In this document: positions 1 to 64,000 of the stretch, in pieces
How the letters are laid out: each line of letters begins with the position of its first letter
How positions within the stretch are numbered: the first letter of the stretch is position 1
IMG/VR virus record: IMGVR_UViG_3300028536_000014
Span: 62,001 to 126,000 of that record
Direction: 5' to 3' (one strand)
Length of the DNA stretch: 64,000 bases
The notes under the pieces: generated by a model
The model's database searches: none
What the model saw: the letters and a program-made list of their open reading frames with translations, nothing else
What the model was told of the DNA's origin: nothing
Program-made: the position numbers and the translations under genes

Positions 1-414
1 GACGTAGCTAATAATACCACTCGGTAATACAATACTTGCACCACCATTATCTACTGTGTCATATACTTGTGAGATAATACCATGTAAACCACCGAGTGTT
101 GAGCGCTCGAAAAATTTCCTAGTATTAGCACCGCTATTAACCGTAGAAGTATTCATACTAGAAGGAGATAATGCAAGCGAATTGATATCTCCACTACCTA
201 CGAGAGATTTCGCTTGATTCCACGCAATATTTGGAATTGAATTTGATCCAGATGGAATTCCACTAAGTGGATTTGCCCAATGGTTCAATTCGACTAAAGC
301 AATACCACCTTGTTGTGGTAATATAAGATCGTAATCATCCCGCCACGGAAGAGTTGAATCAGGATCAACAGTGGAGGGAATCTTGATTCTAAGGCCGGTA
401 ATGATAGCAGTCAT
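1..414 (-). CDS. Hypothetical protein, partial (runs off the window start); possibly virion/tail-associated
   Basis: ATG at 414 opens a frame (MTAIITGLRIKIPSTVDPDS...) with no stop to base 1; follows the tail-fibre-like gene. Confidence 0.6.
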   Translation of the reverse strand, partial: MTAIITGLRIKIPSTVDPDSTLPWRDDYDLILPQQGGIALVELNHWANPLSGIPSGSNSIPNIAWNQAKSLVGSGDINSLALSPSSMNTSTVNSGANTRKFFERSTLGGLHGIISQVYDTVDNGGASIVLPSGIISYV

Positions 415-428
415 TGTTTCAATCCTAG

Positions 429-3098
429 TTAAAAGAGAGCGGGCAACGACTGCCCACTGTCGGTAGTTGCCCAGCCAAGTGTACGAATTTGGTTATAGAT
501 ACGAAGAGCGATAAATTTATCACCGAAGCTATTTGGATGTTCGAAATCATTATTAGCGTGGTCTCGCATTCCACTAGGAATTTGTCCATTAGCAAGATCA
601 ATCGCATCGGTACTTCCATTGCTGTACGCACCATAATTATCCGGAACAAAACCTATGTAAGCCATCTCAGCTGTTGTAGGTGGTGAGTTATTGACCTCAA
701 CATAAGTCAACGGACCCTGCGCTTGAATAGCTGTATTGATTGTTATCTGAGCAGCGTGATCGGTCATATTACCGGCGATGCTAATAATCGATACTCGTAA
801 CTGTTTCTGATTGTACGATTTAATATAAGCTTTACCCAATGTTAAATCTGTAGTGATAGCGGTTTGATTAGGACCATTACGACCCCATAGACAGATTTGT
901 ACAAAAGTCTGAAGAGATACACCGATATCGGTAACAAATGCTGCACCACCAGACGGTATTGTTACCGTACTTGTTGGCCCAGTAGATGGGGTAAATGTCA
1001 TACCTGTAGGTTGACCATTACCATCATAACCGGTAGCGTTTAATGTACCATGAACAGAAGTAGAAACTCCACCTACTGTACCCGTAACGGTACCTGTTAC
1101 AGTTCCAATGTTACCAGAAGTCTGATTGGTGATAAGACCAACTGTGAACCCAACAGCTAATGCTGAAGTACTTCCAGACGGGATTTGATTACTTGGAAAT
1201 GTTAACAAAGTAGGATTACCACCTTGTAATGCTACAATCTGATCAGCGGTATAACCACCAACTCCATACCGACTTGTTGTATATTTGGTTGCACCACCCG
1301 CTGCCAAAAATGTACCAAGTTGTGCCATATATGTTGTGCCAGCTGGATGCGAACTATAAGTTTCGCTATCACCAATACCAACAAAAGTACTATCAGCATT
1401 AACAGGCCATAGTTGTGTACTGGTCCCATCTGCTTTACAATACATCTCACGTCCGTCTCCATCACTCCAAAATAAGACATTATTGTTATTGTCTAATTCT
1501 GGATTACGATAAGGAGATGAACCGGAAGTTAATTGCAAACTCTGAGATGTGGTTTTGTTAAATGAATGGATTTGCAGAATTCCATTAACATCGTATCGAG
1601 ACTGTACTGTAAATGAATTATTAGCACTTGCACTACCACCTCCACCAAATCGAGTGGAAAGGTTGACTGTGGGTAAATCAGCCATTTTAGCATCACTCGG
1701 TATCATCATCCGAGATGGAGAAAACCCATTGGCTTTATCCCATTCAAATAACAACCGATTAGCCCAAGTAGCACTTAGAACCCCAGTACCATCAAACTGT
1801 TGCCCTACACCAATCAGCATAGAACTAATAATAGATGACAACAATCGCGATGTAATAGCTGATGTAACATCATCATCTATTGTTGTATTTGCTGGTAATG
1901 TTGCTTTTCGTGGATAAAATCCATTCGTGGGATCTATTGTTGCATAAAGTCGATTACTAATTAAGATATCGAGTTCTGTTCCTGGTGCGTTATATAAATT
2001 CAGTTGGTTGAAAAACCCACCAATGGCATCACTAAAGATACGTGATACAAGTGTAATAGCAGATTGATCATCCATTGTGGTATTGCTAGCAGATAATATC
2101 GCTTTATAGAGTTGGACTCCAGCGGTTGTTACTTCTGCATAGAGTCTATTACCAATTATAACTTGAAAAGAACCAGAACTTAAATAGTCGTTAAGTGCTA
2201 TAAGAGTTTTAGCCAACGGATCAAGTACGTTATGAATGATTGTATCTGCAGTAGCTCGAGCTGCTGCTTCAGCAATAGTACCTGTGGATTGTCCTGCAAA
2301 TGTAATTGCTGTCGTACCTATTGTAATTGAACCAGATGCTTGTTGACATAAATAAGTCCAACCCGTATTATTGGTTCCATCTGTTATCTGCAAACAAGCG
2401 TTACCAAGCCCGTTTGCATTATTCTCAGTACTGCGACGAGTCAATACTGCTGCAACACCTGTAGCTCCAGCGGTAGTGCAGTGATAGACACCGTTTTTAA
2501 ATTGATTTGGAGATGGTTCGTCTTTTACAACAACATCATCACTTAGTGCGACTGTCTTACCATCTACAGTCAACACACCTGTTGCTGTAACTGTTATGAT
2601 ACCAGACGAATAAGTATTGGTTGGTAATACACCATTTGTAGCAAGTCTTGCCGATGGTCTATTAGTCTCAAAAGTTGCAACAGTTTGAGCAGTATTGGCA
2701 TATGTAGCTGCATCTGTTACTGAGTTACTAATACTAGCTAATGCAGATGCAATCGTATCTAAATTTCCCTTCATGGTAACGGGTTTAGGTACGATAGAAC
2801 TAACAGCGGTCAATTTAACTTCACCATCGGTCCAAGAACTCGAACTCACTAAAATGAATTGGAATCCAACAACATCGACGAAGACGTCAGTATTAGTACC
2901 ATTTTCTAAAATAATAATGTTTCCATTTACATCGTAAAGAGTAAGTGGATATCCTTGACCAGTTTGTGCGATATAACCTTCAATGATAAGATTGGCATTA
3001 TAAACACCACCAATATTTAAACCAATACAAGCAGTACCTTCTGAAATAGGTATTCTGAGATAATCGGATGAATTAACAAGCTTCTTTCTAAAGAGCAT
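429..3098 (-). CDS. Tail fibre/spike-like protein with C-terminal SGNH(GDSL)-like hydrolase domain
   Basis: 889 aa, G/T/S-rich; fibre motif RLATNG..TVDG..LSDDVVVKD...NGVY...TR; SGNH-like blocks FVGIGDS, WGRNG and DFEHPN. Confidence 0.65.
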   Translation of the reverse strand: MLFRKKLVNSSDYLRIPISEGTACIGLNIGGVYNANLIIEGYIAQTGQGYPLTLYDVNGNIIILENGTNTDVFVDVVGFQFILVSSSSWTDGEVKLTAVSSIVPKPVTMKGNLDTIASALASISNSVTDAATYANTAQTVATFETNRPSARLATNGVLPTNTYSSGIITVTATGVLTVDGKTVALSDDVVVKDEPSPNQFKNGVYHCTTAGATGVAAVLTRRSTENNANGLGNACLQITDGTNNTGWTYLCQQASGSITIGTTAITFAGQSTGTIAEAAARATADTIIHNVLDPLAKTLIALNDYLSSGSFQVIIGNRLYAEVTTAGVQLYKAILSASNTTMDDQSAITLVSRIFSDAIGGFFNQLNLYNAPGTELDILISNRLYATIDPTNGFYPRKATLPANTTIDDDVTSAITSRLLSSIISSMLIGVGQQFDGTGVLSATWANRLLFEWDKANGFSPSRMMIPSDAKMADLPTVNLSTRFGGGGSASANNSFTVQSRYDVNGILQIHSFNKTTSQSLQLTSGSSPYRNPELDNNNNVLFWSDGDGREMYCKADGTSTQLWPVNADSTFVGIGDSETYSSHPAGTTYMAQLGTFLAAGGATKYTTSRYGVGGYTADQIVALQGGNPTLLTFPSNQIPSGSTSALAVGFTVGLITNQTSGNIGTVTGTVTGTVGGVSTSVHGTLNATGYDGNGQPTGMTFTPSTGPTSTVTIPSGGAAFVTDIGVSLQTFVQICLWGRNGPNQTAITTDLTLGKAYIKSYNQKQLRVSIISIAGNMTDHAAQITINTAIQAQGPLTYVEVNNSPPTTAEMAYIGFVPDNYGAYSNGSTDAIDLANGQIPSGMRDHANNDFEHPNSFGDKFIALRIYNQIRTLGWATTDSGQSLPALF

Positions 3099-3446
3099 TT
3101 AATTTCTCGTTTGGTTCGATATAACTGCTATTAGTTTTACACTACCGCTCGTCCAACTCGCTGGTAAGATATTCACAAATTGAAGACCACCAACATCAAA
3201 AAAGACATCTTTCTGATCTCCAGCATTTAACACACTAGTGTTATTGTTTTCATCAAAAAGTTCAAGGTCATAACCAGTTCCAGTTGCGGCTACATAACCT
3301 TTGATTGTGAGTAGACCAGAATAAGTACCTGAAATATTCAGGCTAACTGATCCGGTATTCATTCCCACCGGTATTTTGAAAAAATCATTTGCATGGGAAA
3401 TCGTCTTACTCGTAGCCATTATCACACCCGTTTTATTTTTAATCAA
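3099..3446 (-). CDS. Small paralogue of the N-terminal domain of the 889-aa fibre protein
   Basis: Aligns by eye with the first ~100 aa of 429-3098 (IP..G...LNI.G.Y...L.I.GY.A.TG.GY.L.L.D...DVF.DV.G.QF...SWT.G.VKL.AV). Confidence 0.7.
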   Translation of the reverse strand: MIKNKTGVIMATSKTISHANDFFKIPVGMNTGSVSLNISGTYSGLLTIKGYVAATGTGYDLELFDENNNTSVLNAGDQKDVFFDVGGLQFVNILPASWTSGSVKLIAVISNQTRN

Positions 3447-3492
3447 GGTCCATTAGATTTAACAAAAGAGGTCTCAATACACAAACATATAA

Positions 3493-3528
3493 ATACACAT
3501 CCGACGCTTAACTGCGTCGGATGTGTAT
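3493..3528 (-). terminator. Intrinsic terminator-like hairpin
   Basis: 15-bp inverted repeat atacacatccgacgc/gcgtcggatgtgtat between ORFs. Confidence 0.6.
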
Positions 3529-3542
3529 CATAAATTCGTTAT

Positions 3543-4559
3543 TTAAATGATCAAACTATCTTCGTCACGTGTTACAAAGTATTCCAGAATACCCGTTCGT
3601 AATGTCGGATTTGCATCTGTGAATTCAATCAACCCATCTTCTCGATAATAGATATCTCGAGAAACCACATATTCAGCATCAATCAAATAACTGTTTCGAG
3701 TACGATAACCTCGAGCAGAACGACGACCGTGCCAATAATGCAAAATAAGTCCGGGAACATAACTCACTTGACCACCGACTTTTTCCAGTGCGTTAGCTTG
3801 CCAAGCATAGAGTTTTTCCTGATATTCAGGAAGTGCTTCTTCTGCCGGAATTACGATCTTACTACCTTTCTTTTCAAGTTCTTTAAAGATCGAATCTCCT
3901 AAATATCCGAAGAATGAACTGGCCATAAAAAAGTCTGCGCTTCCAAGAATAGGGAAGTCAGGAATACCACCCATGAGATCATACGCTTCACGAGTAAATG
4001 CCCACGCAAATCCTGGTGCTCCAACACTACCGTAAGATTTGCCAGGCACATACATGCCATTCAGAACCCTGTAGGTAAAGCTAGGTCCCTTAGTAGGTGT
4101 ACATGAACAATCAGGTAACAGATCTTGTACTTCTGAGAAAGTCTGAACAACTGGGAATTGTTTTAACTTCTCGATGATTTTGGTTGCAAAATTAGGATCG
4201 GCATAAATGATATCAGCATCTGTAGGAGAGAGATATTTACATCCTTTTGGAAGTCGTTTGATAACCATGTTAATTAAATTTTCTTTATGCCAAAGAATGT
4301 CGTTAGTACGGAATTGGAAATGATAAGGATTATCAGATTGCGTAATTGCAAATTCTTGATCACCTATTGCAAGTTCTGCTGTCCATAATACAACATTGAT
4401 TGCGTTCTTCATATATCGCTCAAATTGTCGATATAATTGATAACGCGATTTGAAATTTAAAGGATTAGAGATAACAGCAATCACGTGCAGTTTATCGTGA
4501 CTCATGAATAGTTCCCGGATAATAAACGAGTTGGAGGAGATAGTTTGCAGCCATAACAT
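3543..4559 (-). CDS. Glycosyltransferase, GT-A/GT2-like
   Basis: DAD (DxD) motif, WHKENLIN, GFAWAFTREAY..MGG, LHYWHG. Confidence 0.6.
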   Translation of the reverse strand: MLWLQTISSNSFIIRELFMSHDKLHVIAVISNPLNFKSRYQLYRQFERYMKNAINVVLWTAELAIGDQEFAITQSDNPYHFQFRTNDILWHKENLINMVIKRLPKGCKYLSPTDADIIYADPNFATKIIEKLKQFPVVQTFSEVQDLLPDCSCTPTKGPSFTYRVLNGMYVPGKSYGSVGAPGFAWAFTREAYDLMGGIPDFPILGSADFFMASSFFGYLGDSIFKELEKKGSKIVIPAEEALPEYQEKLYAWQANALEKVGGQVSYVPGLILHYWHGRRSARGYRTRNSYLIDAEYVVSRDIYYREDGLIEFTDANPTLRTGILEYFVTRDEDSLII

Positions 4560-4641
4560 TTTACCCCCAATATAAAAAGATTACAAAATTTATAGATCAC
4601 ATCCACAGACCTTTTATTGAGGTCTGTGGATGTGATCTGAA

Positions 4642-4908
4642 TTATAGAATAACTTTATGAGATTTCTGTAAAATGACATACCAATGATCTTCCGATAATT
4701 CATTGTTGACGTATGCCATATATAGAGAATTAGAACATTGTCCGCAAGATCCTCCACATAAAGAACAAACAACCTCATTACCTTTCCATTTATAATCATT
4801 ACGAAGATGTACTTCTAAATCAACACCACCGTATTTAACGATAGCGGGTTTAATCTTATTTTGTTGTAAAATTGACACATATTTATTCTGTATAACCGTT
4901 TGTGTCAA
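4642..4908 (-). CDS. Hypothetical protein, Cys cluster (CxxCxxxCxxC)
   Basis: 88-aa ORF on the coding strand. Confidence 0.45.
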   Translation of the reverse strand: MTQTVIQNKYVSILQQNKIKPAIVKYGGVDLEVHLRNDYKWKGNEVVCSLCGGSCGQCSNSLYMAYVNNELSEDHWYVILQKSHKVIL

Positions 4909-5021
4909 TTTATTTCTAAGTAGTTTTTTCTTCCATTCAACTAGTGTGGTAAAAATACCATCTGTTATTGATGTTTCATTTATCGCGGCATCTCACTGGT
5001 GATACTGAATAAGTTCTGTCC

Positions 5022-5146
5022 TGACTCTTATTCAATATCATTGTAAGTTCCTGCTTCGCAGAGAGCGCTTTCATGATGACAAGACTGACCTCTCTCCACA
5101 GGCTTCAACATTCGGCGTGCCTCGCCGTAGTGTGAAACTATAACAC
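5022..5146 (-). ncRNA. Putative TnpB omega/reRNA scaffold (IS right end)
   Basis: Downstream of tnpB: GAAGCCTGTGGAG...GAAGCAGGAA, then a small hairpin ending GTCA, typical of IS200/IS605 right ends. Confidence 0.6.
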
Positions 5147-6358
5147 TTAGCGTTTGTTATTCGCTAAGAGCACGATACCTTTCGGTTCGTTCGCATTGTG
5201 ATAGGCTATCGCCGCTTCATCTCGGATGTTTATAGCAGCATTAACATCTCGATCATGGGTTTGATGACAGTGAGGACAGGTCCAAGTTCTTTCTGACAAC
5301 TTTAACTTACGATCAAGACGTTGTTGACAACTGCTACAAATATGACTTGAAGGGTAATAAGCATCCATAACGACTACAGAACAATGTCCAGATTCCTGGG
5401 CTTTATAGATCACGAAGGTCTTAAAGGTAGACCACGCTGCGTCTGAGATGTGTTTCGCTAATCGATAGTTTTTGACCATATTACTAGGCACAAGCGCTTC
5501 GAGTCCGATGACTTGGTTTTCGTCGACGAGGATTCGAGAGAGTTTGTGTAGATGGTCTTGACGTGCGTTAGCGATATGTTGGTGTATGGTAGAGACTTTA
5601 AGACAGGCTTTCTTGCGGTTATGGCTACCTTTGACTTTACGAGCTAAGGATTGTTGAGCCCGTTTAAGCTTTAAAGCGTATTTTTTAGTATGATGAGGGT
5701 TATCGATCTTGGTACCGTCTGAGAAAGTAAATAGAGACGTTAGACCTGCATCGATACCCGTAATTTTAGTACCTTTAGTAATATTAAATTCGTATTCACA
5801 AATAAAACAAACATAATACTTACCACTAGCTCTTTTAATTATAGTTAAAGAAGAAGGAGCTGATGGAAGTTCACGGTGCCATTCAATTTTAATAGGGTTA
5901 TCACATTTCGCTATGGTGAATTGACCATTTCTTATTTGAAAACCATCTCTCATTAAAGAGAATGTTTGTCGACCTTCTTTCTTTTTAAACCTAGGATACC
6001 CAATCCTCCGTCGGAAGAAATTAGAATAGGCTGTACCAAGATGTAACATCTCTTGCTGAAGGGCTGTAGCGATAGCTTCTTTTAACCATTCACAAATTGG
6101 GTCTGCTTTATAAATAGGAAGTCGTTTAACAAAATCATACCCGGTGGAGATAGGACGAGAAAGGTTAATAACCCCTTGTTCTTTTAAAGCTAGCCAGTTT
6201 TCATATTCTAGTTTAGCTTCTGATAATCCTCGATTAAAGACATATCGACAACATCCGAAGTTCTTAGCCAAGAATTCTTTCTGACTATCTGTAGGATATA
6301 TCCGAAAACAATAACCTTTTTTCATAATTGACGATATCCAATGTACTTCTACATACAA
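5147..6358 (-). mobile_element. tnpB: IS200/IS605-family RNA-guided endonuclease TnpB, no tnpA nearby
   Basis: N-terminal HTH (YCFRIYPT..Q...FGCCRYVFN), RuvC residues GIDAG, GLEAL and DRDVNAAINI, zinc finger CSSC...CPHC. Confidence 0.92.
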
Positions 6359-6532
6359 TATAGATACCAGTGAGATATAATTTTAGTGGTGCACTACGAT
6401 ACTCCGGAGTCCCATCCATATCGGTGGGTCGTCAGACGCACACGCGCAACGTCATGCTGTGTTTCCGTGTCTGACTAATGGAACTTCAGGTGATGTAAAA
6501 ACACTCATTATTGTATTCATTTGATTTTAGTC

Positions 6533-7135
6533 CTAAACATGTAGAATCGAATCCTCATTCTTTATAGACGTAATCGTATTAACACGTCTAAATTTTAGAC
6601 TGTAATGATTAAATCGACCATTAAGAATCATGTTGATTAAATCATAAATCCTATTATCATTACGATTAATAATATCGCCATTCTTATCAGTGATATCTTT
6701 TACATAAAAAGAATATCCATGAACTGTTGAATGACCATTATCAATACGAATACTACCACTCATCATCACGTGACAATTCAGTTTTAGATCTTCTTTGACA
6801 ATTTGGTTAAGTGTTCCAGATAGAGGTTCACCAACAGCTGTAAGCGTATTCTTATCGATAAGAATAGAACTGTAATTAGCATTCAAACTCAATCGCATAA
6901 ATTCAGATGAATTTTTCAATACGAATTTGAACTGTGGTAGATTCTCAGTTTGAAACCACAATATTTGATTATCGATTTTCATCGAGAACTGATAAAGTTG
7001 AATATCGGGATGAAGTCTATCAGTACGACTTACACTGCCGTCTTCAATAGCTTCATTTGTCAAAGTGATATCGAGAACATCTCGCATATCGTCAAACGGT
7101 AAAATGATCTTGTAGATTTTACTTTCGTCAGTCAT
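6533..7135 (-). CDS. Hypothetical protein
   Basis: 200-aa ORF. Confidence 0.55.
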   Translation of the reverse strand: MTDESKIYKIILPFDDMRDVLDITLTNEAIEDGSVSRTDRLHPDIQLYQFSMKIDNQILWFQTENLPQFKFVLKNSSEFMRLSLNANYSSILIDKNTLTAVGEPLSGTLNQIVKEDLKLNCHVMMSGSIRIDNGHSTVHGYSFYVKDITDKNGDIINRNDNRIYDLINMILNGRFNHYSLKFRRVNTITSIKNEDSILHV

Positions 7136-7147
7136 ACATTACTTTAT

Positions 7148-7654
7148 TTATTCAGGAATAAAGCGGGGTGGTTGTTTTTCTGATATACCGTCTGATGCTG
7201 TTGACCAACCATGATACCACATAAAAGCACAGAAGTTAGCAACATCAATAGGATCACCTTTTTCCATATGGTGACGAAGTTGTTCTCGATAGAGTTGTTC
7301 TCGATCAGGATTCATCCAACCTTCAGCAGGTTCTTTTCTACCTTCATACTCAACTTGAGCTTTATAAAGTTTCTTGGCCATAACAGCTGAAAACTGTAGA
7401 ACTAACTCCATAGTTTCTGAATTTAGTCCTATAGGAATTTCAACATGTCCAATGAGTCGGACAAGCTTATCTGTTCGATTGGTAAAAGTAACATCTTCAG
7501 GCCATTTTACAACAGATGACAATCTAGATGTATTTTCAACAAGACCTACAATCGGTGAAAAATCTACTATAGAAAGATCTCCTTGTACAAGTCTATCATC
7601 ATCCACATTTGTATGGTCATTTAGTTGTGATTCTGATTTTTCCGTTTCCGACAT
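7148..7654 (-). CDS. Hypothetical phage protein with KGDPxDVANF motif (MazG-like helical fold possible)
   Basis: LRHHMEKGDPIDVANFCAFMWY, a motif recurrent in phage proteins. Confidence 0.5.
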   Translation of the reverse strand: MSETEKSESQLNDHTNVDDDRLVQGDLSIVDFSPIVGLVENTSRLSSVVKWPEDVTFTNRTDKLVRLIGHVEIPIGLNSETMELVLQFSAVMAKKLYKAQVEYEGRKEPAEGWMNPDREQLYREQLRHHMEKGDPIDVANFCAFMWYHGWSTASDGISEKQPPRFIPE

Positions 7655-7865
7655 GTTGGGTCTCGCAAGTTTGATTCAAACCACGTCTATGACCCATTGG
7701 GTCCTTGGTATCATAAGGAACAGCAAAAGGACACCATGTACTTCCGTGATGAATCCCATTACAGTTGGTACAATACGGTGTCGAAGGAACGTAATCTTTT
7801 ACTTCTTCTGCCTTAAGCCAACGACCCATTGATATCCCCTGATTGAGTAAAAATAAATAAATCAA
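7617..7865 (-). CDS. Hypothetical Cys/His-containing protein
   Basis: CTNC...H...WC. Confidence 0.4.
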   Translation of the reverse strand: MIYLFLLNQGISMGRWLKAEEVKDYVPSTPYCTNCNGIHHGSTWCPFAVPYDTKDPMGHRRGLNQTCETQHVGNGKIRITTK

Positions 7866-7911
7866 TATGTTACATCAAAAAATAAACGGCTAAACAAAAA
7901 AAAATAAGGAA

Positions 7912-7939
7912 TGTGAGCAAGGAATTAACCTTGCTCACA
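7912..7939 (-). terminator. Intrinsic terminator
   Basis: 11-bp hairpin followed by a T tract on the minus strand. Confidence 0.6.
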
Positions 7940-7955
7940 GTTCCAAAATTTATTA

Positions 7956-8156
7956 TCAACGACGGATCAGTACTCCTCCAGCAGATCGGATATCACGGAC
8001 ACCTTTCCAAGTTGTATCCTTCTTGTTATTAGAACTGGGTGCAGATTGATCAGAAGCACGATTGGTATGCCCCTGACATTGACACGCTTGTGATTTGGGC
8101 TGAAGCACACCACAAGTGCACTCTTTTGGCCATCCAAAACAAGTTGTACAAAACAT
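7956..8156 (-). CDS. Hypothetical Cys-rich small protein
   Basis: 66-aa ORF preceded by AGGAG. Confidence 0.4.
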   Translation of the reverse strand: MFCTTCFGWPKECTCGVLQPKSQACQCQGHTNRASDQSAPSSNNKKDTTWKGVRDIRSAGGVLIRR

Positions 8157-8219
8157 AAACTTTCTCCTTAAAACATATAAAAACCACAGATAAGGAAGTC
8201 CTTATCTGTGGTCGATGGA

Positions 8220-8669
8220 TTACACAACGAACTTCAGGTAATCCCAGAGTGCCTGAGCCTTCTCAGACTTTCCAAGACTCTTCAGATGTTGGTAAGCTTC
8301 CGGGTGATCGAACAACCACTGATTGATTCTTGCGAACTCATCAGCATTTCGCCTGATCTGAACATCCACATTCAGTTTCCGGAATACACTAACACCAGGG
8401 ATACCATCGTATCCTTCACCGGAACCAAGAATGACGAAACCATTCTTGATCAACCAATTACAAACATCTTCGTCTTTTTGAACGAAGAAATCGTAATCAG
8501 AGTTCAGTTTCGCATCACCGAAGTAACGCGAACCGGTTAAGGTGAAAACGAATGAAGCCGTTTTCAACAACTGGATAGGGGAACGAACATCACCCAAGTC
8601 TCTGGGTTTCGTGATGTACTTCAGCATGACAATCTCCTGTTGCGGGTGGGAACTGCACAAGTACAGCAA
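8220..8669 (-). CDS. Pol-beta-superfamily nucleotidyltransferase-like protein
   Basis: LTGSRYFG.....SDYDFFV (GS...DxD) and a later VDVQI. Confidence 0.55.
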   Translation of the reverse strand: MLYLCSSHPQQEIVMLKYITKPRDLGDVRSPIQLLKTASFVFTLTGSRYFGDAKLNSDYDFFVQKDEDVCNWLIKNGFVILGSGEGYDGIPGVSVFRKLNVDVQIRRNADEFARINQWLFDHPEAYQHLKSLGKSEKAQALWDYLKFVV

Positions 8670-8923
8670 TTTATATATTTACAATAACCCACGAAACAGA
8701 ACATCATCAAGCAGTAGTTTGTATTGACGCCTTCTCAGAACAGATAACTAGAATACCGTTTCTGAAAAGGACTTTCATTCTACAACCAATATTTTGTTTA
8801 TCTAGTATAGCTCACGACCGAGTGGCGAATCGTGAACATTTCTTTGTCAGCCACCGTTCACAGATATTCGAAAAGCCACACCAAGGCTCTCTGCGTAACG
8901 AGTGTTCTTTCTAAAAACATAAC

Positions 8924-8999
8924 TGGTGGACCGTGATGGACTCGAACCATCGACCGACGGATTAAAAGTCCGCTACTCTACCAACTGAGTTAACGGTCC
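8924..8999 (-). tRNA. tRNA-Lys(UUU)
   Basis: Canonical cloverleaf, anticodon loop CTTTTAA, TTCGAGT T-loop, encoded CCA. Confidence 0.95.
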
Positions 9000-9057
9000 A
9001 TATACGACAAACATTTGTATAACCTTTGTATCCAAGAAAATCAAAACATTATGAGTA

Positions 9058-9131
9058 TGGGCGCGGTGAGATTCGAACTCACTATTTACCGATTATGAGT
9101 CGGGACCTTATACCTAATTAGGATCACGCCC
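9058..9131 (-). tRNA. tRNA-CAU (Ile2-like or elongator Met)
   Basis: Cloverleaf with CGA-CTCATAA-TCG arm resembling Ile2 tRNAs; CCA not encoded. Confidence 0.85.
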
Positions 9132-9234
9132 ATTGTCGAAACGATTCATGCTTTTCTCTTGAGTAATTATACAAACTTTATACTCAAGAAAACTCTATCA
9201 AGATATAATTAATGAGAGTTTTCTTGAATACTGA

Positions 9235-10030
9235 GCGACAGAAAATCTGATCTTCTCCTCCAAATTACGGCACGACCACTACTCACCTCGGCCGAAGTGA
9301 AGGTGTGGTTCATCCGATTGTTGAAAGAGAAGATCGGGTCGGTTCCTCCTCACTTATGATTTTGATCCCAATCAGCAATACATCTTCCGTTAGACGGACG
9401 ACATACTGATTTACTGACAGAGTATCTCACTAAGAATATTGGATTCTTCTAACAGGACTGTAAAGACAATCCATGGTTTTTTACAACGGTGATCGTTCGC
9501 CACAGCTGTTAACAAAGTTAAATTCGCTGCCGACCTTTGGCATTTTCTGGCAAAGCCAGAGCCCCTGTACCGGATGTTCATTTACCAAGTTACCAGGCTG
9601 AATCTGATCAGGGAACCATCAGCTGAATGGCTATTGATCAGACTATGAGAACTCATTAAACAAACTGTTGGCATACTAGTCTAATCCAACATAACGATAA
9701 TAGGGCTAAATACAAACGATTGCTCGGAGCATGTGGATCTCCACTGATGTTGTCGGGCATGACCACCGAATGCATTCGGCTAAGTCTTGGGATCGTGGAT
9801 TCGTACACTTACTGCTACCACTCAGTTGGCGCAAGTTTTAGTGCACTTACCACACCGTAAAGTACAACTCGAGGTACCGCTACAGGCATCGCCTGCAGAC
9901 CCGTAGGTCTGCAGGCGATCCGACGTCTACAAGACCGAACAAGAGATCTCGTAGTTTTTAACCCTAATCCCCACACATTGTAGAAAGTAATGCGCCGGGA
10001 AAAGGGAATATTAGATAGCCGAGTTATCGA
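9235..10030 (-). ncRNA. Candidate large structured ncRNA of unknown class (~0.8 kb)
   Basis: No ORF of 60 aa or more; 14-bp stem with cUACGg loop (9888-9919) and a cUUCGg loop (~9290) read on the minus strand; long hairpin at 9180-9232. Confidence 0.5.
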
Positions 10031-10040
10031 CTCTCCTTAA

Positions 10041-10538
10041 TTAATGTCTCACTATGCTAACAGATGCCGATTCACCAACAGGCTTGTCAATTCCGGTTGA
10101 TTTACTTCCAGATGTGTCTTTGAATGCGTTGACCGCTTGCATCAGCTGTTCATCAGACAATGAATCTTGTTCGATATTTAATGATTGGCCACTTGCAATA
10201 ATAGTAAGAAGTTCGTTTGAATTGTCGTCAATAATATCGAGACAAAATTTGAAGAAAGTGTTTCGAACAGTGGCTCTCAAACCTAGTGAGAAGTTTGCTT
10301 GATTTGTCCATATGCAGCCGATTGAAAAATCATCGGTGAGATGGTCGTCGTGATAATGTTGGAAGACCTTCTTGAAATCGAGTGCTTCCATACAGCAAAG
10401 AGGACCGCTGAAGGTACCACCACCAGCAGTGTTATGAGACCTGCCGATAAGTGCGGTCAGTTTGGCGTGATATTCCTCGAAAACCGCTACCTGAGTAGCA
10501 AAATCTTCAATGTTCATCACAGACTCCTTTTTAGTCAA
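10041..10538 (-). CDS. Hypothetical protein
   Basis: 165-aa ORF within the tRNA region. Confidence 0.55.
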   Translation of the reverse strand: MTKKESVMNIEDFATQVAVFEEYHAKLTALIGRSHNTAGGGTFSGPLCCMEALDFKKVFQHYHDDHLTDDFSIGCIWTNQANFSLGLRATVRNTFFKFCLDIIDDNSNELLTIIASGQSLNIEQDSLSDEQLMQAVNAFKDTSGSKSTGIDKPVGESASVSIVRH

Positions 10539-10576
10539 ATATCCTTAAAACAGAAAAGATACTGGACTAAAAAAAT

Positions 10577-10652
10577 TGATCCTTTCCCCCGCAACAATCA
10601 AGGCGCTGTGAGAACTCGTCTCGGGCCAGGTTGTATCTAAGAGGAAAGGATC
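10577..10652 (-). repeat. Hairpin element, copy 1, carrying the 21-mer CTGGCCCGAGACGAGTTCTCA
   Basis: Exact 21-nt match at 10609-10629 and 12598-12618; closed by GATCCTTTCC/GGAAAGGATC. Confidence 0.8.
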
Positions 10653-10895
10653 CTGTCTTTTTCATTGCTGCATTGATCCTTCACTTCTGATCTCTGCAAA
10701 CAGATGTGTGCACACACATCGTCATTTTCATTTGTTGTCAGCACGGTGCATAGGTGAGTTCACGTGCGCATATCATTTCTTCCTGTCATAAGCTACCTAC
10801 TTGTTATTTCCACAAGCCGGATTTTTCAGTAGCCCAAACGTGTTTAGTATCCCTAAAATATTAAACACAACCTTCCGCTATTGGCCCTACAAAAC

Positions 10896-11041
10896 TGGTC
10901 AGTCACGGTGTGATTCGAACACACAGCCAAATTGGTCCTTACGCCGAACACCCAATTTGGTACCAACTTTCCATTATCGATATCATGAGTCTCGATAACT
11001 TCTTTGCTAGTAACGTCTACCGTAATTCCGCCACGCGACTG
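10896..11041 (-). tRNA. Non-canonical 146-nt tRNA-Leu-like RNA with extended anticodon and variable arms
   Basis: Acceptor (C)AGTCGCG/CGTGACT(G), discriminator A, CCA; Leu-type D arm TGGCGGAATTACGGTAGACG; T arm GTGTG-TTCGAAT-CACAC. Confidence 0.7.
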
Positions 11042-11049
11042 TTTGAAAA

Positions 11050-11153
11050 TGGCGATCACTCTAGGATTCGAACCCAGCCCCTTTCCGATCGTGTTCAATA
11101 GGCTCTTTGTTTCCTATCGTTCCTATAGACCGAACTGCTTCATCCCAGTACTC
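11050..11153 (-). tRNA. Non-canonical tRNA-like RNA (104 nt), identity unclear
   Basis: T arm CTGGG-TTCGAAT-CCTAG, acceptor GAGTACT/AGTGATC (6 of 7 pairs), G-CCA end; no 7-nt anticodon loop. Confidence 0.55.
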
Positions 11154-11241
11154 GTCTTATACTCAATCAAAGATACTCTCTAGAATTCTCTCTGATCTTT
11201 CTTTGGTTTTCCTGTTCTCTTAGCTTAGTGACCATTGACTA

Positions 11242-11703
11242 TTATGCCGCTAAAGCGGCATCGATTGCATTGATGGCATATAACGTAAAATTAGTTATTT
11301 CTTTACCATCAGAACCCAATTGTGTTATTCCAGCCGTACGAAACTTAACCCTGTCTTTGAATGCATTGGGGTTTTGGTTGAATAGATTTTGTAAAACTAA
11401 CCCTTGTGGTGTTCTAAGAAGACGTATATCGGCAAATAAACTACCATCTTTAATGGTCAGTCTTTCTACGCGATGACTAACTTTGTCTTCAGGAACTTTA
11501 AGAGCGTCGTATGGATCTGGTAACGTTCTTAAATCAGGCATTCCAATTTGTCCAAATATCGGAAACTCACTATTCTTTAAAGTCCGAGACACAACGTCAG
11601 ATGAATAGATTCTGTCATTTTTATTGGGTTTATCCAACGTCATGACTTCGACATCATGTACGATAATGTCTCGTGTAATACAATCGCAATCTTCATCGTA
11701 CAT
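11242..11703 (-). CDS. T4 gp21-like prohead protease homologue with apparently substituted catalytic residues
   Basis: NKNDRIY...FGQIGMP...VSHRV..L..KDG.L.ADIRLL.TPQG..L...FRTAG, resembling NRNGR.Y/GELGHP/VSH/TP.G/SSRG. Confidence 0.55.
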   Translation of the reverse strand: MYDEDCDCITRDIIVHDVEVMTLDKPNKNDRIYSSDVVSRTLKNSEFPIFGQIGMPDLRTLPDPYDALKVPEDKVSHRVERLTIKDGSLFADIRLLRTPQGLVLQNLFNQNPNAFKDRVKFRTAGITQLGSDGKEITNFTLYAINAIDAALAA

Positions 11704-11739
11704 GATGTCTCCTTGAATTCATCACAAATTGTTTTGAAA

Positions 11740-11994
11740 CTAGTGTCCGTAATTACAACCGATCTTGGCTCTTTGACCATTCACTTCGATAATGGTATCG
11801 AAAATACCGCAACATCCTTCATCACGAGCTCTTTGATATTTATCCAAAGCAGCCTCGTCATTCAGATATGCGAATCGACGATTATCGATGCAGTGATCGT
11901 CCACATGTCTTTCCATCCACTCAAGAGCTTCTTCTTGAGTAGCAAAACTTCTTTCTTCTTCTCCGTCGGATGACGTGAAATCGACGATTGTCAT
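11740..11994 (-). CDS. Hypothetical acidic protein
   Basis: 84-aa ORF. Confidence 0.5.
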   Translation of the reverse strand: MTIVDFTSSDGEEERSFATQEEALEWMERHVDDHCIDNRRFAYLNDEAALDKYQRARDEGCCGIFDTIIEVNGQRAKIGCNYGH

Positions 11995-12216
11995 ATCGGA
12001 TTCCTTGGATGATGATAGTTAAGCTACTTCAAAAGCTTCGATATGCTTCGAAGAAATAGTCGCGATTAACGGAAAGAAATCAGGGTCCTTCCCTTCTTTG
12101 ATCCATTGTTTGTAAAACTTCTTTTTGAACCTATAGTTCTTCCATGGAACAGATAGATTGTAAAAGAACAAATTGACTTTCTTACGAAAGGTCATACATC
12201 ATCTTTTAATGTTAAG

Positions 12217-12290
12217 TGGTTGGAGGACTAGGACTCGAACCTAGATTAATGACGTCAAAGGACACCGTCCTACCATTAGACGATCCTCCA
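12217..12290 (-). tRNA. tRNA-Gln(UUG)
   Basis: U1-A72 acceptor TGGAGGA/TCCTCCA, anticodon loop CTTTGAC, CCA. Confidence 0.9.
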
Positions 12291-12566
12291 TCATAATCAC
12301 TTAATCATTAGAAAGAAAATAGGAACAGTTCCGGTTTCCAGGTAAAAACACAAACGTGTCATTTCATACTCCAATCAATAAACCCTTAGACGAGCACACG
12401 ATCACTACGCCTGGTATCACTGGTCCGAATGGGGTTGCAGGGGGGACCCATTCAGCTGAGGCGAAGTTTAACCAAATACCTTCATAATCCATAATTGTAA
12501 CAACGACATCATTAGAATTAGAAGGTTTTCATGAACGTGTGCTCCTCTAAAGATTCACATTAGAAG

Positions 12567-12643
12567 ACCCCTTTCATCATTAACGTCACTGGCACAATGA
12601 GAACTCGTCTCGGGCCAGCCGTCCTTATTTGACGAAAGGGGTC
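12567..12643 (-). repeat. Hairpin element, copy 2, carrying the 21-mer
   Basis: GACCCCTTTC/GAAAGGGGTC stem enclosing CTGGCCCGAGACGAGTTCTCA. Confidence 0.8.
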
Positions 12644-13268
12644 ATGCCACATGCAATATTGGTTTCAACTCCCTTTGAGCGCGATGCTCTCTGCAGAGTT
12701 CCACCATCGAAAGTGTACGAACACTCTCTCTTTCTGCTTTTTCAGCGTGCGGTTAATACACAAGTTAGGACTAGTTGGTTTTGAGTGCCGTAACACTCAC
12801 CTAGGTAGTCCTTGCTGGCTTATGCCAGTAGCCGCGTAACAAACAACACGGGTTTACAAATTATGACCCATATCGTTACGCGGCTATTCGGAGCCTAACG
12901 TCTTCATGTGAGGTATCTCCTCTTGTTGGCAGGTCAAAAGACTTCTCGTAAGAAGCCTGAACATGATGTCGGTGGCGAAAGGTAAGCGGTACCCTCGCAA
13001 CCTGTGACATCACACCTTTCTTACAACGTTTGCCCGAACGAGCTTATGGATTCTCCCCATCTGGCTCGGTGATCTTTCGATCTATTGCCGAAACAGTTCG
13101 GCATAACAACACGGCGGGCAGGTGCTCCTTAACGCCTTTCGGCATACCCTATCTCGAAAGATAGATCAGTCATTCAAGAACAAGAGCGGATCCTTGAATC
13201 AAGACGTAGTGATCGCCGATACCTCGGAGTATCGGTTTAGTTACCGTTAACGTCATACTACCATGCTA

Positions 13269-13360
13269 AGATCAGTGAAGGATGCTATTTCAAGGACGAC
13301 TCCACCGTAATTGGCATCACGGCTTCAAAGTCTCGCATCTATCCTACACATCAAAGATCC
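13269..13360 (-). rRNA. 23S rRNA L1-stalk (H76-H78)-like segment embedded in a phage ncRNA; not a complete rRNA
   Basis: TTGATGTGTAGGATAGATGCGAGACTTTGAAGCCGTGATGCCAATTACGGTGGAGTCGTCCTTGAAATAGCATC: 56 of 74 nt identical to the E. coli sequence as recalled, differences keep pairing. Confidence 0.85.
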
Positions 13361-14150
13361 GTTAAAGTTTCAACAGTACTAAACTAAACCGCGTGAAAGA
13401 AAACACGGGGCGTAACACCGCACCGAAAGAGGGTGAGTATGTTCGTATAGCCCCAGATCATGATCCGCATTCTGTTACCCCAGTCACGTAGGTTAGAGAA
13501 TAACACGAATCACGATTGTTTTCTTTTGTTTAGCGTTCCTGCTAACGATTGCATTGGGTTAGTCCCACGTCCACATTCTGGATGCTCATTTCCAGACTCA
13601 GTTTTCGATGGAGCTTTGGTAACATTCTTTTCGTTGACCTTACCATTTTGATAAGGCTAGAAGTAATAGCGACTTCAAAGAACATGTCTATTGATCAGTG
13701 TATCAAGCACAGACCGTTACGTTGGTCTGTGTTGAATCCCGCTCCAGTTTCCCGGCTACGGCTTCTCCCGTCGATGTTCACTTTTACGAAAAGAATTCAT
13801 TGCTTGGTATAAAGCTTGATGGTAATGGCTTCGCCAGTGTTTATACCACCTGCGCATGGACGATCTCTCCTCCACGACTCACCATTGTTACGAGGCATGC
13901 ATTTGCCCAACACCATTCTGCATTTACCAACCAATACATATATCTGACTTTTTTGATCAGATTAAACGATAATACAAGCACTCCATTAAGCACTCGCGTA
14001 GTGCTCAACAGGCTGCTTCCTCAGACGTAAATAGATCACAAGGTCTACATATCTGAATAGACAACTTGACTAGTCGTGGCCACAACCAATCCGTAGGGTT
14101 TGAATAGTTTCGAATGCCTTCGCTACTACCCCTTCGCAAATCACCCTTAG

Positions 14151-14211
14151 CTGTTATACTTATTTTAATGTTAAAATAAGTTTCGTCCCTTAAAGGACTC
14201 GTCAGTAACAG
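14151..14211 (-). ncRNA. Hammerhead ribozyme (type I)
   Basis: CTGTTA-CTGACGA-GTCC(TTTAAG)GGAC-GAA-ACTTATTTTAA(CA)TTAAAATAAGT-A-TAACAG; predicted cut after GUA, between 14157 and 14156. Confidence 0.9.
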
Positions 14212-14225
14212 TTTTATTCTACAAA

Positions 14226-14301
14226 TGGTGCCCCTGTCTGGTACCGAGCCAGATTCCCTGGCTTACAAAGCCAGACCTCATCCATTAAAGGCTTCAGGGG
14301 C
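14226..14301 (-). tRNA. tRNA-Thr(UGU), atypical T loop
   Basis: GCCCCTG/CAGGGGC acceptor, anticodon loop TTTGTAA, T loop CTCGGTA, CCA. Confidence 0.85.
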
Positions 14302-14308
14302 ATGTTTG

Positions 14309-14782
14309 TCAATTGACGATATTATTTCTCGTCTTGTATTCCTGAATAGCGGCGTTGATTTGATCGTCTGTCAGAAGAAGAACATCGACAATTGAAAAAT
14401 ACATGACGAGCGTTTCATCACCTGTGATTTCTCGTATTTCTTCAACGAAAATGCTATACTTGGCTGGTTCACCAGGAAACAAACCGACAATGATTTCGAG
14501 GCTCACGTTAGAATCATCACGAATCGTACCATCATCATTGGCTGGATACCAATCCAAGCGATACTCGGAGTCCTCATGACATCCAAGATCTTCTTTACCA
14601 TCGATGATCAGATCGAACTCATGTTCACCGAGTTCGACAGAACCAAGACCGTTCGGTTCAGAACTCAAAGCTTCGGTTATCTTGGCAACATATTGAGCGA
14701 AGCGAGCTTTCTCTCGAATGTTTTTCCGAGAATCTTTCTCTACTTCTTCTTCGTACTCTTCATCAAGTTCAGTCATGTTCAA
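14309..14782 (-). CDS. Hypothetical acidic protein
   Basis: 157-aa ORF. Confidence 0.55.
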   Translation of the reverse strand: MNMTELDEEYEEEVEKDSRKNIREKARFAQYVAKITEALSSEPNGLGSVELGEHEFDLIIDGKEDLGCHEDSEYRLDWYPANDDGTIRDDSNVSLEIIVGLFPGEPAKYSIFVEEIREITGDETLVMYFSIVDVLLLTDDQINAAIQEYKTRNNIVN

Positions 14783-14810
14783 CTCCTCTGTTGCGTGCTA
14801 TACCTCTGAG

Positions 14811-15008
14811 TTACTTCGGTTGTTTTGGTTTCAGTTCTTTGACAGAGCCAACAAGAGGTGCGCCGTATCGGCTCCGTAGCAACATCCCACCTAAACGCAA
14901 TCGCTGACCTGGAGTGGCGTTTTTGAATCTGTCAGATGCCATCAGAGTCTCCAAATTCTTCTTGAAGGTTGTGATTCCGCTGAAGGACATATCGTTTCCT
15001 TTTAACAC
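14811..15008 (-). CDS. Hypothetical basic small protein
   Basis: 65-aa ORF. Confidence 0.45.
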   Translation of the reverse strand: MLKGNDMSFSGITTFKKNLETLMASDRFKNATPGQRLRLGGMLLRSRYGAPLVGSVKELKPKQPK

Positions 15009-15012
15009 AAAA

Positions 15013-15062
15013 TGGTCCCCGGAGCCGGAATCGAACCGGCACGCCTTACAGCGAGGGATTTT
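15013..15062 (-). pseudogene. 3-prime half (exon 2) of a tRNA-Leu(UAA)-type gene; 5-prime half decayed
   Basis: AAAATCCCTC-variable arm-GCCGGTTCGATTCCGGC-TCCGGGG-A-CCA; upstream exon keeps only AGGGAACTT, with no matching acceptor strand or D arm. Confidence 0.75.
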
Positions 15063-15706
15063 CTTACCACTATAGCTTTCGCTACCATTAAGAAGTATTC
15101 AGCCTTCACTCTTATAGAGTTATTAACTCAGAGCTATTCCTTACTAACTTCTACATGTTTGTGGTCTGGACTGTACCTTAACCTTAGTTCCAACAGAACT
15201 TTTGATGACTCAGCTACACGGTTTCCCGGCTTTTTATCGAAGTTACTTCGCTAGTCAAAGAAATGCTAATTACTAGAATTAGATCATCGCAATGAAAACT
15301 TTAGGTTGTTGCCTACCAGTCTCTACACGTTTTCTTCTCAAGAACAGTCTGTGGAGATCTAATGTTCTATCCCGGTATCATTACTCCCCAACCATTTCTG
15401 GTCACCGGCTCACATCTACCATACGGTAGCTATTGAAGAATTTCGCTCGGTATTAGCATATGAACTGCAACAGACAACTCACTTAGCTTTCACCGACTTT
15501 GACAACATTCACCCTAGCCCTTACCCCGTTGATATTATCTCTGGACGATGATATCTCTATCACCTATTTATAATGGATGCTAGTTTATACGTCTTTCGAT
15601 TGAGTTGTTTCATGAGGGTAGTGAGAGCTTCAACTCACATAAGCTTTTATTCTTCCAACTCTGTTTTACCAACTCATTTTTCGTAGGTGCTCAAATTAAA
15701 GTACTT
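15063..15706 (-). ncRNA. Group I intron, ORF-less (644 nt), in the tRNA-Leu anticodon
   Basis: P1 CTT|AAG with TTTGAG (U.G at the splice site); core motifs AAAGTCGGTGAAAGCT, GCTAATACCGAG, GTAGAGACTG, AAGGTACAGTCC; terminal G. Confidence 0.88.
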
Positions 15707-15738
15707 AAGTTCCCTTTTCTACAAACTACCAACAACAT

Positions 15739-15824
15739 TGGTGCCCAGGGGGGGACTCGAACCCCCAAAAACCACGGGTTTTAAGCCCGCAAAATGTGCC
15801 ATTCTTTATTAGGTTCACCCAGGC
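15739..15824 (-). tRNA. tRNA with UAA anticodon (Leu), enlarged D region and no long variable arm
   Basis: GCCTGGG/CCTGGGC acceptor, GCGGG-CTTAAAA-CCCGT, GGGGG-TTCGAGT-CCCCC, A-CCA. Confidence 0.75.
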
Positions 15825-15833
15825 TAATACAAA

Positions 15834-16697
15834 TCAGAGATAACTGTATTCTAAATCAGCTATCTTTGCAAAACCTTTTCTTCTTACTTGGTGATTAACA
15901 GCATCGTAACTATGACCGGTTTCTTTGATAGCTTCAGTTAAAGAATTATATATCGTTACTAACTTCCTCACGATATCTTTAACACAAACTATTTTGCGAT
16001 ACCCACCAGTTCTATGACCGTTAACAATATTTCCTTCACCAAGCTGTGTCATTTTCTTAAGATCAAGAATTGGCCACGGATTTCCATCAGCATATTTAAA
16101 CGCGTGATAATCAACGTGATAACCAAAGTTAAGACCTTTTCTTAAACATTTAGAAACTGTTGCTGGATGAACTTCAAATCTTTCGGAGAATTCTCTCAAC
16201 GAATACATAAGAAATTCTCTTGGTTCTAAACCAAGATATTTAACTGCGATAGGTTTGTTATCGCTCATAAATCCAGACAATCGTGCATGTTCTACATTCT
16301 CTTTTCCAGTACACCATTCAAGGTTATCTGGAAGATTATGTAGTTGATTTCCATCACAATGATTAACTTCTAAATTACTAAAAGATTTATCTAGATGTCT
16401 AGATGGTCGACCAATGAAAGTTTTTGCTATCAATCGACTAAATTTATGACATACAGGTTTTTTGCCAGGGCTTGTTATAATTACACCTACCGTACCATTA
16501 CCAGAAAGTTGTGGTTTTAACAAGTTACCTGTATGTATGTTTACTATTTTTCCATCTCGACTAACACCAAGTCTTTTGTCATCAGGAAAGTAAAAGAAGT
16601 TATCGAAACCGAGTACCGGTTCAGGATGAACTTCTTCCAAATCAGAAGGATCATTCATCCTTACTACGGCACTCATATCAAGACTCCTGTTGTTCAA
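15834..16697 (-). CDS. Free-standing HNH homing endonuclease (NUMOD4/HNH type)
   Basis: VSRDGKI...LKPQ...RLIAKTFI...VNHCDGNQLHNLPDNLEWCT.KEN..HA. Confidence 0.88.
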   Translation of the reverse strand: MNNRSLDMSAVVRMNDPSDLEEVHPEPVLGFDNFFYFPDDKRLGVSRDGKIVNIHTGNLLKPQLSGNGTVGVIITSPGKKPVCHKFSRLIAKTFIGRPSRHLDKSFSNLEVNHCDGNQLHNLPDNLEWCTGKENVEHARLSGFMSDNKPIAVKYLGLEPREFLMYSLREFSERFEVHPATVSKCLRKGLNFGYHVDYHAFKYADGNPWPILDLKKMTQLGEGNIVNGHRTGGYRKIVCVKDIVRKLVTIYNSLTEAIKETGHSYDAVNHQVRRKGFAKIADLEYSYL

Positions 16698-16750
16698 AAT
16701 GTGTATTCCAGTTCCACCACGCTTCCACAGTCGTGTGACACATTATTGCA

Positions 16751-17080
16751 TTACTTGGAAACGATTTTCTTCTTCTTTGGTTTGCTTCTTGGTGTGTATT
16801 TGACCTTAAGCAATGGAAGATTCTTCCAAGTTGTTTCGTTATTGCTATACGACTGTCCGAAGATCAAGACATCACCGATTCTAAAACAATCAGACGTTGT
16901 CTTGATTTCAACCAACTCGGTTGTACCAATTTGACCACCTATATAAAGGTGTCGTTCTCCAACAGCGATGATTTCGATATGAGAATCACGCTTATTTGAA
17001 GCTGGTAGATGTTGAAAAGGAATCGAAAGAATGTATCCTTTCAACTTCCCTCTGGGTTTGATTGGTAATGAAGTTTTCAT
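16751..17080 (-). CDS. Hypothetical protein, paralogue of 20464-20790
   Basis: Shared pattern GKL...IP...EIIA...G..GT..LVEI.T..D...I.DV. Confidence 0.55.
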   Translation of the reverse strand: MKTSLPIKPRGKLKGYILSIPFQHLPASNKRDSHIEIIAVGERHLYIGGQIGTTELVEIKTTSDCFRIGDVLIFGQSYSNNETTWKNLPLLKVKYTPRSKPKKKKIVSK

Positions 17081-17281
17081 GCTTCCCCTTATTTTGATAG
17101 ATATGAAAGTATGTCATTGAAATGTATTAACATCTCGATTAATGCAAGGAATAAAAGGTAAGGGACAAGATCAGAGATAATACCGATAATCTCGATGAAT
17201 AGATCGATTAAGTTAGATCGAATCTTTTTGTTTTCCAGTAAAGATTTACCTTTTTTCTTTTGCATGACACGACCCTATTTA

Positions 17282-17563
17282 TTAGTCAGCTGACTTCCAT
17301 CGAATATCTCGATAGATGTCGAGTGCATCCGATAAAGCGTTGATCATCATCTTCTGATGGAAGCCGAACACCACCATGTAGAAAACGACAGCTAACGGGT
17401 AATTGCTCAAGCAGCTGAGATAGAGGAGACCACCGATGAAGAAGTTATAACGTTTGAATGCTTCGAAATGCGCCGTCTTCGTCGCAAAACATAGGGTTGT
17501 ATGGAGACAAAAACCAATGACATTCCACACAACAAAGATAGAAAGAATGAGGTGATAATTCAC
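17282..17563 (-). CDS. Hypothetical membrane protein
   Basis: Two to three hydrophobic segments. Confidence 0.5.
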   Translation of the reverse strand: MNYHLILSIFVVWNVIGFCLHTTLCFATKTAHFEAFKRYNFFIGGLLYLSCLSNYPLAVVFYMVVFGFHQKMMINALSDALDIYRDIRWKSAD

Positions 17564-17599
17564 TATAACACTCCTTTAATAAATAGATCGGATTGATTC

Positions 17600-17620
17600 T
17601 CAGCTAGAATATATGTGACT
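17600..17620 (-). promoter_or_regulatory. Putative phage promoter motif
   Basis: tcagctagaatatatgtgact; same 21-nt spacing at 18177, 28193, 29713, 31244, 33995, 38525, 54254 and 56298, mostly intergenic. Confidence 0.6.
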
Positions 17621-17686
17621 GAAATTTTTTAATAAGGTGAAAAAAAAAGACATCCAAGAATAATATCCGGATGTCTTTTTATGTTT

Positions 17687-18142
17687 TTATGTTTTAAGCA
17701 TAGCAGTAGCGTTATTGATAGCAGCTACCGTATCTTCCACACTTTCAGGATCTTTCACACCTTCTTTCTTTCTAAGCGCATCAGCAGCACGTTCAATGAT
17801 AGCCATAGCTTCAGCAGAATGTTTATCCTGCTGCTTGATCCATTCACGAAAGAAGTCTGTCTTGCGTAATGTTTCTAATGCCTGCACGATATCGGGGTGT
17901 TCTCCACTAGCGATGTCAACTTGCATTTTCTTGAGAAGATGATTAAGAACCTTAACTTCTTCATTGATGTTCTGAAGTAAAGCTAATGCTTTCTCTCTTT
18001 TTGTAAGTTGTTTCGGTACTTCTGATTTCTTATTCATAGGTAACTCCGATAGTGAAGATAAGACAGGTTGTGGCAATATCCATGATGGTGGCATCATCCA
18101 ACGTGTCTTTGATATTTTGAATGAATTGTGGATGATTATCAT
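17687..18142 (-). CDS. Hypothetical coiled-coil protein (true start probably internal, MNKKSE)
   Basis: Helical, charged ORF. Confidence 0.5.
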   Translation of the reverse strand: MIIIHNSFKISKTRWMMPPSWILPQPVLSSLSELPMNKKSEVPKQLTKREKALALLQNINEEVKVLNHLLKKMQVDIASGEHPDIVQALETLRKTDFFREWIKQQDKHSAEAMAIIERAADALRKKEGVKDPESVEDTVAAINNATAMLKT

Positions 18143-18176
18143 AGTGTGTTATTTTAGACATGATTAACGACAGATG

Positions 18177-18197
18177 TCAATTAGAATATATGTCATT
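18177..18197 (-). promoter_or_regulatory. Putative phage promoter motif
   Basis: tcaattagaatatatgtcatt. Confidence 0.6.
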
Positions 18198-18219
18198 AAG
18201 ATCTTTTCAGAACTTGATA

Positions 18220-18603
18220 TCATTTTAAAAGCTGACCAATGACCTCACCGATCTCTTTACCTGCTTCACGGATCGCTTTACCAACTTCATGAGTTAGGAA
18301 GATTTGTTCTTTCCTATTATTAACTGTTTCTTGATCATACCACAACCATCGGTGTGAACCGTTGAATCTCATAAACATAGATGTCAATTTATCACATTTA
18401 AGACAATAACAATAAGCGATGTCGATAAGCGCTTCATCATAGTTGACGATCTTGTTTTTTGTGTTGTGTGTATGAAATCCTATTCGACATAAGAATGGTT
18501 TCTTGATGGGTTCTGGTGGAGTCCATGCATCGTAAGATGGAAGATCTTCAAGTTCTTCTGGTTTGGATGTCTTATTAATGATAGCTGGTTCTGAATCATT
18601 CAT
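18220..18603 (-). CDS. Hypothetical protein
   Basis: FLCRIGFH...YCYCLKC. Confidence 0.55.
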   Translation of the reverse strand: MNDSEPAIINKTSKPEELEDLPSYDAWTPPEPIKKPFLCRIGFHTHNTKNKIVNYDEALIDIAYCYCLKCDKLTSMFMRFNGSHRWLWYDQETVNNRKEQIFLTHEVGKAIREAGKEIGEVIGQLLK

Positions 18604-19076
18604 GTTTTAGGTCCTTTAAACATAGGTCGCCAATGAGTAGCATGGATAACCACAACATAATCAACAGTCCCAGCTCGTATCCACTGTCTCTTATACCAAT
18701 AACCAACTGCAATAATTGGTTCTGAATTTTCCGCAACACCGTTGAGTTCTCCACTTATTTTACCATAAAGAAAAAGTGGTTTATTATCAAAAACATCGAT
18801 TAACATTCCATCGATTACATTTGATTTAACTTTAACCATTGGTGCTGTTTCAATTGGAAACCATTCATCATCTACAATAGGAACGACAACATGAGTTTCC
18901 GTATCATAGATTTTATAACGTCCATGATCGATACTGTTAATTAACGGTATAATCATTGGACCGTAGTTTACTGGAGATTCTTTTTCAAAGAGAGGTTTAA
19001 CTAACTCTCGTTTAACGAATTCAAGAATTTCCTCATGTGTTAATTGATCCAATTGAGGGAATTTAGATTTAATCAT
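18600..19076 (-). CDS. Hypothetical phage protein (DUF551-like WxPIETAP...THWRP)
   Basis: EWFPIETAP and THWRPM motifs. Confidence 0.55.
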   Translation of the reverse strand: MIKSKFPQLDQLTHEEILEFVKRELVKPLFEKESPVNYGPMIIPLINSIDHGRYKIYDTETHVVVPIVDDEWFPIETAPMVKVKSNVIDGMLIDVFDNKPLFLYGKISGELNGVAENSEPIIAVGYWYKRQWIRAGTVDYVVVIHATHWRPMFKGPKT

Positions 19077-19156
19077 ATTTGTTTAACTCCACGAGGATAT
19101 TCTACATGTTCAGTGAAATACTGCATAAACTTTGACTGTTCCATGATAACTCCTTT

Positions 19157-19813
19157 TCAGTTGTAAATTTGTAATTTTGCATGAACTTCGAAATGACAAG
19201 ATAATTCATCGATTTCTGTTACAATCGCTTTTACTTGTTTCTTGATTTTTGGTGGAAATTTATTGTTTTCCACTTTCTCATCAGGATACTCATCTTGAAT
19301 TTTTTTATATTCCATTTCAAGGTCACGAATCTTCTTTAATGCCATTCCAATGTAAAGTAATCGGCCTGTATAAAATGGCATAACTTTCCAATTACAAGCT
19401 TTTAAAGCGGCTCGATAGATTTTATCAATTTCGTCATAAACAAAATAACCAGCTGTCGCAGCTGTCTCTATATCCCAATCAGAAGACCGCGTATAAAAGG
19501 AATCGTAGGCAATTGAAATAGGATTAACCGAAAGTGCACTACCATTGTTATAGAGTTCTTCTGCAAACCCATAAGGTTGTTTTATAACAGCGCCTATAGC
19601 TCCAACAGAGAGTTTATTATCCTTGAGAAAAGTACTCGTTGAGAAAGAGTTCAGCATGTGTGTACCATCTTTACCAAATGGTATCGCTAATGTTCCATTA
19701 GCTGGGTTAATAAGATCTTTCCAACCTATTTTTGTAGGCATAACATTAGGTTTCATAATGAATTGAGAAAAAGCAATTGACCCCGATCGAATAACTATTA
19801 ATCCAGTTGTCAT
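19157..19813 (-). CDS. Hypothetical protein
   Basis: 218-aa ORF. Confidence 0.55.
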   Translation of the reverse strand: MTTGLIVIRSGSIAFSQFIMKPNVMPTKIGWKDLINPANGTLAIPFGKDGTHMLNSFSTSTFLKDNKLSVGAIGAVIKQPYGFAEELYNNGSALSVNPISIAYDSFYTRSSDWDIETAATAGYFVYDEIDKIYRAALKACNWKVMPFYTGRLLYIGMALKKIRDLEMEYKKIQDEYPDEKVENNKFPPKIKKQVKAIVTEIDELSCHFEVHAKLQIYN

Positions 19814-20406
19814 TTTCTCACTCTCTTTTTAACACTTATCTTTTTGATAGGTTGTTTAGAATTGTACCAAGGTGTATCAATGATTGTTGAAAGATCTATC
19901 TTTGTAAATTCTGAAGTTACATCCGACACACTCATCGAAATGATTTGGTAAAATCTTTCAAAATTATCGATTTTATTACTATCGATAATCACATTAGCTG
20001 CCGATTTAGCTGTACCTGCAGTGTATGGAATATCACGTCTTAAATAAGTAAGACGACATCCATGGTCTATTTCGTGTTCAATATGAACAAACAAATTTCC
20101 CATTACCATGATGATGCTGGAAGATGTTGAGCGAGTTTTCTTATAAATTTGATCGAATGCTGCAGAGGCATTTTTCTCTGCTTCTTTATTATCGTCAGTT
20201 TTATAAAGCGAGTAGACACTAAGAATCTTTCGAGCTTTTTCCCATTCTTCAGGAATAAGAATGTGACCTACAGACACTCCAGCAAAATAACGATCATCGG
20301 AAACATAGGTCTTCTGAATTGTTTCGAAGATACTAAGTTTTTCCGTATTATTGGTCGAAGATATATCGGCTGTCAAGCAGTCACGATAATACATTGTTAA
20401 ACTCAT
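19810..20406 (-). CDS. Hypothetical protein
   Basis: 198-aa ORF overlapping the next start. Confidence 0.55.
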   Translation of the reverse strand: MSLTMYYRDCLTADISSTNNTEKLSIFETIQKTYVSDDRYFAGVSVGHILIPEEWEKARKILSVYSLYKTDDNKEAEKNASAAFDQIYKKTRSTSSSIIMVMGNLFVHIEHEIDHGCRLTYLRRDIPYTAGTAKSAANVIIDSNKIDNFERFYQIISMSVSDVTSEFTKIDLSTIIDTPWYNSKQPIKKISVKKRVRK

Positions 20407-20463
20407 AACGTTATAGATCCTCTCACATACTCCTATTGATGGAGTATGTGAGAGGATATTCCT

Positions 20464-20790
20464 TTATCGATTATTCGGCTTCTGGGTGGAACCCTGTCGA
20501 CGAGGAGTAGGTTCTGGAGTTTTCTCTGGAAGAGGTTTTGCGTACTTGACATATCCAACGATTTTTCCATTGATATCGAAATCCATGACATCTTTGATAC
20601 CAACTCCATCAGCATCTGTTTCGATTTCGACAAGAACGTTGGTTCCAGAGCGACCTACAAAAATGGTATCATTGACTTTGGCAATGATTTCAACAGCAAA
20701 TGCGGTATCAGCCAGAACATTCAACTTCTCTGCTGGGATTTTGATCTTTGACAACTTACCTGTTAACTTAGCCATGATTTTTTTTCTCAA
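20464..20790 (-). CDS. Hypothetical protein, paralogue of 16751-17080
   Basis: Shared pattern with 16751-17080. Confidence 0.55.
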   Translation of the reverse strand: MRKKIMAKLTGKLSKIKIPAEKLNVLADTAFAVEIIAKVNDTIFVGRSGTNVLVEIETDADGVGIKDVMDFDINGKIVGYVKYAKPLPEKTPEPTPRRQGSTQKPNNR

Positions 20791-20851
20791 ATTTCAAATG
20801 GAACTAAAAGTTGGTGAACATCGTTAAACTTTGAATCAATAAGAATCTGTT

Positions 20852-21247
20852 CTATTTTGTTTTGTTAGGTCCTAAAGTTTGTATCTTTTCTATTCCTAAG
20901 ACATCACGAATCTGTTCACGATCAGCATCAGATTCTGGGATTATAACGAGGACATTGTCTTCTTCATCCAATTCAAGTTTCATATTGAAATCTTCATTTT
21001 GGATAACCTTATTTAAATCATGTTTACCTTGGTCGGTTATTTTATTAAAAGACCACCACTTATCCCAACTATTGTCGTGTTTATAAAAACTGATTCCATT
21101 TTTAAATAGGGATCTGCAACTAGATGTTTCACAATCCAATCGGATTTTATCGATGTGTTCTTGAGAATCACATTTATTAACAAGAAATTCATGTTTCATA
21201 ACCATATTCCTCCAACTGGTATTTTGAACACAAAGTTGGAGAATCAA
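20852..21247 (-). CDS. Hypothetical protein
   Basis: ORF in a dense minus-strand run. Confidence 0.5.
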   Translation of the reverse strand: MILQLCVQNTSWRNMVMKHEFLVNKCDSQEHIDKIRLDCETSSCRSLFKNGISFYKHDNSWDKWWSFNKITDQGKHDLNKVIQNEDFNMKLELDEEDNVLVIIPESDADREQIRDVLGIEKIQTLGPNKTK

Positions 21248-21431
21248 AGAATTGATGTTTCTTCTGACTTACTTCACTGGAGTTATATGGTATAACATCA
21301 CCTTTGAAAGTTTTTGCTTCATCACACGGATGATGATAAGTCCTAATACACATCCCGCCTCGACAAGTATATTTTCGTTTATGAAAGAAGTTGTCTATAT
21401 CAGGTTTGTTAATATTCGAATAAGGTTTCAT
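21189..21431 (-). CDS. Hypothetical protein, paralogue of 21428-21679
   Basis: KP....F..K..Y.C..G.CI.T......T.KG....Y.S.E. Confidence 0.5.
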   Translation of the reverse strand: MKPYSNINKPDIDNFFHKRKYTCRGGMCIRTYHHPCDEAKTFKGDVIPYNSSEVSQKKHQFFDSPTLCSKYQLEEYGYET

Positions 21432-21679
21432 GGAGAGTAATAACCTTGTAAATTATCATTTATTTCCATTTTTGAAAACTCATTTGCTTTTTCAAAAATT
21501 CTCCATTTATCCATGATATCTTCTTCTGATTTATAATATACAAACCCACCTTTATATGTATCTCTACTTCCACTAAACATATAAAGAGTCGTAATACAGA
21601 ATCCTGTCTGACAAGGATAATCAGATTTACTAATAAACTGAGTCAGTTCTGGTTTGGTAATATTTAATTGACGTTTCAT
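21428..21679 (-). CDS. Hypothetical protein, paralogue of 21189-21431
   Basis: Same pattern. Confidence 0.5.
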   Translation of the reverse strand: MKRQLNITKPELTQFISKSDYPCQTGFCITTLYMFSGSRDTYKGGFVYYKSEEDIMDKWRIFEKANEFSKMEINDNLQGYYSP

Positions 21680-21682
21680 GCC

Positions 21683-22111
21683 TTAGGGTTTTATTCTACC
21701 TGACTTTAATAACTCTTGAAAAACATAAGCCCCATGGTAAGAACTTGCTTGATACCCCCATTCATACCCTTTCTTGATTTCTTCTTCTGGTAAGAGCGGA
21801 GGTGGTTTAACATATTGAGCGCACACACTCGGCATAGCTCTTCCACTGACGATGATTTTCGAACAAAGTTCTAAATCAAGAAGTGTATCTCGAGCTGATT
21901 TGGAAGGAACATCACCATCCCAAAGAGGACCAGAACGCATTAAAGCGACAAGTGTATCAAGTTCTGCACCGTTTAATTTACTAGCAGTATCTTTATACCA
22001 TTCATCCCAAGCATCAGAACGTTCATCAGAATCAGGATGAGATTCACAAGTAGGAAATGGTTTAAATCGAGGTTCTTTTTTCCTAGTCTCGATATTGGCA
22101 AACTTTGTCAT
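21683..22111 (-). CDS. Hypothetical phage protein
   Basis: GPLWDGDVPSKSARD motif. Confidence 0.55.
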   Translation of the reverse strand: MTKFANIETRKKEPRFKPFPTCESHPDSDERSDAWDEWYKDTASKLNGAELDTLVALMRSGPLWDGDVPSKSARDTLLDLELCSKIIVSGRAMPSVCAQYVKPPPLLPEEEIKKGYEWGYQASSYHGAYVFQELLKSGRIKP

Positions 22112-22123
22112 GTTAGTTCCTTT

Positions 22124-22408
22124 TCATAAACACAAAAGAATGATTTTTGGAACGATATAACCTATTCCACTAAAGATAGAGACGAGTAAGACAAAAGCAA
22201 AAACGATTCCGTAATATAATGATTGATCAAACAACCGAATAGTAATGTTGATAACAAAATAGGTCAAACCATAAATTGGAAAACCGTAGAAGTAATCTAA
22301 GAAACTTTTCTCTTTGTCCTCTTTATCGAGGTAATGATTAAAGAAGAAAACAACTGCATTACCAACCCAAATGAACAGAGCCGCGTCTGTTATTAAGAAA
22401 ACGTACAT
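22124..22408 (-). CDS. Hypothetical membrane protein
   Basis: Three hydrophobic segments. Confidence 0.5.
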   Translation of the reverse strand: MYVFLITDAALFIWVGNAVVFFFNHYLDKEDKEKSFLDYFYGFPIYGLTYFVINITIRLFDQSLYYGIVFAFVLLVSIFSGIGYIVPKIILLCL

Positions 22409-22410
22409 GA

Positions 22411-22614
22411 CTATTTATTATCCTTTTTGTTGGTAATAGAAAAGCATGGGAGTACTGCAGAAGCATTCGTTTTAACCTGAACACCTATATAGGGTGTTTT
22501 ATCAATTTTTGTATTGAATTTCGTATTGAATTTTTTATCTGCTTCCAAAATGTCGTTAGCAATTATTAAAGCTAAAAACTTTTTAGTTTGATTGTTGGTA
22601 TAGAAATATAACAT
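22411..22614 (-). CDS. Hypothetical protein
   Basis: 67-aa ORF. Confidence 0.4.
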   Translation of the reverse strand: MLYFYTNNQTKKFLALIIANDILEADKKFNTKFNTKIDKTPYIGVQVKTNASAVLPCFSITNKKDNK

Positions 22615-22631
22615 ATAAGGTTTCCATTTTG

Positions 22632-23261
22632 TTAAGTATTTATTTTGTTAGAAGGTATAGGTGGCATAACAGAAATATCGATTTGTTTGTAATAACCATC
22701 GATTTGAATCGTTGCAGCGATACGTCCTACTGGTTTGTTTTCCAGTTTATCAACGACACGTGCATTCATTCCTTTGGCGATATGTTCAAAGAGTTTTTCA
22801 GGTGTCACTGCTTCTTCAACCCAAGGCATCGCCACGATGTCTAAATCACGTTCTCTTGAACCATGGATACCGATAGCATAACCCACTTCTTTGGCTAATA
22901 CACGAATCTTATTGATATCTGGAAGTTTAGTGAAACTCCATCCTTCACAAGGTTTAGTTGTATCACCATTACATTTCCAACACTGTTCACCTTCACGAGG
23001 TGCATTGCATGTTTTGCAATACATCCAGGTATCAGGAACAGTGATCTTATAAATGTCATGAATTCTTAAAGGTTCTGGTGGATCTAGAATCTCGATAAGT
23101 AGATAAGGAACAGTATCGAAATTACACCCTACAAGACAAGCAACATACCACTCACTAATACCTTTTGTCAAAACCCTGACAGAAAAACTGGTATCTGGTT
23201 TTACATTCAGAAGTCCATCAGGCATTCTGATAAGACCTAGATTTGATTTGAATTCGAACAT
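22632..23261 (-). CDS. Zinc-ribbon plus nucleotidyltransferase-like protein
   Basis: CKTC...CWKC, then GYAIGIHGSRERDLDIVAMPW. Confidence 0.5.
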   Translation of the reverse strand: MFEFKSNLGLIRMPDGLLNVKPDTSFSVRVLTKGISEWYVACLVGCNFDTVPYLLIEILDPPEPLRIHDIYKITVPDTWMYCKTCNAPREGEQCWKCNGDTTKPCEGWSFTKLPDINKIRVLAKEVGYAIGIHGSRERDLDIVAMPWVEEAVTPEKLFEHIAKGMNARVVDKLENKPVGRIAATIQIDGYYKQIDISVMPPIPSNKINT

Positions 23262-23277
23262 TGGAAATTAATCCCCA

Positions 23278-23466
23278 TTAAGTATTATCAGTGATATGTT
23301 TTTCTTGTGTGTTTGTTAATAGCTCTTTATCCCGAATGTCCAAACCAATAACAAGACAGTGTGGGCAACGAGCACGACCATCCTTTACCGGATGATCTGG
23401 CAACTTTGCAAATACGTGATTATGATCACAACGATCAATAACAACATCATTAATAGAAAAGTTCAT
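23278..23466 (-). CDS. Hypothetical protein
   Basis: RCDH...RCPHC. Confidence 0.4.
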   Translation of the reverse strand: MNFSINDVVIDRCDHNHVFAKLPDHPVKDGRARCPHCLVIGLDIRDKELLTNTQEKHITDNT

Positions 23467-23478
23467 ATTTATCTTTGT

Positions 23479-23916
23479 TTAAAAGATAGGAAAGAATTTA
23501 TTAATTTCTGCTTTAGCACTTTCGTTGCTGTCAGAACCATGGACAGAGTTCTCACACAACCTAGTTTCCAAAGCATATTTTCCACGAATGGTATTGGGAC
23601 CTGCTTTGGTACGATCGGTTGGTCCCATGAGTTCACGAAACTTTGACACGCAATTAGGACCATCCATCCGAAGAAGTAATAACTCAACGTCAGCTGAGAC
23701 GGTGTATTCAATTAGATCATTAAAATGAGCTCGTCCTTTGTGTTCACGATAAAGCCATTCCGCTTCTTCACGTGTCAAAAAACAAGCTTTGTACTCGATG
23801 ATTTCGAATCCGGCATTTTCGATATCTGTCTTAATAACAGCAGTAAAACCTCGAATAGTTGCATCGGGTTTGATCATTGCAAAAGTTTGCGAATAGACTG
23901 CTTGTTCTTCGTTCAT
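23479..23916 (-). CDS. ndk: Nucleoside diphosphate kinase
   Basis: TFAMIKPDA, Y.EHKGR.HF, RELMGPT, TIRG, NSVHGSDS (catalytic His). Confidence 0.95.
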   Translation of the reverse strand: MNEEQAVYSQTFAMIKPDATIRGFTAVIKTDIENAGFEIIEYKACFLTREEAEWLYREHKGRAHFNDLIEYTVSADVELLLLRMDGPNCVSKFRELMGPTDRTKAGPNTIRGKYALETRLCENSVHGSDSNESAKAEINKFFPIF

Positions 23917-23925
23917 AACTAATCC

Positions 23926-24444
23926 TTAAAAAGAAATGGTGTTGAGGATAATACAGTACCTCTTCCCATGAAGAATCTCCTCAACAGAATGTAGAGGCCC
24001 TTGCACGCCATCGATTGTGCAATCTTGGATAATGATATCACCTGACTCTGCAACATAAGGCTCTTCATCACACCAAGAATAAACAGGATCGAAATTACCA
24101 AACACTGCTATAATGGTTTTACCTATATTGTTTAAAGGATCACGATGTTCTTTTACAAATGAACCTTCAGGATAACGTTGAATAAAGATCGTAGTGAATA
24201 CCTGGGTATTAAACATATCCATCAACCGTATAATCACGTCATAAATATGAAGTGGAAGATAGCGGTAGTTACGAAATTGTGAGTATTCAAAATTACCCAA
24301 GAACGTAGGAGAGGGACAATAATCGATTGTGTCGAGTTCTTTAACGATTTCTTCTTGTTGTTCTGGCGTAAATACCGCTTTAATGATAGTCGGTAACATT
24401 CGCAACTTCTCCATTTCTAAGAGGATGTGTGTACACGCAACCAT
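23926..24444 (-). CDS. 2OG-Fe(II) oxygenase (AlkB-like fold)
   Basis: QRYPEG....EHRD (HxD), LHSV, KRYCI. Confidence 0.65.
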   Translation of the reverse strand: MVACTHILLEMEKLRMLPTIIKAVFTPEQQEEIVKELDTIDYCPSPTFLGNFEYSQFRNYRYLPLHIYDVIIRLMDMFNTQVFTTIFIQRYPEGSFVKEHRDPLNNIGKTIIAVFGNFDPVYSWCDEEPYVAESGDIIIQDCTIDGVQGPLHSVEEILHGKRYCIILNTISF

Positions 24445-24785
24445 TCTCGCGTGTCCTTAAGCTGATCAGTATCAATAGATTCTAACCCTGGTTCTTTATT
24501 ATCCAGAGCAATAAAGAATTCCTTAATCTTTAATAAACTTTCATCACCCCAGTTTATAAGAATACAGACGTGTGTGTAAGGTATCTGAAAACTATAATTC
24601 TCAGAAACAGGAGTATCATTACGGGCTAGAAATATACCGTTAATAGTCCAAAATTCTGTTACCTTACGAAAAGGATCCCAATCATAACCACCGCCTTCCC
24701 AGAAAGTGCGTTGCTGTACCTCCAAAATGTTGGATAAATACTTAACTTTCACTTGTTCGGTTGACTGTTGAATAGACCCATTCAT
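24417..24785 (-). CDS. Hypothetical protein
   Basis: 122-aa ORF. Confidence 0.5.
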   Translation of the reverse strand: MNGSIQQSTEQVKVKYLSNILEVQQRTFWEGGGYDWDPFRKVTEFWTINGIFLARNDTPVSENYSFQIPYTHVCILINWGDESLLKIKEFFIALDNKEPGLESIDTDQLKDTREWLRVHTSS

Positions 24786-24815
24786 GATTTCGTTCCTATT
24801 GATGGTTTAAGACAT

Positions 24816-25331
24816 TTAAGAAAGAATTCTAGGGATAGTACCACGTCTCTGGTTCATTTTCATCTGAACTATCATTTTTTCTGTAAACATAAAACTTTTG
24901 AATGCAGCTACGCCACGAATAAAATCTACTTCGTGAAGTTCTTCGAGGTGACGAACAATGTACTGCGGGTTCTCATAGTGAACATCACCATAACTAGTTT
25001 CGTTGACTAAAAGATCAAACGTACAATGACTTCCGTGATCGTGGTGTTGGGTTCCTTCAAACTCTAAAATTTGAGCATTGTAACCTTGCCAGAAAGCCAG
25101 TTCCAACGATACACCAGGTACTTCCCAGAAAAGCTGAACGAAGTATTGTTCCTCCGAAGTGGAATATAATTCATTTACCGCCAACTGCTCATCATCATTG
25201 ATGTCTGTCATCTTTGTATGAGACATACCGAGCATTGACGTCAAGCGATCACGATACTGCAGAAACTTTTGGTAAGCCTCAACACGTTCTGCTTCTGTAA
25301 GATTGACTGGCACTGTTTCATTATGTCTCAT
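24816..25331 (-). CDS. Hypothetical protein
   Basis: 171-aa ORF. Confidence 0.55.
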   Translation of the reverse strand: MRHNETVPVNLTEAERVEAYQKFLQYRDRLTSMLGMSHTKMTDINDDEQLAVNELYSTSEEQYFVQLFWEVPGVSLELAFWQGYNAQILEFEGTQHHDHGSHCTFDLLVNETSYGDVHYENPQYIVRHLEELHEVDFIRGVAAFKSFMFTEKMIVQMKMNQRRGTIPRILS

Positions 25332-25376
25332 TGTTTTTCCTTTGAAGAGATGAAATTGGTAAGTTAAATCTGTGAT

Positions 25377-26051
25377 CTAATACAACATCTCTGAATAGAG
25401 TTCATTTCCAAGATAAAGATGTCGACAATCTTCTTTTACTTTGTCTAATTGACCTGCAATCTTAGCAATAAGAAATGCTTCTTCACGAGACATGTAGATT
25501 CCATAGTTACATATGAAACCTTGCTCTTCATGAGGTCTATTCTTAAACATATCACCATCAACACGTTTACTGATCTGTTCACGCATTTCCATACTGTAGT
25601 GTCGTATACCGGTTACAATAAAACCGTTTTCTCCACGAACAGCTGCACACACCACAACGTGTTTAGTTGGATTTATATTTATCCAAATAACATCAGTCCA
25701 CCAACCATCATTAAGTTTGTCGTCACTATTAATGAGTGGTGGATTAATAGCTCCCACTGGCCATCCATTTGGATACATATCTGGATATTTATCTTTTTCA
25801 GAACCGAGAGTAAGACCTAATAAACGTAATGCAGTTAGGTATTTTAAGTTCCATTCTTCATCTCGATTTCCAGCCATTGTACTGGCTAGACGAAAACGAC
25901 GTATATATTCTTCAGGTGTTCGATTCATCTTTACTCTCCTAATCTGGTTTGTATGTAATGGTTTTGATAACAAGATGTCTAGAACCTGGAATACTTGGTT
26001 TAGAACCAGCAATAACAGGTATGATACCATCTGTATCAATAATAACATCAC
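25377..26051 (-). CDS. Conserved phage hypothetical protein (true start probably MNRTPEE)
   Basis: VVCAA...G.RH...QGF...G..MSR.EA..IA..AGQ...LYSE. Confidence 0.55.
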   Translation of the reverse strand: MMLLLIQMVSYLLLLVLNQVFQVLDILLSKPLHTNQIRRVKMNRTPEEYIRRFRLASTMAGNRDEEWNLKYLTALRLLGLTLGSEKDKYPDMYPNGWPVGAINPPLINSDDKLNDGWWTDVIWININPTKHVVVCAAVRGENGFIVTGIRHYSMEMREQISKRVDGDMFKNRPHEEQGFICNYGIYMSREEAFLIAKIAGQLDKVKEDCRHLYLGNELYSEMLY

Positions 26052-26178
26052 CTACTTTAATATCTGTAGATTCCTTCAGAGGTAAAGTTCCAAGAGATGA
26101 TCGTTTATCTTTGTTGATAAGATTATAAGCTTCTATTTGTGTTGGCGTTAATTTATTCATGTTAGAGTTTCTGATCAA
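25939..26178 (-). CDS. Hypothetical protein
   Basis: 79-aa ORF. Confidence 0.4.
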   Translation of the reverse strand: MIRNSNMNKLTPTQIEAYNLINKDKRSSLGTLPLKESTDIKVGDVIIDTDGIIPVIAGSKPSIPGSRHLVIKTITYKPD

Positions 26179-26923
26179 AGCGCGTCAGGACTTTTAGTAG
26201 TCTTGCCTGCACTCTGGTTTCCATTTCTTCTGGTGTTAATCGACTTTTCTCGATAGGACATTTACCTAGATGAGTTATAACTTCTTCCTTGGGATCAAAA
26301 TAAAGTTTACGACAACTCCATTTGACAACATTATCAAGAGGCCATACTTGAGTTTCGTCATCACTAACTGAAGTGAATTGGATGTGTTTACCTGGCATCC
26401 AGACATCAAATAAATAACCATCTGGTGTTCTGAGTTTATCGTTTTCTGTTTCTGATGAATGAGGTTCATCAATTTTATCAAATCGAAGATCTTTACCCAT
26501 TATTGGAAATTCTACTTGTTCTCGATTTGTCGATACCCAACTATTGTAATCGATTATGCTATCTCTTTCGGGATACATTTCATTAATAGAAATGTAGTAA
26601 TGAGGAACCTCAGATTTCCATTTTCCATTAAATAGAATAGGAACAGCACACCAAATCTTATCATCGAAAAACCAATAAGAACGATCAGTAGTACCACTAT
26701 CGCCCCATAACCAAGGCCAACATTGACTTGCAAGAACACTATTCCTATATTGGTGTAGATAGTTACTTACAAAATGTTTGAATAATTCAGGAGTATGACA
26801 CTCCAGAAATTGTTGACCGAATGAGCTTCTAGCGATCGTGTTTATATCACCGTTAGAACTAACACTACCTAACCATTCAGCTTCCTTACCTTTACCGATA
26901 TAAAAATCCGCATCAATATTCAT
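26162..26923 (-). CDS. Hypothetical protein
   Basis: ADFYIGKG..AEWLGS..S.G motif, WPW.W..S.TTD..Y.F. Confidence 0.55.
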   Translation of the reverse strand: MNIDADFYIGKGKEAEWLGSVSSNGDINTIARSSFGQQFLECHTPELFKHFVSNYLHQYRNSVLASQCWPWLWGDSGTTDRSYWFFDDKIWCAVPILFNGKWKSEVPHYYISINEMYPERDSIIDYNSWVSTNREQVEFPIMGKDLRFDKIDEPHSSETENDKLRTPDGYLFDVWMPGKHIQFTSVSDDETQVWPLDNVVKWSCRKLYFDPKEEVITHLGKCPIEKSRLTPEEMETRVQARLLKVLTRFDQKL

Positions 26924-27008
26924 TAATTATTATCCATCTGGTTCTGCAAAGGTGGTTGCAACCACGGTATGTGTTTACTCACGATGTTTGATTCCTGATT
27001 CTGGTGTT

Positions 27009-27479
27009 TCATTCTCTGACACGTTTATTCTCATCAGCGATAAGTTCACGAATGAATTTACGAGCATCATAGATTAAAATGAAAGAATTATTACCGTATT
27101 TTAATCTTATATCGTCATATGGTAATTGTTGGATATTGGCATAAGCTTCTGTAATCCAAAGACCACCACGATTATCCACAATCGACTTAAGTGATCGTCC
27201 GTAATATGTCCATGCGTATTCTTCATTCAAAAGACGCCATGGTATTTCTTTGAATTCTTCATCATGAACGATAGGACACATTTTCTCATTTGTTAATGCT
27301 TTGGAACGTAAACGGTTCCAAAGATCTTCGTTATCAACACCTTCTTCTTGAATGCAAATCCCGTATTTGTTGGTCATTGCAACAAATAGTCTACGTTCAC
27401 CATTCATGTGGTAATGATTCATACCAACGATTGACCAATCCAGCAATTGTGGTTGTAGCCATGGAGCATTGTTATTCAT
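27009..27479 (-). CDS. Hypothetical protein, tandem paralogue of 27472-27777
   Basis: KEIPW.LLNEEYAW....SL......GGL...EA.ANI. Confidence 0.55.
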   Translation of the reverse strand: MNNNAPWLQPQLLDWSIVGMNHYHMNGERRLFVAMTNKYGICIQEEGVDNEDLWNRLRSKALTNEKMCPIVHDEEFKEIPWRLLNEEYAWTYYGRSLKSIVDNRGGLWITEAYANIQQLPYDDIRLKYGNNSFILIYDARKFIRELIADENKRVRE

Positions 27480-27777
27480 AAATGCTCTTTTCTAAATTTT
27501 TGATAGATTGTAATTGACGAATATAATTACGTGCTGAAGTAATACCTTCTTCAGTTAACTTGATAGTAAATATTATCATACCTTTTTGACAAGTTGCGCG
27601 TTTAATATTAGCCCATGCTTCTACAATGTTAAGACCACCATGGTGTGCTAAATATGAAAGCGACTGACGATGATTCTTCCATGCATATTCTTCGTTTAAA
27701 AGATGCCAAGGAATTTCTTTGATTTCATCATCTTGAATGGGAAACATCTTTCCAATTGGTGCATCAGTTTCCAGCAT
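27472..27777 (-). CDS. Hypothetical protein, tandem paralogue of 27009-27479
   Basis: Same motif. Confidence 0.55.
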   Translation of the reverse strand: MLETDAPIGKMFPIQDDEIKEIPWHLLNEEYAWKNHRQSLSYLAHHGGLNIVEAWANIKRATCQKGMIIFTIKLTEEGITSARNYIRQLQSIKNLEKSIYE

Positions 27778-28159
27778 ATTTCTCTCTCCAATCTCCTGGT
27801 AGATTACAATTACTCGGAGCTTTTTGGAATAAAGGACCGATCAATTCTTCTTTATGGCCGGCTAATCCGCATCCAATTTTCACTATATGAAATTTCAGTT
27901 CAGGATGTTCGTTGGCATAAATAATAAATCGATCAACATAAGGTTTAATTTCCTCAATTGTCATTGTTTCAAACTGATGACGACCATGCATGAAACCAAT
28001 ATACTTTTTGGTTGGTATAGCGAATGCTTCACCAGTACGTCCAAAACCAACACCTAGTTGTGCTCCATGTTTCTCACGAGCTGCTAAAGCACTCCCAGCG
28101 CCATGAATTCCTTTTGTGTTACTACCGAATACCATGATTTCATTATTACTGACAAACAT
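27764..28159 (-). CDS. Macro-domain-like phage protein (A1S_2505-type)
   Basis: VFGSN..G.HG.G.A..A...HGA..G.G.G..G.AFAIPTK...IGCGLAG. Confidence 0.6.
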   Translation of the reverse strand: MFVSNNEIMVFGSNTKGIHGAGSALAAREKHGAQLGVGFGRTGEAFAIPTKKYIGFMHGRHQFETMTIEEIKPYVDRFIIYANEHPELKFHIVKIGCGLAGHKEELIGPLFQKAPSNCNLPGDWREKYAGN

Positions 28160-28222
28160 TTTGATCTCCTAGAATATCATCATAATACGTCTACAAATAA
28201 AATATATATTATCAACATAATC

Positions 28223-28264
28223 TAAGTACACCATGATAGCATTATAGCTATCATGGTGTACTTA
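28223..28264 (-). terminator. Long intergenic hairpin, terminator-like
   Basis: 18-bp inverted repeat. Confidence 0.55.
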
Positions 28265-28269
28265 TAGTT

Positions 28270-28500
28270 TTATGTGTTTAGATATATTCGAGGTGTTTTG
28301 GTTGTACGATTAGCGGTTTCACCACAATCATAACACATCTTGTATTCTTTAATAACCCTGAATCTATTACCTTGACCATCACGTATGATCTCAATGTCTT
28401 CAACAATCCATTTAGACCAGTGATGAAAGAATAGACAAGTTCGTTTTTGTTTCGAGAGACCGCTAGGACTCAGGTGGTAGAAGTTCTTGATAGTGTTCAT
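28270..28500 (-). CDS. Hypothetical protein
   Basis: CLFFHHWSKW...KMCYDCG. Confidence 0.45.
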   Translation of the reverse strand: MNTIKNFYHLSPSGLSKQKRTCLFFHHWSKWIVEDIEIIRDGQGNRFRVIKEYKMCYDCGETANRTTKTPRIYLNT

Positions 28501-29656
28501 TGTTAAGCGCTATGCTATCTTTGAACGCCAGTTCAATACTTTCCATAATACTTATAGGAGTATTATCAACATCAACAACTCTACCATCAATAATAAGACT
28601 GAATGAATCGGATATTTCGATATCAGAACTGAATATATGTCGTATTTCGTACAACTTATGCTTATTTAAATAAGCATAATAAGTAACACCAGCTTGAAGT
28701 TCACTAACTGTAATGAAACGTGGTGTTTCGATATTACCATAGAAAGGAAGTTGATGATCGCTAGTGTTCTTATTCCTGGTACTATTCCTATAGGTTGTTG
28801 AGTCTATAGGAGTAATCTTGACTTCCTTAAGAAGTTCAATAATCATCGTACCTAATGTTCTTTCGTTAACACGTGGATGTTTATTGATTTTGACTTTATC
28901 CAAAAGCCATTGGTATTCATGAATAAGATCAGTATATGGATCAAAAACACTTTTACGAAACAGAGGTTTAACAAGATGAATACCTTCTATTCGAACCCAT
29001 ACTTTTTCGATATCAACATAAATATATGTTAATGCAGTTCCATTTCTTGAAACACAAATAACATAGTTGTGGAAATTAATAACAACCACCCATTGTTTAT
29101 CTGGACTAGAATTATGCGACATATTTAATTTAGACCGATAAAAACCAGTCTTTAAACTTCTAGGATCAAAATAGACACCATTTTCTAACAATGGGTCTGG
29201 TTGATTAAAAACATATTCTCCCAATTGTTCAGGAGTTGTGTTATAGAGCCAACTACTTTGTTCCAATCTCGCATTGACTGGTAATTGCTTAAGTGTCATA
29301 TCAAGATAGTCTCGAAACATTTTGAGCTGACCCTGATCAGGTTCAATCAGTTTCGGAATACCGATATTGATATAAGTTTCCATATGTGCTTTATCAGGAA
29401 TTACATCAATAAGTTGACGAATCAATAAAGCACGTGGACCATTACCATTGATATATGCAAACGATTCATCTTTGTCCATTTCGTTGTCTACTGCATTAAG
29501 GATATCCTTAAAACCTGGTAGGAAAGAACCCATCATCGGAAAGTGTTGTTCTAACAAAAGAGTAAGTTGAACAAATTGACTTTCCATAAATTGGAGACGT
29601 CGCCGAATACCTAAATATTGATGATCGGTTAATTCAGATGTTGTTCTAAAGATCAT
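28463..29656 (-). CDS. Hypothetical protein
   Basis: 397-aa ORF. Confidence 0.6.
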   Translation of the reverse strand: MIFRTTSELTDHQYLGIRRRLQFMESQFVQLTLLLEQHFPMMGSFLPGFKDILNAVDNEMDKDESFAYINGNGPRALLIRQLIDVIPDKAHMETYINIGIPKLIEPDQGQLKMFRDYLDMTLKQLPVNARLEQSSWLYNTTPEQLGEYVFNQPDPLLENGVYFDPRSLKTGFYRSKLNMSHNSSPDKQWVVVINFHNYVICVSRNGTALTYIYVDIEKVWVRIEGIHLVKPLFRKSVFDPYTDLIHEYQWLLDKVKINKHPRVNERTLGTMIIELLKEVKITPIDSTTYRNSTRNKNTSDHQLPFYGNIETPRFITVSELQAGVTYYAYLNKHKLYEIRHIFSSDIEISDSFSLIIDGRVVDVDNTPISIMESIELAFKDSIALNNEHYQELLPPES

Positions 29657-29712
29657 GATAGGATTCCCTTTAATAAGAATTGGGTTTAAGACTCGTATAA
29701 TCTACAAGTCTA

Positions 29713-29733
29713 TCAGTTAAAATATATCTGATT
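29713..29733 (-). promoter_or_regulatory. Putative phage promoter motif
   Basis: tcagttaaaatatatctgatt. Confidence 0.6.
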
Positions 29734-29796
29734 AAAAACAAATGAGAACAAAAAAAATAGAAGAGGCTAGTGCCTCTTCTATGTTACGATTTATCA

Positions 29797-30186
29797 TTAC
29801 ATTCTAATAAATGGAATTTTGGTCAAATCTTCTTTTGATAAATAGACAGGTATAAATCTAGGAACCTTTGTGATCTTCATATCCTTGATATGATCTTTTA
29901 TGTAGTCTTCTCCAACGAGTTTGTTATAACTCTCTATTGAGGCTATAACTCCATTTGGAAGAAGATAAACATCTACTGATCCCCAGAACCGATTCAATGG
30001 TTGACAGGAACGAACCGGGGTATCGTAGAGGTTGTAATATTCAACGATTGGTTCTTGACTATCGCAGTCTCTCAGAATACCTGTGACAAGATATAGCGGA
30101 CCTTTATAGTGTCTCCATATTCCTGGTTTTAATGTTTGAATCTCTGGTTCAGCCATTGGTAATTTCTTCTTCTGGATGTTCGGCAA
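29797..30186 (-). CDS. DUF1653-like protein
   Basis: GIWRHYKG.LY.V......D..E..V.Y..LY.....PL..F. Confidence 0.7.
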   Translation of the reverse strand: MPNIQKKKLPMAEPEIQTLKPGIWRHYKGPLYLVTGILRDCDSQEPIVEYYNLYDTPVRSCQPLNRFWGSVDVYLLPNGVIASIESYNKLVGEDYIKDHIKDMKITKVPRFIPVYLSKEDLTKIPFIRM

Positions 30187-30724
30187 GCCAATTAGATTCT
30201 TCCTCTGTTAGAAGAAAGAATGATTTGTAGTGGTCAACAAGATTAGTACCATCTAACAATTTCTGTTTATCCCACATTTCTTTGAAAACTTCATTACTAG
30301 GAAATTTTCCTTCGAAAATATTAGTCAGATATTCATAGGTAATGATACGTTTATTCTCGATGTCGTTGGCAAACAATGTATGAGTAATAACAGCAACCAA
30401 CATAGATATGTGACTAGGATTGATTACCATGCAAGAAAGAAATATCAACGCTTTCCCAGTAAATTCAATACCGAAAATGAGAAATCGTTCAGCTATATAT
30501 TTTCTTGGGCCATTATCTCTTTCTGATAAACTAAGATAAAGATAAGTCGCTGGTATCGTATCAAACTCTGGATGTAGTGATTCATAGTCATCTTTATCAA
30601 AAGCCTTTATAATGTTTTTGATGCTATCGGTAAATGGTTCGCATTTGTCCCAGAATTCATCAACCCATTCTGTTGCAAGTGTTTTGAGTTTGATACAGGT
30701 TTTGATATCATATTCTGTGTTCAT
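30149..30724 (-). CDS. Hypothetical protein
   Basis: 191-aa ORF. Confidence 0.55.
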   Translation of the reverse strand: MNTEYDIKTCIKLKTLATEWVDEFWDKCEPFTDSIKNIIKAFDKDDYESLHPEFDTIPATYLYLSLSERDNGPRKYIAERFLIFGIEFTGKALIFLSCMVINPSHISMLVAVITHTLFANDIENKRIITYEYLTNIFEGKFPSNEVFKEMWDKQKLLDGTNLVDHYKSFFLLTEEESNWLAEHPEEEITNG

Positions 30725-31221
30725 GTTTTTCTCTTATTTAAATGTTGTCGTAAATGGTATTCCATCGATCTCATTTCACAGAATGATTTAGGAATTTGAA
30801 GTTTATTTCTTAAGTAGGATGCTTCTTTGTTATAACCTGTATTAACGACTTTTTGATTTAATATGAAGTGTCGTTTTAATTGTTTCCAGGCTTTTGTAAT
30901 ATAACCATTTCTACGATATTTCTTTTTAATAAAGAAAGAAGTTAATCGACTCCATACAAGAATACAACCGATTAAGTCATTTAGTTCATCGTAGATAAGA
31001 CAAACAATAAAGAAAGGTCTTTCATGTTTTTGTTTATTGAAAGTCCATTTTAATTTTTCGTTTACATAAAAAGGTTGAACATCTGTTTTCATTTTTAAGA
31101 AACGTTCACATTCTGATTTGATAAAACTACCATCTTTATCTGTAAAATGTAGTTTATCTTTTAATATTAAAGAACATGCAGCAATATATTCATAATGTGT
31201 TCTGGCTATTTTTATTTTCAC
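30721..31221 (-). CDS. Possible GNAT acetyltransferase-like protein
   Basis: FFIKKKYRRNGYITK resembles the acetyl-CoA-binding motif A. Confidence 0.4.
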   Translation of the reverse strand: MKIKIARTHYEYIAACSLILKDKLHFTDKDGSFIKSECERFLKMKTDVQPFYVNEKLKWTFNKQKHERPFFIVCLIYDELNDLIGCILVWSRLTSFFIKKKYRRNGYITKAWKQLKRHFILNQKVVNTGYNKEASYLRNKLQIPKSFCEMRSMEYHLRQHLNKRKT

Positions 31222-31243
31222 TATTGATGACCTTTGATGGATG

Positions 31244-31264
31244 TCAATTTAAGTATATAGAATC
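31244..31264 (-). promoter_or_regulatory. Putative phage promoter motif
   Basis: tcaatttaagtatatagaatc. Confidence 0.55.
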
Positions 31265-31333
31265 AAAAAGATTTGAAAATAAAAAAAAAATAGAGAGAGC
31301 CATCAGGCTCTCTCATGTTTAAGTAACAATTCC

Positions 31334-31948
31334 TTATTTGATTGCTACGCCATAATTAAGAAGACCATTATTATGACTATTTGAAGAAACTTGGAATTTA
31401 AACGTTAACACACTCCCAGATTTTGTCATCAATTTTGAACCATTACGAATAAATGGGTAGAGATAAAGCGGAATCAACATAATGATCGGTTCTAACGGAC
31501 CTATGTCTTGCATCGGATCGTTTCGATCGTGATGACCGAAATCCAGCTTTTCAAATTGCCAAGGTGTCAAATCGTTGGGATCGAAGTCGGTTAATTTCGT
31601 TATCTTATTAAGAAAACCTCCGTCGAAAAACGCTATTGAATCAGTGATAACATTCACATCGAACATATCCGGGTATTCTGTATCGCCCGGTACTTTGTGA
31701 GTATGATCCAGCATGACACCAACACGCATGAGCATGTTAGAACGAATAGCTCTACAGAACTTGAATGCCTCTTCGGCTTTCCTGGCTTTGGCTGCTTTAC
31801 TGATGATTTCAGTATTCATAAATTTCTCGATAGTAATAACATGAAAGATAGAGATAGCCATATGGCTATCTCTATCTAATTTGCTCAACCAAATGCTTAT
31901 TGACCCACTGTTCATCCCAGATACAAAATGCTCTGTGACGATTACCAC
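31334..31948 (-). CDS. Hypothetical protein (true start probably MNTEII)
   Basis: ORF. Confidence 0.5.
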   Translation of the reverse strand: MVIVTEHFVSGMNSGSISIWLSKLDRDSHMAISIFHVITIEKFMNTEIISKAAKARKAEEAFKFCRAIRSNMLMRVGVMLDHTHKVPGDTEYPDMFDVNVITDSIAFFDGGFLNKITKLTDFDPNDLTPWQFEKLDFGHHDRNDPMQDIGPLEPIIMLIPLYLYPFIRNGSKLMTKSGSVLTFKFQVSSNSHNNGLLNYGVAIK

Positions 31949-32735
31949 CCATCATGATACCACCAGAATATTCAAACCCATTGTAACCATAGGGTTCTAG
32001 AACATGTCGGATCTCACGATAAATGGTTGTGAAATATTTATTCAGTGGATTTCTATCAGCTTGTTCGATATTGAACTTGATAAACAGGTCTTTATCTTTA
32101 ATGGGGCTATCAGGCCAAACAGTTCGGTAACGACCAAACTGAATTTGATTATCCCAGATCAGTTCCCAAAAAGCAGGATCGTAAACTTGATCAATTTTAA
32201 AAACGGATTGGTTAAATTCTTTTTCATCGAAAACAAATCTGGAAAGATATCCAGTTGGTTCTCCATGATGATACTCCACTTTGATAGGACGTCTTCCATG
32301 ACTGTCTTTCAAAGTACTTGTATACTCTGCAGTGATTTTTTCATCATCTTTTAACTGATCATAAAGCGCTCTATATTGTTGAAGTGCTTTTTGTTCTTTC
32401 TTGGACAACTCACCATGTCGTTTAGGATTGTCGATTTTTACCTTAAGCACGTAGACGTTAACGTCTTCAAACTTCGGAAGACCATCAACGTTAATAAATG
32501 ACATAAAGGCTCTTTCGTAAGCATCCAATCGGTTAAAAGCAGATTCGTTAAATAGAACTTCAACCCGGTGAGATTTTCTAGACCAGTTTCCTTTTTTACG
32601 ATAAGTATCTGCAATCTTCTCAGAGTTTGTGAGATATATGCCTTGTCCAACCAGACATGTAGACTTAGTCTTCTTGAACTTGAATTCATCAATTACTGTT
32701 GAATCACCACGATACAAAATGAGTTGTTTTGACAC
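31872..32735 (-). CDS. ADP-ribosyltransferase-fold protein (ART-PolyVal-like)
   Basis: LYRG.....EF........GQGIYLT.....A..Y at the N-terminus; GYNGFEY...AFCIWD at the C-terminus. Confidence 0.5.
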   Translation of the reverse strand: MSKQLILYRGDSTVIDEFKFKKTKSTCLVGQGIYLTNSEKIADTYRKKGNWSRKSHRVEVLFNESAFNRLDAYERAFMSFINVDGLPKFEDVNVYVLKVKIDNPKRHGELSKKEQKALQQYRALYDQLKDDEKITAEYTSTLKDSHGRRPIKVEYHHGEPTGYLSRFVFDEKEFNQSVFKIDQVYDPAFWELIWDNQIQFGRYRTVWPDSPIKDKDLFIKFNIEQADRNPLNKYFTTIYREIRHVLEPYGYNGFEYSGGIMMGGNRHRAFCIWDEQWVNKHLVEQIR

Positions 32736-32813
32736 ATAAACTCCTAATGTTCTAGATTAAAGTATCTCCCTCAGTCGTTATAGACTGAGGGAGAGTTATG
32801 TTGTCTTTTTGAT

Positions 32814-33119
32814 CTATGTTCCGTAATGATGATGACGAAACTTATAGTCATGGATTTTCCATCCCATCCTTTCCAGTCTCTTAAACAGCTTGAGGATATG
32901 AGACGGATTGATATGCGGACCACGACCATCTTTGTAATTCAATTTGTCCCAGAGAATCTTGGTCTCATTAACCGAGTCGAACGGACGATCTGTAGCTACA
33001 CACCCACGACGTGATTTACCAATTGTGAATCCACTACCGGACGTCAAATCCACGGATTTACTGGTTGCCGAAATGAAGGCATTCGTTCCATGAACCGAGA
33101 AAGCGATATAGTATTGCAT
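32814..33119 (-). CDS. Hypothetical protein
   Basis: 101-aa ORF. Confidence 0.5.
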   Translation of the reverse strand: MQYYIAFSVHGTNAFISATSKSVDLTSGSGFTIGKSRRGCVATDRPFDSVNETKILWDKLNYKDGRGPHINPSHILKLFKRLERMGWKIHDYKFRHHHYGT

Positions 33120-33123
33120 TGTT

Positions 33124-33489
33124 TTACCCTTTTATGGCACTGTAATGTTTGAAAACAATATCGAAGAATACTTCTTCGAGAGTTTCCATTGCAGCAAAAA
33201 TAATGAATGAAGTACAATATTTTTGCTGTCGTTGAGTTATCTTCAGTGTGTAATTATTAACATCACAAGGAGTAAAATTACCCTTCAGAAGAATTTCGAT
33301 TGTCTTGTGTTCCCACCTATAGGCAAGATCATAGATGGTACCTTTGAAATATTCTTGATTTTCTTCAACCTCGATACATGTAGCTTCGAAGCCCAAGACT
33401 TCAGTGATTTTATCTCGATAGACATCGAGATGTTTCAATCTAGTCGGATCAATTCTTTTGATGATTTCTTTAAGGTTATCGATTTTCAT
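33124..33489 (-). CDS. Hypothetical protein
   Basis: 121-aa ORF. Confidence 0.5.
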   Translation of the reverse strand: MKIDNLKEIIKRIDPTRLKHLDVYRDKITEVLGFEATCIEVEENQEYFKGTIYDLAYRWEHKTIEILLKGNFTPCDVNNYTLKITQRQQKYCTSFIIFAAMETLEEVFFDIVFKHYSAIKG

Positions 33490-33517
33490 GTCAAACTCCG
33501 TGCTTCGATCAAAAGAA

Positions 33518-33946
33518 TTAGGTGTGTTGTGTTGGATTGGTTACAAAGGTTTCCAATCCATATTTACGTGAAAGACGATCACGAAGATATTTCGCATTCT
33601 GTTTATCACGAAAACCAATGATTTCTTTCTTGGTATTCACGATCAGTGTGTTATTGTTATCACGTAATGCAAACAGAGAATCTTCTTTCGGAATGATTCT
33701 CTGTTGATCCAGATATTGTTCCAGCGTTGTAACGACGATGACTTTAGGAGCATCGCCAGCTTTCTTCTTTTCAGACAGGAGCTTAGCAGCACGTAGCTGG
33801 TGAGTTATTGGAGATGCTTCAGCAGCTAGCGCATTAATCTCATCAGTTTGCATTTGTAACATCGCGTCATTAACACGATGCTCTTCCTCAGATTCCTCAA
33901 AACCACCACTGAGACGCCTGAATTTTCCACTCATGTTTTTCTCCAT
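33518..33946 (-). CDS. Hypothetical protein
   Basis: 142-aa ORF. Confidence 0.55.
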   Translation of the reverse strand: MEKNMSGKFRRLSGGFEESEEEHRVNDAMLQMQTDEINALAAEASPITHQLRAAKLLSEKKKAGDAPKVIVVTTLEQYLDQQRIIPKEDSLFALRDNNNTLIVNTKKEIIGFRDKQNAKYLRDRLSRKYGLETFVTNPTQHT

Positions 33947-34152
33947 TCAAAAATAGTTGAACTTCTCGGAAATTAAATTAGTCTGTTATAGCGACTACCT
34001 AATGTATATATAATCGAATAATTTTAATAATAGAACAAAAAAAAACACAAAATACAAATTTGTGTTTTTTAGAACGATCTTACAATGTCTGCATCAATAA
34101 AATCGGTATGATTCTCTAACTGATTAGATTTACTGATATGCAGTGCCATGAG

Positions 34153-34521
34153 TTATGATTCCCAAAGTTTGATATTCCACGCCCCTGTTTTTCCAAAACT
34201 ATATCTGGAATTATTGATTTGTACATTCTTCCACCCAGCATTCGTATATCTAGAAATCAACTCATTTTGAATAACTGTTGAAATCTCACGATCTGTAGTG
34301 ATAGGAATTATCCAGTAGAACATCTCTTGACTTTCATGTACGTATCTTTGTGCGTTTTTTCTCATCCAAGATGTGTTGTTCAGATACACATCGATGACTG
34401 TTTCGAAGTTTAAAAGTTTCTTCTTAATGCTGTCATCAGTTTCTGGTTGTTAGCTACTATCATTTACCTGACTCTGAGTTGGTTTTAACAACTCGATAAC
34501 ACGATTTCTTGTAGTTGGCAT
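34153..34521 (-). pseudogene. Member of the tandem AGW family with an in-frame TAA at codon 24
   Basis: ATG at 34521 (MPTTRNRVIE...), TAA at 34450-34452, frame then continues to the YTNAGWKNV motif. Confidence 0.6.
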
Positions 34522-34538
34522 ATAAACCTCCTAAAACG

Positions 34539-34871
34539 TTAATTAAGATCCCAAAGAGAGATGTAGAACATCTCCTCGTTAGTTGATTTCCGGATGATGT
34601 TAACAGAATACCAACCCACTTGTTCGTAGCGCTCTTTCAGCGTCTTCTGATCTTCTTCAGTCAAGCCGGTCATGATCGGAATCAACCAATGTCGCTTGAT
34701 GGTTTTTGAACCATAAGTCAATTGGTTTTTTAACATCCACTCTTTATTACAAAGATGTCTGTCGATAAGAAGTTCAAGAACTTCTATGCTCGGAGTAATG
34801 GGTTTCTCATCCAGAGTGAAGTTTTCGAAACGTGCTACTAGTTCTAAAGCGATGTCAATATGGAGGGCCAT
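34539..34871 (-). CDS. Tandem paralogue family member (Y..(A/V/S)GW..V)
   Basis: ID.HL...EW....W.IPI...RYEQVGW.SV. Confidence 0.6.
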   Translation of the reverse strand: MALHIDIALELVARFENFTLDEKPITPSIEVLELLIDRHLCNKEWMLKNQLTYGSKTIKRHWLIPIMTGLTEEDQKTLKERYEQVGWYSVNIIRKSTNEEMFYISLWDLN

Positions 34872-34913
34872 AATAAAGGTTCCTTTTAAACAAAGATGAT
34901 GAAGGGACCTTTA

Positions 34914-35234
34914 TTAAGATCCCCAGAGTGTGATATTCCAAGTCCTGATATTCTTATCATCAGGAACACTATGATTAATACGAACGTGTTTCCATCCAGC
35001 GTTTGAATACCGGAAAACAAGTTCAAGCTGAACACCAATTGGGATTTCGTCCTCAGTAATCGGAACGACCCAGTATTTGATATCTTGATAAAGAGATACG
35101 TTATCTTTGATCCATTCCGTGCTAAACAAATGAGCATCGATCCTGGATTCCAATTTCGTAACGATGTCGTTCTCAACGATAGGTGAGTTAACGGACTTGA
35201 ATGACTGAATGACATATTCTCTTGACGTAGCCAT
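34914..35234 (-). CDS. Tandem paralogue family member
   Basis: IDAHL...EW...WVVPI...RYSNAGWKHV...W.I.LW. Confidence 0.6.
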   Translation of the reverse strand: MATSREYVIQSFKSVNSPIVENDIVTKLESRIDAHLFSTEWIKDNVSLYQDIKYWVVPITEDEIPIGVQLELVFRYSNAGWKHVRINHSVPDDKNIRTWNITLWGS

Positions 35235-35258
35235 ATAAGGCTCCTTATGAGTGATTGT

Positions 35259-35591
35259 TTATTCCGGTATATTACAACAGAGTTCGATGGTCCAGGTTTT
35301 CATTTCTTGTTCGTCGGAATTATATATTCTAACGAAATTCCAACCACTTTCTCCATATAAAACCGCTAGAGAATTTCTGACCTCTATACTGAGTTCACCC
35401 TGGAAACATAAAGTACAAACCATTCTTCCATTCAAAATATGAACGGCATGTTCGTCCAATTGGAGATGAAGTGAAATTTTGGATAAAGCGACTTCGATCA
35501 ACTCGATTGCGTAGTTCAAACACAATTCATGAACTTTCATTCCTTGTCGAAGAGGAATAGAAGCTAGAACTGAAGTAGGTGATGTTGGCAT
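35259..35591 (-). CDS. Tandem paralogue family member (divergent)
   Basis: LYGESGWNFVRI...WTIEL. Confidence 0.55.
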   Translation of the reverse strand: MPTSPTSVLASIPLRQGMKVHELCLNYAIELIEVALSKISLHLQLDEHAVHILNGRMVCTLCFQGELSIEVRNSLAVLYGESGWNFVRIYNSDEQEMKTWTIELCCNIPE

Positions 35592-35654
35592 GATAATTCT
35601 CCTGGTAATTTTTGTATCAACCTAGAACCAACTAGCTTCAACACAACACGTGGT

Positions 35655-36056
35655 TTAATCTTTCCAGACAACATAACCTGGAACTGGCCAAGAATATGTA
35701 ATCTTTCGATTGTACGGAGGAAGTGCTACTTCACCACGTTTGTGGATGAGAACGACGTCTACTTCGTTTTCAATAAATTGGAAAATACTACGAGCATAAG
35801 AGATATTAGGATATGAATCTGTTGCTCCAAGCCAATCGGCACGAGGGGCCGCCATTGGGTAGTTATCCGGATATTGGGATGGATTGACAATGAAGTCTTT
35901 AGCAACAATGGTCATACCAATTTCATCTAACATCGTAAGATATACACCGGTATCTGTTTCACCCGGATTAATAATACGTGTTACTCTCATTTCTTCCAAC
36001 AATTTTTTGTAATTCTCAGGAGTCTTTTCCATAAATGTTTCCTCTTGTTGTTTCAT
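35655..36056 (-). CDS. Hypothetical protein
   Basis: 133-aa ORF. Confidence 0.55.
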   Translation of the reverse strand: MKQQEETFMEKTPENYKKLLEEMRVTRIINPGETDTGVYLTMLDEIGMTIVAKDFIVNPSQYPDNYPMAAPRADWLGATDSYPNISYARSIFQFIENEVDVVLIHKRGEVALPPYNRKITYSWPVPGYVVWKD

Positions 36057-36086
36057 TAAAAAGATTTATGACGAATATAAAACAAA

Positions 36087-36118
36087 ACGGAGACCTAGGC
36101 CGAAACCTAGGTCTCCGT
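36087..36118 (-). terminator. Intrinsic terminator at the end of the intron-containing RNA
   Basis: acggagacctagg/cctaggtctccgt stem with TTTTGTTTT following on the minus strand. Confidence 0.7.
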
Positions 36119-36119
36119 A

Positions 36120-36593
36120 CTTGCCGTTGCTTAGAACAACATCGAACAAACATCTGACATATACTGATTACGACTAACGACCTATAACCACGAAAACGCA
36201 GATCGTGTCATTACAACCTTTACCAATAGGAGTCAGATATTCAAAACGCAGATCGCGTCGTTTGATCGAGTGTGATGATTTCTATACCAACTCACGGAGG
36301 TATAGCAGAACATTCATCACGATAGTGCCGATATTAACATACGAGTGAAGGATCGTTGATTTAACGCCCCAGTGCTTATATGTATCAATGAGCTAAGTTC
36401 TGTACCTTTCTATCCTACTCTAGTCCTAGTAAATCAAAGACACGGACTCTGGTTTCCCAGCTATCCCTTACCCTCGGAAGTATAACCCAATCTGCGCCTA
36501 TTAAGAGGACCAACAGCTCTAAGGGTTAACGTTTTGAAAGATTAATCAGTAGTTTTCACTACCGTCTAAGATTTTTGTTTCAAGGGAAAACAA
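36120..36593 (-). ncRNA. 3-prime exon of an unidentified large structured RNA
   Basis: ORF-free; hairpins such as GGTAGT-GAAA-ACTACT and CTGG-GAAA-CCAG; repeated CGATCTGCGTTTT. Confidence 0.55.
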
Positions 36594-37408
36594 CTACCAC
36601 TATAGCTTTCGCTACCAATAAAAAGCGTTCAATGTTTCACTCGTATTGAGTTATTAGCTCAACGTGCTATTATTTACTAACTTTACATGTTTGTGGTCTT
36701 GACTCTTTTAAGCATATAGCTCAGCTTCATCTCGCTAGAGGTTCTATTAGTTACTTGCTAGACTTACACTTGGTCTGATTCTTAAAGATTACTTCCGTCT
36801 GTCGGGAAAGATATGACTCTTTACTCCTAAGATTTCATCTATTCAGAAATAAGACTCTTCGCTTCCCGTCATCACTTTCACGCTGTATTAGGCGCTATTT
36901 AGCTTGTTGCCATTGAGTCTCTACACGTTCTAATCCAATTACCTGTTGTGCACATTTACTGTCACAACGCGGGTATAAACACGGTATATACATCACCGCA
37001 CTCGTTTAACCGATCAGTAATTCAGATTCGTTTCGCTCGGTATTAGCGTAGGATGGACCACTCATTCATTGAAGACTTTTTGTGTTCCCTATAGCTATAA
37101 CCGACTTTGACAACATTCACCAACATCTATATTAAGACATGATCGCCATGGAGACTAGGATTTCTCCGGTATTCCATATAGCTATTATCCATATCCTTCA
37201 GCTTGCTGAAATCACATTTCTCAAAGAAGACTGAGGGTCTGCTATTCAGTAGATGTTTATACGTCCTTTCGGATTGAGTTGTTTTCGCATTTTTAGATGG
37301 GGGTTCTCATACTTCCCCGGCAGCTCAGATTTAGGCTGAGTCCCAAACTTTTACCGTGCCGATTTTACCAACTCATTTTTCGTAGGTGCCCTTACATTAC
37401 ACGGTTAA
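36594..37408 (-). ncRNA. Group I intron, ORF-less (815 nt), paralogous to the tRNA-Leu intron
   Basis: Six shared blocks with 15063-15706; P1 TCT|TTA with TAAGGG; P7 GACTC/GAGTC; terminal G. Confidence 0.85.
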
Positions 37409-37820
37409 AGAAGTATTTCTACTCCCCAGTTCCTCAGGAACTGATGTCCTTTCCTCACCGTAAGTTCTTAAACAATGGACACTTTTGGCTGGTCAAAAAT
37501 TCACTTGTTCGTCAGACCATTATGGCATATACCTCACGATCGCCTGCAATTGAGAACAAGTATAGGAGAGTTTACAGTTCAGGAAGACGCAAAAAGGCGT
37601 CTCTCGTAACTGCTACAGAGGGCGAAAGGTCGACCCCAAACTCACAAACTTTAACAAACTAAAAATCTAAGTTTCGTTCGCACGACATAGGTCACCACGA
37701 CAATTGCGATATGTCGACTATTAAGATGATTCAGGCACGAAACACCACCCTTGACACAAGAGAACCAGATCGTGTTACCGGTTACTCCGTCTGAATTTGA
37801 ATTTATCAATAGCTTTCGCT
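37409..37820 (-). ncRNA. 5-prime exon of the unidentified large structured RNA (5-prime boundary uncertain)
   Basis: No minus-strand ORF; hairpins GGAGTA-GAAA-TACTTC, CAGTTCC/GGAACTG, GACGC/GCGTC, CTTGTTC/GAACAAG. Confidence 0.5.
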
Positions 37821-37847
37821 ACATGATGTATTAACTAACTAAATTTT

Positions 37848-38030
37848 CTATTTCATTAAACGGAAGTAAGAATATTCAGCTAGCATAACTGTTACAGCAA
37901 TGAGTGCTCCAGCTGTTATACATTGACCAATTGTTAAGCTTTGCAGCTTAAATAAAATAGCTGAAAGCAAGAAGATGATTACAACACCTTGTTGGTACAT
38001 CATCAGTTTTCCTTCAATCGTTCGATCCAT
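37848..38030 (-). CDS. Small two-TM membrane protein
   Basis: Two hydrophobic helices. Confidence 0.45.
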   Translation of the reverse strand: MDRTIEGKLMMYQQGVVIIFLLSAILFKLQSLTIGQCITAGALIAVTVMLAEYSYFRLMK

Positions 38031-38085
38031 ATTGAATTATTTACTTTATTATGAAGTAAATGTTTACAATAAGTATCGTTCTAAA

Positions 38086-38547
38086 CTACTGAATCGTGCT
38101 GGGATGGAACTCACGCCCCATGATTTTGGCAACTTTTTCCATTACCAAATCCATACTTTTGTTGGCTTTGACAACTTTTGCTTTGATTCGATTGAAATCT
38201 TCCAGCCGATTCTCTTCTTCGAATTTCTTGCGAGTTGCAGGATCAGTGATGAAATAGATACACGGTCCTTTCATCATGGAAGCTTCCATGCCCTTGCTGA
38301 CGATGTGAGAATTCTGGATCATCTTCTTCGTACACAACACCCTGTTCAGAATCGGTAATGCGTATTTTTCGAGACCATTAACAGAATACTCGTAGTCATA
38401 AGCAAACTTTTCGATCTCTTTGAGAGGATCGGCATCGACAGTGATTGTTTTTCCATCCGATAATCCAATTTCAACATTCATAGAGTTTCCTGATTGATAG
38501 AGAAAGAATATAAACCACCTATGCTCAATTAGAGTATATATAACCAA
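38086..38547 (-). CDS. Hypothetical protein (true start probably MNVEIG)
   Basis: ORF; promoter motif overlaps the annotated 5-prime extension. Confidence 0.5.
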   Translation of the reverse strand: MVIYTLIEHRWFIFFLYQSGNSMNVEIGLSDGKTITVDADPLKEIEKFAYDYEYSVNGLEKYALPILNRVLCTKKMIQNSHIVSKGMEASMMKGPCIYFITDPATRKKFEEENRLEDFNRIKAKVVKANKSMDLVMEKVAKIMGREFHPSTIQ

Positions 38548-38571
38548 AAACTTTTAACAAAGTGATTAGTT

Positions 38572-39051
38572 TTAAATAATGACCTGACTTGCTATTTTCA
38601 CAACATCAACAATCCGTTTTGAAACTGGATTTAAAACTAACGCAAGCATACCCATAGGAGCTATTGATGCGTTTTTATCCATATCAGAACAATCTTGAAA
38701 AGTTTGTCTATGAAAAATACATACCGTACTTGTTAGTACATTTTCACCTTGTGAGTTCATTGTGATAGATGGGAAATGAACAATAATAAAAAATTCATTT
38801 CCAAATCGTTCAACAAGTTCCATATAAAACATGTCTTTTGGAACATCTGAATAAAGTGAAAAAATCATGTTTTTAATACTTTCATAAAGATTAGCTATCC
38901 ACGAACGATAAGCAATACCAGTCATAGTGTTCATAATAAACAAAACGGCTTCATCACCAACATAGGCTTGCTTAGGTTCATTTAGTGATTGTATATTATC
39001 GAAGAAATCCATGATATTATTTCCTATCAGTTCAGACAATAAGGTATTCAT
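38572..39051 (-). CDS. Hypothetical protein
   Basis: 159-aa ORF. Confidence 0.5.
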   Translation of the reverse strand: MNTLLSELIGNNIMDFFDNIQSLNEPKQAYVGDEAVLFIMNTMTGIAYRSWIANLYESIKNMIFSLYSDVPKDMFYMELVERFGNEFFIIVHFPSITMNSQGENVLTSTVCIFHRQTFQDCSDMDKNASIAPMGMLALVLNPVSKRIVDVVKIASQVII

Positions 39052-39111
39052 AACGTTTAAATTAGAGACTCTGGGAATTCCCAGAGTCTCTATGAAATAT
39101 TCAATTAAATG

Positions 39112-39333
39112 TTATTTCTGTTTCCAGTATTTAGCTAGAACAGATTCCATTGCATCATGGATTCGATCTTCTAGTTTCTTCACTTCATCTTCAGTTAAAT
39201 CTAAATCGAACGGAATGGTAACCGAACAATTAACTTTACGAGAATGAATAGAAGTATTGTAGTACGCACCAGGAGTAAGACAAACCTTTTTAGCTCCAAG
39301 TTTATTAGCTACTTTTTGAAATTTCTTAGCCAT
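39112..39333 (-). CDS. Hypothetical protein
   Basis: 73-aa ORF abutting the helicase stop. Confidence 0.5.
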   Translation of the reverse strand: MAKKFQKVANKLGAKKVCLTPGAYYNTSIHSRKVNCSVTIPFDLDLTEDEVKKLEDRIHDAMESVLAKYWKQK

Positions 39334-41355
39334 TTACCATTTCTCCAAAACTGCTGGAGCAAAAGCTATTGTGGATTTAAATGTTTCAAATTCAGGGAAA
39401 CATTCCATTGTTACAACATCATCCTCGTCCAATGTCAGAGGCTGACCAATGATCTTCTCTATTTCTACACGACAAAATTCTAAGATGTCTCCAGAACGTG
39501 TAGAAAGATTAGATTCTTCTCCAGTGTCTAAATAAAAGTTATAGATATAAACCTGTGTATCTTGACCAAGTCTATCGACACGACTAATGGCTTGTTCAAA
39601 AATATAGGGTCGAAAAGGCACATTTAACATTAAACAAACGTTAGCCATAATCAAAGGAACAGCAGTTGAAAGACTAGCATAGGTTGCTAATAGAGGATTT
39701 GCATCCTCATCTTTATCAAACTGTTGGATGATACTCGTTAGATTCTTATTGGTTTCACCATAAACGATCAAAGGTTGATAGCCTTCACCTCTGAGATAAT
39801 GTTCTGCTTTTTTAACAGCATTAACATAAGTACTGAATATCAAGACTTTCTTATCTGCTTCATCAATGAAGTCTTGAAGGTTAACATGAGGTACCATATC
39901 AACGATACATTGTTCTCTCATCTTACCTAAAATTCGACCAAGAGCTTCACCATTTATTTTTAACAAAACATATTTAATAACAGTTCTGGCATTCTTGAAA
40001 GGTTCTTTAATGTGCTGTGGAAGTGTTTGAATAATAGTTTTTAATTCAAACTGATTACAAAACTTTGCCATTTCTTTATGAGCAACTGGATCATATCCTT
40101 TCCTAATGATCGAAATATAACTCTTGTAAATATCAAAGTTATGTTTTAATTCTTTTGTTTTAATTGTTTTATCAAAAAGTGAAAGCGATGTATTATAAGT
40201 ATTCTCATACTCTTTCATATGTTTTTGATAAAATTCAATTCGTTCTGCAATAAACGCTTTCAGAACGATCTTTACTTTCGAAAGCGTATAAATATCACCA
40301 TTTGGTATTTTAACTTTGACATCTTTGGAGATAGGTTCTTCACCTTGACGAAATTGAGCTTTAGTTGTCAAATGTATAATCATTCCAACTCGATGACTCA
40401 GAATGTCAACAGCACGACTCGTTGATTTACCAAAAATGTCAGTGAATCGTTGTTGAGCATCATCATTGAAATACGGATCAATAGATCGAAGTAGAGGAAT
40501 AACTTCACGCCCCATCGCTTTGATAGGTGTTCCAGAAGCATAGATTACGTTATTTGAATGAAGTACATCAACTAGTTTCATAAACAACTGAGACCGTTCT
40601 GATGTGGGTTCATTCAAATTATGACTTTCGTCCAACCAGAGCATTGGTTTGAAAAAATGATTCTTCTTAACAAACTCAATGGCATCAATAAGACGTTCAT
40701 AATGGAAAGCATAATTTCGACAATGTTTCGGTGGTTCTTCATCCGAAGAAGAAACCCAATAACTTGTTTTCTTTTTATAAGCTTCTTCAAACGTTTTTTT
40801 CCACACTAAGTCAATTGAGTTCTTAGGAACGATAATGATATTAACATCACTGTCTAAAAGTTCTCCTAGAAACAAAGACATCATTGTCTTACCACTACCA
40901 GGGGCTGCTGCTAAAAGATAACCTTTTAGATGGAATTTCTGAGTACTTTCTTCATAATCGTTAAAGAACTCAGTTTGATGTTCTAATGGATCAAACATAA
41001 ACTTCTTTAACTTATCTCGATCTAAAATAGCAAGAGTAGGTTCAGTAGAAGCAATGAACCATGTATTTTGTTTCAGAAGTTCAATCGTCTTCTGAATGAC
41101 TCTAACATTAACCCCTCTGGGCTTTTGTTCTGCCATTACCGAGAAACTATAAACTAAATCAGGTACAAAAAACTTATTAAACGATAAAGAAGAATGATTG
41201 GTATGAGTAAAAATATTATCACCAATTTTTGATGTTTTCCAAATATTGTAAAATGCATTAATGATAGGAGCTGTAGATATTCCTTCAATATGTACAAGGT
41301 CGTCTTTTTCGTAGACCTTAACTGCCCCCAGCAGACGTCTAAGATAAGACTCCAT
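39334..41355 (-). CDS. SF2 (SNF2/DEAD-like) helicase
   Basis: Q motif PLEHQ, Walker A AAPGSGKT, DESH, SGTP, VLIFS, QAISRVDRLGQ. Confidence 0.88.
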   Translation of the reverse strand: MESYLRRLLGAVKVYEKDDLVHIEGISTAPIINAFYNIWKTSKIGDNIFTHTNHSSLSFNKFFVPDLVYSFSVMAEQKPRGVNVRVIQKTIELLKQNTWFIASTEPTLAILDRDKLKKFMFDPLEHQTEFFNDYEESTQKFHLKGYLLAAAPGSGKTMMSLFLGELLDSDVNIIIVPKNSIDLVWKKTFEEAYKKKTSYWVSSSDEEPPKHCRNYAFHYERLIDAIEFVKKNHFFKPMLWLDESHNLNEPTSERSQLFMKLVDVLHSNNVIYASGTPIKAMGREVIPLLRSIDPYFNDDAQQRFTDIFGKSTSRAVDILSHRVGMIIHLTTKAQFRQGEEPISKDVKVKIPNGDIYTLSKVKIVLKAFIAERIEFYQKHMKEYENTYNTSLSLFDKTIKTKELKHNFDIYKSYISIIRKGYDPVAHKEMAKFCNQFELKTIIQTLPQHIKEPFKNARTVIKYVLLKINGEALGRILGKMREQCIVDMVPHVNLQDFIDEADKKVLIFSTYVNAVKKAEHYLRGEGYQPLIVYGETNKNLTSIIQQFDKDEDANPLLATYASLSTAVPLIMANVCLMLNVPFRPYIFEQAISRVDRLGQDTQVYIYNFYLDTGEESNLSTRSGDILEFCRVEIEKIIGQPLTLDEDDVVTMECFPEFETFKSTIAFAPAVLEKW

Positions 41356-41444
41356 AATTAATTCTCTAAGTTAGTTTTAGATACTCAAAGGATCATACGT
41401 TCTAGGAATTAACCTAGAACGTATGATTGTGTTTTGTTTAATGA

Positions 41445-41783
41445 TTAACCGATGATGAGCCAGCTGGTTCCATCACAACGCAGAGTGGCTTTAGAGCCAG
41501 CTGTATTGCCAACGATTGCAGTGCTGTTCGAACCGCCAGCAAGTGGTTTGACATTGGCTGATGCACTGTTCACAGCAAAGGCGGCTTGAGTGATCACCTT
41601 CAGAACACGATTGTTATTGGTCGATGGCGTTGGCAGAGTCAGGACACAAGTAGCGGCAGCTGTAACGATGATCGTTCCGTCATCGGGACCGACAGTATAA
41701 GCTGCGGCAGTGATCTTGACGAGCGTATCGGTTTCTGCTGTTTGGACATCAGCAGGAGTAAGTTTCTTGGAACTGAAAGACAT
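41445..41783 (-). CDS. Small beta-rich protein, possibly virion-associated
   Basis: A/T/V-rich, YTV...D.TIIV.A....LTLP. Confidence 0.5.
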   Translation of the reverse strand: MSFSSKKLTPADVQTAETDTLVKITAAAYTVGPDDGTIIVTAAATCVLTLPTPSTNNNRVLKVITQAAFAVNSASANVKPLAGGSNSTAIVGNTAGSKATLRCDGTSWLIIG

Positions 41784-41832
41784 GTGAGGGTTTCCTTGAA
41801 CGTTATTTAAAAAGTTGAGTAAATGACAAAAG

Positions 41833-42192
41833 TCAGTTTTTCAGCAAATAACATTCACGACCAATCTTGACGACTCCATTAGAATCCGGAACCGTGAACG
41901 TCATCTGATCTAGAAAAACTATTTCCTCTGAAGGAGGTATTTTAATAGCACCACTAATTGTTTTTCCAATTATACCACAATCCACTTTTTGTTTATAAGT
42001 AAAAGTAATTGTGTCAGATGGAGCAACCGATTGAATAAGAGACGGAATCACTACTGGAGTTTTAACTGGAGTAACAGGTGTAGGAACCGTTGTTTTGGTA
42101 GATGGCGTTGCAGCACTAGATGAATGTCCTGGACAAGCAGTCACAAGTGCTAAAACGATCAGAGAAATGGAAAAATAAAAAAGAGCTTTCAT
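41833..42192 (-). CDS. Putative lipoprotein
   Basis: Signal peptide ending LVTAC, then a P/T-rich linker. Confidence 0.55.
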   Translation of the reverse strand: MKALFYFSISLIVLALVTACPGHSSSAATPSTKTTVPTPVTPVKTPVVIPSLIQSVAPSDTITFTYKQKVDCGIIGKTISGAIKIPPSEEIVFLDQMTFTVPDSNGVVKIGRECYLLKN

Positions 42193-42201
42193 GATATCTT
42201 C

Positions 42202-42591
42202 CTATATTTTCGTGTACCGATAACCACCCGATTGTGTTTTATATACAATCGGAGTTTTGATTCCTGATGGATAAAGTTCAACTTTGATATTAGACGTCAA
42301 AGAAGAATGAGCTGCTTGGAGTTTATTGATATAAAGTCGAACATCACGATAATAGTCTTGCATCGCGATATCTGATTGTTCCAAAGTGTAATAAGTTTGA
42401 ACAACCATTTTATAGTTGTCAAGATGATAATATCGAAGTCGATTTGTTTTAGCGTCCATCAATTCAACGATGTAACTCATCTCTGGATGGAAAACAAAAC
42501 TAATTTGTCTGAGATCTCTAGTTTTAAAGGAAAGATGCGCTTGCGTTAACAAATCACTTAAAGAATAGAGATCTTGGAGTTCAAGACTCAT
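42202..42591 (-). CDS. Hypothetical protein
   Basis: 129-aa ORF. Confidence 0.5.
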   Translation of the reverse strand: MSLELQDLYSLSDLLTQAHLSFKTRDLRQISFVFHPEMSYIVELMDAKTNRLRYYHLDNYKMVVQTYYTLEQSDIAMQDYYRDVRLYINKLQAAHSSLTSNIKVELYPSGIKTPIVYKTQSGGYRYTKI

Positions 42592-42600
42592 AGGTTGTTA

Positions 42601-42933
42601 TTAAGGTGTGTATGTAATGATCAAAGTCCACTTCTGGGATCCACCAATACTATCATGCGGACTCTGAACATTGTTGTTGCAATCAGCAGTTGTCCAACCT
42701 GCATCAATCCACGCACCAATAATAGTAGAAATTTCTATAGCATTGAGATATCCTGAAGAAACAAAGATATATTTCAATGTCATTCCAGCAGTTTGATCTG
42801 CTACTGTTATTTTGTTATTAGCAGCAACATAAACAGGATCGAGCATATTGGCATCAATCTGATTGAACTGATCCTGAACATCATCACGAACAGCTTGACC
42901 ATTGTTACCAATCTCATTGGGTGGCATTGCCAT
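42601..42933 (-). CDS. Distant member of the AGW family
   Basis: M...P.E....AWIDAGWT.....W.L.I. Confidence 0.5.
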   Translation of the reverse strand: MAMPPNEIGNNGQAVRDDVQDQFNQIDANMLDPVYVAANNKITVADQTAGMTLKYIFVSSGYLNAIEISTIIGAWIDAGWTTADCNNNVQSPHDSIGGSQKWTLIITYTP

Positions 42934-42949
42934 TACACTTTACTCCTAA

Positions 42950-43333
42950 TCAAAAAGTGGTAAGTAGAAAACTGGTCTTTATCTTGATATGACGTTCTTG
43001 AGGAATTGTTTTTGCATGAATCGTATTACCATCAAGAAGTTCTACAAATGTGAAAGGAAGAACTTTATCTCCATCTTGAATCATGTTATTCATTTTAAGA
43101 TGAAAAAGTTCTTCCTCAATCGCATCTGACGAATGATTACTTAGAGATACTTCTTTAATGATGGATTTATTTGTATGGTCATCATCAGATTTTGAAATAA
43201 TGAAATAATCTCGTCCTTTAATCAAAGGAAAATAATCAGCATTGTTGTTAAAATTAAATAACGGCGTATAAACGATACAACGTTGGTCAAGACTTTTCAT
43301 ACACCCCTCTTTTTTAATATGAATCGGCATCAA
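42950..43333 (-). CDS. Hypothetical protein
   Basis: 127-aa ORF. Confidence 0.45.
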   Translation of the reverse strand: MMPIHIKKEGCMKSLDQRCIVYTPLFNFNNNADYFPLIKGRDYFIISKSDDDHTNKSIIKEVSLSNHSSDAIEEELFHLKMNNMIQDGDKVLPFTFVELLDGNTIHAKTIPQERHIKIKTSFLLTTF

Positions 43334-43399
43334 AAGATACTCTATCCGCCTAATAAAAAGGCGGATAGAGATTTTGTTTTATTAATCAACAAAATAAGG

Positions 43400-45019
43400 T
43401 TAGAATCCATCTAAATAATTTACTAATTCCCACTGTCCACCATTAATCGTAGCATCATATTCTAAGATTACTTTAGATTTCTTTCCGCTAGCAATGATAG
43501 CTGGAGAAATAAAAGTACTGGATGTGGGTACTACGATAGCTGCATCTAACGTCAGATTTCGTGCACCACCAGAAGCTGTAACCCAAATATTCAATTGAAC
43601 ACCATCAGCTGGACTAGAAGGTGGTGCTAATATCACATCGCCTGTTGCTATAATGCGACTATGCGTGTTTTGACTACCGTCTAATGTAACGGTAGATGCA
43701 TAAATTACACTACCGTAAGGTGTTGCAGGAACACCCAACATAGTTTGAACTTGCGTTGGAGTTAGGTCAAAAGTAAATGCAGTACTTCCTGTATTATTGC
43801 CTTTGATTGTATTCGAGGCACTTTGGATATCAGACGATTCCCAACGTTCCCAAACCGTTCCGTTATTGACAACTTTGTCATTCACAGCAAACGTAATGGA
43901 GCCAGCACCAAAATCATAAGATCCAGCAACCGTCACTTCGTAAAGATGACCTCCAACTCCTGTATCTGTGTTAGCTAATGTTGGAGTGTTCGTTGATGCG
44001 TTATATGTTCCAATATATTCTATCGGATTAGGAATCGCAGCAATTGCTGTACTGATTGCTGTATCTGTCTGAGTGTTAGTATAAACATCCGTAATTCCAA
44101 AACCAGAGACTGTAGTAGGTTTACTAGCTAAAGCACTCCAGCTTGTAGCAAGTGTTGCAACTGAAGAACCCCAAGCTCCAGCGGTTTTTTGACCATAAAG
44201 ATCACCGGTTGTTGTATCGATATAAACATCGCTATTATTACCAGTTCCGGAACTAGGAGCACCGCTACCTGTAATAACAGTACCACCTTGAACTCCTTGG
44301 ATACCTTGAGGACCTCTGATATTACCAGTAACAGAACCCCAGCTAGTAGTTTTGGGTCCATAAACATCACCATTAGTACCGTTAAGATAGAAATCATTAA
44401 CGAGACCAACAGAACCTGATGGTGCACCAGATCCGATACGCCAGATTGATCCAGCGGTTCCTTTCATTACAAGGATCTGAGCACCCCAAGTTCCACTGAC
44501 TTTCTTATACAGATAACCATTAGTAGTATTGATGTAATAATCACCATTGATACCATTACTGTCATTTGGTGCGATTGTACCTTGATAAATCGTACTACCT
44601 GCAGTACCTGCAACACCTTGTGGGCCTATCAATGAGTTCAAGAAATCAGTTTGAGTACCAGTATTACCATTATCTAACCAACTTTGGTAAGCGGATTCAC
44701 CAGTTGCACCGATCAAAGAAGTTAGAAACTCTGATTCGTTTCCAACGTTCCCATTAGCTAACCATTCTTGGTAAGCAGACTGTCCAGTAGCTCCAACTAG
44801 ACTATTTAAAAAATCTGTTTGATTTCCACTATGACCATTAGAAATCCAGACATCGTAAGCAGATGCACCTGCTGCACCAGCTTCGCCATCATGTCCATAG
44901 ATCGCCGTGATCGGAACACGCGCATTACGATCACTAATATTCTGAGCGTTGGGATTAAAGATAGGAACATATTCAGCACCTGTCAGAATAGACAGAATTG
45001 GCATAACTGAAATTTTCAT
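43400..45019 (-). CDS. Tail fibre-like protein with collagen-like and SAYxxW repeats
   Basis: Three G.SAY..W..NG..G....FL.SL.G repeats, G.GAP....G...D.Y...TG..Y repeats, GPQG triplets. Confidence 0.7.
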   Translation of the reverse strand: MKISVMPILSILTGAEYVPIFNPNAQNISDRNARVPITAIYGHDGEAGAAGASAYDVWISNGHSGNQTDFLNSLVGATGQSAYQEWLANGNVGNESEFLTSLIGATGESAYQSWLDNGNTGTQTDFLNSLIGPQGVAGTAGSTIYQGTIAPNDSNGINGDYYINTTNGYLYKKVSGTWGAQILVMKGTAGSIWRIGSGAPSGSVGLVNDFYLNGTNGDVYGPKTTSWGSVTGNIRGPQGIQGVQGGTVITGSGAPSSGTGNNSDVYIDTTTGDLYGQKTAGAWGSSVATLATSWSALASKPTTVSGFGITDVYTNTQTDTAISTAIAAIPNPIEYIGTYNASTNTPTLANTDTGVGGHLYEVTVAGSYDFGAGSITFAVNDKVVNNGTVWERWESSDIQSASNTIKGNNTGSTAFTFDLTPTQVQTMLGVPATPYGSVIYASTVTLDGSQNTHSRIIATGDVILAPPSSPADGVQLNIWVTASGGARNLTLDAAIVVPTSSTFISPAIIASGKKSKVILEYDATINGGQWELVNYLDGF

Positions 45020-45031
45020 AAAGTGTGTTCC

Positions 45032-47131
45032 TTAAACCTTACTAATGTTGTGTGTATAAATGTATTTACCTGCAACACTACCTGCAGCGTAAACACCTTT
45101 ATTCGTAATCGGACGAACAAGCTGTAAGCCGATTTCACTAATGGATTCAACTGTATCCCAATATGGAATAGCATTTTCTTCACCAATACGAACTGGAAGC
45201 TTCATACCTACTTTCAGTTCTGAAGACATAATTGTTGTATGATCTTCTAAACATAATGGCGTTGTTGTAGAAAATCCTAATTCTGCACCAGATGTCATTA
45301 CAATCCAGATACAAGGTTGCATCTCAGCATCACGAATAGAAACGATTGGTTTATCAAGGAATTCATAAGTATCCTCATCCATACCGTAGAGACTCATACC
45401 GACATAAGCGATATCTGCTGTTATATCAGATTTCAGATACATGTATGTCATTACACATCCACCACCATATCCGCCACCACTTGGCGGTGGTGTTGAACCA
45501 GAGAAGGTTAATGTTGTAACGGCAGCAGCAGTGATCGGTGTAGTTAAATACCCTATGACCTGCCAAGTAAAGAAGTTGTCATATGGATTACCAGACGAAC
45601 CAGAGTCTGTTTGAATCTTCACATAAACTTGACATCCTCGGCTTAACGTTGTTGGGGCTAATGCTTGACATTGAACTCCAACTTGATCACCAGATCCGTA
45701 AGCAGCAGTCGAAAGAAGAGTTTGTTGAACACTTGAAGAATCTGCACGTGCATAGACGCTACAAGGGTTTTGATGAGCTAAAATACCTGTCACTACCAAA
45801 ACAGCTGTAACTGGAATACTACTATCTACATTGGCTAGTGCAGTTGAAAAATCAGCATTCATCCAAACACCTGAGGTATTTGGGAACGTACAAATAACAG
45901 GTTGATCCAAAAGAATAAGACCAGGAGGCTCTATCCATCCAGTGTCATAATCAGCACCACTAAGTTTTACAAGAAGTTGTCCAGCTGATCCGCCAGCAGC
46001 AACACCAGCACCGGAACCAGTAGGCCCTTCAATATTACCGGTAGGACTGCCCCAGCTACCGGAGACTTTATGGTAAATGTCTCCATTATCATCATTAAGG
46101 TAATAATCACCATTGATACCAGTACCAGAACTAGGTACACCAGAACCGTTATACCAAACAGATCCAGGTGTACCAGTGCCAGTTGGACCCACAATGTTTG
46201 CGATGGGTGACCCCCAGCTACCAGAGACCTTGTGATAAACATCACCATTAGTGTCATTTAAGTAATAGTCACCATTAATACCAGTACCAGAACTAGGTAC
46301 TCCTGATCCATTGTACCAAATTGATCCAACAACACCAGAACCAGCCGGTCCTACAATATTAGCAACTGGAGAACCCCAGCTACCAGAAAGTTTCTGGTAA
46401 ACATCACCATTGGTGTCATTGAGGTAGTAATCGTTGTTAGCACCCAAACCACTACTAGGTGCACCAGCACCATTATACCAATGAGCACCAGTAGGTCCTT
46501 GAGGACCAATGGTTCCCTGAGGTCCTTGAGGTCCTGTTCCACCTGTTGCACCATTTTGACCGACAAGTGATGCAAGGAAGTCATTCTCAGTACCAGAGTT
46601 ACCAGCTTGTAACCATATCTGGTAAGCAGATAAACCTGTGATATAAGTAATAAAATCATCCTCAGTACCAGTATGTCCTGCACTGAGCCATATATCATAA
46701 TCAGAAAGTCCTTGAGGACCAGTCAATGAGTTAATGAAATCTTGACTAGAACCAGTATTACCAAGATCCAACCAAACCTGGTAAGCGGATTCTCCTTTTA
46801 GACTAGTGACGAAATCTTGTTCTGTACCTGTGTTACCAACGTCTAACCAACTCTGATAAGCGGATTCACCATTGGTACCATTAACACCATCTGTACCAGC
46901 AGCTCCTTTAATAGAGTTGATAAAATCAGTCTCGGTACCTGTATTACCGATATTCAACCAGCTCTGATAAGCAGAAAGACCCTGAAATCCACGTTCTCCC
47001 TGAAGACCTTGGAATAGTTCAACATTTACCTTACGGTTCTGCTGACTAACGGTTGATTGGTTTGGATCATAGACTGGAACGTACTCCGCTCCACTGAGCG
47101 CAGTTGAAGTAACCATACTGCTGATGCGCAT
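45032..47131 (-). CDS. Tail fibre-like protein with C-terminal Hint (intein-like) domain
   Basis: Same repeat types as the neighbour; GGG|C at 45457 opens a ~140-aa domain ending YTHN-ISKV. Confidence 0.7.
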   Translation of the reverse strand: MRISSMVTSTALSGAEYVPVYDPNQSTVSQQNRKVNVELFQGLQGERGFQGLSAYQSWLNIGNTGTETDFINSIKGAAGTDGVNGTNGESAYQSWLDVGNTGTEQDFVTSLKGESAYQVWLDLGNTGSSQDFINSLTGPQGLSDYDIWLSAGHTGTEDDFITYITGLSAYQIWLQAGNSGTENDFLASLVGQNGATGGTGPQGPQGTIGPQGPTGAHWYNGAGAPSSGLGANNDYYLNDTNGDVYQKLSGSWGSPVANIVGPAGSGVVGSIWYNGSGVPSSGTGINGDYYLNDTNGDVYHKVSGSWGSPIANIVGPTGTGTPGSVWYNGSGVPSSGTGINGDYYLNDDNGDIYHKVSGSWGSPTGNIEGPTGSGAGVAAGGSAGQLLVKLSGADYDTGWIEPPGLILLDQPVICTFPNTSGVWMNADFSTALANVDSSIPVTAVLVVTGILAHQNPCSVYARADSSSVQQTLLSTAAYGSGDQVGVQCQALAPTTLSRGCQVYVKIQTDSGSSGNPYDNFFTWQVIGYLTTPITAAAVTTLTFSGSTPPPSGGGYGGGCVMTYMYLKSDITADIAYVGMSLYGMDEDTYEFLDKPIVSIRDAEMQPCIWIVMTSGAELGFSTTTPLCLEDHTTIMSSELKVGMKLPVRIGEENAIPYWDTVESISEIGLQLVRPITNKGVYAAGSVAGKYIYTHNISKV

Positions 47132-47232
47132 TTTATTATCCTTGATGACCTATTGCCTTCACCTGATTTCCAAAAATACTAATTAACAACAAAAAAGAGA
47201 GACAGAAGCTAATGCTTCTGTCTCTATAGGTC

Positions 47233-48228
47233 TTATAAATAACAAATCAGATCGACTGATTGATTCGGAATGAATTCTTTATTCTGAAGATTATTGAACT
47301 CCAGCGAATGACACAGTTTATGATCATAGACCATATTGATAACTAATGCGGTACCTAATATTACGAAATAGATTTCGTAATAAGGATAGGTTACCATTTT
47401 TGTAACTTGATTTATCGTTCCATTAATATAGCCGGATATTGAATTTTCGGTCTTATTAAAAAGATCAAACCGATCCATTTGCTCGTTAATGAATTTCTGA
47501 TCAAACATGAATCCTTTCTTACGAAGGAATTCAACTAAACGCGCTTTCAATTCAGAAAACGTTTCAGTTCGATCATCTTTATCATTCAGTTCGGCAGGTC
47601 CATAATAACCATTGACAAAACCGAGACTAGCAGTAAGATCTAACTCACCATTTGGAAGTATCCAATTCCCATAGGGAATAATTTCAGGATCCCATAATTT
47701 ACAAACAAATTGTTTTCCAGCCATACCGGCTTTCAGCCAGTGATAGCCTTTTCGTTTCCGATATCGTATCGGTGGAGGCAAAATACGAAGAGTTTGTGTA
47801 TAACGTTCGTATTCAGAAAGTTCATTATACTCATCTTCATTACGAGGAAGTGCTTTCGGATTGAAGATCATTCGTCCAGCTAACTTCCGTCGATAAGCAT
47901 CCACTGCAAGAGTAATAAGATGAGCTTGAGGATAAATCAAGTAAGCACGATGAGTTTTTAGGTAAGTACGAAAATATTCGATGGTTGAAACTTCTTGACC
48001 CGCTTCGAAATCGAACACCGCATCGTCGTCTGAGATATTGACTTTGTTTTGATACAGAATACCGAACTCATTTGTTTCAAGAACGAATGCGATAACGGTC
48101 CGATCATGTCGAACCCAATATTGACCTCTCGATAATTGATAAGTATCATAATCGATCTGTTCTTTTTCAATTGTGACCGTGTTTTCTACTTCGCCTTCAA
48201 TAGGCACTAAAGAATTAGTTTCTTGCAC
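47233..48228 (-). CDS. Hypothetical protein
   Basis: 331-aa ORF. Confidence 0.6.
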   Translation of the reverse strand: MQETNSLVPIEGEVENTVTIEKEQIDYDTYQLSRGQYWVRHDRTVIAFVLETNEFGILYQNKVNISDDDAVFDFEAGQEVSTIEYFRTYLKTHRAYLIYPQAHLITLAVDAYRRKLAGRMIFNPKALPRNEDEYNELSEYERYTQTLRILPPPIRYRKRKGYHWLKAGMAGKQFVCKLWDPEIIPYGNWILPNGELDLTASLGFVNGYYGPAELNDKDDRTETFSELKARLVEFLRKKGFMFDQKFINEQMDRFDLFNKTENSISGYINGTINQVTKMVTYPYYEIYFVILGTALVINMVYDHKLCHSLEFNNLQNKEFIPNQSVDLICYL

Positions 48229-48329
48229 AATGAACTCCTTTAACTAGCAAAAGATAGATTGATTAATAAGAAAAAAAAAGATAGATCTGAGCTTTAAGCT
48301 CAGATCTATCTTAATGTAATTCACAAATG

Positions 48330-49607
48330 TTAAGCTGAGATGAACCCAACTTGCTTTTTCGATTTCGTGTGAATGTTATTCACACTTTCGTAGTTCAATG
48401 CTTCAGCCAGAGTCAAATTACCTACGATATGGTGATCTTCCGGAAGCTCTGATAGACCGATCGCCAATCGTGCCGTACTGGCCTCAGCAACTGTCAGTTT
48501 CCTGAAATTGATCACCATGAAGGTACGACCAGAACGAATCAGCGCTTCGTCGACCTGATTCACATTCGGGAGATTGGTCGAGATAATCAACTTCCGACGT
48601 GTCTTGATGATACCATCCGACATATTGAGAAGTGCTGACATCTTGCTATTACCATTTTGTCGACAGCCAATGTAATTATCGGCATCTTCAAGGGTAACTA
48701 AAGTTCCATCACCGAAATCACCGATCCAATTGCTAATGTTAGGTGATTCCAATGCATTCTGATCATTACAAATTCCGAAATGTTCAAATTCGCATTCCAG
48801 CATGATCGTGCGAGATAAGGTTGACTTGCCAGTACCTGGAGGACCAACCAGAAGTAGGATGTTCTGCTTGGAAGCCATGAAATCTTTAACCAGTTTCTTA
48901 ATACCATCAGTGATAAACGGATAGAAACTATCATGACCAACGTCAGCACCTTCAGATTCGATCGTACGATCGATAACCTTGAAAGTTCCATCGTTAGCAA
49001 CACCGGTTAGGATATGAACCTTCTTGATGCTTGGAGCTTGGAACCGTTCTAGGAAATGCTTTTCCCAACGCTTTACTTTATCGTGGTCACCGCACACCAC
49101 GATCGAGTAAGCTTCTTTGATATTGTAATGTGTCAAATGAATGACTAGATCAGGAATGTTGGGATTGGCTTCATCAACGATATAACCGCGCCAAACCAGA
49201 TTGGAAAAGAACTGGGTTTTGAAATTATACTCTTTGAAAAGAGCCATGAAGGTTTCGATCTTCATGTTTTCAGAACCGATGATATTGTAAATGAATGTAC
49301 CAGTATTCAGACCATGAGCGGCACGATAAGCCCAGACATATTCCACAAACCGTGTAGTATCGACATCCATCGACACCATGATTTCGGGTAAATTCTCGAT
49401 GAACGGTTTTCGAAATAGTTCAATTTCACCTTTATTGGTGAAATGCATTTCGCTATCCCACATTAATCTCAGTCCATCTTTCTGAAACTTATGATCGTTA
49501 TTTTTCAGAACCTTTTTGCTGTTATTGAAATAATACAGCAAACAAGCAACAAAAAGAATCGAGACAACAATGCTGATGGCCCAAATCGTTAGATTCATAG
49601 TAATCAT
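48330..49607 (-). CDS. Membrane-anchored AAA+ ATPase
   Basis: N-terminal TM; GPPGTGKS, LEDAD, LLN..DG, IISTN, DEALIRSGR. Confidence 0.85.
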   Translation of the reverse strand: MITMNLTIWAISIVVSILFVACLLYYFNNSKKVLKNNDHKFQKDGLRLMWDSEMHFTNKGEIELFRKPFIENLPEIMVSMDVDTTRFVEYVWAYRAAHGLNTGTFIYNIIGSENMKIETFMALFKEYNFKTQFFSNLVWRGYIVDEANPNIPDLVIHLTHYNIKEAYSIVVCGDHDKVKRWEKHFLERFQAPSIKKVHILTGVANDGTFKVIDRTIESEGADVGHDSFYPFITDGIKKLVKDFMASKQNILLLVGPPGTGKSTLSRTIMLECEFEHFGICNDQNALESPNISNWIGDFGDGTLVTLEDADNYIGCRQNGNSKMSALLNMSDGIIKTRRKLIISTNLPNVNQVDEALIRSGRTFMVINFRKLTVAEASTARLAIGLSELPEDHHIVGNLTLAEALNYESVNNIHTKSKKQVGFISA

Positions 49608-50035
49608 TTCTTCTTAGTGGTTGAAATTTTGGTTTCTTTTAGGAAATGCTTTTCCCAATAGGAAACACATGTTGGATCTCCAAAGATTACAATCGTGTAA
49701 GGTTCAGTAGGGTTATAGTGAGTCAAATGAATGATCAGATGTGGAACGTCGTCTGGATCTGTTTCATCAACGATATAACCGCGCCAGACCTTGTTAGATA
49801 AGAACTGGGTTTTGAAATTATACTCTTTAAAGAGTTCAATGATGGACTTGATTGTCACATTGTTAGAGAGATCGATCTCATGTTGGAATAATTTCGTATT
49901 CAAACCACGAGTGGCACGATAAGCCCAGACGTACTCTGTAAATCGACTTGTATCGATATCCATCGTAATAACGATAGCTGGGAGGGTGTCCAAGAATGGT
50001 TTATTGTGTACTTCCAAAAAGTCATTGGAATTCAT
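49604..50035 (-). CDS. Stand-alone duplicate of the AAA+ ATPase N-terminal domain
   Basis: KPF...LP.I...MD.DT.RF.EYVWAYRA..GLNT...FKEYNFKTQF.SN.VWRGYIVDE shared with 48330-49607. Confidence 0.75.
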   Translation of the reverse strand: MNSNDFLEVHNKPFLDTLPAIVITMDIDTSRFTEYVWAYRATRGLNTKLFQHEIDLSNNVTIKSIIELFKEYNFKTQFLSNKVWRGYIVDETDPDDVPHLIIHLTHYNPTEPYTIVIFGDPTCVSYWEKHFLKETKISTTKKK

Positions 50036-50040
50036 GATGA

Positions 50041-50295
50041 TTAAAACTCCTTAAGTGATTTGATTTGCTTATTTATAACATGTTTTTCTACAACAGTATT
50101 TAACAGACCTTTTTTACAGACTAACGATATTGATTGTTTTACTTTTATCCTACTTTTCCGACCATGAATATAATGGTCTTCTATCGTCTTGTTGTTTAAA
50201 AGAATGATTCCGTCCTCCTCTATTGAAAGAAGAAGACGGAATTGATAATGTTTTTGTTGATAAAACTCATTACCATTTATCCTAAAGTAAATCAA
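50041..50295 (-). CDS. Hypothetical protein
   Basis: 84-aa ORF. Confidence 0.4.
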   Translation of the reverse strand: MIYFRINGNEFYQQKHYQFRLLLSIEEDGIILLNNKTIEDHYIHGRKSRIKVKQSISLVCKKGLLNTVVEKHVINKQIKSLKEF

Positions 50296-50309
50296 AGCTT
50301 ACTCCTTGA

Positions 50310-50492
50310 TTAATCTTCCTCAGCTAACCAAGTTCCTACTGTTGCTATGATAGGTTTTGGTAAACGGATATTTCCAGATATTCTTAAAGGCTCTTCCATG
50401 TTCCAAATATTAAATTTTGGACTTAAAGAATACCACATATCTGCCATGGCTTCATCCAGAGACAAACACAACGAGCAAGAATCTCCATCAAA
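50310..50492 (-). CDS. Exon 2 of the non-virion RNA polymerase beta-prime-like subunit
   Basis: Begins TTT GAT GGA GAT (FDGD), completing NAD-FDGD; continues P..N....P..ISGN..LP.P...WL. Confidence 0.9.
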   Translation of the reverse strand, partial: FDGDSCSLCLSLDEAMADMWYSLSPKFNIWNMEEPLRISGNIRLPKPIIATVGTWLAEED

Positions 50493-50832
50493 CCTTACCT
50501 TCAAGTAGAATCGTTACTTCTACTCCGTGTTGATACACAGCTCTAACTTTCATTAGAAGAGGAGAACATATCACGATCTCTTTCGAGACCCCTTCCATTT
50601 CAGCTCACTTGAGCCTACTCCGCGCTACCGGATGTTCGTTGAACGTTTTTCTGACGGATCAGAAACTTCGCTGCGGATTATCCAATCTTCTTATTTGTTA
50701 CCATACCTGAGTGATTAGTTCAGCCATTGTTATATCACTATAACAACTTGGTATAAGAAGCTCTAAAGGACTTTCCCGACAATTAGAAAGGTGCTATTCA
50801 GATATCACTATCTGAAAGGACTAAAACTGTTA
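50493..50832 (-). ncRNA. Group I intron, ORF-less (340 nt), in the RNAP catalytic motif
   Basis: P1 GAT|TAA with TTAGTC; AATTGTCGGGAAA, AATCCGCAGC, GTTCAACGAACAT/ATGTTC (P7); terminal G. Confidence 0.92.
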
Positions 50833-52071
50833 ATCAGCGTTCATGCTCGTTGTGATCAAAATACTGACTCCAAATGTCAGATCCTTCGGATCGTTTTTAA
50901 CTCTTGGAATATAAACCTTCTGAATGGAACCTTGAAGCAAAGATGGAAATCGATTAAACAAGACTGGATAACGCCCATCTTTAGTATCAGAGATAATTTC
51001 TTTCAGATATTGATCAAGCAGTGGATGATAAATTTCAGTATGAGATAGAAGAAGTCCCACAGCGTCATTAATCAACATTCCACTTTTCTTGATAAGCTTG
51101 TTAATGAGCATCGGTCTGAAAATCGTTAAACCAACACCCCAAGGTATTTCAATTTCATCATATCGATGTGCGTCTGTTATCGAAGAGATAACAGCTCGTG
51201 CGGAATAATCGAATCGAGATCCACCGATATAATGTCGAAAGAGTCCAGACTTCTTAGCAACGATCGTCTTGAAATAACTGTCATAAAACTTACAGCTAAG
51301 AAGATACATCGCTCTAGCTGTACGATTTTCTTTAACAGAAACTGTTTGATTATGAAAATCTTTATCGATCGATACCAACATTTCGATAGCTTCAAGTGCT
51401 AACGGAACGGTACTGTCGATATAAGTGGCCAGAGATGTTTTCTCGATAACCAAGAGAGACTTATTCAGTAAAGGAATATAATCCGAGAACAAAATATCTT
51501 TCTTAACTGTTAAAAGATCAGCAAGATAATCTCGTCCTATTCCTTTGATTTTAAAATCTTTCAGACTCATCAAGAATTCGATGATCGATTGAAAATTCTG
51601 AACGAAGTAATTATATCCACGTTGAATACCAGCTTGTTCAATTTTATCTACGACATCAGGACGATTGATCTGAGGTGAATATGTTGTATCAGTTAACCAT
51701 CTCAAGATGCTAAATTTTGATTTGCTAAATCGATAATCCAACATAATCCAGATTATTGGTGACATCAATTTCTCAACACCAATAGGTTTTCGAAACCAAA
51801 CCAACGGTTCAATGGTGTTTTCAATCGCTGCACTGACGAGTGTGTCGCAGTGTTCACAAATCGTATTCTTACTGAATTCTCCTTTTGTCATTCCACATCG
51901 ACACGAAGGAAGAATTGTCACCATGTCACTTGAATAAGTTGTGGTGATTAATTGTTCAATACGTTCACGATCTTTCGTGGTAGTGTTAAGCAAGTCGTTT
52001 ATGATAATCGGAGGGTTCTTGAGCCCCTCGAACATCATATTGTTATCGATCAAACTCTGGATAATAGGCAC
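50833..52071 (-). CDS. Exon 1 of the non-virion RNA polymerase beta-prime-like subunit (phiKZ gp55-like); spliced product 473 aa
   Basis: Zinc finger CRCG...CEHC, K.GLFR..I.GSR.DYSARAVIS, FNRFPSL, ends SMNAD. Confidence 0.9.
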
Positions 52072-52084
52072 TTAAATACTCTTT

Positions 52085-52375
52085 TTAATTATCTTCATTA
52101 ATTATCAGAGCATCGACCTGATGATTATAAATCGGATCATCCTTTTTAAATCCATACATCTTTCTTTTCTTTTGTTCTTCTATTTCTTTCTTCTGCTCGA
52201 TGTCACGCAGTTCACGTGCACGTTTTGCATGTTCTTCAGAGAAGACGACACCCTGACGAGCTGTTTGAGATTCAGGATGTTCTCGACAAGCACGTCCTTT
52301 TCCTGGTACAGCATAGGACTTAGGTTTCGTGGTAGGTTTACCACAAACACAACAATTGAACGTCGAAAAGCTCAT
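52085..52375 (-). CDS. Hypothetical zinc-finger protein
   Basis: CCVCGK...ACREH. Confidence 0.55.
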   Translation of the reverse strand: MSFSTFNCCVCGKPTTKPKSYAVPGKGRACREHPESQTARQGVVFSEEHAKRARELRDIEQKKEIEEQKKRKMYGFKKDDPIYNHQVDALIINEDN

Positions 52376-52460
52376 GTTAGAAGAACTCCTTTTGAGGAAA
52401 TCGGGTGTGACATCAAATAGAGTATGTAGTATTGAAAATATTATAGAATAGGTTTATTAT

Positions 52461-52688
52461 TCAATAATTATGTTTTGGTTTTCTAGTTGTTTTATAACGC
52501 TTACCTGTATTAATTATTTTCATGGCTTCAGATTTATCTAAAGTGTTATCTGATTCTTTACCAGTAACATTTTCCATCAATAATTGTTTTTCGAATGCTG
52601 AACTCGTACCATAGAAAAGATCTTTGAATAGAATAACAGATCCGTGTGATAATGATTTATTTTTTCTAAATTGTGCTATCGGGTTCAT
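52461..52688 (-). CDS. Hypothetical protein
   Basis: AT-rich ORF. Confidence 0.4.
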   Translation of the reverse strand: MNPIAQFRKNKSLSHGSVILFKDLFYGTSSAFEKQLLMENVTGKESDNTLDKSEAMKIINTGKRYKTTRKPKHNY

Positions 52689-52853
52689 TTATATCACTTT
52701 TATAATGTTTAATTTATAGAACAATAAAGTATTTATTTAGTGATGAGAAATCTGTTCCACTTTAATATTTCCAATAATCATTCTTATCATGGTTACTTTT
52801 ATTAAAATAATTGATAGTAGAATTAAAATAATGTTGTTTTCTAAATACTAAAT

Positions 52854-53117
52854 TTATAACGTTTTTCTTATGAAATAGTCAGAATCATCTTTATGAGTTA
52901 CACTACACAATGCTCTAGGTTTATTACCATTAATAAACCTTCCACTGAATAGTTTTTCATTAATTATCGGTTGATCAAATAAGAAAAGTTTCTGTTCATA
53001 ACCAAGATGTTCAACCTGATTAAGAGATTTAAAATAAGAATTAACACCTAGATAACTTTTATCAAATGTTTTAACAATAGATTGATGTTGTATTTCTCTC
53101 TGAAGTGAAAGACTCAT
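52854..53117 (-). CDS. Hypothetical protein
   Basis: AT-rich ORF. Confidence 0.4.
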   Translation of the reverse strand: MSLSLQREIQHQSIVKTFDKSYLGVNSYFKSLNQVEHLGYEQKLFLFDQPIINEKLFSGRFINGNKPRALCSVTHKDDSDYFIRKTL

Positions 53118-53119
53118 TC

Positions 53120-53446
53120 TTATTCCTTCAATATGCTAATAGACTTACAAGATGGAAATCTATTATTTAATGATATATTTTTCATATCAACAATATCATC
53201 ATTAAGATATTTTATTAAATTACGTTTATACATTGAAATAAAACCACCGATAACGATTGGTGATTTATTCATATATTGTCTGGATTCTTTTATTAGATTA
53301 ACTAATATTCGTTTTATGGATTTAATCATTACTAATCTCAATAATAACTCACATAGAGTATATAATATTGAAACAAAATAGACAGTCTTCTCAGAACCAT
53401 CAATAGGTTCTGAGAAGACTGATTTGTTACTGACTAGAACCAGCAT
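53120..53446 (-). CDS. Hypothetical protein
   Basis: AT-rich ORF, start uncertain. Confidence 0.3.
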   Translation of the reverse strand: MLVLVSNKSVFSEPIDGSEKTVYFVSILYTLCELLLRLVMIKSIKRILVNLIKESRQYMNKSPIVIGGFISMYKRNLIKYLNDDIVDMKNISLNNRFPSCKSISILKE

Positions 53447-53909
53447 ATTGGAAATACGTTGTCACTGCAGTTTGTAAGGTAGCTAACTGAGTTGTATATG
53501 TTGTATAATTCGGATCATTCGAAAGTGCAGTAATCGACGTTGTAATCGCTTGCATGATATCATTGACAGTTCCATCTCTATCAAAAATAGTCTGTGGATC
53601 AGTGGTATAAGCATTGTAAGTTGTCATCGCTGTAATCAATAGTGGTTTCTGAGTTGCAAGAACCGCTGCTTGATCAGTTTGAGACACCATGGAATTACTT
53701 AACATATAGAAAGCGTTAGAAATGTCTTCACCATAACAACCTAACTGAGCTTGTTTTACATAAGACATTCCAGTTGCAGATGGATTACAAGGACCTAGGT
53801 CTGGTGGTATTTGACCAAACTGATTACAAACCCAAGGTTGATAAGAAGAAGAAGCGTAGCTGAAATATCTTGGGTATCCGTTATTACTACAACTACTATC
53901 TCCGCTCAT
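53427..53909 (-). CDS. Hypothetical protein
   Basis: 160-aa ORF. Confidence 0.55.
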   Translation of the reverse strand: MSGDSSCSNNGYPRYFSYASSSYQPWVCNQFGQIPPDLGPCNPSATGMSYVKQAQLGCYGEDISNAFYMLSNSMVSQTDQAAVLATQKPLLITAMTTYNAYTTDPQTIFDRDGTVNDIMQAITTSITALSNDPNYTTYTTQLATLQTAVTTYFQYAGSSQ

Positions 53910-54253
53910 GACTTTTCCTTAGGAAAGAAATAGATTCCACAAGATCAAACAAAAAAAAATAACAAAGTAAAACATCACAGACCGACGTAGTTAGTCGGTC
54001 TGTGATGCCTGGCGTGATCAACACGCCATCTGTGTGTTTATGGATAACACATACCCAGAGTGATCTATACTTCTAGATCAAACGTCGAAAGCAGCTTGTG
54101 TACCCACCTTCCAGAAATTCCGACTTTTATGAAAGTTTAATTCTTTGCCCCTTAATACGTCTATTAAGTTCTTAAGAATATGGGTGCCAGTCCTTAAACG
54201 ATGGAAATCAGGTCTCTGAAATTCATCGTTTTATATTAAGAACCAGCTAGTCA

Positions 54254-54274
54254 TCAGATTAAGTATATGTGATT
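54254..54274 (-). promoter_or_regulatory. Putative phage promoter motif
   Basis: tcagattaagtatatgtgatt, just past the chimallin terminator. Confidence 0.6.
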
Positions 54275-54306
54275 AAAATATTTTAAGAATGGTATTCAAT
54301 AAAAAA

Positions 54307-54340
54307 AGATACATCCGAGCTTTTAGGCTCGGATGTATCT
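54307..54340 (-). terminator. Intrinsic terminator after chimallin
   Basis: 14-bp stem plus T tract on the minus strand. Confidence 0.75.
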
Positions 54341-54367
54341 AATTGATTCTTATTGAAACCTATTTTC

Positions 54368-56230
54368 TTACCAACGAGCCTGGAAATAAGCTGATGCCGC
54401 AGCCGGTGTTGAACCATAACCACCCTGACGCATGTAGCTCTGACCAGTACCCAGCAATGCCTGCTGAGCATAAGTTGCCACACCACGTGCGTTGTAGAAG
54501 TCGTTGCCAGACATCGGTGTCCGGATATTGACCTGTAGGTTCTGAGTAGCGATAGCCGCGTCAAGCGCCGATAAGAAAGCACCAGTAAAAGTCACACGCT
54601 GATAGTAGCCCGTAAACTTCGCGGTATCGTTAGAAAGTTGCATAAGCATCTTCCGACGCGCTTCCAGTCGCAGATTCTCCGGATATTCCAAACGCAGGAA
54701 GGTATCAGACCATTCACGAATCATGGCCGGATTGCGTTGTCCGACGATATTCGCTACAGCAGCGTAGTCGAAATCACGCAGGTCACGCTTGTTGCCCTGG
54801 TTGTCTACCCAAGTACCAGCATGGATACGTTCCGATTGTGTTGCGAACAACGGAGTACCCATTTGGAAATGCTTGGCGTACTCACCATTGGTCAGTTCAT
54901 TGGCAGACTGGATGATGCGCTTGTAAGCACCATCGACGCCACGGGCCGCAGCCATGAAGACACTGAGATAATGGGTCTGCGGACCATACTCTGGAATATC
55001 CATCGAAATCATGAGATCGCTATTGAACAGAGCGGCAATATACATGCCGAGCTGTTCTGATTTGAAATCGTCAGACTTGGTGTCGATTGGCAAACCAAAC
55101 CCGCTTGTGTTGGTTGCCAGAATACCGCTAGGTTGCGGTACTGGCAAATTGCCTTCGTAGTTGTAGGCGCCAGGATCTGTGATGTCAAGCTCCTTCTTGG
55201 AGACAGCCATCGGACGAAACGCTTGGATCCAGTTTGACGATGGACGTAGTGCCAGTGCCGTCGAGAGTGCCAGCAGAACCGATGCTGTTGTTTGAGCAAC
55301 GTTGGCGGTAATGTCGGTGATCACTTGACGAGCGACAAATTTCCGAGTTTGAGCCATCTGCTGAGGCGCAAATGCCTGACCAAGTCCGCCGTTCGGATCT
55401 TGTGCAGGAAACCAGACCGCATCCACGAAACTGGAAAGAGTGGAGAAGTTCGCATTACGATCGCCAGTGTTCATCTGACGACTATCGCGATCTACGACCT
55501 TACGATCGGAGAAATTGATAAGCACGTCACTACGATAGACATTGCCAGCTGCATCTTCGAGTGTCTGACGAGCAAATGTCACATCGACCTGAGCCTGACC
55601 ACGCTTGTTCAGATTGGCGAGGTTGAGATCTTTGAAACCAGGTGTCCGAGAATTGAGTTCGGTAACACCAGCCATTGCAGCAGTCAGAGCCAGACGATGA
55701 ACCTGGGTCTTGTTAACTGGATTGAAGTTGCTATTGACGACTGTGCCGTCAACGAAGAGCACCTTGTTTGTGTTGTAAGCGGTCTCGATAATCCGCCGAG
55801 CTTTGCGAACCAGAATGTCGTTGATCGCATCGGACGGAACGCGATAGATCATTACGGTACGATCGTAGATCTGGTCCGAATACGGTTGGATTTCTTCACC
55901 GGTTTCGGCGAGAAGGATGATGTAAACAGCGACACCCAGTTCCGGCATGTTCTGCAATCGCGTGGCCACGAGAATGCAAGAGAAGTCGAGCGCTGGATCG
56001 GTTGCCCGACTCAATTCGACCACACCGATATCGACACTGCGGTCAGCGAGCTTGTAAATCTCGATCAGAGCCGTCTTGACACTATTGTAATACTCCGAAC
56101 CCATTCCACGCGGAATCGGGGCATTGAAGAGACCACCGTCATGCATGTTCCAACCGTTCTGACCTGCGGATGCGGCTGCTGCACGCGGATCACCATTGCT
56201 TGCACCACTACCTTCGTTAACAATACTCAC
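54368..56230 (-). CDS. chmA: Chimallin, phage nuclear shell protein
   Basis: 620 aa; GN..RSD, VITD, IDTKSDDF..EQLG, GTW.D..G.KRDLRDFD, TG..QRVTF...F..ALD resemble recalled 201phi2-1 gp105; sits upstream of the gp55-like RNAP subunit as in phiKZ. Confidence 0.88.
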   Translation of the reverse strand: MSIVNEGSGASNGDPRAAAASAGQNGWNMHDGGLFNAPIPRGMGSEYYNSVKTALIEIYKLADRSVDIGVVELSRATDPALDFSCILVATRLQNMPELGVAVYIILLAETGEEIQPYSDQIYDRTVMIYRVPSDAINDILVRKARRIIETAYNTNKVLFVDGTVVNSNFNPVNKTQVHRLALTAAMAGVTELNSRTPGFKDLNLANLNKRGQAQVDVTFARQTLEDAAGNVYRSDVLINFSDRKVVDRDSRQMNTGDRNANFSTLSSFVDAVWFPAQDPNGGLGQAFAPQQMAQTRKFVARQVITDITANVAQTTASVLLALSTALALRPSSNWIQAFRPMAVSKKELDITDPGAYNYEGNLPVPQPSGILATNTSGFGLPIDTKSDDFKSEQLGMYIAALFNSDLMISMDIPEYGPQTHYLSVFMAAARGVDGAYKRIIQSANELTNGEYAKHFQMGTPLFATQSERIHAGTWVDNQGNKRDLRDFDYAAVANIVGQRNPAMIREWSDTFLRLEYPENLRLEARRKMLMQLSNDTAKFTGYYQRVTFTGAFLSALDAAIATQNLQVNIRTPMSGNDFYNARGVATYAQQALLGTGQSYMRQGGYGSTPAAASAYFQARW

Positions 56231-56297
56231 ATAAACTCCTTGGTTTTTTTAAAACGTTTTAAATCAGCGCTGATGAGAACAAATGGAGAGTAAGTCC

Positions 56298-56318
56298 TCA
56301 CATAGAGTATATCTACTC
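56298..56318 (-). promoter_or_regulatory. Putative promoter upstream of chimallin
   Basis: tcacatagagtatatctactc, about 70 nt before the ATG. Confidence 0.6.
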
Positions 56319-56597
56319 AAAGATTTTTAGAAAAGGCTCTCCACACTCTGTTAAGGTATTCCGATACTTCCTCTTCTTGAAAAACATCTGGGGTACAGTT
56401 CCTGAACTCCTCCCTCAGCTTACACTGAAGAAGAAGTACTGGTTCAGATAATTGATATATGCAAAGAATTTTTTCATACAAACATTTTCTTATATCCTAT
56501 CAGGTCAGTCTGATGTTATGAAGATGTTTCTCCGTTATACTAATAAGGAGGGTTCGATGTTTGTATTTCGCAAACCCTTCAACAAGGGTCGCCTCTA

Positions 56598-57722
56598 ATG
56601 TTCCAACTCTTTCAACCAAGAACCCGATTCATCAAAGGTATTGTTCGACCTAGTCAGTCTGATTATATTAAACAGACTTATTTATATCGATTATCTAAAC
56701 TTCGTCATTACTATCAAGAACGAACGTTCTATTTAAAGAACGATCATATCTTGGTTAGATTACTGAATATAGGATTAGGCTCACTACGCACTAGTTATGA
56801 GACTTTTGTCTGGACATCAATGGATCGAACAGATGCTTTGATTCGTCATTTCCAATTTACAGGCTCTGCCAGTTATGGTAAAATCTGGTATGGAACTTTT
56901 TATGGAGAAGGAAGTTACGAAATTATCATTGGTGATGATGCTGAATTTGATATCAGAGATATTATTCAAAATTGGAAAACAGCAACACCTGTTAAAGTTT
57001 TAACACATCCCATCAGTGATTTCGGTTTAACAATACCAAATGGTAAAACAAATCATTACATAGATGGATTATCCGTTATCTACATTAACATTCCTATGTT
57101 AATGTTACAATATCGAATGTTTATCGAAGAACAATTAAAGAAACAGAAAGATGGAGAAGGAGATGGAATTATCTCTCCTAAACTTTTTCTATATCGATAT
57201 GTATTACCAGGAATGATGGTTTCTCATCTTGATCACGTCTTTGTAAACCGCATTATCAATCTGGAAGAAGGTGTTCCGATGTCAGAATCATTGACGAGGT
57301 CTCCTTTCTTTCAGGCAGAAGCAGGTAATGAAGAAGGTTCTGGAATTATTAATAGTGTTAATCGTGCTCAAGAAGCTGTTCTAGTGAAGTTGACACAAAG
57401 TCAAGTGAACTACGATCAGATGTTAGCAAACATCTTTGTTGTAACTGAAGAAGATGCTTTAAATCTTTTATCAATGCCAGCTATTGCACCTACTCGACAA
57501 GTTTGGTGGGCATTTCTGATGGCGCGATTAAAACATATGAAATTCTTATTGAAGATCGGAAGTGGTAATATCGCAGGTCAAAATCGACTTTACCAGAATC
57601 GAATCATTATCGATCTATCACGGTTACTCGATAGTCATGTTCTTGAACGAATGTTAACTGCTGAGTTACTGGAAATTGCGATTGAAGATATCAATGAAAC
57701 ATTAGCTCTGGCTCGATCATGA
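56598..57722 (+). CDS. Conserved phiKZ-like core protein, probably virion structural
   Basis: 374 aa, divergently transcribed from chimallin, as recalled for the phiKZ-like core block. Confidence 0.6.
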   Translation: MFQLFQPRTRFIKGIVRPSQSDYIKQTYLYRLSKLRHYYQERTFYLKNDHILVRLLNIGLGSLRTSYETFVWTSMDRTDALIRHFQFTGSASYGKIWYGTFYGEGSYEIIIGDDAEFDIRDIIQNWKTATPVKVLTHPISDFGLTIPNGKTNHYIDGLSVIYINIPMLMLQYRMFIEEQLKKQKDGEGDGIISPKLFLYRYVLPGMMVSHLDHVFVNRIINLEEGVPMSESLTRSPFFQAEAGNEEGSGIINSVNRAQEAVLVKLTQSQVNYDQMLANIFVVTEEDALNLLSMPAIAPTRQVWWAFLMARLKHMKFLLKIGSGNIAGQNRLYQNRIIIDLSRLLDSHVLERMLTAELLEIAIEDINETLALARS

Positions 57723-57732
57723 GGATTACAAG

Positions 57733-58560
57733 ATGATGAACCCTGTATCGAACGCGATTCGTGAGATCGAGAATGTGATACCTTCTCAGATCCTCACAGC
57801 AGTTTTTGGACATGAAGATTATAGAAACTGGCGTCGGCAAGCACCAGCTTCGATCGATGAGATGATTCGCAGTAAAGTTATTCGACCACGAGTTCTGAAA
57901 GATTGTAACCTCGTAGGTGGGAGACTTGTTTATGTCTCAACAGAAGGTCTAGAAGGTTATTCCGAAGATCCATTCTCTGTCATGTACACTATTCCACCTC
58001 AAAAAACAGGAAATAGAGAAATTATTTCTGTGATGGGAGTGAATTATCTTCCTCATAGTTCGGCTATGGGAACAATGGGAACTCCTTACGGTTCAGTAAA
58101 TCCAGTTACGCAATCTGATGTAGAAACTGTAGGACAGCGTGTAATGGACAGTTATGCTAACGTTCCACATATCTCGTCTGCACACGCAGAGTTGGTTGGT
58201 TACAATACTGTTATTATTCGAGACCAGATGCGCTCTACGGTTATTTATGAACTGAGATGTGTTTTAGCGAATGAAGAAAATCTTTCGAATATTTCACCTA
58301 GAAGCTATCCTATTCTAGCTAAAGCATGTATCTTGGCTGTTAAGTCCTATATCTATAACAATCTGATTATTAGGATCGATCAAGGTGTTCTTGAGCAAGG
58401 ACAAGCGTTGGGTGAATTCAAAACTATCGTCGATAAATACGACGATGCTGAAGAGCAATATCAAAATTATCTTGAGACAAAAGTCAAGAAAACGTTATTT
58501 ATGAATGATATCGAATCTTACGATCGATTCATCAACATTCAGATTAATCCTGGCTTGTAA
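57733..58560 (+). CDS. Conserved phiKZ-like core protein, probably virion structural
   Basis: 275 aa; IPSQIL..VF...I...VIRPRVL.DCN..GG, IYN.LII.ID.G.L..GQ.LG.FK.IVD.Y.DA. Confidence 0.6.
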   Translation: MMNPVSNAIREIENVIPSQILTAVFGHEDYRNWRRQAPASIDEMIRSKVIRPRVLKDCNLVGGRLVYVSTEGLEGYSEDPFSVMYTIPPQKTGNREIISVMGVNYLPHSSAMGTMGTPYGSVNPVTQSDVETVGQRVMDSYANVPHISSAHAELVGYNTVIIRDQMRSTVIYELRCVLANEENLSNISPRSYPILAKACILAVKSYIYNNLIIRIDQGVLEQGQALGEFKTIVDKYDDAEEQYQNYLETKVKKTLFMNDIESYDRFINIQINPGL

Positions 58561-58581
58561 AACCAAAAAGAAATAAATATA

Positions 58582-58614
58582 AGACTCCACAGTCCAATGC
58601 GGACTGTGGAGTCT
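58582..58614. terminator. Bidirectional terminator between convergent genes
   Basis: 14-bp stem flanked by A- and T-rich tracts. Confidence 0.7.
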
Positions 58615-58622
58615 ATTTTGTT

Positions 58623-59015
58623 TTAATCAACAAATGTGAAGTTAACACCCAAATGAGCCAGTGCCGTTTGAATATTAGTACGATCAGTCGAAGTCGCATT
58701 CACGATATTGATTGTGAAATTCTGATTAGTTACAACAACCAGGGATGAACCATCAATCCATGGTTCAGCAATAAAAATCTTTTGACCCGATTCAGAAGTG
58801 AAACGGTAGAAAAGAACTCCTGTAGGAGATTGTGGACTTCCTGACGGAAGTGCTGGATAAATCTGCTCATACAACACTGCGACATTTTCGAACTTAGTAG
58901 CTGTTTCGAAATCAAGGACCGCATTGAGAACAGCATTTTTGATTACAGCACCTAAAAGCGCTGGAGCCAAAGTATTAAAAGTATACGTGCTATTGATCTG
59001 AAGATTCAGGCTCAT
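58623..59015 (-). CDS. Conserved phiKZ-like hypothetical protein
   Basis: YTFNTLAP.LLG...N.....LD...A....PWI...S. Confidence 0.55.
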   Translation of the reverse strand: MSLNLQINSTYTFNTLAPALLGAVIKNAVLNAVLDFETATKFENVAVLYEQIYPALPSGSPQSPTGVLFYRFTSESGQKIFIAEPWIDGSSLVVVTNQNFTINIVNATSTDRTNIQTALAHLGVNFTFVD

Positions 59016-59055
59016 ATTGGCTCTCAGAGGAATGGAGATGTATCATTCAATACCA

Positions 59056-59472
59056 CTATACTTTAGGAAAAGGTATCGGCATTTTACGATCATATTTAAA
59101 AATGTACTGATTATTAATTTTGTATTTGTTTAAAATTGATGAAGACAATACTTTATCATCAAAATGTGATAACCCAAAATCGATACCAAAAAGAATTTCT
59201 TCATTATCTAGTTCTTTATGATATTCGTTTGCGTAAGAATTTAAAACAATGTTTTCAAATGAACATTCTTTAACTGCTCTTTGTATATTCTCAACATATG
59301 GTTTGTCTTCATTATAATCTGTTACGTTTACGGATGTGTAAACATATATAGGTTTTATATTATCATCGAATAACGAAACAATATCGAATAATAATGGTTT
59401 TTCACAAAGAATTAACCAATCCATGTTTCTCTTAGAGGTATTGATTAACATTGAGTCATAAACCTTTTTCAT
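59056..59472 (-). CDS. AT-rich hypothetical, paralogue of 59469-59843
   Basis: MKKV....LI....KPIY...S...T..N..K. Confidence 0.5.
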   Translation of the reverse strand: MKKVYDSMLINTSKRNMDWLILCEKPLLFDIVSLFDDNIKPIYVYTSVNVTDYNEDKPYVENIQRAVKECSFENIVLNSYANEYHKELDNEEILFGIDFGLSHFDDKVLSSSILNKYKINNQYIFKYDRKMPIPFPKV

Positions 59473-59843
59473 GTTTTAACCATTGGAAGTGGAGAATCTG
59501 AAAAATGATGAAGTTGTTCTTGTTTGAACAGTTTATATTTATCAACAATAATTAAAGTATGATATTTGTCGTCATATCGTTCAAGACCGTTATCGACGTA
59601 TTGTTCTTCGATAAACTCAATGTCTCTTGAAGCTTCATAAGGTTTGAAATAACTTTGAACACAATCTGATTCTTTATATCTATTATGCTCAGTTATATCA
59701 ATAGAATCAAAGGTATAAATTGGTTTAAAGTAATCAAAGTAAACACTGATGTTGATAAGAACCATAGGTCTATCTAGAATACTTTTTGTAAACCCACGAT
59801 TCTTATCTCGATGAATTAATTTTGTTTCAATAACTTTTTTCAT
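59469..59843 (-). CDS. AT-rich hypothetical, paralogue of 59056-59472
   Basis: Same pattern. Confidence 0.5.
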   Translation of the reverse strand: MKKVIETKLIHRDKNRGFTKSILDRPMVLINISVYFDYFKPIYTFDSIDITEHNRYKESDCVQSYFKPYEASRDIEFIEEQYVDNGLERYDDKYHTLIIVDKYKLFKQEQLHHFSDSPLPMVKT

Positions 59844-59862
59844 TTATATTTTAACACACTTA

Positions 59863-60159
59863 TTACAAATGACTTTGAAGGAATAAAATACATTTATAAG
59901 GAATAACATAAACGCTATTTTTATCCTCATTTAGAAAATAATAGAGTAATAATTCGTTATTTTCTAAATTAATAGGAATGGGATAACTTGTCTTTTTACT
60001 TAAAGATACAATCGATAATACTATGTTTTTAGGTATACAAACAGAAATATGAATATATTTATTTCTCATAATCTGATTATTTACTATCTTTGTATCGAAC
60101 GTATCTTCATCCAAATTACTGAACTTATATCTATTTATAGTGTCTGTAATCTTTTTCAT
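59863..60159 (-). CDS. AT-rich hypothetical protein
   Basis: 98-aa ORF. Confidence 0.4.
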   Translation of the reverse strand: MKKITDTINRYKFSNLDEDTFDTKIVNNQIMRNKYIHISVCIPKNIVLSIVSLSKKTSYPIPINLENNELLLYYFLNEDKNSVYVIPYKCILFLQSHL

Positions 60160-60162
60160 TTG

Positions 60163-60624
60163 TTATAAATTTCCTGCATCACGATAACATGATTGTTTAA
60201 ACATTTTACACTTATCTTTAATTATACCTGATTTGGTTTTATCCATTGTAAGAATATAACCAATTGGATAACGAAAACAATCATCTACAAAATTAGTCTT
60301 CTCAGAAGCAGGAAAAATAAGGTAATTAAAAACACCTGTTATTATTCCATCAAGTTCTGTTTTGAGTTCTTCTTGATCTTGTTCAAACATCTTTTCAGAC
60401 TGGAAATGAGTTGTATCTTCTATCCACTCTCTTTTAGAATACAGTTTATCTCGTTGATGTAGATTCTTATTTTTATATACTTTTCTATCTGCATGAGCAT
60501 GTTTATATTGATTATTAGTGAAACTAACTATTTTCATAATCTTCCTAAAAGATATTTTCTTGATTATTAATGGTACACTCACGGTGTACCATAGCCGGTG
60601 TTTCCATTTTCGTGATTTGACCAA
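60163..60624 (-). CDS. AT-rich hypothetical protein (true start probably MKIVSF)
   Basis: ORF. Confidence 0.45.
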   Translation of the reverse strand: MVKSRKWKHRLWYTVSVPLIIKKISFRKIMKIVSFTNNQYKHAHADRKVYKNKNLHQRDKLYSKREWIEDTTHFQSEKMFEQDQEELKTELDGIITGVFNYLIFPASEKTNFVDDCFRYPIGYILTMDKTKSGIIKDKCKMFKQSCYRDAGNL

Positions 60625-60889
60625 AGCACATATTCTTTTTCACCAACATCTTTTCCACCAACATATAGTTGGATTCTTTATTTTCATAAGCTAAAATAAA
60701 GATACCCCCCAAGATTAACTTATTTAATCCGTATGAATGATGTTTTTTGTTTTTTAAGTTCTATGTCAAATTGACAGGATTGTTTGTGTTCAATATTATC
60801 AGTTAAAACATGATGATAATTATTATCGTCAAACTTATAATTATCATAACGAATATCTTTATAAATCGAAATAGTGTTATGGACTTGTT

Positions 60890-61252
60890 TTAACATAAAT
60901 CAGTGCTCTGAATAAATAGTTCTGATTTATTTTTAATAACACCACTATTAAACTTATCCACAGATGGATAACAAGCAAACATGCGTCCAGAATCATTATG
61001 ATGCATAAAGTATTCAACATCACTCCACTCATGGATATTGATGTAATCTTCTACTATTGTTATTTTATCTTCATCAACCACTGATTCTAATGTTATAACA
61101 TATTTATCGTCAGGAGTATTGATGCAGTTGAATTTATTATCATCATAATGTTCAAGACCTATCGGAATAAAAAGAGGTTTTTCTTGTTGATGGAAAAATT
61201 GATCGATGTCCTTATTGTGTTTATAAGTTAAATGAATAGATGAAATTTCCAT
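60890..61252 (-). CDS. Hypothetical protein
   Basis: 120-aa ORF preceded by AGGAG. Confidence 0.5.
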   Translation of the reverse strand: MEISSIHLTYKHNKDIDQFFHQQEKPLFIPIGLEHYDDNKFNCINTPDDKYVITLESVVDEDKITIVEDYINIHEWSDVEYFMHHNDSGRMFACYPSVDKFNSGVIKNKSELFIQSTDLC

Positions 61253-61317
61253 AAAACTCCTACATCACAAGAGACAAGTCTAGACTTGTCTCTTGTGATG
61301 TGTTGTTAGATATCGAA

Positions 61318-61782
61318 TTAATCTCCATTGGTATATGAAGATAGTTTTCTTGCTTGACTTACAACAACATAATCAATACCTAATTGAATTGGAATATAAC
61401 AAACATCATTCGGTATTTCCTGAAATTGAAACTTCAAATGAAGATAAATCTTAAGACCGTACTCTTGACAAACGATGGCTACTTCATCGTAAGATTCATG
61501 TTCAATGAAAGACCAAACATCTGTCAAACTGTCTGATCGTGGAAAGTATTTCAACCTTTCCACAACTTCACTAGGATGCAGATGTAAAATTCTAATAAGA
61601 TCATTGATTGTAGTTTCATAAATCAATTTAACAGCCCAGGTGAATTCTTGATGATAGTTTTGAACACCTGCAACGATCTCATTAAGTTTTTGATAAAAAT
61701 CATGCCCACAACGTCCAAGATCAAGGATAACGTTATCCCCTAATTCATAATAGGGTACGTTATTCCGCATTAATGTTTCCAT
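61318..61782 (-). CDS. phiKZ-like hypothetical, paralogue of the upstream gene
   Basis: ILDLG...FY...DLIR.L.L.P.E..E.L...G.DYVVV. Confidence 0.55.
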   Translation of the reverse strand: METLMRNNVPYYELGDNVILDLGRCGHDFYQKLNEIVAGVQNYHQEFTWAVKLIYETTINDLIRILHLHPSEVVERLKYFPRSDSLTDVWSFIEHESYDEVAIVCQEYGLKIYLHLKFQFQEIPNDVCYIPIQLGIDYVVVSQARKLSSYTNGD

Positions 61783-62435
61783 AATGAATTACGGATTTTG
61801 TTATGATGAGTTGCAGTCATAGGAACATAACTCATCATAATCTCTCTTACCACTACATAATCCATTCCAATGTTCTGTGAGGTATATTGAACATTCATTT
61901 TAATCTCTAATTGTGACCGCATCTTGATGTAAAGATTTAATAAACTCTCTTTACATATTTCTGAAAACAGATCTTGTTCGTGACAAAGAATACATTTAAG
62001 GAATTGAGGAATATAGTCTGTTGTATTATCTTTACTTAAATGTTCTATTGCCTCAGCTGGAGGAAGATTAAGCATTCTGATAAGATCGCTCATAACAACA
62101 CGATATACAATGTCAGCAACTGAATCAAAATTGACTTTTTCATCAGTAATCTTACGAACATAGTCACCAATGCTATCGTAAAATCGAATAGATTCAACTC
62201 CCAAGTCAAGGACAATTATTAATCCACCTTCTTGAAGTTCCATTTTAATTATCTCCCAAAATAAAGGTTTTACCCATTGGAAGAATGTCTTTTTCAAGAC
62301 ATAGACAAATTGAAATAGGATCAACCCATTTATAGAAAACATAATGACCAGAGCAAAAATAGTCTGGTGACTTACGTGCGATCTCGAGTTCCAATTCTTG
62401 TGTGAGACCTTCAAAGAAGATGAAAAGGCTATCAA
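61770..62435 (-). CDS. phiKZ-like hypothetical (true start probably MELQEGG near 62243)
   Basis: Same pattern as 61318-61782. Confidence 0.55.
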   Translation of the reverse strand: MIAFSSSLKVSHKNWNSRSHVSHQTIFALVIMFSINGLILFQFVYVLKKTFFQWVKPLFWEIIKMELQEGGLIIVLDLGVESIRFYDSIGDYVRKITDEKVNFDSVADIVYRVVMSDLIRMLNLPPAEAIEHLSKDNTTDYIPQFLKCILCHEQDLFSEICKESLLNLYIKMRSQLEIKMNVQYTSQNIGMDYVVVREIMMSYVPMTATHHNKIRNSLWKH

Positions 62436-62763
62436 TATCGATTTTTTCCATCATCGATCCCATTCGCTCTTCGACATAAAACAATAAGCGATCAGTAAGT
62501 CCTGGAATTTCTGCATTCTTAATACTGACTGATAACAACATTTCTATCATGTCGTGTAACGGAAACACCTGATAAAGTCTTACCATGTTATTGAAACGCA
62601 TATATCGACCTATCGTACTCGATACATCCGTAATCATAAATGGTTGAATAATCGATGGTGTATCTGGAAATGGTGGGGTACTATAATCTATATACTCAAT
62701 GAAATTGGTTCGTTCAGTTGGAGGGTATAGATGCTTATAGATTGCAGAACGTTCTTGTACCAT
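62245..62763 (-). CDS. phiKZ-like hypothetical protein
   Basis: 172-aa ORF. Confidence 0.55.
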   Translation of the reverse strand: MVQERSAIYKHLYPPTERTNFIEYIDYSTPPFPDTPSIIQPFMITDVSSTIGRYMRFNNMVRLYQVFPLHDMIEMLLSVSIKNAEIPGLTDRLLFYVEERMGSMMEKIDIDSLFIFFEGLTQELELEIARKSPDYFCSGHYVFYKWVDPISICLCLEKDILPMGKTFILGDN

Positions 62764-62772
62764 AATGGCTCA

Positions 62773-63501
62773 TCAGCGTTTTAATTCAATAGGAATGAAA
62801 CTTTCCGAGATACCTCCAAGGTCATGATCATAACCATCTGAATTCTTGATCTGACTCATATGCCAATCTACGATTCTGAAATCAAGACCTTTTTCAATTA
62901 TAAGTGTAGTTCCCAGTACCCTATAAAAATATAAGTTCCAGGAATCACGTCCTACGAAATCTCTAACTTCAAGGAAGAGTTCATCAAACGCTATTTCATA
63001 ACTCTCTTGATCGAGTAAGTAATGAGATTCTTCTTTAACCAATAAAGGAAGTTGATAGTTATAAGCAGCAACGTTTGTGTGTGGTGATAGTGTATTCAGA
63101 TACCCTACAACTGTTGCGATTGCAACTTCACACCCCTTAACTGGAATGTTTGGATTCGTAATGAAATATGGTTTAACCCGTTCATATTGAGAACGTCTTA
63201 ATCTAAATTTCATCTTCTCATGAAAGAAATCACCACCAGGAAGACGTTTGTCATTAATGAAATCTTTCATAATGTCATCAAATGTAATTTGAATAACACC
63301 TCTCTTTTGAATAAGTGTGTAAACCTCACCCTTTTCAAAAATCGGTTGAATTGAACCTGGCATATAAAGACCTGGTCGAGGATCATTTAAGGCGGCTAAT
63401 AAATTTGGAGCAATACCAACAGCATGAGGAATGAGATCGATAATCTTACATTCCACAATCTCATTATAAAGATCCATAATGCTGGTATATATTTTACTCA
63501 T
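62773..63501 (-). CDS. phiKZ-like conserved hypothetical protein
   Basis: 242 aa; F...L..EV..FVGRD.W..Y......T.LIIEK..DFRI.DW. Confidence 0.55.
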   Translation of the reverse strand: MSKIYTSIMDLYNEIVECKIIDLIPHAVGIAPNLLAALNDPRPGLYMPGSIQPIFEKGEVYTLIQKRGVIQITFDDIMKDFINDKRLPGGDFFHEKMKFRLRRSQYERVKPYFITNPNIPVKGCEVAIATVVGYLNTLSPHTNVAAYNYQLPLLVKEESHYLLDQESYEIAFDELFLEVRDFVGRDSWNLYFYRVLGTTLIIEKGLDFRIVDWHMSQIKNSDGYDHDLGGISESFIPIELKR

Positions 63502-63938
63502 TTCTCATGATCCTGCTTTTGAATAACATCTGGACTGAAAACTAACGTTTCTCTCAAATTTCCATCACTGTCTATAAATGGTAAATCCAAATCAGACGAT
63601 GTAGTTTTTACTATCATTTTAAATCCCGGTTCATTTAAATTACCTATGAAGGAGATTTCATCTACTGGAGGTGGAGAAGTTAGTTTGGATATTGCATCAG
63701 TTGTTAAGGCATTATTTTCTTCTTCGAGAGTTTCTATCCATGAATGGATATCTTTCATTGCAAATGTTTGTATTTCGTATTTAGCTATATCGAAAGCAAC
63801 AAGAAACCATTGCGGTTTAGTATGATATTCCGTTGTTCCGTGGAAAATACTCATCGGTATAACAGAGCGTTTATGTCTTTCACTTTTATAGTCAGTATAG
63901 TCGATGACTATTTTTTTAATTACGTCTGTATTACTCAT
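63498..63938 (-). CDS. WYL-domain-like protein
   Basis: IDYTDYKSE...R.V.P..I..G.TEYH..PQW.L.AFD..K....TFAMKDI. Confidence 0.7.
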   Translation of the reverse strand: MSNTDVIKKIVIDYTDYKSERHKRSVIPMSIFHGTTEYHTKPQWFLVAFDIAKYEIQTFAMKDIHSWIETLEEENNALTTDAISKLTSPPPVDEISFIGNLNEPGFKMIVKTTSSDLDLPFIDSDGNLRETLVFSPDVIQKQDHEK

Positions 63939-64000
63939 ATAGCTCCTTAAAATTCGAACAACATTCCAACAACAAGAATATTTCCAACCGTCATCATCTT

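What the first reader, a model, noticed from the sequence alone, without database searches (positions are those of the whole stretch)
36120..37820. Group I intron inserted into an unidentified large non-coding RNA
Seen: an 815-nt ORF-less intron (36594-37408) with intact P1 (U.G splice pair), P10, P7 and terminal G. Its flanks are neither an ORF nor a tRNA nor recognisable rRNA. They are ~410 and ~470 nt of hairpin-rich sequence ending at a strong terminator. Known: bacterial and phage group I introns sit in tRNA, rRNA, tmRNA or conserved protein genes, and retention of splicing usually marks an important host gene. Inference: the spliced ~0.9 kb RNA is a functional ncRNA, of a size similar to GOLLD.
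Basis: partly seen in the sequence, partly recalled or inferred. Interest (0 to 1): 0.85.

Follow-up and report, generated by a model that had tools for sequence, protein, structure and literature searches.

The report
Stray tRNA-type intron in untranslated phage RNA
The 815-base self-splicing (group I) intron is real, but it is a displaced copy of this giant phage's own tRNA-Leu intron, and the non-coding RNA around it shows no sign of being a conserved RNA gene.

Summary
Rfam does not detect it. It has a 644-nt paralog at 15063-15706, which Rfam scores at 43 bits. That paralog sits at the classical CUU|...G|AAAA site of a tRNA-Leu(UAA)-like gene.

A covariance model built from 41 metagenomic tRNA introns, none from this window, hits both copies. 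The guide sequence of copy B (UAAGGG) pairs with its own 5' exon (UCU, U.G kept) and 3' exon (UUG). Copy A uses UUUGAG with CUU and AAA, so P1 and P10 covary.

The 439-nt and 475-nt flanks have stops in all frames and match no Rfam family, tRNA, tmRNA or pseudogene trace. I found no homolog in any collection searched. Their folding z-scores are only about -1.5.

The flanks carry apparent relics of a tRNA-Leu anticodon arm and of the intron's P9 hairpin. They lie in a lineage-specific block of orphan genes. Copy B departs from the family at 3 of 57 invariant core positions; copy A departs at none. Copy A's own host tRNA lacks a canonical 5' half, so an intact intron does not mark an important host gene here.

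Most likely this is an ectopic selfish intron in an untranslated transcript tail. A new functional ncRNA host is not excluded (about 0.2).

The parts
36594..37408 (-). Group I intron, copy B (815 nt, no ORF), of the tRNA-type family. Core elements P1-P9 are present. Peripheral insertions are large compared with the family median of 213 nt.
   Evidence: Block homology to copy A. Family model R1 hits at 36583-36794 and 36892-37148. 53 of 57 family-invariant columns are kept. Longest stop-free run is 59 codons.
37406..37411 (-). P1 target strand UCU|UUA. The 5' splice site lies after U37409 (the U.G wobble).
   Evidence: Read from the sequence. By homology to A's CUU|AAG and to the family's ACUU|A...AUUUGAG.
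37389..37394 (-). Internal guide sequence UAAGGG. GGG pairs with the 5' exon UCU (P1). UAA pairs with the intron start UUA and then with the 3' exon UUG (P10).
   Evidence: Sequence. It occupies the same position as A's UUUGAG (15695-15690), directly before the shared CACCUACG. Relative to A, three P1 pairs changed on both sides, the splice-site U.G is kept, and the P10 pairs changed too.
37363..37389 (-). 27-nt block GCACCUACGAAAAAUGAGUUGGUAAAA, identical in A and B. It opens a P2-region extension that is absent from ordinary family members.
   Evidence: 100% over 27 nt between 37363-37389 and 15664-15690. No similar block in 120 family loci at up to 6 mismatches. No other real occurrence in IMG/VR or GTDB genomes.
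36892..37148 (-). Catalytic core P3-P4-P5-P6-P7(5')-P3'. J4/5 reads UAUA where the family has GAAn (37099 G>U, 37097 A>U), and 37048 is T>C.
   Evidence: R1 hit of 28.5 bits, E 1.7e-6. Comparison at invariant columns.
36583..36794 (-). P8(3')-J8/7-P7(3')-P9.0-P9-omegaG. Includes GAGUCA (36705-36700), ACCAC with GUGGU (36600-36596), the P9 GAAA hairpin (36615-36602) and G36594.
   Evidence: R1 hit of 35.7 bits. The outer P7 pair is G.A (A36700), where 41 of 41 family members and copy A have G-C.
37409..37847 (-). 5' flank ('exon 1', 439 nt), untranslated, following a 60-aa predicted membrane ORF (38030-37848).
   Evidence: Stops in all frames. No Rfam hit. No Pfam or PHROG hit on its ORF fragments. 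z-score -1.59. No hit in family loci.
37801..37822 (-). P9-like hairpin module 1: GUAGCGAAAGCUAU-UGAUAAAU. Possibly the last trace of a third, deleted intron copy.
   Evidence: Exact 14-mer shared with the P9 of A and B (3 matches against 0.04 expected). Weak R1 hit at 37789-37925, 13.6 bits. No wider similarity.
36119..36593 (-). 3' flank ('exon 2', 475 nt), untranslated. It starts with a UUGUUUU...AAACAAA hairpin.
   Evidence: z-score -1.52. Also.
36541..36562 (-). P9-like hairpin module 2: GUAGUGAAAACUAC-UGAUUAAU. The stem keeps pairing through changes relative to module 1.
   Evidence: Local alignment to module 1. R1 partial hit at 36549-36570, 7.4 bits. The degenerate pattern occurs only at these two places in IMG/VR.
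36199..36258 (-). Two copies of ACRCGAUCUG(CGUUUU), 50 nt apart. A third copy lies at 37775-37766 in the 5' flank.
   Evidence: 3 matches in the window, all in this region, against 0.15 expected. Family D2.
36087..36118 (-). Intrinsic terminator that closes the untranslated stretch.
   Evidence: 14-bp stem, 8 G-C pairs, tetraloop, UUUUGUUUU tail.
15063..15706 (-). Group I intron, copy A (644 nt, no ORF): the paralog that identifies B.
   Evidence: Rfam RF00028 at 43.3 bits. R1 at 64.5 and 35.3 bits. 57 of 57 invariant columns kept.
15013..15062 (-). 3' exon of copy A: the 3' half of a class-II tRNA-Leu(UAA). It reads AAAA, UCCCU, a variable arm, the T arm, UCCGGGG, A, CCA.
   Evidence: Sequence. 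84-86% identical to the 3' exons of intron-containing tRNA-Leu genes in L117 and L034.

Best explanation
Copy B is an ectopic paralog of the phage's tRNA-Leu(UAA) group I intron. It lies in a lineage-specific, untranslated tail of a minus-strand transcript, not in a conserved RNA gene.

Shown:
- It belongs to the widespread family of group I introns that interrupt tRNA anticodon loops.
- All core helices are present.
- Its guide sequence UAAGGG is complementary to both of its present exons.

Inferred mechanism:
- Transcription runs from upstream of the 60-aa ORF (or from a start near 37.85 kb) to the terminator at 36087-36118.
- The intron folds and binds free guanosine, which attacks after U37409.
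- G36594 then enters the same site, and the exons are joined as ...ACUUCU-UUGUUUUCCC....
- This releases an 815-nt intron and a ~0.9-kb untranslated RNA.

Inferred history: the copy arose by duplication or reverse-splicing-type transposition from a tRNA-Leu context and brought short exon remnants with it. Its guide was then matched to the local sequence. The flanks are non-conserved filler that also holds P9-hairpin relics. The intron persists as a selfish element, probably with weakened activity because of three core substitutions.
For: Family membership:
- A/B block homology.
- Rfam hit on A.
- The 21-mer at the 3' end of A and B occurs in at least 120 metagenomic loci. ARAGORN intron-containing tRNAs there, mostly tRNA-Leu(UAA).
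- The independent model R1 hits A and B.

Splice sites: P1 and P10 pair in B, and both covary against A. The family consensus is ACUU|A..AUUUGAG ... GGUAAG|AAAAUCC.

tRNA-derived context: both 5' exons share GUAGAAA..CUU, both 3' exons share UCCCUYG, and both have an RGGGA/UCCCU helix.

No host gene detected:
- No Rfam, tRNA or tmRNA match.
- No protein traces.
- No homologs.
- The block is lineage-specific.
- Weak folding z-scores.

Other support:
- Relaxed core: 53 of 57 invariant columns kept in B against 57 of 57 in A; one of the four departures is an alignment shift at the terminal G.
- Intron relics in the flanks.
- Precedent that host integrity is not required here: A's tRNA is not recognised after in-silico splicing.
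Against: - A 1.7-kb stretch without genes is costly in a phage genome. Yet it is kept, and it is identical in two samples.
- The guide matches both exons, which is what selection for accurate exon ligation would produce.
- The flanks have slightly raised G+C (0.41 against 0.376 for the window) and several GNRA hairpins.
- The same phage holds another long ORF-poor stretch with ribozyme-like and rRNA-like elements, so large ncRNAs may be part of its biology.
- The absence of homologs is weak evidence. The nearest known relative has only 61% identity in the helicase, and public collections could be searched only with exact patterns.
Confidence: 0.5

Rival explanations
1. The flanks are the two halves of a new functional ncRNA of about 0.9 kb, and the intron is kept splicing-competent because the ligated RNA matters to the phage.
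For: - A long ORF-free stretch bounded by a strong terminator.
- A guide sequence complementary to both exons, covarying against copy A.
- GNRA hairpins and mildly raised G+C.
- Repeated motifs confined to the region: ACRCGAUCUG three times and a ~35-nt hairpin module twice.
- The phage has other candidate large RNAs.
Against: - No Rfam match at E<=10.
- No homolog anywhere searched.
- z-scores of only -1.5 to -1.6.
- The insertion site looks like a tRNA relic rather than a conserved functional site.
- Three core substitutions in B.
- Copy A shows that intact introns persist here in a defective host gene.
Confidence: 0.2
2. Copy B is a dead relic. It no longer splices, and the whole 1.7 kb is decaying mobile-element debris: one near-complete intron plus fragments.
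For: - The J4/5 A>U change, a T>C change near J5/4, and loss of the outer P7 G-C pair. These three positions are invariant in 41 family members.
- The Rfam model fails on B.
- P9-like fragments at 37822-37801 and 36562-36541, and a 13.6-bit partial hit at 37789-37925.
Against: - 53 of 57 invariant columns, every helix, the pair taken to bind guanosine, the terminal G and a guide that fits both exons are all retained.
- Peripheral helices differ from A by compensatory changes: 14 of 88 predicted pairs. This implies that folding was selected after the copies diverged.
Confidence: 0.2
3. The intron RNAs are the selected products. A and B are unusually long, ORF-less versions with shared extra domains, and they may have been recruited as structured RNAs. 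The exons would then be irrelevant apart from allowing release.
For: - A (644 nt) and B (815 nt) compare with a family median of 213 nt. Seven of the eight family members of 600 nt or more have a stop-free stretch of 123-220 codons; A and B have none above 63 codons.
- The A/B-specific blocks, including 27 identical nt, are as conserved as the catalytic core, while the sequence between them has diverged with indels.
- Relatives without tRNA exons exist in phage-like metagenomic contigs (L081, L144).
Against: - With only two copies in one genome, gene conversion could explain the identical blocks.
- The extra domains may simply stabilise the fold.
- No further members with these blocks were found.
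Confidence: 0.1

Closest known systems
[quoted passage not shown] I recall these as subgroup IC3; the subgroup was not tested here.
   Same: - Core sequence blocks: GUCAAAkUCGGUGAA, GCUAAUACCGAGC, GUGUAGAGACU, AUAGUCCAGACCAC and GUAGCGAAAGCUAUAGUGGUA.
- P1 with a U.G wobble, and a terminal G.
- Copy A sits exactly at CUU|AAAA of a tRNA-Leu(UAA) 3' half.
- B is detected by a model built only from such introns.
   Different: - B is not in a tRNA.
- Its guide is retargeted to UCU|UUG.
- Both copies are 3-4 times the median length, have no ORF, and carry extra conserved domains.
- B has three changes at invariant positions.
Phage group I introns in protein-coding genes (T4 td/nrdB/sunY, SPO1 and Twort introns). 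This window has one such intron at 50541-50852.
   Same: Self-splicing introns carried by large virulent phages. The 50.5-kb intron in this window interrupts an RNA polymerase beta'-like gene.
   Different: - A and B share none of that intron's sequence.
- They belong to the tRNA-type family.
- They interrupt no reading frame and encode no homing endonuclease. An HNH-like ORF lies beside A, at 15834-16697.
Large phage-associated ncRNAs GOLLD and ROOL
   Same: Size range, and location in a phage genome that also encodes tRNAs.
   Different: No match to either Rfam model, or to any other, at E<=10. No multi-genome conservation found.
Family members without tRNA exons in metagenomic, phage-like contigs (L081 and L144)
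   Same: They share the P4-P6 blocks (UCGGUGAAAGCUAAG, AUGCUAAUACCGAG), P7 and the P9 21-mer. L144 also shares the AAACAUGUAAGU extension. Both lie between ORFs rather than in tRNAs.
   Different: They show no obvious P1 and no G directly after GUGGUA(A), whereas B has both. Their flanks are unrelated to B's.

Membership tests
Group I intron (Rfam RF00028) | Match to the Rfam covariance model at or above the gathering score | tested here: not met
   B: no hit even at E<=10 in 2.4-kb and 0.63-kb searches. A: 43.3 bits, below the gathering score of 50. The model's seed contains no bacterial tRNA introns according to Williams 2020, and B has long insertions.
Group I intron | Conserved core P3-P8 and P7/P9 recognised by an independent family model | tested here: met
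   Model R1 (41 metagenomic tRNA introns). B: 35.7 bits (E 4e-8) and 28.5 bits (E 1.7e-6). A: 64.5 and 35.3 bits.
Group I intron | P1 helix with a U.G wobble at the 5' splice site, formed by an internal guide sequence | tested here: met
   B pairs UCU|UUA with UAAGGG. A pairs CUU|AAG with UUUGAG. The U.G is kept and three pairs changed on both sides.
Group I intron | Terminal G (omegaG), and P10 between the guide and the 3' exon | tested here: met
   G36594. The 3' exon UUG pairs with the guide's UAA. In A, AAA pairs with UUU.
Group I intron | P7 with a bulged A and a G-C pair that binds guanosine | tested here: met
   The pair G36919-C36701 is kept. I take it to bind guanosine by analogy with Tetrahymena G264-C311, from memory. 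The neighbouring outer pair is G.A in B, against G-C in 41 of 41 family members.
Group I intron | J4/5 adenosines that, from memory of Tetrahymena and Azoarcus studies, dock the splice-site wobble pair | tested here: inconclusive
   The family has GAA with both A's invariant. B has UAU(A), so one invariant A is replaced. The effect on activity is unknown.
Group I intron | Guanosine-dependent self-splicing | not testable with these tools
   Needs in vitro transcription and a splicing assay, or RNA-seq.
tRNA-interrupting group I introns (bacterial tRNA type) | Insertion in the anticodon loop of a tRNA gene | tested here: not met
   B: ARAGORN finds no tRNA or tmRNA in the joined exons, and Rfam finds no tRNA in the flanks. 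A: the 3' half is canonical, but the 5' half is not recognised.
GOLLD / ROOL / other Rfam large ncRNAs, RNase P, tmRNA | Match of the flanks to the family covariance model | tested here: not met
   No match at the gathering score in the window, and none at E<=10 in 35800-38200. The exons could only be scanned as they lie in the genome, not joined.

The most novel reading that the evidence does not exclude
The two flanks are the halves of a previously unknown ~0.9-kb non-coding RNA of a nucleus-forming giant phage. It would be matured by self-splicing of a retargeted tRNA-type intron. To my knowledge this would be the first group I intron in an RNA gene other than tRNA, rRNA or tmRNA.
Probability: 0.17. 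Interest if true: 0.8.

Novelty: new variant of a known kind. Interest (0 to 1): 0.45.

Why it matters
If the picture is right, tRNA-type group I introns can leave tRNA genes, re-aim their guide sequence and survive in untranslated phage RNA. That is a natural example of intron transposition to a new site. It also warns against inferring an important host gene from an intact intron.

The two long, ORF-less copies with shared extra domains are candidates for structural study of how peripheral domains are added to a small ribozyme core.

The phage encodes a chimallin homolog, and it carries three group I introns, a hammerhead-like motif and an rRNA L1-stalk look-alike within 64 kb. That makes it a good system for studying RNA processing in a nucleus-forming phage.

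Tried and rejected
- Recoded or broken protein gene: rejected. All three stop codons are abundant in all frames. ORF fragments have no significant Pfam or PHROG hit. tblastn of all window, L005 and L006 ORFs against the region gives only noise or A/B nucleotide homology.
- Protein gene split by the region (60-aa ORF plus 133-aa ORF): no support. The only homolog of the 133-aa protein is a complete 139-aa protein.
- Group II intron, RNase P, tmRNA, GOLLD, ROOL: no Rfam hits.
- A third full intron copy upstream of 37809: local alignment scores no better than shuffles. Only a 14-nt hairpin and a 13.6-bit partial hit remain.
- The two flanks as duplicates of each other: global alignment z = -0.06.
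- Exact-pattern scans for A/B-specific blocks returned chance hits in coding genes: a tail-fibre-like gene (L003), terminase genes (L026-L028) and an efflux pump (L149).
- The nearest relative, L005, was first taken as syntenic. blastp showed that only the helicase and two upstream genes are collinear, so its repeat array is not the counterpart of this region.
- Population variation: a second assembly of the same phage is 100% identical over 8.4 kb, so no SNPs are available.
- A shuffle-based z-score for the whole joined-exon RNA timed out. Only the two flanks were scored separately.
- A family-wide count of P1 and P7 pairs with the count of structure pairs failed on a mistyped structure string. 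P7 was counted by script instead.
Full report
**What the window is.** The window is part of IMG/VR contig IMGVR_UViG_3300028536_000014, 244.7 kb. An identical 244.8-kb contig was assembled from a second JGI sample. Almost all genes lie on the minus strand. The SNF2-type helicase at 39334-41355 is 38-46% identical to those of phiKZ-like giant phages. The window also encodes a chimallin homolog (54368-56230) and a split RNA polymerase beta'-like gene. This is therefore a distant, low-G+C (37.6%) relative of the nucleus-forming jumbo phages. The closest helicase in 5.8 billion proteins is only 61% identical.

**Checking the observation.**
- Positions 36057-37847 contain 28-55 stop codons in each of the six frames. 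TAA, TAG and TGA are all present in every frame, so the stretch is not a gene read in another code.
- It follows a 60-aa hydrophobic ORF. It ends at a strong minus-strand terminator at 36118-36087.
- Rfam finds nothing in it, even at E<=10.
- MFE z-scores are unremarkable: -0.23 for the proposed intron, and -1.59 and -1.52 for the flanks.

On this evidence alone the intron claim would be unproven.

**The paralog.** A 13-nt hairpin sequence from the proposed intron's 3' end recurs at 15072-15084. Aligning the surroundings shows that 36594-37408 and about 15063-15706 are homologous. Blocks of 10-27 identical bases are separated by diverged segments with insertions and deletions.

The 15-kb copy (A) matches Rfam Intron_gpI over the full model at 43.3 bits, below the gathering score of 50. 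Its ends are the classical ones for the tRNA-Leu(UAA) intron described as CUU/a...g/AAAA:
- The 5' exon is ...AGGGAACUU | AAGUAC.... P1 pairs CUU|AAG with UUUGAG.
- The intron ends ...GUGGUAAG.
- The 3' exon is AAAAUCCCU, followed by a long variable arm, a T arm, the acceptor strand UCCGGGG, A and CCA.

**The family.** The 21-mer GTAGCGAAAGCTATAGTGGTA, shared by A and B, occurs exactly in at least 120 metagenomic loci from many habitats.
- In almost all of them a tRNA 3' half follows within two or three bases.
- ARAGORN intron-containing tRNAs. Most are tRNA-Leu(UAA). Arg, Met, Thr, Glu, Ser and others also occur. The median intron length is 213 nt.
- An alignment of 41 of these introns gives a clear consensus.
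- A covariance model built from that alignment, with no window sequence in it, finds A at 64.5 and 35.3 bits.
- It finds B at 35.7 bits (36583-36794, E 4e-8) and 28.5 bits (36892-37148, E 1.7e-6).

B is therefore a member of the tRNA-type group I intron family by a test that is independent of A.

**Splice sites of B.** By position, B's guide sequence is UAAGGG (37394-37389). It lies directly before the shared CACCUACG, where A has UUUGAG.
- Its GGG pairs with the 5' exon UCU (37411-37409). The splice-site U.G falls at the same place as in A and in the family.
- Its UAA pairs first with the intron's UUA and then with the 3' exon UUG (36593-36591), forming P10.
- Relative to A, three P1 pairs changed on both sides and the P10 pairs changed too, while the wobble pair stayed.
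- The terminal G is 36594.
- P7 (GAGACUC with GAGUCA) shows the family's bulged A. It keeps the G-C pair that I take to bind guanosine, by analogy with Tetrahymena. The innermost pair is C-G in B and G-C in A, where the family has mostly A-U.

Across the whole A/B alignment, 14 of 88 predicted pairs are kept through changes on both sides.

**Is B intact?** Against the 57 columns that are invariant in the 41 family members, A matches 57 and B matches 53. One of B's four departures is an alignment shift at the terminal G. The three real departures are:
- the second invariant A of J4/5 (37097, now U);
- a T>C change at 37048;
- the outer P7 pair, which is G.A because 36700 is A.

From what I recall of other group I introns, J4/5 adenosines dock the wobble pair and this P7 pair lies next to the guanosine pocket. 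Lower activity is plausible, but it was not tested.

Both A and B are also unusual for their length without an ORF. The longest stop-free runs are 63 and 59 codons. Seven of the eight family members of 600 nt or more contain stop-free stretches of 123-220 codons. The extra length includes blocks specific to A and B, such as 27 identical bases after the guide. I found these blocks nowhere else.

**What the flanks are.** The joined exons have no frame longer than 55 codons, and ARAGORN finds no tRNA or tmRNA in them. Further negative results:
- Their ORF fragments have no significant Pfam or PHROG hit.
- No ORF of this phage or its relatives leaves a tblastn trace there.
- There is no similarity in GenBank phages at megablast or blastn sensitivity, or in the 120 family loci. 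An exact scan of IMG/VR for the flank hairpin module finds it only in this contig.
- The two flanks are not duplicates of each other.

They do contain intron-like debris. A P9-type hairpin module, GUAGYGAAARCUAY-UGAUWAAU, sits at the very start of the 5' flank (37822-37801). It occurs again 30 nt into the 3' flank (36562-36541), with its stem kept through changed bases. There is a weak partial model hit at 37789-37925. A decamer, ACRCGAUCUG, occurs three times, and only in this region.

Next to the splice sites, B's exons resemble A's: 5' GUAGAAA..CUU, 3' UCCCUYG, and a possible GGGGA/UCCCU helix like A's AGGGA/UCCCU anticodon stem. I read these as leftovers of a tRNA-Leu gene. This is an inference from short matches.

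**Genomic context.**
- Only the helicase and two upstream genes are collinear with the nearest relative, L005. The block 34.9-39.3 kb, made of orphan ORFs plus this region, is lineage-specific.
- The only homolog of the downstream 133-aa gene (49% identical) has ORFs packed directly upstream of it.
- The second assembly of the phage is identical, so there is no population variation to examine.

A is perfect at all invariant positions, yet its host is not a normal tRNA.
- After in-silico splicing, ARAGORN does not recognise a tRNA, even at lowered thresholds.
- The anticodon loop would have eight bases (ACUUAAAA).
- The D-arm region is disrupted when compared with family 5' halves.
- The only sequence able to pair with the acceptor strand UCCGGGG is CCCUGGG, which overlaps the 3' end of the preceding, intronless tRNA-Leu(UAA).

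An HNH-like ORF lies just upstream. In this genome, then, an intact intron does not imply an intact host gene.

**Conclusion.** The most economical reading is an ectopic, probably still splicing but slightly degraded, selfish copy of the tRNA-Leu intron, sitting in a non-conserved untranslated transcript tail (confidence about 0.5).

Three alternatives remain:
- A functional ~0.9-kb host RNA is possible (about 0.2). Arguments for it are that 1.7 kb of non-coding DNA is retained, that the guide fits both exons, and that motifs are confined to the region.
- A dead relic (about 0.2).
- Intron RNAs recruited for their own function (about 0.1).

Splicing assays and a covariance search of full metagenomes for the flanks would decide between them.

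Noticed in passing
window 15013-15824 (-): An intronless, atypical tRNA-Leu(UAA) at 15742-15824 (Rfam 32.6 bits, odd D arm) is followed 32 nt later by intron A. Intron A sits in a second tRNA-Leu(UAA) whose 3' half is canonical but whose 5' half is not. That second tRNA has an eight-base anticodon loop and a disrupted D arm. Its only acceptor partner, CCCUGGG, overlaps the first tRNA's 3' end.
   Followed up: partly
window 15834-16697 (-): A 287-aa ORF with weak HNH endonuclease similarity (PF13392, E 3e-4) lies directly upstream of the tRNA-Leu/intron A locus. It may be a free-standing homing endonuclease.
   Followed up: no
window 14152-14226 (-): A hammerhead-like motif lies immediately downstream of tRNA-Thr, at the start of a ~1.9-kb ORF-poor stretch. 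It scores 34.8 bits against RAGATH-1 hammerhead (E 0.005) and 23.4 bits against Hammerhead_1. Both are below the gathering scores.
   Followed up: no
window 13270-13359 (-), within 12291-14225: A 90-nt element matches bacterial 23S rRNA positions 2126-2215 at 63.6 bits, above the gathering score. I recall this rRNA region as the L1 stalk (helices 76-78). It sits inside a 1.9-kb ORF-poor stretch of 44.5% G+C between tRNA-Thr and tRNA-Gln. It may be an rRNA mimic or part of another large RNA.
   Followed up: no
window 50541-50852 (-): A third, unrelated group I intron (Rfam 59.5 bits) directly follows an ORF with an RNA polymerase Rpb1 domain 2 match (50830-52071). It apparently splits a phage RNA polymerase beta'-like gene.
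   Followed up: partly
window 54368-56230 (-): A chimallin (phage nucleus shell) homolog (PF25677, E 1.7e-24). The phage is probably nucleus-forming.
   Followed up: no
L005 4900-6300 (+): The nearest relative (helicase 61% identical) has a ~1.4-kb ORF-less array of about 30 units with a 36-nt period. Each unit reads AACCC, 11 variable nt, AUGUAUY, then about 12 variable nt. The array ends at a terminator. Its nature is unknown: binding-site array, iterons or promoters. It is not collinear with the window's region.
   Followed up: partly
L081 3830-4440 (+); L144 reverse strand, about 540-1005 of the reverse-complemented locus: Members of the same intron family lie between ORFs in AT-rich phage-like contigs, with no tRNA exons, no evident P1 and no G after GUGGUA(A). 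L081 has a tandem duplication of the P3-P6 part. They may be free-standing group I-derived RNAs or relics.
   Followed up: partly
L029-L148 (metagenomic loci): The 21-mer GTAGCGAAAGCTATAGTGGTA is invariant at the 3' end of tRNA introns from marine, freshwater, soil and gut metagenomes. It is a handy exact probe for this intron family.
   Followed up: yes
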